Origin: Chthoniobacteraceae bacterium
Lineage (GTDB): Bacteria; Verrucomicrobiota; Verrucomicrobiia; Chthoniobacterales; Chthoniobacteraceae
Length of the DNA: 17,375 nt
NCBI GenBank assembly: GCA_037190965.1
Contig: JBBCKI010000033.1
Location: forward strand, 1 to 17,375
Reading direction: 5' to 3'
Below, piece after piece: positions 1 to 17,375 of this stretch. The notes under the pieces are model-generated. The model made no database searches. It saw only the letters and a program-made list of their open reading frames with translations, and had not been told where the DNA came from. Position numbers and translations under genes: made by a program. How positions within the stretch are numbered: position 1 is the stretch's first letter; each line of letters begins with the position of its first letter.

Positions 1-141
1 GCCATGCCGTAAGCTTGTCATTTTGGCGTCTTTCCAATCCGATTTTTCCTCACCTGTCTTCAGACAGGCTGCGGAAAATCGACTTGGAAATCCATCCCAA
101 CTGCCTGCGCTTTCGTCATACTCCATTTAATCAGCGATTCC
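1..141. mobile_element. Fold-back palindromic element (MITE-like), left end truncated by the window edge
   Basis: Imperfect inverted repeat centred on CCTGTC-TTCA-GACAGG (53-68), extended by TTTCCAA..CGATTTT / AAAATCG..TTGGAAA. The apical core CTCAC-[stem]-CTGCG resembles those at 3755 and 10103. The inferred right end TTTAATCAGCGATTCC lies about 80 nt from the centre and runs into CTAA at the araC stop codon. Confidence 0.7.
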
Positions 142-1097
142 TAAGATTGGACGTCTGATGCGGGGAGTCTTTGAGTGTAACGATAAACACCCGGGCTCGT
201 TCTGAAGTACTGCCGGAACTGGCGACTGAAGTGGCTCCGGCTGGGAAACCCAAAGCGGCACGAAATTTCTTCGATCGGCCGCGTCGTGTTGACGAGGTGG
301 CGTGCTGCCTCCTCAAGTCTCAGACGGGTGTGATAACGCTGGGGCGAGACGCCCACAGTATTTGTGAAAAGGGTAGTGAGGTACTTCTCCTGCAGGCCGA
401 GTAGCTTTGCATAACCTTTCATGTTCGGACGGATCGCGAGATTCTCCCGCATCCACCGGATCACCTTCGCGACGTGATGGTTTTGATAGAGCTCCGGCGA
501 TTGGGTTGGCACGCCTTTTGTACCAGCCAAGGGATGTGCGGCGGGGGTTCGACGGGAAAAGGGGTGGGCGGAAATGCCCCTGCTTTCCCGCAGGAGAAGG
601 ATGAACGTTTCCTGAGCGTAAATCGACAGTTGGCGCAGGTAGCCCGGCAATTGAAGCCGGAACTCTTCCCGCATGATTTCGATGAGATCCTGGAGTCGGC
701 TTACAGCCGCCGGGGAGAGATCGAGTGTGGGGCTGTCGCGGTCGACCAGCTCCCGAAGAATCGCCAGGGGATGATCCGGTCCGCGCGCAGGCCATCCCAT
801 TGGGGGGCGAACCGGCGGATCGAGCCGAAACAGCCCCGGATAGAACGCGATGGTTGTATTCTCAAAAGTGCCGGAGATTGCTTGGAGAGCGTGGGCCTCT
901 TTCGGCGGGCAGATATGAATTTGGTGGGCTTCAAAGCGAACCGACTTCCCTCGGTAGTCAAGCGATGCGTTGCCGCTGCGGAGGAAGATTAGTTCGTAAA
1001 AGAGGTGGCGATGAAGCGGGACATTCCGCTTTTCGGAATAGGCATAAATATCAAAGAGGGCGTGGCGGTTGCCAAGCGTCGGAAGAGGGGGAGGCAT
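141..1097 (-). CDS. AraC/XylS family transcriptional regulator (N-terminal cupin-like domain, C-terminal double HTH)
   Basis: 318 aa. N-terminal 'PLHRHLFYELIFLRSG..HICPPKEAHAL' cupin motif. C-terminal 'YLTTLFTNTVGVSPQRY..RLEEAARHL..IEEISCRFGFPSRSHFSRQFRQYFRTSPGVYR' AraC signature. Confidence 0.93.
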   Translation of the reverse strand: MPPPLPTLGNRHALFDIYAYSEKRNVPLHRHLFYELIFLRSGNASLDYRGKSVRFEAHQIHICPPKEAHALQAISGTFENTTIAFYPGLFRLDPPVRPPMGWPARGPDHPLAILRELVDRDSPTLDLSPAAVSRLQDLIEIMREEFRLQLPGYLRQLSIYAQETFILLLRESRGISAHPFSRRTPAAHPLAGTKGVPTQSPELYQNHHVAKVIRWMRENLAIRPNMKGYAKLLGLQEKYLTTLFTNTVGVSPQRYHTRLRLEEAARHLVNTTRPIEEISCRFGFPSRSHFSRQFRQYFRTSPGVYRYTQRLPASDVQS

Positions 1098-1174
1098 ATC
1101 CGGATGCCATATACCAACTTTAGCTCCGGCGCTACTGATGAATAGTAAACTTGCAGCCTGAAAGGCTGCGTCAA

Positions 1175-2797
1175 TTAAGCAAATGCCAGACGGCAGATCG
1201 CAATGGAAGCGATGATCCCCACGGCATCGGCGATCAAACCGGCGGGAATCGCGTGGCGAGTGCGCTTGATGGCGACCGAACCGAAGTAGAGGGCGATCAC
1301 GTAAAATGTGGTTTCCGTGCTGCCGAGAATGGTGCCTGCCGTGCGGGTAATCAGGCTGTCGGGCCCGAACGATTTGATGAGTTCCGCAAAAATGGCGTTG
1401 CTGCCGCTGCCGCTGAGCGGACGCATGAGGGAGAGCGGAAGCAGCTCTGGCGGGAAGCCGACCGCGCTCAGCAGAGGGCCAAGCGCGCTGGTGAGCAGAT
1501 CGACGCCGCCCGCGCTCCGGAACATCCCGATGGCGACGAGCATGGCCACCAGATACGGGATGATGCGGATACTGACGGTGAACCCCTCCTTGGCTCCTTC
1601 CACGAACTCTTCGTAAACCTTGACGCCGCGCAGCATCGCATAGAGCGGGAAGAAGGTCAGCAGCAGGGGGATGGCGAGGGCGGAGATCGCGTTGACGGCT
1701 CGCGCGATCGCGCTTTCCGGGCGGATGATTTTCGTGGCCCCGGTTTTTGCGATGGTGCGGCTTTTGCCATTGTCCAGACTAAGGACCAGTTCCTTGTCGG
1801 ATTCAGATTCAATGCGGCCTGTCAGCTTTTCGCCGGAGGAAAGGGTGAGTTCGCTCTCGCCCAGCACCAGCCCTTGGCGATTGATGCCGGTGGCCCAAAC
1901 TTTGGCCACGTTGGCGGGGGTGCCATCGATGGCGAGCGCGATTTCGGTGGGGGATTCCTCAATCAATTTCCCGCGTACGGTTTTACCGGAGGAGAGGGTG
2001 ACGGCAATCTCTCCCGGCGCCACGTATCCGGGATCGGAGGCTTTCGGAAAGGTGAGGGTGATGAAGATCCATGCAAAGAGCCCGGCCAGGATCGCTAGGC
2101 AGAGTTTCCCTTTTGCGCCCAGCGACGAAGGCGGTTCCTCCGTTACTGCGGCGCTGGCGTCGTCGGAATCAGCCTGGGTTGTATCCTGAGGGGGCGGCGT
2201 CGGCGCGGGAGGCAGGGCGTAGCCGGGCAGTTTTTCGAGGAACTTGACGGCTGCGATGCCCGCGATGCTTGAACAGGTAGTGGCGAGGAGCGCTGTGCCG
2301 ATGATGGCCGAGGGGCGCACCGATCCCGCCCCCGCGAGCAAGGCCACCGCCGTCGCGGGAACGAGCTGGACGGAGCTGGTGTTGATGGCGAGGAAGGTGC
2401 ACATCGCGTTGGTCGCGGTGCCGGGGCGCGGGTTGAGCTTTTCCAGTTCCGTCATCGCGCGCAGCCCAAGCGGGGTGGCCGCATTACCGAGGCCGAGCAT
2501 GTTGGCGGCCATGTTCATGACCATCGACCCCATGGCGGGGTGTTCCGGCGGCACATCGGGGAAGAGGCGGCGGAGCAGGGGCCGCAGCCCGCGCGCCAGC
2601 GCCGTGATGGCTCCAGCCTTGTCCGCCAGCCGCATGATCCCCAGCCAGAGCGCCATGGTGCCGATCAGGAAAATGGCCAGTTCCACCGCGAATTTGGCGG
2701 AGTCGAAAGCCCCCTGGGTGACCGCCTGAATTTTGCCGGTCGTCCCCCCGATCAGTACAGCCAGCAGGATAAGTCCGAACCAAATATAGTTTAACAT
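1175..2797 (-). CDS. spmAB: Fused SpmA-SpmB (nucleoside-recognition/Gate domain) membrane protein with an inserted soluble repeat domain
   Basis: 540 aa. SpmA-like 'MLNYIW..LWLGIMRLA..ANMLGLGNAATPLGLRAM..LAINTSSVQLVP'. SpmB-like 'VYEEFVEGAKEG..PYLVAMLVAIGMFR..RPLSGSG..GSTETTFYVIALYFGSV'. Confidence 0.9.
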   Translation of the reverse strand: MLNYIWFGLILLAVLIGGTTGKIQAVTQGAFDSAKFAVELAIFLIGTMALWLGIMRLADKAGAITALARGLRPLLRRLFPDVPPEHPAMGSMVMNMAANMLGLGNAATPLGLRAMTELEKLNPRPGTATNAMCTFLAINTSSVQLVPATAVALLAGAGSVRPSAIIGTALLATTCSSIAGIAAVKFLEKLPGYALPPAPTPPPQDTTQADSDDASAAVTEEPPSSLGAKGKLCLAILAGLFAWIFITLTFPKASDPGYVAPGEIAVTLSSGKTVRGKLIEESPTEIALAIDGTPANVAKVWATGINRQGLVLGESELTLSSGEKLTGRIESESDKELVLSLDNGKSRTIAKTGATKIIRPESAIARAVNAISALAIPLLLTFFPLYAMLRGVKVYEEFVEGAKEGFTVSIRIIPYLVAMLVAIGMFRSAGGVDLLTSALGPLLSAVGFPPELLPLSLMRPLSGSGSNAIFAELIKSFGPDSLITRTAGTILGSTETTFYVIALYFGSVAIKRTRHAIPAGLIADAVGIIASIAICRLAFA

Positions 2798-2832
2798 GAA
2801 ATAGAGAGGCCGGTGAAAGGTGCGTGCGGTAA

Positions 2833-3501
2833 TCAGCCTGCCGGCTGTGTTTGCTCTGGAGATAACCTTCGGTAATACCGAAGCGCCTCGATGCGCGGGG
2901 CGAGTTCGTGCAGCGGGAAGAGCCCCCGTGAGGCTCCCCCGCCGGGGTCGCAGATCAGATAATCCCAGCCCTGCTTTCCTGCGATGACGACGAAGTGATT
3001 GTTCGTGGGCATTTTGATGCGGACGATCACCGGGTTGCCGCGCATCAGGTTCCAGTCAATCCGCGCAAGCGAGGGGGCGTCCTCGTAGGCTTTCTCCGCC
3101 ACACCGGGGGCGAACTCGGCGGCCTTCTCCCAGTAGATCCACCCTTCCGGGGTGTAGCCTTCATTGTCGGTGAGGAACCGGTTGAGCCGACCGGGGTCGA
3201 TGTCGATTCCATAACTGGCCATCACCATCGCCGCCGAGGCGACGGCGCATCCTTCCGCGTGAAGGGTGGCCTCCGTGGGGCCAAGAAGGTCATCTTTCCA
3301 GCAGGGATCCCCCTGGGCAAAAACCGGCACGGAGAGGGCAACCCGCTTGGGAAAATAAAGGCCGCCCCGGGAGGAAACCGGCCTTGGCCATAACCAGTCG
3401 AGCAGCAGCATAAGAACGAGGAGAAGCGGCGCCGCCCATAGCAAATGCCGGAAAACCTTCCGGGAAAAGAGGCTTTGGCATAGGGCTTGCGGGCGCGACA
3501 T
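2833..3501 (-). CDS. Peptidase C39-like (papain-fold) protein with N-terminal membrane anchor
   Basis: 222 aa. Hydrophobic N-terminal helix; 'FAQGDP.W' (oxyanion Gln), 'GCAVASAAMV' (Cys), 'HFVVIAG' (His), 'ICDPG' (Asp). Confidence 0.85.
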   Translation of the reverse strand: MSRPQALCQSLFSRKVFRHLLWAAPLLLVLMLLLDWLWPRPVSSRGGLYFPKRVALSVPVFAQGDPCWKDDLLGPTEATLHAEGCAVASAAMVMASYGIDIDPGRLNRFLTDNEGYTPEGWIYWEKAAEFAPGVAEKAYEDAPSLARIDWNLMRGNPVIVRIKMPTNNHFVVIAGKQGWDYLICDPGGGASRGLFPLHELAPRIEALRYYRRLSPEQTQPAG

Positions 3502-3680
3502 CGGGCGGCACTATGGCACAACCGGGAAAAAATAAAAGCGGCCTCCTGCCTCGAATGAGTCGATTTCCACTCGAAACCCGGAGGCAACGTTCGCCGGTCC
3601 CAAGATAGGATGAAAAACGAATTGCAGGGACCGTGTTTTCCCGGGGATAATCATTGATCATGCCTTCCTCCTTGTCTGAA

Positions 3681-3853
3681 TTAAACCCGAACTCCGACGT
3701 TGGTCGCGGCGAACCGACACAGTTTGTTGGTCGCGAGTGCCTTTCGTCAAAGACTCACCGTATCTGAAGATACGCTTCGCTTTTCCTCAATGCATCGCGA
3801 CTCAACCTCTTGCGCCAGTTCATCCGCTCCAACATCGGAGTTCGGGTTAAACC
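3681..3853. mobile_element. Fold-back palindromic element copy A, inserted in the 5' end of fabF
   Basis: Terminal inverted repeat AACCCGAACTCCGA(C/T)GTTGG (3684-3703) / CCAACATCGGAGTTCGGGTT (3829-3848). Apical hairpin CGTATC-TGAA-GATACG (3759-3774). Direct repeat TTAAACC at 3681 and 3847, 166 bp apart. Homologous to 10031-10202. Confidence 0.9.
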
Positions 3854-5076
3854 GCGTGGTCATCACGTCGGCGGGAATTGTGAGCCCGTTGGGGACGGGT
3901 TGGGAGGAAACGCTCGATGCCCTTCTTTGTGCGCGCGACTGCGTGGCGCCGGTGCGCCTTTTCGATGCAAGCCGCTGTCGCTCGCATACCGCCGGGCAGG
4001 TGGATGATGCCCGGCTGGAGAAGCAGAAGACGGCAGGGGACAGACATGCGGCGGATCGCCACCGCGCCAGCCGGATGATGATCGCCGCCGCGCGGGAGAC
4101 GTTTCTCGGGGATCCCGATTTCCGACCGGAGGCCATGGTGATCGGCACCACCAGCGGCGGCATGAGTTTCGGTGAAGCTTTCTATCGTTCCCTTGTGCTT
4201 CCTTCCGGGGGGGAGCGGGGGCGGCAGCCGGGTTGGCTGGCCAACTATGCCCCGCAAAAGGCGGTGCTCGACGCTCAGGAAGCGGTCGGGTGCGACCGGT
4301 TTGACGTGCCATGTCAGGTAATCGCCAACGCCTGTGCCTCCGGCACCAATGCCATCGGGCATGCCTGGAACCTGATCCGCAGGGGATTCCGCACGCGGGT
4401 GCTCGCAGGGGGGTATGACGCGATTTCGGAACTGGTCTTTGTCGGGTTCGATTCGTTGCAGGCTTCCACGCCGGAGAAATGTCGTCCTTTCGATAAAAGG
4501 CGCACCGGGTTGGCGCTCGGCGAGGGCGCGGCGCTCATGGCGCTGGAGTCTCTGGAGTCCGCACTGGAACGTGGCGCGCCGATTCTGGGCGAGGTGGTCG
4601 GCTACGGGCTCTCCACCGACAACCATCACCTCACGCAGCCGCATCCTTCGGGTATCGGGCCGTTGCAGGCGATGCGGCGCGCCCTGGAGTCGGCGGGGCT
4701 TGCACCGGGCGACATTGGCTACATCAACGCCCACGGAACGGCCACTCCCTTCAACGACGCCACCGAAGGGGCCGCCATCGAACAGCTTTTCGGGAAGAAC
4801 GGCGTCCCGGTCAGTTCCACCAAGTCGCTTATGGGGCACTCCCTCGGCGCGGCGGGAGCCATCGAGGCGGTCTTTTCGCTGATGGCCATCCGGCATGGGT
4901 TTCTACCGCCCAACGCCAATTATCAGGAGGCAGACCCGCAATGGGAACTCGACATTGTGGCCAACACGGCGCGTCATGCCCGGGTGCAGCGAGTGCTTTC
5001 CAATTCGTTCGGTTTCGGCGGGACCAACGCGAGCCTGATCCTGCAGGCAGCAGAGGCGAAAGGAGGGGCACAGTGA
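3790..5076 (+). CDS. fabF: Beta-ketoacyl-ACP synthase (FabF/KAS II family); start uncertain (ancestral ATG probably 3660, in-frame ATG 3790 lies within the repeat)
   Basis: 'RVVITSAGIVSPLG', catalytic Cys 'ANACASG', His 'YINAHGTAT', His 'STKSLMGHSLGAAG', C-terminal 'SNSFGFGGTNASL'. Confidence 0.92.
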   Translation: MHRDSTSCASSSAPTSEFGLNRVVITSAGIVSPLGTGWEETLDALLCARDCVAPVRLFDASRCRSHTAGQVDDARLEKQKTAGDRHAADRHRASRMMIAAARETFLGDPDFRPEAMVIGTTSGGMSFGEAFYRSLVLPSGGERGRQPGWLANYAPQKAVLDAQEAVGCDRFDVPCQVIANACASGTNAIGHAWNLIRRGFRTRVLAGGYDAISELVFVGFDSLQASTPEKCRPFDKRRTGLALGEGAALMALESLESALERGAPILGEVVGYGLSTDNHHLTQPHPSGIGPLQAMRRALESAGLAPGDIGYINAHGTATPFNDATEGAAIEQLFGKNGVPVSSTKSLMGHSLGAAGAIEAVFSLMAIRHGFLPPNANYQEADPQWELDIVANTARHARVQRVLSNSFGFGGTNASLILQAAEAKGGAQ

Positions 5077-6191
5077 GCCTTGTTATCCGTGGAATGGGCT
5101 GGGTGACCCCGCTTGGCTGCGAGATGGAACCGGTCTGGCAGCGGCTGATGGCGGGGGACCGCGCCACGGTGCAGGAGGCCGGGCCGACTCTACAAGGCCG
5201 GGTTCCTTTCTACATCCCGACGCCGTTGGCGATGGTCGAGTCCCTGTCGCGAACGCCGCGCATCCGGCGTTCCAGCGCGATCACCTATTTTAGCGTGGCC
5301 GCCGGGTTGGCCGCTTTGAGGGATTCCGGCTGTCCGCTCGCGGCCAATGGCGCGTTGCCGCCGGAGGAAGCGGGCCGCACGGCGGTGATCTTTGCCATTT
5401 GCAGCGGCGGGGTGAATTACACCCGCCGTTTTTACGAAAAGGTGGTTGCCGAGGGCCCGGCTTCCGCGAGCCCGCTCCTTTTCCCGGAGACCGTGTATAA
5501 TGCTCCCGCCAGCCATCTGGCCGCGGTGCTTGGGATCGACGGGATGAGCTACACGCTTGTGGGCGATGCCAGCATTGGTCTCACCGCGCTGGGGTTTGCG
5601 CAGGAGATTCTCGCCTCCGATCCGTCCGTGGAACGCTGCGTGGTGGTGGGGGCGGAGGAATGCGACTGGATTCTCTGGCAGGGGTACGCCGCCTGGCGGT
5701 TGCTTTCGAAAGAGCCGTGCGTTCGTCTTCATGCCAATCCCCCCGGGGGAATGTTGCTGGCCGAAGGAGCTGCCGCTCTGGTGGTCGGGCGGCAGAGCCA
5801 GGATCGAGCGGCAGGCGAGGTCCGGGTTCATTCGGCGTCCGCCTCCTATTTCCGCCGTTCCCGAGCGGGTGCGGCGTTGGAAAACGTGCTGGGGAGGCTC
5901 CCCGTGGGCGGAGCCGGGCTGGTGATCGGATCCGCCAACGGCACATGGGTGGACCGCGTGGAGGCGGGTATCCTTTCGACGCATTTGCCGCAGGCCGCCG
6001 TCGCTCATCCGAAGGCGGCGCTTGGCGAAAGCCTCGGCGCAAGCGGCTTGACGCAAGTAGTGATCGCCGCACTCGCCCTCAAGCGCAACGAAGCGCCGGG
6101 AGCCGAGCTGGGAACGCCGCTGGAAAAGGCGGCCGTGACGACGATCGGGCTTAACCAGCAGGCGGCGGGAGCGGTCCTTTGGGCAGAATAA
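5073..6191 (+). CDS. Ketosynthase-like protein lacking catalytic residues (chain-length-factor-like partner)
   Basis: GTG at 5073 overlaps the fabF TGA (GTGA) with AGGAGGGG just upstream. KS motifs 'VIRGMGWVTPLG', 'SPLLFPETVYNAPASHLA', 'LAEGAAALVV'. The triad regions read 'VGDASIG', 'SANGT' and 'LGESLGASG', without Cys/His/His. Confidence 0.85.
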   Translation: MSLVIRGMGWVTPLGCEMEPVWQRLMAGDRATVQEAGPTLQGRVPFYIPTPLAMVESLSRTPRIRRSSAITYFSVAAGLAALRDSGCPLAANGALPPEEAGRTAVIFAICSGGVNYTRRFYEKVVAEGPASASPLLFPETVYNAPASHLAAVLGIDGMSYTLVGDASIGLTALGFAQEILASDPSVERCVVVGAEECDWILWQGYAAWRLLSKEPCVRLHANPPGGMLLAEGAAALVVGRQSQDRAAGEVRVHSASASYFRRSRAGAALENVLGRLPVGGAGLVIGSANGTWVDRVEAGILSTHLPQAAVAHPKAALGESLGASGLTQVVIAALALKRNEAPGAELGTPLEKAAVTTIGLNQQAAGAVLWAE

Positions 6192-6197
6192 ACGGAC

Positions 6198-6920
6198 CTA
6201 CTCGTCAAACGCCGCCGATGGCTTCCATGCTTTCCCTTTGCGTTCGCCGAAGATCGCGGTGCCAACGCGGATAAACGTTGCCCCCTCCTCGATGGCGATG
6301 GGGAAGTCGTGGCTCATCCCCATCGACAATTCGGGGAGAGGGACGCGGAATTCTTCGGAGATCCGGTCACGGGTTTCCCGCAGGGAGGTAAAGTATTTTC
6401 GGGAGTCTTCGGCCTTTGGTGTAAAGGGCGGGATCGCCATCAGCCCATCAATGGCGAGGCGGTCGAGCGTAAGGATTTCCTCCATCTGCGCTCGTAGCGT
6501 CTCGGGTTTGAATCCGTGCTTCGTGCCTTCCCCCGCGACATTGATTTCGAGAAGAACTTTGGGAAAAAGACCGAGGTCCGCAGCAACCCGGTTGACATCG
6601 CGCGCAATATCCAGAGAATCGACGCTGTGGATGCGTTCAAAAAGAGGGAGCGCTTGACGCACTTTGTTTGACTGAAGATGACCGATGAAATGCCAACGGA
6701 TACGGCTGGGGAGGAGCGCTGCTTTCGCTCGTGCTTCTTGGACCCTGTTTTCCCCCATCAACAATTGCCCGGCAGCAACCGCCTCCGCCACGGTTTCCGG
6801 GCTATGGACCTTGCTTACGGCGATCAATTGGATCTCCGAAGGATCACGGCCTGCTCTCTTGGCCGCCTCGGCGATTTGTAAACGGATGGATTGAAGGTTT
6901 TCGGAAATCGACGGGTTCAT
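6198..6920 (-). CDS. yggS: YggS family pyridoxal-phosphate homeostasis protein
   Basis: 240 aa. 'LIAVSK', 'GENRVQE', 'WHFIGHLQSNK', 'GLMAIPP', 'LSMGMSHDF.IAIEEGAT.IRVGTAIFG'. Confidence 0.97.
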   Translation of the reverse strand: MNPSISENLQSIRLQIAEAAKRAGRDPSEIQLIAVSKVHSPETVAEAVAAGQLLMGENRVQEARAKAALLPSRIRWHFIGHLQSNKVRQALPLFERIHSVDSLDIARDVNRVAADLGLFPKVLLEINVAGEGTKHGFKPETLRAQMEEILTLDRLAIDGLMAIPPFTPKAEDSRKYFTSLRETRDRISEEFRVPLPELSMGMSHDFPIAIEEGATFIRVGTAIFGERKGKAWKPSAAFDE

Positions 6921-6965
6921 AAAAGCAATGTTGACCCATAAAGGCCGGAGCTATTAGGATGTTTA

Positions 6966-7901
6966 ATGTTTCCCATGCACATTGAGACGCTCAAAATTTT
7001 TTGCGATGTGGTAGACACCGCCAGCTTTTCAAAGGCGGGCGCTCTTAATTCCATGACACAGAGCGCGGTGAGTCAACAGATTCTCTCTTTGGAGAAGAAA
7101 CTTGGGCGCACCTTGCTCGAACGGGGGCGGCGTCAATGCTGCGTGACGCCGGAGGGAGCCGTGCTGCTGGATGCCGCCAAGGAGATCCTGGCGATCTACG
7201 ACGGTCTCGACGAACGCTTCCACGAGCTTGCCGACGTGGTGGCCGGGGAAATCCATATCGCGGCGGTCTATTCGATCGGGTTGCACGATCTGCCCCCGTA
7301 CCTCAAGGAATTCCGCCGCCGTTACCCCACGGTCGATGTGCATGTCTCCTACCGCCGCTCCGCGCAGGTCTACGCGCAGGTGCTCAGCGGTGAGGCCAAC
7401 ATGGGCCTCGTGGCGTATCCCGCCATGCGGAAGGGGATTCACGTCGAGCCGTTCATGGACGATGAACTCGTTCTCATTTGCCACCCCGCGCACCCGTTCG
7501 CGACCTGTGACCAGATGGAACCGTCGGCGCTCAAGAACGAGAAATTTATCGCTTTCGACCCCGATCTTCCCACACGGCAGTTCATCGACCGCCATTTTCG
7601 CGAACAGGGGGTAATGCTTGGGCATACCCTGGAGTTCGACAACATCGAGACTGTCAAGCGGGCGGTGGAGATCGAGCAAGGCGTTTCCATTGTCCCCCTC
7701 GCGAGCGTTCGCTCAGAGGTGGAGACCGGAACACTCAAGGCGATTTCGCTCAATCCGAAATTGCGTCGGCCCATCGGCATCCTCTTTAAGAGGAACCGCC
7801 CCCGGACCCCGGCGCTCCGGGAGTTTCTCGTGCTGCTCCAAAGCGTGCGCGCGAAGCTCGACCCGCTACGGATTCCATCGGAGACGGGGGTTTCGGAGTA
7901 G
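6966..7901 (+). CDS. LysR family transcriptional regulator
   Basis: HTH 'SFSKAGALNSMTQSAVSQQILSLEKKLG.TLLER' plus LysR substrate-binding domain. Start may be ATG 6975. Divergent from yggS across 45 bp. Confidence 0.95.
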   Translation: MFPMHIETLKIFCDVVDTASFSKAGALNSMTQSAVSQQILSLEKKLGRTLLERGRRQCCVTPEGAVLLDAAKEILAIYDGLDERFHELADVVAGEIHIAAVYSIGLHDLPPYLKEFRRRYPTVDVHVSYRRSAQVYAQVLSGEANMGLVAYPAMRKGIHVEPFMDDELVLICHPAHPFATCDQMEPSALKNEKFIAFDPDLPTRQFIDRHFREQGVMLGHTLEFDNIETVKRAVEIEQGVSIVPLASVRSEVETGTLKAISLNPKLRRPIGILFKRNRPRTPALREFLVLLQSVRAKLDPLRIPSETGVSE

Positions 7902-7910
7902 GCAGCGCTT

Positions 7911-9182
7911 CTACCGCTTCGCCTGCCGGGTCTGAAAGTGCCGCACCACGCCTTCGGTCACGGCATCGGCATATTCGCGGTAGATGCTTTTGCGGGCCAC
8001 ACCGTCGATCATGCGCGTTCCCTCATAGTCACCCTGCTGGAAGCGCGCGAAGAAGGTCTTGGAGTTCATCACGTGCGGTTCGCAATAAACCACGGGGCAA
8101 CGGTAGAGCCGGTTTGCCAGGAGATTGCGCGACCAGACGTAGGGGCTCTCCGTTACGCGGCGTCCACGGCCATGGTAGATATAAGGCGGAAGCCCCGTGG
8201 CTGTCGCCAGCGAGGCCGCCACGCTGTCGGAAAGCGGGAATTCGTCGCGCGCGGAGCGGTCGAGCAGCTTGAAAAGCATGTCGAAGCGAATGTCCTCGTT
8301 TCGTAACTCGCCCGCCCCGTAATTCCCGTTCACGAGCATGTGGAGATGATCGCGGTCGGTCAGTGACGGGGTCGCCGGGTCGCCCCATTCCTCGGCGTTG
8401 AAATGCAGGCAGATGGCGACGTCGGGCTTGATCTTGCGGTTGACCAGTTCGGCCCGGGTACGGATCTCGCTGACGCGGTAGAAGAGGAGTTCGCTCTGCC
8501 ATTGGATGGAGTTGAACTTCAGCGGATCGTTCGGACCGTTGTAGCCGTCGCGCGGTTTCGTGATTCCCTGGCGCTTGAATTCAGCGAGCGCGGCTTTCCT
8601 GAAATCGCGCGGTCGGGCGCGGGTCACCGGTTCGGTCTTGTCTCGCACCATCACCACTTTTGCTCCCAGCGCGGAAAGGCGGGCGCTGAGGTAACGCGCG
8701 GTAATCAGCGCCATATCCCCTTCCATAACCGGCCTGGAGTCGCCGATCTTGAACCAGCGTTCCTCCATCTGAGCCCATTGCCCGCCGATGTGGCCGGGAT
8801 CCAGCGCGATGGTGAGCCCTTCCAGCGGTTTTCCGGCGGGCGCGCGGCGAGCCCCCGCGGGGGTCCAGTACCTCGGCACCGGGCGCGCGGAGGCGGCATT
8901 GGGGGCAAACTCCAGCCGGAACTCGGGGCGGCCGCCGTCCGGCGAGCGGACCACGGCAGCCTTGGGGCCGACTTCGATGGCCTTTACCCACGCGCCGTCC
9001 GGAGCGTAAACCGTATTGAGCAGCCGCGTGAAATCCTCGCGGGTGATCGTTTTCTGGTAGGGCTCCAATTCCGACCAATCAGGCTTGGGCGCGAGCACGC
9101 TGCGGCGTTCCGCGGAATGTGCCGCCGAGCCGAGAACGAGGCTGAAAACCCCCGCTTTGATCAATTGCCAAGGGGAAATCAT
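7911..9182 (-). CDS. N-acetylmuramoyl-L-alanine amidase (Amidase_3 family), exported
   Basis: 423 aa. Signal peptide ending 'AAHSA'; 'IALDPGHIGG', 'VMEGDMAL', 'RAELVN..PDVAICLHFNA', 'VYCEP' give the His/Glu/His/Glu pattern. Confidence 0.8.
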   Translation of the reverse strand: MISPWQLIKAGVFSLVLGSAAHSAERRSVLAPKPDWSELEPYQKTITREDFTRLLNTVYAPDGAWVKAIEVGPKAAVVRSPDGGRPEFRLEFAPNAASARPVPRYWTPAGARRAPAGKPLEGLTIALDPGHIGGQWAQMEERWFKIGDSRPVMEGDMALITARYLSARLSALGAKVVMVRDKTEPVTRARPRDFRKAALAEFKRQGITKPRDGYNGPNDPLKFNSIQWQSELLFYRVSEIRTRAELVNRKIKPDVAICLHFNAEEWGDPATPSLTDRDHLHMLVNGNYGAGELRNEDIRFDMLFKLLDRSARDEFPLSDSVAASLATATGLPPYIYHGRGRRVTESPYVWSRNLLANRLYRCPVVYCEPHVMNSKTFFARFQQGDYEGTRMIDGVARKSIYREYADAVTEGVVRHFQTRQAKR

Positions 9183-9218
9183 TTGTGAATGCTCCTGTTT
9201 TTCCGATAAAGGAAGCCC

Positions 9219-10010
9219 ATGCTAAAAATTCTGTTTCTGGGTGATGTCGTGGGTGAACCCGGCCGCCGAGCCGTGATTGAACTCATGCCCGTCCTGAAAA
9301 AAGAGTATGATCTCGATTTCATGATCGTCAACGGCGAGAACGCCGCGGGAGGGCGAGGGATTACCCCCAAGATCACCATCGACCTCCTTCGGGGTGGCGC
9401 TTCGGTCGTCACCACAGGGGATCACATCTGGGATCAGAAAGAAATTTTTGGCTACATCGACACCGAGCCTCGTCTGCTCCGACCCATCAACTACCCGCCC
9501 GGCACGCCGGGGCAGGGGAGCGTCGTGCTGGAAACGGCGAAGGGCAAAGTCGGCGTCATCAACGTCCAGGGCCGCACGTTCACGCTGCCGCATCTGGAAA
9601 ATCCGTTCCTCGCGCTCGACGCCGCCGTGGAAGAAATGCGCCGCGAGACATCGGTGATCTTTGTCGATGTGCATGCCGAGACCACCAGCGAAAAAATCGC
9701 GGTGGGCCGGTATCTGGACGGGCGTGTTTCGGCAGTTGTCGGAACCCATACCCACGTTCAGACCGCCGATGAGCAGATCTTCCCGGGCGGAACCGCTTTC
9801 CTCTGTGACGCCGGGATGTGCGGACCGCTGGAGTCAATTCTGGGCCGGGAGATCACGCCGATCATCAACCGTTTCCTGACCAACCTTCCCAACAGTTTCC
9901 CGGTGGCCAAGGGCCCGGTTGGGCTCAGCGGCGCGCTGGTGGAAATCGATCCCGCCACCGGCCGCGCGTTGCGAATCGAGCGGTTTGCGCGCCGGTATGA
10001 GAATGGTTAA
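9219..10010 (+). CDS. ymdB: YmdB/TIGR00282 family metallophosphoesterase
   Basis: 263 aa. 'ILFLGDVVGEPG', 'NGENAAGG.GIT', 'TTGDHIWD', 'LLRPINYP', 'DVHAETTSEK', 'VVGTHTHVQTADE'. Confidence 0.95.
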   Translation: MLKILFLGDVVGEPGRRAVIELMPVLKKEYDLDFMIVNGENAAGGRGITPKITIDLLRGGASVVTTGDHIWDQKEIFGYIDTEPRLLRPINYPPGTPGQGSVVLETAKGKVGVINVQGRTFTLPHLENPFLALDAAVEEMRRETSVIFVDVHAETTSEKIAVGRYLDGRVSAVVGTHTHVQTADEQIFPGGTAFLCDAGMCGPLESILGREITPIINRFLTNLPNSFPVAKGPVGLSGALVEIDPATGRALRIERFARRYENG

Positions 10011-10015
10011 GTCGC

Positions 10016-10036
10016 GTTAACGAATTCTTCGTTAAC
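10016..10036. repeat. Short perfect hairpin between convergent genes (possible terminator component)
   Basis: GTTAACGAA-TTC-TTCGTTAAC: 9-bp stem, 3-nt loop, 5 nt after the ymdB stop. Its right arm is shared with the left end of copy B. Confidence 0.5.
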
Positions 10037-10202
10037 CTAAAAGCGGCAATGGATCGGGGCGGTCTGACGCAAAATGCTAGCCGCGAGTGACTTTCGAAAA
10101 GACTCACCGTACCCATAGGGTACGCCTCGTCTTGTTCTCAAGTCATCTCGGCTCAGCATCTTGCGCCAGCTCATCCCCTCCCATCACCGCTTTTAGGTTA
10201 AC
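10031..10202. mobile_element. Fold-back palindromic element copy B (homologue of copy A)
   Basis: Perfect 16-bp terminal inverted repeat GTTAACCTAAAAGCGG / CCGCTTTTAGGTTAAC. Apical CGTACCC-ATA-GGGTACG (10108-10124). GTTAAC at 10031 and 10197, 166 bp apart. The right end contains the TAA stop of the methyltransferase gene. Confidence 0.9.
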
Positions 10203-11151
10203 AGGCCGAGGGCTTTTGTCCCTTTTGCCGCGCTCCCGAGTTTCGCTCCCAGAACACTCCGTCAGCATACCCCTGGATGGTGGGGTCCTGCCTTGCCATC
10301 TCCAGGCGTTTGAGGCCCAGCAGGCAGTAGTCGCGGTCGATCTCGATACCCACGTAACGGCGGTCCAGCTTTTTGCAGACCGCTGCCGTGGTGCCGGAGC
10401 CATGAAAGGGATCGAGCACTACGCTGCCGGGCGCGGTGCTGGCGAGCACCAGCTTTGCGACGAGCTTCTCGGGCTTTTGGGTAGGATGATCGGTGTTCTC
10501 CGGCATCGACCAGAATGGGACGGTGATGTCTGACCAGAAATTCGAAGCGCCGGTGAGGCGGAAGTCGCCGTTATCTTCCTCTGTCCAGTCTTTCGGTGCG
10601 CCATCCACCCGATAGGGGGCGACGACGCGCCGTTTCATCTTTACCGCGTCGGAGTGGAATTCGTAATCCGCGCTCATCGTGGCAAACCAGATGTCTTCGG
10701 AGCAGTTCTTCCAGTTGGCCTTTGCTCCCCGGCCTTTTTCGCGTTCCCAGGTGATCCGGTTGCGGACGGTGAAATGGCGGTTAAGAACGGGGAAGATCGA
10801 GGCCGAGGTGAGCCAGTCGCCGCAGAGATAGATGGAGGCAGTTGGCTTCAGGAGCCGCTTGAGCGGGATCAGCCAGGATTCCAGCCACTCCGCATAAAGT
10901 TCCGGGGTTTGTTGTCGGAACTTTCGCCCGTTGAAATCCTTGCCGAGGTTGTATGGCGGATCGGCGATGAGCAAATCGACAAATCCCGAAGGGAGCAACG
11001 GCAGCGCCTCGAGCAAATCCTGGTGCAGAAGCGAGTCGAGGAGGTCGCCCGGCGTGGCGGGCTGCGAGAGCGTGCGCAGGCACGGCTCAAACGCCACCCG
11101 ATCCTCCGGAGAGAGCGTGATCGTCCGGTTCCTGGGGGCGCGGATTTTCAT
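10198..11151 (-). CDS. Site-specific N6-adenine/N4-cytosine DNA methyltransferase, beta class, apparently orphan
   Basis: 317 aa. Catalytic motif IV 'VDLLIADPPYN' precedes 'HPTQKPEKLV' and SAM-binding motif I 'VLDPFHGSGTT..YVGIEID'. Confidence 0.93.
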   Translation of the reverse strand: MKIRAPRNRTITLSPEDRVAFEPCLRTLSQPATPGDLLDSLLHQDLLEALPLLPSGFVDLLIADPPYNLGKDFNGRKFRQQTPELYAEWLESWLIPLKRLLKPTASIYLCGDWLTSASIFPVLNRHFTVRNRITWEREKGRGAKANWKNCSEDIWFATMSADYEFHSDAVKMKRRVVAPYRVDGAPKDWTEEDNGDFRLTGASNFWSDITVPFWSMPENTDHPTQKPEKLVAKLVLASTAPGSVVLDPFHGSGTTAAVCKKLDRRYVGIEIDRDYCLLGLKRLEMARQDPTIQGYADGVFWERNSGARQKGQKPSAC

Positions 11152-12482
11152 GCAAGCCGCTGGGGTACGGCGTTTTCCGCGATCAAGGGGGCGGCCGGGA
11201 GTCGAATAAGCACCGTCGTCCCTCGCCCGTAGACGCTCTCCGCGCGCACGCTTCCGCCGTGGCCCTGAATAATGTGTTTGACGATGGAGAGCCCCAGCCC
11301 GGTGCCGCCCATTTCTCTGCTGCGGGCTTTGTCCGCGCGGTAAAAACGCTCGAAGATATGCGGCAGATCCGCGGGCGGAATACCGCTACCGGAATCGCGC
11401 ACCCGAATCTCGATTTCTCCGAATCGGGGAGAGGCATCGCCATCGGCTTTATCGGACCCTGCAGGGATAAATTCGGCGTGAATCGCCACCTCGCCCTCTT
11501 CGGGGGTATATTTCAACGCATTGGCGAGCAGGTTGCTCATCACCTGTTCAAGCCGCAACTCTTCCGCCATGACCGGGGGGAGCCCGGGGGTGGTTTCCAG
11601 GCGCAGCCGAACCTTCTTGCCGGCGAACTTCAGTTTCCAGTCGTCGGCGACGCCGTGCAGAAGCGTGTCCACATCCACGGGCACGAGGTTGAATTCCTCC
11701 CGTCGGGATTCAAGCCGGGCGAGGTTGAGAAGATCTTCGACGAGGAGATTGAGCCGCGAGGAGTGGCGTTGCAGAATGCGAAGGGCGTCGTCGAGTTCCT
11801 CGCGGGGAATCTCGGGGTTCTCCAGCAGCATTTCGAGGTACCCCTGGAAAATGGAGAGCGGAGTGCGGAGTTCGTGCGAGACATTGGCGACGAACTCGCG
11901 CCGGATCTGTTCGAGCTGCCGCACCCGCGTGACGTCGTGGGCGATGGCGGCAACGCCGAGGATCGTCCCGCTGCTGTCGCGAATCGGCGCGGCACTCATG
12001 GCGAGATGGCGGCCGCCGGCGGGCAACGTCAGCTCCCGCGATTCCGCGCGCCCGGTGTTGAGCGCTTGGCGGATCATTTCGTCCACCGTGGCGTTGCGCA
12101 CGGCCTGCAAGACGGACTGCCCGATGGGCGAAGTCTTCAGGTCGAACCCGTGCAGCCACGGCGAATTGACCAGCCGTACCCGGCGCTCGGTATCGACCAC
12201 CATGACGCCCTCGGTCATACTGGAAAGGATGGTCTGAAGATTGAACTCCTCCTGCGAAATCTGCCGTACCAGGCGGTCGCGTTGGTCGCCCAACGTTTCC
12301 AGCCCGATTCCGATGGAGGGGATCGGCGCTTCTCCGTGCAGGATGAAGGTGGTGGGGCGGGTGCCGGAGTTGAGCGCCTCCAGTATCTTGGCGACGCGCC
12401 GCCATTGGGCCCGGTTTCTGCGCCGGTGTAGGTAGAAAAGCCCAGCCAGAACGGCAAAGGCGATGGCCAGAAAGGTGCTCAT
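11148..12482 (-). CDS. PhoR-like PAS-domain sensor histidine kinase
   Basis: 444 aa. N-terminal TM helix; PAS 'ILSSMTEGVMVVD'; H-box 'EFVANVSHELRTPL'; N-box 'NLLANALKY'; G boxes 'DSGSGIP..IFERFYRADKARSR..GGTGLGLSIVKH'. Confidence 0.92.
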   Translation of the reverse strand: MSTFLAIAFAVLAGLFYLHRRRNRAQWRRVAKILEALNSGTRPTTFILHGEAPIPSIGIGLETLGDQRDRLVRQISQEEFNLQTILSSMTEGVMVVDTERRVRLVNSPWLHGFDLKTSPIGQSVLQAVRNATVDEMIRQALNTGRAESRELTLPAGGRHLAMSAAPIRDSSGTILGVAAIAHDVTRVRQLEQIRREFVANVSHELRTPLSIFQGYLEMLLENPEIPREELDDALRILQRHSSRLNLLVEDLLNLARLESRREEFNLVPVDVDTLLHGVADDWKLKFAGKKVRLRLETTPGLPPVMAEELRLEQVMSNLLANALKYTPEEGEVAIHAEFIPAGSDKADGDASPRFGEIEIRVRDSGSGIPPADLPHIFERFYRADKARSREMGGTGLGLSIVKHIIQGHGGSVRAESVYGRGTTVLIRLPAAPLIAENAVPQRLA

Positions 12483-12500
12483 GGGTCAGCTTCCGCCCTA

Positions 12501-12660
12501 GGGCCTGTTAAGGTAACGACTCAAATCGGCGTAAAAGGCGCTTTTTGGCCCAAAATGGCGCTCTTCAGGCGTCCGAATCTCGATTCGACCGCCTTCATCA
12601 CCCCATTTTCGGCTCAAAAATCGCTCTTTTATCCTCATTTCTCGTTACCTTAATAGGCCC
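12501..12660. mobile_element. 160-bp fold-back MITE-like element between response regulator and kinase genes
   Basis: 19-bp terminal inverted repeat with one mismatch, GGGCCTGTTAAGGTAACGA / TCGTTACCTTAATAGGCCC, flanked by TA on both sides (12499-12500, 12661-12662). Internal symmetry is centred exactly on CGAAT-CTCG-ATTCG (12574-12587). Confidence 0.88.
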
Positions 12661-12664
12661 TAAA

Positions 12665-13348
12665 TCAAGCCTCGGCAATTCGGTAGCCGAACCCCCGCAC
12701 GGTTTCGAGAAGATCGGCGGCGTCCCCCAGCTTTTCCCGAAGCCGGCGAACGTGAGTGTCGACCGTGCGGGTGTCGATGACGCTTTCGTATCCCCAGACT
12801 TCGTTGAGCAACGCGTCGCGTGATTGCACACGGCCCCGGCGCTCGATCAGGAGGGAGAGGAGCTTGAGCTCCGTGGCGGTCAGATCGAGTGGCTTTCCCT
12901 TGATGGTCACCTGCAACCGGGTCCGGTCGATCACAATGTCGCCCGCGACAAGGTAGTTGCCCGGTTCCTCGGTCTTTGCGGTACGCCGGAGAACGCTCCG
13001 TACCCGCAGCACCAGTTCGCGCGGGCTGAACGGCTTGGTGACGTAATCGTCCGCGCCGAGTTCAAGACCGACGATCCGGTCCACTTCCTCGGCCTTCGCT
13101 GTCAGCATGATGATCGGGATCTTCGCTGTGGCGGGATCGGATTTGAGGATCCTGCAGACTTCCAGGCCGGTCATGCCGGGCAGCATGAGATCCAGCACCA
13201 GCAGGTGTGGCAAATGAGCCCGGGCGGCCGCGAGAGCCGAAGGACCGTCCTCGGCCTTGATTGCCTCGAACCCTGCGGCGCGGAGATTGGAGGCAACGAG
13301 ATTCAGAACGTCGGGCTCATCGTCGGCCACGAGAACTTTGGGATTCAT
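12665..13348 (-). CDS. PhoB/OmpR family response regulator
   Basis: 227 aa. 'VLVADDE', 'LLVLDLMLPGMTG', 'IIMLTAK', 'GADDYVTKPFSPREL'; winged helix 'LTATELKLL..VWGY..RTVDTHVRRLREKL..ETVRGFGY'. Confidence 0.95.
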   Translation of the reverse strand: MNPKVLVADDEPDVLNLVASNLRAAGFEAIKAEDGPSALAAARAHLPHLLVLDLMLPGMTGLEVCRILKSDPATAKIPIIMLTAKAEEVDRIVGLELGADDYVTKPFSPRELVLRVRSVLRRTAKTEEPGNYLVAGDIVIDRTRLQVTIKGKPLDLTATELKLLSLLIERRGRVQSRDALLNEVWGYESVIDTRTVDTHVRRLREKLGDAADLLETVRGFGYRIAEA

Positions 13349-13429
13349 GTGTGACTTACCACTACCCTCTCGTCCGGTCGGAGGAAAGTGGAAAGGACGT
13401 CGCCTCTTGTCTGCCTCTATGCGGAGATC

Positions 13430-13732
13430 TCAAACTCTGCCGATCGCGGCCCGGGTAAGAGCGACAATCGCGCCCAGGGTGATCAGCATCAGTGCAGGAA
13501 TCAGCATCAGCAGGTCGATCCGAATGGGACCCCACCTGCCGATGGCGGTAAAGGCCCATACGGTATAGAAGCTCCAAAAGATCGGAGCGATCCACATGAG
13601 CTTTTTTTCCATCGGGGACCGGGCACGGCCATGAAGGTGCAGTGCAAAGGCGTATAAAGCATAGGCGACAACCAATGACGCCCAGGGGGAAACAAATAGC
13701 CCGAACAGTAATTGGAGAATCACGGTGTCCAT
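13430..13732 (-). CDS. Hypothetical small membrane protein (about 3 TM helices)
   Basis: 100 aa ATG-initiated ORF filling the gap, co-directional with its neighbours, with three hydrophobic segments. No family recognised. Confidence 0.6.
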   Translation of the reverse strand: MDTVILQLLFGLFVSPWASLVVAYALYAFALHLHGRARSPMEKKLMWIAPIFWSFYTVWAFTAIGRWGPIRIDLLMLIPALMLITLGAIVALTRAAIGRV

Positions 13733-13828
13733 CGGTTCAGAAGTGCCGGGGAAAGGGTACGAAATTGCAATTTCGAACGCAAGGAGGCGTTAAACCCCGA
13801 GACTGGAAGGCCATTCAGCCTTCCAAGT

Positions 13829-13980
13829 CCTCGTTACCAATCTCCAGATTGGTAATGCCCTTGTCTTCGAATCTCTGATTCGAAAACCTTGTTATCTCGT
13901 GTAGGGTGCCGGAACGAACAGGGTTGCGAAACTGGAGTTTCGAAGACACGGGCGTTCCCAAACAGAGTTTGGGAACGAGG
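13829..13980. repeat. REP/REPIN-like composite inverted repeat (four nested hairpins)
   Basis: Left arm CCTCGTTACCAATC-TCCA-GATTGGTAATGCCCTTGTCTTCGAATC-TCT-GATTCG is the imperfect reverse complement of right arm CGAAAC-TGGA-GTTTCGAAGACACGGGCGTTCCCAAAC-AGA-GTTTGGGAACGAGG. Confidence 0.85.
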
Positions 13981-14063
13981 TGAAACGAGGCAAAATCTCT
14001 TCGCGCCGCTGAAACGGGCCCATGGTTAACCGATTTCAGGAGTCCGTGCTTTGAAAGGTGCCT

Positions 14064-15095
14064 TTAAGCGCCCATCCCATCCTCAAAACTTCCCGCCGCG
14101 GCAGGGAAGCAGAGGTTGTCGCGGACGAAGGCGATGCCGCGTGCGCTGGTGTCGTCCAGGTCGCGGTGGGCGCTTTCGGCTTCCACGACGAGCGGGGCGC
14201 TCTGGGTTCCCATGAGCTGGGAATACCGTTGGGGGTAGCCGGTATGGAGGAGCAGTTCGGCGTAGCGGTTCATGTTGAGATCGCCGCTTCCGAGGTCGGT
14301 GAACTGCATGCCGCGTTTGGTCCAGTTGGGTTCCATGCCGCGTAGCGGGAAACCGGGGCGGACGACGTGGTTTTTCACGTGAGCCGCGTAAATGCGCGGG
14401 GCGACCTTCAGGAAGCGTTGCTCCCAGCTTTCGCCTTCCCAGCAATGGGAGGGGTCGGCATTGACGCCGAGACATTCGTCGCCGCCGCAGATTTCCACCA
14501 GCATGTTGAAATCGTCCGCCGTGCTGGCGACGGTACCGGGGTGGATTTCGTGGCAAAGCTTGATCCCGCGTTGGCGGGCGGCTTCGCGGATCCGGGCTGT
14601 TTTGGAGACGAAACGCTCCTGGCCTTCCTTGAGGAGGTCATACCCGGGCCCGGCCCAGAAGCCCCACGGATAGCCGGTAGCCAGTTCCCAGCCGAAAGCG
14701 ATGCCCCAGAACATCGGGAGCACCTTGACGCCCAGTTCCGCGGAGAGATCAAACAGCCTCAGGAGGTAGTCCTCCGCCCATTGTTCGATTTCGCCGACGG
14801 ATTTCTGCGCCACATCGGCCGGCAGGAACGGGCGAACCGTGGGGCTGCCCGTCCAGACGGTGGTGTGGACCCAGAACGGGCAGTGCGCGGAGATGCCGTC
14901 GAGCAGCAGTCCGCGCGTTTCGAACAACCCACGAATTTCCTGAGCCGACTTGAAGCAGCCGGCCTGCGCCTCGAGCATGAAGTTGCTCGGCTGCGCTCCT
15001 GCGGCCCCTGCCGTTTTCGCGTAATCGAGAAATTGCGGGAGCGATTTCGCGCCGTGTTGGGCGCCTTCGATGCTGGAGTGGAAGCAGGATGCCAT
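14064..15095 (-). CDS. Sugar phosphate isomerase/epimerase family protein (xylose-isomerase-like TIM barrel)
   Basis: 343 aa. Metal-ligand motifs 'CHEIHPG', 'GVNADPSH', 'AHVKN', 'LVVEAES'. Confidence 0.85.
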   Translation of the reverse strand: MASCFHSSIEGAQHGAKSLPQFLDYAKTAGAAGAQPSNFMLEAQAGCFKSAQEIRGLFETRGLLLDGISAHCPFWVHTTVWTGSPTVRPFLPADVAQKSVGEIEQWAEDYLLRLFDLSAELGVKVLPMFWGIAFGWELATGYPWGFWAGPGYDLLKEGQERFVSKTARIREAARQRGIKLCHEIHPGTVASTADDFNMLVEICGGDECLGVNADPSHCWEGESWEQRFLKVAPRIYAAHVKNHVVRPGFPLRGMEPNWTKRGMQFTDLGSGDLNMNRYAELLLHTGYPQRYSQLMGTQSAPLVVEAESAHRDLDDTSARGIAFVRDNLCFPAAAGSFEDGMGA

Positions 15096-15136
15096 AGGTT
15101 CGTAGTGGGTTGGTGGTTTGAGAAAAAGCGAAACGT

Positions 15137-17089
15137 TTACTCTTCGCTGCTGTTGGCCAGCTTGGCGAGGATGCTGAGATCTTCGAGCGTCGTGGTGTCG
15201 CCGGTGACGTTGTTGCCGGAGGCGATGTCCTTGAGAAGACGGCGCATGATCTTGCCGGAGCGTGTTTTCGGCAGTGCTTCGGTAAAGCGGATTTCGTCCG
15301 GCTTCGCGATGGCGCCGATGGAATCGCCGACGTGCTTGCGGAGATCTTCGCGCAGGTTCTTGTCGCCTTTGAAGCCTTCCTTGAGGGTGACGAAGACGAC
15401 CACGGCCTGGCCCTTGAGATCGTCAGGGCGGCCCACGGCAGCGGCTTCCGCCACGGAAGGGTGGCTCACCAGGGCGCTCTCGATCTCCGAGGTGCCGAGG
15501 CGGTGCCCTGCGACGTTGAGCACGTCGTCGATGCGGCCGACGATCCAGAAATACCCGTCTTTGTCGCGGCGCGCCCCGTCACCCGCCGTGTAGACATTCG
15601 GGATCTGGCCCCAGTAGGTCTCTTTGTAGCGCTGCTCGTCACCGTAGATCGTCTTGAGCATGGAGGGCCACGGATGGCGGATCACCAGCTTGCCGCCGAC
15701 ATTGGGCGGGACTTCATTGCCCGCGTCGTCCACGATGGCGGCGTCGATGCCGAAGTAGGGGAGCGTGGCCGTGCCGGGCTTGGTGGGTACCGCACCGGGG
15801 AGCGGCGAAATCAGGATCGAGCCGGTTTCAGTCTGCCACCAGGTGTCGACAATCGGGCAGCGGCTGCCGCCGATGACGGTGTGATACCACATCCACGCTT
15901 CGGGGTTGATCGGTTCGCCCACGCTGCCGAGCAGACGCAGGGAGGAGAGGTCGTGCTTGTTGGGCCATTCATCGCCCCACTTGATGAAGGCGCGGATCGC
16001 GGTCGGGGCGGTATAGAGGATCGAGACGGCGTACTCCTCGATAATCCGCCAGAAACGGTCGTTCTCGGGCCAGTTGGGCGCGCCTTCGTACATGAGCGTC
16101 GTGGCTCCATTGGCCAGCGCGCCATAGACGACATAACTGTGCCCGGTGATCCAGCCGACGTCGGCGGTGCACCAGAAGATGTCTTCCTCGCGGAGGTCGA
16201 AGATGTTTTTGGTGGTGGAATGAACCCCCGTCAGGTAGCCGCCGGTGGTGTGGAGGATGCCCTTCGGCTTGCCGGTGGAGCCGCTGGTATAAAGGATGAA
16301 GAGCGGGTGGCTGGCTTCAACCTGCTCGGCGGGACATTTGGCGGTAACGTATTCCAACTCGCGGTGCCACCAGACGTCGCGGCCTTCCTCGATATGGATG
16401 TCGTTGTTGGCCCGGCGGAAAACGATGACGCGCTCGATGGTGTGGTCGCCTTTCTTGAGGGCTTCATCCACATTGCGCTTGAGCGGCACGATGGCCCCGC
16501 GGCGATAGCCGCCGTCAGCGGTGACGACGACCGTCGCGCCGGAGTCGGCGATGCGGTCGCGGATCGAGTCCGAGCTGAAGCCGCCGAAAACGACGGAGTG
16601 GACCGCGCCGATGCGGGCAGCCGCCAGCATGGCGACGGCGGCCTCGGGGATCATCGGCATGTAAATGAGCACGCGATCGCCCTTTTTGACGTTGTTGCGC
16701 TTGAGGACATTGGCAAACTGGCAGACTTCGCGGTGAAGCTGCTGGTAGGTGATGACCCGCTTGTCCCCGGGTTCCCCTTCGAAAATGATGGCGGCCTTGT
16801 TTCTGCGCGGTCCGTTGAGGTGCCGGTCAACGCAGTTCTCGGCGGCGTTGAGCTCTCCGCCGATGAACCATTCGGCATTGGGTTCCTCCCACTTGAGGGT
16901 CTGGGACCACGGCTTGCTCCACTGAAGCTCGCTGGCTTCGCCCGCCCAGAATTTCTGCGGGTCTTTCACCGATTCCTGCCATTTGGCCTGATACTCGGCC
17001 AAGCTCTTGATTCGAGCCCCCTGCGAAAATTCTGGCGACGGGGGGAAAACGCGGTTCTCGATAAGGTGGGACTCAATATTGTTGCTCAT
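15137..17089 (-). CDS. acs: Acetyl-CoA synthetase (acetate--CoA ligase)
   Basis: 650 aa. '[15 protein letters not shown]', '[13 protein letters not shown]', '[11 protein letters not shown]', 'DTWWQTETG', '[23 protein letters not shown]', '[12 protein letters not shown]'. Confidence 0.98.
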
Positions 17090-17123
17090 GGAGACTTCTT
17101 GGAGAGGTTAAAGACAATGCGCC

Positions 17124-17178
17124 GGGGGGGCTTGGAACGTGGGCAGCGGGATGGGGGGATGCGGGGGGATCGGGGGGG
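17124..17178 (+). repeat. Cluster of poly-G runs upstream of acs (G-quadruplex-capable)
   Basis: G7 (17124-30), G3, G3, G6 (17153-58), G6 (17163-68) and G7 (17172-78), the last five with 2-4 nt spacers. Confidence 0.6.
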
Positions 17179-17375
17179 AGAATGAAACTGCGATGGATAA
17201 TCTTGTCTCACTGATTAACAACGGATTTCCGATAGCTCAACCCCGAATTAACCGAAGATTGACGATTATTTCGGATACTTATTCCGGGAGGCTTTTGGAT
17301 TGAGGGCGAGCGCGAGGAGAACTCCAACAAGGGCAGGGGTGTACGAAATTATACACAAGCGGCGCGACCCGGTGG

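Follow-up and report, generated by a model that had tools for sequence, protein, structure and literature searches.

Translational coupling is a feature of RNA phage and of ribosomal-protein operons, where translation of an upstream ORF opens the structure that hides the next start. In translational bypassing, as in phage T4 gene 60 and the yeast-mitochondrial 'byp' inserts, the known spans are 27-55 nt. Small palindromic elements have a separate literature. According to passages of PMC10969869, the Rickettsia palindromic elements (RPEs; Ogata et al. 2000) are multicopy sequences of ~150-160 bp, some of which lie in frame in unrelated genes. The same passages group Correia/CREE (Neisseria), ERIC, BOX and Chunjie as small non-autonomous elements with terminal inverted repeats and target duplications; Correia elements are described there as having a TA duplication, carrying promoters and undergoing RNase III cleavage, and bacterial MITEs as being co-transcribed as hairpins that can disrupt coding sequence or alter expression (PMC10969869).

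Here we describe a palindromic element at the 5' end of a ketoacyl-synthase (KAS) gene in a Chthoniobacter-like soil MAG with a 4.2-Mb genome. The window, i.e. the whole stretch of DNA analysed, comprises 17,375 nt, and the features referred to below are as follows.

3660..3767, + strand: 35-codon leader ORF, made up of the putatively ancestral ATG, eight ancestral codons and the 5' half of the element, with its TGA in the apical loop
3681..3685, no strand: left copy of the target-site duplication TTAAA (repeat search, comparison among 21 full-length copies)
3686..3846, + strand: MITE-like near-perfect palindromic element, 161-bp core (fold, genome matches, copy alignment)
3686..3703, no strand: left terminal inverted repeat CCCGAACTCCGACGTTGG (inverted repeat, copy alignment)
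3715..3717, + strand: CGA codon in the KAS frame, in which T has become C at 3715, a change that no other copy in the genome shares
3759..3774, + strand: apical hairpin CGTATC-TGAA-GATACG (predicted fold), whose TGAA loop includes the leader stop TGA at 3765-3767
3790..3792, + strand: ATG 3790, the sole in-frame ATG upstream of the KAS core, with two adjacent private substitutions
3790..5076, + strand: KAS-II-like ketosynthase paralog from the proposed new start; ORF intact, conserved core from 3850
3829..3846, no strand: right terminal inverted repeat CCAACATCGGAGTTCGGG (inverted repeat, copy alignment)
3847..3851, no strand: right copy of the target-site duplication TTAAA (repeat search, comparison among 21 full-length copies)
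5073..6191, + strand: KAS-like partner gene, whose GTG overlaps the KAS stop (GTGA), with AGGAGG at 5061-5066
10036..10197, + strand: second, degenerate copy of the element, intergenic, between YmdB-like and DNA methylase genes

The insertion is bounded by a direct repeat, TTAAACC, at 3681 and 3847, with a spacing of 166 bp. The initial annotation held that removal of these 166 bp restores an in-frame N-terminus; a repeat search recovered the same repeat, and scripted removal yielded an in-frame KAS N-terminus from ATG 3660. The target duplication itself is the 5-bp TTAAA, and the extra 'CC' is the first two bases of the element, which match the flank by chance. Including the target duplication, the arms (3681-3703 and 3829-3851) form an inverted repeat of 23 nt that is 91% complementary, while the 18-nt element ends agree at 17 of 18 positions, their sequence being conserved from copy to copy. 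The predicted folding energy of RNA 3650-3880 is -84.7 kcal/mol; shuffled sequences average -62.4 (z -4.8), and 0 of 200 shuffles are as stable. The apex comprises a 6-bp stem with three G-C pairs, then CTTCGCTTTT; the T run is paired in the full fold, and the region contains two terminator-like sites versus 0.7 expected. Rfam covariance models run over 3400-4000 on both strands gave 0 matches at E <= 1.

Searches of the genome with the element returned 41 matches, 50 blastn HSPs and 73 merged non-overlapping nhmmer hits, and we put the family at about 60-70 loci; recurrence at 73 genome sites places the palindrome at the KAS locus far beyond chance. Identical direct 5-mers of the TTNAA type flank 10 of the 21 full-length copies, with one base different in five more. 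The duplicated central or outer base differs among copies and is equal on both sides of each (TTGAA, TTTAA, TTCAA, TTTGA, TTTAG), and in another genus (G011) two of five copies have identical duplications. Full copies are mostly 160-161 bp and contain no transposase gene, the largest possible internal ORF being a 55-codon frame. An alignment of 20 copies gives a hairpin with 46 pairs and 95.1% of cells paired, in which 18 pairs have changed on both sides, versus 3-5 in slid controls, and the observed covariation score was reached by 0 of 500 shuffles. Compensatory changes maintain the family hairpin. The family thereby has the features by which MITEs are recognized: terminal inverted repeats, a direct target duplication, multiple copies, small size and no transposase gene. 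Together, these comparisons show the KAS-locus element to be a non-autonomous MITE-like transposable element, which would have inserted at TTAAA, nine codons into the gene.

The search for a cognate autonomous IS in the element's own genome found no IS-length pair of element ends with a transposase-like ORF; IS-length end pairs with up to four mismatches were judged to be chance, and a 1554-bp parent candidate at C28 was rejected, since its 'ends' fall inside a 537-aa ORF. In genome G108, the 24 left and 22 right ends form pairs of 161 or 205 bp, a few ends being unpaired, and no pair has the length of an IS. IS1380 elements have CC ends and a 4-5 bp target duplication; their transposase family is absent from the own-genome search results, and MAGs often lack assembled IS copies. 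A plasmid collection searched with the element gave no match, and a literature search across titles and the opening lines of abstracts found no published account of such an element in Verrucomicrobia.

A typical copy adds 165 bp (160 + 5), or 55 codons, to the sequence it enters. In a pair of public AraC proteins, P0002 (347 aa) corresponds to P0006 (284 aa) with an exact insert of 55 residues and Phe-Asn duplicated; the two are 88% identical where aligned, and the insert is flanked by a cupin and an HTH domain. The same 55-residue peptide is also found in public LmbE, GH35 and XdhC/MobA proteins. We examined ten non-KAS copies for through-reading, nine of them in frames of at least 272 aa and one, C18, in a frame of 196 aa, and two of the ten have Pfam support. 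At C29, a 790-aa frame (781 aa in the public gene call) crosses a 160-bp copy with BPD_transp_1, an ABC permease domain, downstream, and at C47 a FAD_oxidored profile begins one residue past the element; a search for FAD-oxidoreductase orthologues that could confirm the old start of this gene gave a single distant match, at 41% identity. The C2 copy is probably in a leader, since the domain begins far downstream of the element. The frames at C17, C31, C66, C42, C73, C71 and C18 matched no Pfam family, and at C66 the real gene is on the opposite strand, ending 33 nt before the element. At least one stop-free frame crosses 17 of the 21 copies; by a rough estimate about six in ten would do so by chance, so stop-free frames alone are not strong evidence. 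The protein pair and the Pfam-supported frames show that the 160-bp form, in the right phase and orientation, is translated, as judged from conceptual translation, as part of the host protein. Sister copies, unlike the KAS copy, show insertion in frame: the host protein extends to either side of the element, and a homologue lacking it exists. The extra base of the 161-bp KAS copy falls in a CAAAG run near 3750, and the copies that are read in frame are 160 bp. The multicopy MITE-like family, its in-frame members and the KAS copy as a frame-breaking 161-bp variant are all points beyond the initial annotation.

The interrupted gene had been named fabF. Its 408-codon ORF is intact, and the protein has both ketoacyl-synthase domains (PF00109, about 75.5-75.7 bits; PF02801, 125 bits). 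Alignment to 9s5h_B places ACASG, HGTATP and GHSLGAAG opposite ACAAG, HGTGTP and GHTMGAAS, and we take the Cys, His and His of these motifs to be catalytic. FabF identity was rejected at 342.9 bits to TIGR03150 versus an equivalog cut-off of 493.75. Two other loci in the genome are better fabF-like candidates, scoring 210 and 145 bits to PF00109, and the KAS protein is only 38-39% identical to them. These scores identify the gene, at the level of profiles and alignments, as a conserved KAS paralog and not the housekeeping fabF; the earlier description of a discrete palindromic insertion in the 5' coding end stands. The KAS gene and its partner are adjacent in 19 of 21 relatives' loci, and synteny with an upstream C39-peptidase gene is retained in three same-genus genomes.

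The comparison with relatives fits ATG 3660 being the old KAS start. The initial annotation would have been contradicted by orthologues that lack the upstream N-terminus, whereas in 21 of the 28 related loci an ATG precedes the first strand by 4-16 codons; exact removal of the element thus gives back the type of N-terminus found in most orthologues. KAS genes without the element occur in the same genus (five genomes) and in the wider family, none showing the exact empty DNA site; at protein identities of at most 81% these relatives are too diverged to show it. Among genomes, where the best match is again at 81% protein identity, no strain-level relative has either the empty site or the same insertion, and scans for a close KAS locus reached at best 66% identity in metagenomes and 74% in named genomes. 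With the element in place, ATG 3660 opens the leader, in which the reading frame through the 5' half of the element is the one that is protein-coding in sister copies. The leader's length of 35 codons and its stop in the apical loop were correctly annotated, the TGA being the first three loop bases.

About 12 of the 161 positions (about 7.5%) are private to the KAS copy. TGA occupies 3715-3717 in 19 of the 20 other copies that cover this site in the copy alignments, and a first-base C is also seen in one G011 copy; in the KAS copy, with C in place of T at 3715, no stop interrupts the KAS frame from 3685 to the end of the element. Where the KAS copy has ATG 3790, sister copies have AGT, AAT or TGT. 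As annotated, this is the one ATG in frame ahead of the conserved domain. Its reported position within the paired 3' arm holds from G3792 onward; A3790 and U3791 are predicted to lie in an internal loop, with stable helices flanking the codon. ATG 3790 has no Shine-Dalgarno motif ahead of it, a lack it shares with most genes in the window. In simulations with 12 random substitutions, the stop loss and an in-frame ATG arise together with P = 0.022, a figure that is only suggestive, the test having been conceived after the ATG was seen. The stop loss is relevant only for TTG 3700 or for frameshifting; it is useless to a start at 3790, which leaves two private features without a common mechanism.

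Four explanations of the locus had been put forward, namely translational coupling, excision, +1 frameshifting and recent inactivation. Coupling to ATG 3790 is the best supported of these, the ATG being a private two-base novelty. We consider it about an even call that KAS continues to be produced, with initiation inside the element and assistance from translation of the 35-codon leader. The 161-bp copy breaks the frame, such that ATG 3660 opens the leader only and the KAS frame resumes within the element; KAS initiation would then take place inside or just after the element, most likely at the copy-specific ATG 3790. Starting here would replace the old tail of eight residues with a 20-residue tail rich in Ser, Thr and Ala. 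Ribosomes from the original initiation region would translate the leader and melt the 5' arm, and leader termination 23 nt upstream of ATG 3790 would free the 3' arm for re-initiation or fresh initiation. That the insertion has been recruited for coupling through a leader ORF, with a start codon that has newly evolved, is a tentative proposal, to which we give somewhat less than even credence. A search for RNA sequencing runs with the locus found none.

The gene may instead be dead or nearly so after a recent insertion and not yet decayed, the private ATG and stop loss being chance events, which we regard as unlikely. An insertion of 166 bp is not a multiple of three and breaks the frame, and passages of PMC10969869 treat inactivation of genes by MITE insertions as well documented. 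The presence of two better fabF-like genes would make fatty-acid synthesis independent of the KAS paralog, and the partner gene, with its own strong AGGAGG, could be expressed alone. Even after simulated random substitution at 7.5%, the KAS ORF stays stop-free in 9.6% of runs. Against this, at 267 conserved sites there are 12 differences in this genome versus 8 in the sister species, whereas neutral drift of 7.5% is predicted to add about 40 (32-49) changes. By this comparison the KAS gene shows no excess protein change and appears to be slowly evolving, which argues against a long-dead gene; the presumed catalytic motifs are also intact, the pairing with the partner gene is conserved across the relatives' loci, and the private ATG and private stop loss would have to coincide by chance. 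The recent inactivation initially proposed may still have taken place. A separate point against leader-assisted initiation is that the private substitutions may predate the insertion, in an unsampled source copy; were they older, a recent date for the insertion would be possible, and the constraint argument would no longer hold.

Coupling as such also faces the point that GTG 3856 or TTG 3700 could initiate uncoupled. Independent initiation at either codon, with the leader ORF and ATG 3790 irrelevant, seems to us rather improbable. The in-frame starts besides ATG 3790 are TTG 3700, 3724 and 3727 and GTG 3856. The last of these lies two codons into the conserved strand with GGAG (3838-3841) 14 nt upstream, and the alignment to solved KAS structures begins only at the RVVIT strand, which suggests that the N-terminal tail is dispensable; however, GTG 3856 is predicted to sit at the base of the long hairpin, paired in a small stem. 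Only a start ahead of 3715, such as TTG 3700, would benefit from the private loss of TGA there, but TTG 3700 lies within the terminal helix without an upstream purine-rich motif. Neither start explains the private ATG, which leader-assisted initiation would use.

We find a programmed +1 frameshift between 3685 and 3765, yielding KAS with an insert of ~55 residues like the in-frame sisters, very unlikely. Both frames are open and overlap over 3685-3764, the 5' half of the element is in the sister-translated frame and the 3' half in the KAS frame, and the stop loss at 3715 widens the possible shift window. However, inspection found no canonical +1 site, leaving the shift as initially proposed without a recognisable place to occur: the pre-stop codon AUC would be unable to re-pair at +1, the single CUU_U (3744-3747) has no adjacent Shine-Dalgarno-like stimulator or slow codon, and the region has no Rfam match.

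Precise excision in part of the population, whether from DNA, by slippage or a transposase acting between the TTAAA copies, or from RNA, would restore the gene and is likewise given very little weight here. Long palindromes between direct repeats are classically prone to precise excision; such repeats flank the element and its exact removal restores the frame. The locus was present in two of three DNA runs of one study in Logan, one of the three being possibly the source sample, and none of the contigs shows a joint skipping the element: 3000-3849 and 3822-5200 are covered without differences, a weak test in that rare variants are dropped from contigs, and the contig of the second run stops 12 nt into the element. 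The earlier suggestion of excision gains no support from these contigs, there is no intron or ribozyme family match, and ~7.5% private positions are unlike an element that comes and goes. That ribosomes from ATG 3660 bypass the whole 166-nt insert to yield the ancestral protein, the UUA AAC at both hairpin feet setting take-off and landing sites side by side for the peptidyl-tRNA to re-pair at the second, is extremely improbable.

The locus shares with bypassing a hairpin insert in coding sequence with identical end codons (UUA AAC, from the target duplication), and differs from it in its span of 166 nt, in having no stop after the take-off codon and in that no nascent-peptide signal is known here. 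If bypassing were nevertheless true, hairpin MITEs would owe to their target duplications that they are 'translationally invisible', and bacteria would have a counterpart to T4 gene 60 and byp. Compared with Correia elements, the duplication here is of 5 bp, and a consensus scan found no promoter-like site within the element. The family resembles the RPEs in palindrome size, copy number and in-frame copies that add a conserved peptide (here of 55 residues), a likeness in way of working and not in sequence family. Unlike the RPEs, it resides in a soil Verrucomicrobiota host and has 18-nt terminal inverted repeats and a 5-bp duplication of the TTNAA type; only 3 of its 21 full-length copies are in genes with Pfam support, and the KAS copy breaks the frame. 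These data suggest that translated palindromic selfish DNA of the Rickettsia type extends to free-living soil Verrucomicrobiota, with a filled/empty protein pair, and that the 55-residue insert may be a source of new protein segments. Gene callers would mis-start or split such genes, and this KAS gene would be mislabelled fabF. Leader-assisted initiation at ATG 3790 resembles the known coupling systems in that the leader ends 23 nt before a start embedded in an arm that pairs with the leader's own coding sequence. Unlike those systems, the proposed arrangement would be a transposon accident later improved by point mutations, a natural case in which a gene may survive a frame-breaking transposon in its first codons by reusing the old initiation region as a leader.

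The KAS-II-like ketosynthase paralog gene (KAS) carries a MITE-like palindrome, hereafter the element, in its 5' coding end. The relevant features of the window are:

3660–3767 (+), leader ORF of 35 codons, ATG 3660 to stop TGA 3765–3767
3681–3685 and 3847–3851, direct duplication TTAAA
3686–3846, element
3790–5076 (+), KAS from its proposed new start
5073–6191, KAS-like partner gene, start GTG 5073
9219–10010, YmdB-like gene
10036–10197, second copy of the element
10198–11151 (−), DNA methylase gene

The initial annotation described TTAAACC repeats at 3681 and 3847, spaced by 166 bp, and these are present; the direct duplication is real, but comprises TTAAA only, the trailing 'CC' being coincidental. 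The 23-nt arms (3681–3703 and 3829–3851) are 91% complementary, and RNA 3650–3880 is predicted to form the single long hairpin proposed (−84.7 kcal/mol, z −4.8, 0/200 shuffles as stable), with the tip CGTATC-TGAA-GATACG. ATG 3660 indeed opens the leader, whose stop falls within the tip loop, and a scripted 166-bp deletion yields the in-frame N-terminus said to follow from excision. ATG 3790 is, as claimed, the sole in-frame ATG ahead of the conserved core, further in-frame candidates being TTG 3700, 3724 and 3727 and GTG 3856. It had been placed in the paired 3' arm; the predicted fold pairs from G3792 on, but leaves A3790 and U3791 in an internal loop. The observation as a whole is confirmed, and its interpretation is supported in part. 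The apical stem-loop and the CTTCGCTTTT that follows it (together window 3759–3783) make up a weak terminator-like site within the leader, a possible transcription attenuator whenever the long hairpin fails to form.

The interrupted ORF contains both ketoacyl-synthase domains. Its label as fabF does not hold: it scores 342.9 bits against the fabF equivalog cut-off of 493.75, and two other loci in the genome, to which the window protein is 38–39% identical, are much better FabF candidates. Orthologues of KAS (55–81% identity) occur throughout the taxonomic family, with the same KAS-like partner gene directly 3' in 19 of the 21 loci examined, and the same divergent C39-like peptidase gene lies upstream in three same-genus genomes. 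In the window, the partner's start overlaps the KAS stop (TGA, 5074–5076), with AGGAGG at 5061–5066. This partner matches the N-terminal ketoacyl-synthase domain only and resembles a chain-length-factor partner in that, by eye, the active-site Cys motif is missing; no ACP gene was found near the pair. The Cys, His and His motifs of KAS align with those of a solved KAS structure, in an alignment that begins only at the RVVIT strand. An in-frame ATG stands 4–16 codons 5' of this strand, ahead of a tail rich in Pro/Ser/Ala/Thr, in 21 of 28 related loci whose contig covers the 5' end; six others offer nothing but TTG or GTG, and the last begins at the strand. As a putative N-terminus, ATG 3660 and its eight codons fit this pattern, and the five closest loci (5/5) have nothing in place of the element.

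The source genome (4.2 Mb in 73 contigs, the window being C33) gave 41 matches to the element, 50 blastn HSPs and 73 non-overlapping nhmmer hits. Copies aligned with their flanks share a core, CCCGAA...TTCGGG, mostly of 160–161 bp, bounded by 5-bp flanks. Of 21 full-length copies, 10 have identical 5-mers on the two sides and five more have 5-mers that differ by one base. The repeats are direct rather than inverted (TTGAA/TTGAA, TTTAA/TTTAA, TTCAA/TTCAA, TTTGA/TTTGA, TTTAG/TTTAG) and represent duplication of a TTNAA-like target site. Derivatives are shorter (46–125 bp) or longer (237–352 bp). Two composites in the source genome (C31:59979–60330, 352 bp; C68:43904–44140, 237 bp) hold additional DNA between recognisable element halves, and could have arisen by nested insertion or be larger relatives. 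The second window copy, between the YmdB-like and methylase genes, is degenerate (75% identity over 129 bp) and lacks a clean target duplication. No Rfam family matches the element region, and no autonomous partner was found. The distribution is patchy: among 151 genomes of the family, the element was found in six, namely the source genome, 3/3 of one other genus and 2/10 of another, and in 0/5 other genomes of the source genus. In G108, a better-assembled genome of another genus, ~24 nearly identical copies (161 bp and 205 bp) suggest recent activity. Sequencing runs containing the locus are labelled soil metagenome, and no RNA run is listed among them.

In an alignment of 20 copies, five of them from another genus, the hairpin comprises 46 pairs and is 95.1% paired, with both-sided changes at 18 pairs versus 3–5 in slid controls and a covariation score reached by 0/500 shuffles. 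Two subfamilies differ at many inner-stem positions with pairing kept (G-C in 10 copies versus C-G in 10; A-U in 10 versus G-C in 10), and most double changes split these subfamilies, representing few events, yet at many independent pairs. The hairpin is a selected feature of the element family, whether it is the DNA form, in transposition, or the RNA form that matters.

A 160-bp core plus its 5-bp duplication adds 165 bp, and thus 55 codons. On C29, a 160-bp copy is spanned by an open frame of 790 codons (432 before the copy, 304 after), with an ABC-permease domain downstream of the element; the public gene call is a 781-residue protein, insert included. The C47 copy has a short ATG-bearing N-terminal stretch ahead of it and the start of the FAD_oxidored profile behind it. 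The 55-residue peptide recurs at 80–91% identity in four more public predicted proteins, each from a different, unrelated family (AraC, LmbE, GH35 and XdhC/MobA). The AraC protein P0002 (347 aa) differs from P0006 (284 aa, 88% identical) by exactly the insert, which is bounded by a duplicated Phe-Asn; the two homologues are a filled/empty pair. In all of these cases the duplication reads Leu/Phe-Asn and the element Asn-Pro-Asn/Lys-Ser-Glu onward, and the KAS insertion matches them in both phase and orientation. Ten copies besides that in KAS are crossed by a long frame and were followed up: Pfam supports read-through at two (C29 and C47), a third probably sits in a leader, and the remaining seven lack a Pfam family, one of these lying directly after an opposite-strand gene. 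At locus L223 (G000:C17:22058–23023, source genome; no Pfam match), the element occupies codons 25–78, ahead of a prepilin-like Phe-Ser-Val-Leu-Glu-Leu-Thr-Val-Val, and its last codons plus the duplication give Gly-Phe where cleavage would be expected. Were it translated, this insert would fall in the cleaved-off leader peptide.

The KAS copy is of 161 bp, with one extra base in a CAAAG run near 3750 relative to the in-frame C29 and C47 copies. This base is common to the 161-type copies on C64 and C68, and so was probably present on arrival; with it, the element's 5' half follows the frame of ATG 3660 and its 3' half that of KAS. Independent contigs from the probable source run agree base-for-base with the window over 3000–3849 and 3822–5200, so the extra base is not an error of this one assembly, although both probably rest on one data set.

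In the favored reading, synthesis of the enzyme continues from a codon inside the element or immediately 3' of it, ATG 3790 being the best candidate. The leader would be translated from the old initiation region by ribosomes that must unwind the 5' arm, and termination 23 nt 5' of ATG 3790 would leave the 3' arm single-stranded. This is the coupling proposed in the initial annotation, and we give the coupled internal start an even chance. A Shine-Dalgarno motif is missing from most window genes, so the lack of one ahead of ATG 3790 carries little weight. About 12 of 161 positions are private to the KAS copy. A T-to-C change at 3715 turns TGA into CGA, leaving the KAS frame open across the entire element; 19 of 20 other copies covering the site have TGA, the remaining copy, from a genome of another genus (G011), also having C. 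Where sister copies have AGT, AAT or TGT, adjacent changes at 3791 and 3792 create the sole in-frame ATG. Simulating 12 random substitutions on a guessed ancestor of the copy gave probabilities of 0.13 for an open frame, 0.084 for a usable ATG and 0.022 for the two together, a rescue signal that is suggestive only, the test having been devised after the ATG was seen.

Over 267 conserved sites, KAS departs from the outgroup majority 12 times and its sister-species counterpart eight times; neutral drift matching the private divergence of the element would add ~40 (32–49) differences. If the private changes postdate the insertion, purifying selection would have acted on KAS ever since; had they instead come with a source copy that was not sampled, the insertion could be of recent date. 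A recent pseudogene is unlikely. Somewhat less likely again is initiation independent of the leader, at GTG 3856 or TTG 3700. A +1 frameshift, which would join the two halves of the frame, and excision, which would restore the N-terminus, are both highly improbable, and bypass from one duplicated UUA AAC to the other is more so still.

The KAS locus would be a testable example of gene survival after a frame-breaking insertion. A limited literature search found no described MITE of comparable coding use in the host phylum. The element is a MITE with a use as coding sequence like that of Rickettsia palindromic elements, which behave in this way (PMC10969869).

Follow-up and report, generated by a model that had tools for sequence, protein, structure and literature searches.

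INTRODUCTION

Several families of bacterial MITEs, among them RUP (with IS630-Spn1), Nezha, and MITEPye1 (with IS1182), are described in the excerpts consulted as geneless elements of 100 to 200 bp with IS-like terminal repeats, a target duplication, a long predicted stem-loop, and a patchy distribution (PMC2229807, PMC3184786, PMC11578231). The hairpins of bacterial MITEs are usually read as RNA. In the Bacillus cereus group, the bcr1 repeat is ~155 bp long, is flanked by 5-bp direct repeats, occupies non-conserved positions, and has a compensatory structure, so that, on the part of that report drawn on here, compensation in a MITE-like repeat is already known (PMC3184786). For the IS1380 family (ISEcp1, ISPme1; PF13701), the sections consulted report tolerance of IR-like alternative ends and state that the transposition pathway is unknown, although a replicative mode is hinted at (PMC9330008). 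In integrons, the attC strand is, according to the passages used, stabilized by G.T pairs and purines and lies mostly on the leading template in chromosomal integrons (PMC5027507, PMC5371416).

Here we describe two copies, A and B, of a ~160-base non-coding MITE in a window of 17,375 nt (the whole stretch of DNA that was analyzed). They resemble RUP, Nezha, and MITEPye1 in general build, bcr1 in their compensatory structure, and IS1380 in their termini and AT-rich 5-bp target, as seen in the IS1380 elements L013 and L039; the likeness to attC lies in which strand is stabilized and in where that strand probably lies.

RESULTS

Two copies of a fold-back MITE and their host sites

Table 1. Coordinates of copies A and B, their parts, and the neighboring host genes in the window
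Feature	Coordinates	Strand	Remark
Copy A	3686..3846	- (better-folding strand)	161-bp MITE, A-type ends
A left terminal repeat	3686..3702	+	16/17 identity to downstream end of intact IS1380 L039
A right terminal repeat	3830..3846	-	16/17 identity to same L039 end
A left target duplication copy	3681..3685	+	TTAAA, 5 bp
A right target duplication copy	3847..3851	+	TTAAA, 5 bp
A apical hairpin	3759..3774	.	6-bp stem, 4-nt loop
Beta-ketoacyl synthase gene (host)	3660..5076	+	Split by A ~8 codons past probable original ATG (3660)
Copy B	10036..10197	- (better-folding, rod strand)	162-bp MITE, B-type ends
B left terminal repeat	10036..10052	+	16/17 match to downstream end of second-clade IS1380 L097
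B right terminal repeat	10181..10197	-	
B left target duplication copy	10032..10035	+	TTAA, 4 bp in B
B right target duplication copy	10198..10201	+	Contains stop codon of minus-strand DNA methylase gene
B apical hairpin	10108..10124	.	7-bp stem, 3-nt loop
N6/N4 DNA methylase gene (host)	10198..11151	-	Terminates at B
ymdB-like gene (host)	9219..10010	+	Convergent on B

A preliminary description of this window had proposed a pair of diverged fold-back elements. Both are real, and they are two of many copies in the genome; the length of 166 bp first given for them counts one copy of the target duplication, the elements proper being shorter (Table 1). The four shared sequence blocks that had been pointed out were found at matching offsets (A, positions 3732, 3749, 3771, and 3808; B, positions 10082, 10098, 10121, and 10159), as were the terminal, middle, and apical stems named for each copy, and A and B align with 116 identical positions in 165 columns.

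The beta-ketoacyl synthase orthologue lacks the insert in 5 of 5 congeners, so A's site is empty there. No empty-site allele was seen in two DNA read runs, the second of which covers the window in short pieces only. As an observation apart, at 3660 to 3860 A puts the synthase gene out of frame past what was probably its original ATG; the frame stays open through A from position 3700 and holds an in-frame ATG at 3790, absent from other copies, which, to judge from the reading frame, may serve as a new start for the gene.

Copy number, length, and distribution of the family

An iterated nhmmer profile returned 73 deduplicated hits (~70 loci) in the host genome (G000), 28 of them near full length; many other copies are internal deletions of 20 to 125 bp that retain both ends. 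The elements are thus dispersed and multicopy, besides being short, non-coding, and bounded by terminal inverted repeats of 12 to 17 bp, all of which are traits of MITEs. Full-length copies measure 159 to 164 bp, except that one G108 variant has 205 bp and one G012 copy 178 bp. Full-length relatives occur in eight other genomes, namely G011, G108, G012, G156, G328, and 3 of 150 additional genomes of the phylum that were reached with a covariance model; metagenome contigs hold such relatives as well. The spread is patchy, with members in 3 of 41 relatives by DNA search and in 3 of 151 genomes of the family by A-type end search, and with none in five congeners of the host. The same interior scaffold occurs beneath at least five distinct end types.

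Short copies without the apex are frequent, and for this reason the whole rod may not be needed. Apex deletions were near-symmetric in 12 of 31 copies against 4.9 expected, a weak excess, given that a single recurring 66-bp form makes up 6 of the 12 and that the count omits the 7 of 38 short copies that had either no gap or two. Two short forms were seen besides: a 20-bp remnant (G000 C35:10702-10721) consists of only the two paired ends with an exact 5-bp duplication around them, and G000 C23:24901-25013 and G012 L139:1449-1561 share one 49-bp internal deletion, located at a 5-bp microhomology, which may reflect recurrent deletion or a mobile short form.

The rod is kept by compensatory changes and is predicted to fold better on one strand

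Folding exceeded chance in both copies and on both strands, none of 200 shuffles being as good in any case (z of -10.4 for B and -7.6 for A on the plus strand; -13.1 and -11.9, respectively, on the minus strand; 200 shuffles each). The plus strand had been folded in the preliminary description; it is the minus strand that folds better, with same-span energies of -105.9 versus -82.0 kcal/mol in B and -96.2 versus -69.7 kcal/mol in A. This strand, rich in G.T and tandem G.A oppositions, was the better folder in 45 of 46 copies with RNA parameters and in 41 of 43 with DNA parameters, three diverged G000 copies having been left out of the latter alignment; C25, a diverged copy, is better folded on the opposite strand.

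That compensatory substitutions maintain the rod held up in a larger alignment, in which covariation is present along its length: among 37 copies, both partners have changed in 30 of 46 consensus pairs, and paired cells made up 94.8%, versus 80.2% in shuffled and 32 to 42% in slid controls, in counts that ignore relatedness, rest on a structure derived from the same alignment, and use singletons in place of a tree-based count of independent compensations. In a wider set of 19, 25 of 34 pairs change on both sides. Helices 1 to 3 of the rod are 90 to 92% paired.

Mismatches retained in the rod were counted in arm-to-arm alignments, strand-neutrally and per element, and summed over nine subfamilies (78 copies). 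G.A exceeded C.T by 81 to 4 and G.T exceeded A.C by 47 to 17, in the same direction in 9 of 9 subfamilies; tandem GA/GA scored 26, versus 0 for tandem TC and 0.1 for AG/AG. As the subfamilies share an ancestor, this asymmetry amounts to about one observation on ~10 positions rather than nine, and the 3 to 5 tandem GA positions may be an inherited accident. A perfect palindrome in decay would be expected to collect mismatches that are chiefly transitions and to favor neither strand. No clear G.A asymmetry was seen in further elements whose ends are IS1380-like (G014, G013, and others), so that it is not general to such ends. Mutation bias was considered as the cause and rejected by inference, the strong (better-folding) strand being G-rich (52 G versus 38 C) and yet lying on the C-rich chromosome strand; private changes, moreover, were only mildly biased (46 versus 30, P = 0.085).

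Resident copies decay without regard to pairing

Differences private to single copies (76 copies, eight groups) occurred at 0.018 per paired site and 0.014 per unpaired site (P = 0.20). Paired and unpaired sites thus mutate equally, which places the decay in settled copies and the compensation between subfamilies. Private changes to Watson-Crick pairs produced a mismatch in 81 cases and G.T in 46. Same-copy double changes numbered 5 against 1.4 expected (P = 0.006), an excess that fits some arm-to-arm conversion or unsampled sublineages. Selection on a single-stranded DNA or RNA rod, as had been suggested for A and B, is supported in part: there are signs that a single strand matters, and the free breaking of pairs in resident copies disfavors a structured host RNA.

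Termini and target duplications link the family to IS1380

The true ends read CC...GG and are flanked by a target duplication of 4 to 5 bp. We take CC ends with a 4- to 5-bp duplication to be the rule in the IS1380 family, and L013 and L039 both show this combination directly. An exact 5-bp direct repeat flanked 18 of 40 end pairs in G000 and a repeat with at most one mismatch 27 of 40, one row being probably spurious; duplications were exact in 19 of 20 fetched G108 copies and in 4 of 4 G615 copies. The idea that target duplications had been made palindromic by conversion was dropped (2 of 40 only). The earlier suggestion of a non-autonomous mobile element is borne out.

Among the genome contigs searched, the A-type end pattern had a sole match, the end of the ~2-kb PF13701 element L013, which has a 5-bp duplication; the L013 transposase as a protein query had matches in 12 of 151 genomes. 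G108 holds an intact 1,511-bp IS1380 (L039) with the same termini and target as the A-type MITE, and also a young MITE burst. B-type ends were present in 18 of 401 genomes of the order, and 1 of the 20 B-type end loci examined borders a PF13701 transposase (L097), which belongs to a second clade and is 28% identical to the transposase of the first. In G328, decayed second-clade IS1380 elements accompany a related MITE of a third end type. Matches to PF13701 elements were hence obtained for A-type (L039, L013), B-type (L097), and third-type ends (the decayed IS in G328); L039 was found by protein search and not through its ends, whereas L013 and L097 were found via the end pattern, so that their end match is by construction.

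The termini of A and B differ because the subfamilies are keyed to different IS1380 clades. Of the proposal that the termini differ while the interior is kept, the difference between A and B is confirmed, but the termini do not drift, each subfamily keeping its own repeat. Nor do both termini belong to one ordinary IS, the alternative that had been raised against the proposal: A and B ends match two IS1380 clades.

A helper element with matching ends was found in G108, a decayed one in G328, and a non-matching one in G615, where the predicted end match failed, the assembled IS1380 having ends unlike those of that genome's young MITE; no IS1380 transposase was detected in G000 (PF13701 and tblastn), G513, or G522. 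We regard it as highly probable that A and B are IS1380-type MITEs. Their mobilization in trans by IS1380-family DDE transposases is likely, judging from the young bursts beside the intact IS in G108.

Similarity between the MITE interior and the IS was confined to a 62-nt stretch that matches the left end of one IS at 68%, and intact IS1380 ends do not pair beyond their repeats (~16 bp). The idea of the MITE as the 5' leader of the IS itself was considered and rejected; in G328 it is inserted in the decayed IS with its own duplication.

Further observations on IS1380 and small elements

Several observations were made in passing. In G328, MITE copies have inserted into decayed IS1380 elements that belong to their own clade (L181:144-830, L182:1403-2146), a pattern also described for RUP within pneumococcal IS genes. 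In several relatives, the IS1380 5' leader (L039:1310-1420, L043, L049, L053) has a predicted fold that covers the probable start codon of the transposase, possibly as a guard against read-through translation. A conserved ~19-bp internal palindrome from the inner terminal repeat occurs 70 to 200 bp inside the right end in L013, L039, L040, L041, L042, and L047. Small elements with B-type ends and unrelated interiors were found at L095, L103, L107, L109, L100, and L101, and several small elements with such ends carry a short palindrome that is also present in the second-clade IS1380 leader (L175). At L013:1255-4503, a frameshifted IS1380 stands just past a truncated terminase-like frame, which by eye looks like a prophage remnant.

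Other fold-back repeats in the window

Two further repeats are present. Family C (12499 to 12662) is a second, unrelated ~160-bp fold-back MITE with 13 loci, 7 of them full length; its ends are GG...CC, flanked on either side by TA in 5 of 7. The two termini of this family also vary in step with each other while its interior is kept, and its minus strand folds better. Family D (13829 to 13980; 72 loci, 58 full length) has two terminal hairpins within a longer inverted repeat, is REP-doublet-like, and often adjoins copies of the A/B family.

Orientation follows replication and not the neighboring genes

The G-rich chromosome strand carries the weak (less well folding) strand of the element in 54 of 57 loci of G000 (10 of 67 loci were unclear) and in 50 of 54 when gene-independent skew at fourfold sites was used. 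In five other genomes, the weak strand was on the G-rich strand in 52 of 62 loci in total. These include 16 of 18 for young copies in G108 and 4 of 4 for identical copies in G615; in G328 the figure was 17 of 20, on short flanks.

IS1380 elements and fragments had no bias (9 versus 7, with 5 of 21 unclear), in line with the consulted portion of a survey that reports an orientation "bias in few or no chromosomes" for IS1380 (PMC3971601). Family D, which folds evenly on both strands, was likewise unbiased (30 versus 32), and family C, with its asymmetric fold, was biased the same way as A and B (8 of 8). On these controls, the bias tracks folding asymmetry and not the transposase. No bias to host transcription was seen: among 44 copies, with gene calls that were crude, those lying between co-oriented genes split 12 versus 14.

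The G-rich strand was taken as the fork direction by convention. In favor of the convention are 54.4% of genes and the two marker genes L2 and dnaA; tRNA orientation does not support it (13 versus 17), and skew tiles in two one-contig relatives, 13 of 20 of which agree, give weak support for fork direction.

DISCUSSION

We read A and B as copies of an IS1380-type MITE that is moved in trans and whose rod acts as single-stranded DNA in replication rather than as RNA, and we assign this reading as a whole a probability of roughly 0.6. Taken by itself, the proposition that the rod acts as single-stranded DNA at the replication fork, and not as host RNA, seems to us a good deal firmer than an even bet. 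The G-rich strand would be the exposed lagging-strand template and would carry the weak version, leaving the well-folding strand on the leading-strand template. Copies in the reverse orientation would fold on the template of the lagging strand and be quickly lost, by slippage between target duplications, hairpin cleavage, or excision, and only the protected orientation would accumulate. This orientation filter alone does not account for a phylum-wide rod of constant length. As the weakest step, the rod may be maintained in moving lineages, either because folding of the strong strand favors mobilization or because folding lets a new transposase-matched end be copied onto the other end, while settled copies would decay without selection on pairing. 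A difficulty here is that one folded strand offers a single 3' end, which fits poorly with two-ended DDE insertion and a 5-bp duplication that needs two.

The most serious competitor accepts the same IS1380-type MITE and gives its rod no function. Template switching would copy arm to arm and so yield both the compensatory pattern and the re-keyed ends, and a survival filter against folders on the lagging template would preserve whatever mismatches make the strand there fold less well, of which G.A and G.T on the strong strand would simply be the complements. The excess of same-copy double changes and the neutral decay of resident copies speak for it, as do the common short forms and the terminal positions 7 and 8, which take many matched forms in old G000 copies and are mismatched in young bursts; it also calls for no new chemistry. 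However, conversion should erase mismatches, yet loops and bulges stay at the same places throughout the phylum in elements of 160 to 164 bp, and the tandem G.A mismatches occur as GA/GA and almost never as AG/AG, though at few ancestral positions. Moreover, were folding purely harmful, a weakening of both strands would pay, doubling survival, and on this ground we modestly favor a functional rod (mobilization or end re-keying) over functionless conversion, for which we would put the odds at not much above one in four.

Selection of the MITE rod as RNA is improbable, whether that RNA is a co-transcript cleaved by RNase III, as with NEMIS, or the product of a promoter of its own. Precedents exist in NEMIS and bcr1 as presented in the sections consulted (PMC2229807, PMC3184786), the G.U pairs and tandem GA are RNA-like, the RNA folding energies are very low, and B starts right at a stop codon with its strong strand co-oriented. 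Set against this are the strong bias to replication skew with none to neighboring genes and the pairs freely broken by private changes. A scan around B gave no sigma-70 promoter or terminator match, and no Rfam family was found at A or B at E ≤ 1. With the absence of the family from the five congeners, these findings also disfavor a structured RNA family, one of the two options first put forward.

HUH and IS200/IS605 elements have, to our knowledge, neither target duplications nor terminal inverted repeats, and the A/B family has both. The other option, a structure-recognized element moved by an HUH/RAYT or IS200/IS605-type transposase, is therefore very improbable, since the 4- to 5-bp duplications are those of a DDE transposase and the end-pattern scans led to PF13701 elements with IS1380-like ends, even though the strand-specific fold and replication-linked orientation resemble IS200/IS605 as covered in the material used (PMC3971601) and GTAG-REP-like repeats adjoin some copies.

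The IS1380-type reading could be carried further, by analogy, than we think likely: IS1380-type DDE transposases might move the MITEs via a folded single strand, with the rod as the recognized scaffold, the ends re-keyed to different transposases, and orientation as an on/off switch, in which copies fold and jump when their strong strand is on the lagging template and are stored when it is on the leading template. We regard this extension as doubtful, at about the odds of one outcome in five.

The A/B family separates options for what a MITE hairpin does, in that it combines a conserved, strand-specific fold with an orientation that tracks replication instead of transcription, whereas its parent IS is unbiased. 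The question of why MITEs fold thereby becomes testable, with a bearing on the transposition of IS1380, whose members spread resistance genes. The literature searched on IS1380 and MITEs, on MITEs of Verrucomicrobia, and on MITE orientation relative to the lagging template, a search with ISfinder and most subscription papers outside its scope, contained no such description in the portions consulted; as far as it extends, the link to IS1380, the single scaffold under at least five end types, and the strand-specific fold tied to replication are new.

Compared with RUP, Nezha, and MITEPye1, the family differs in having IS1380 as its partner and in placing one interior scaffold under several end types; a strand-specific fold and an orientation tied to replication do not figure in the consulted accounts of those elements. 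bcr1, in the part of its description used here, is a two-armed cruciform that is transcribed and read as RNA, whereas A and B form a single rod with IS1380 ends and a replication-tied orientation. Unlike IS1380 itself, the MITE has no transposase gene, and the intact IS, which shares its termini, pairs over only ~16 bp at its ends and shows no orientation bias. The likeness to integron attC is one of analogy only, as no integrase or cassette array is known for the A/B family, which consists of dispersed copies with target duplications.
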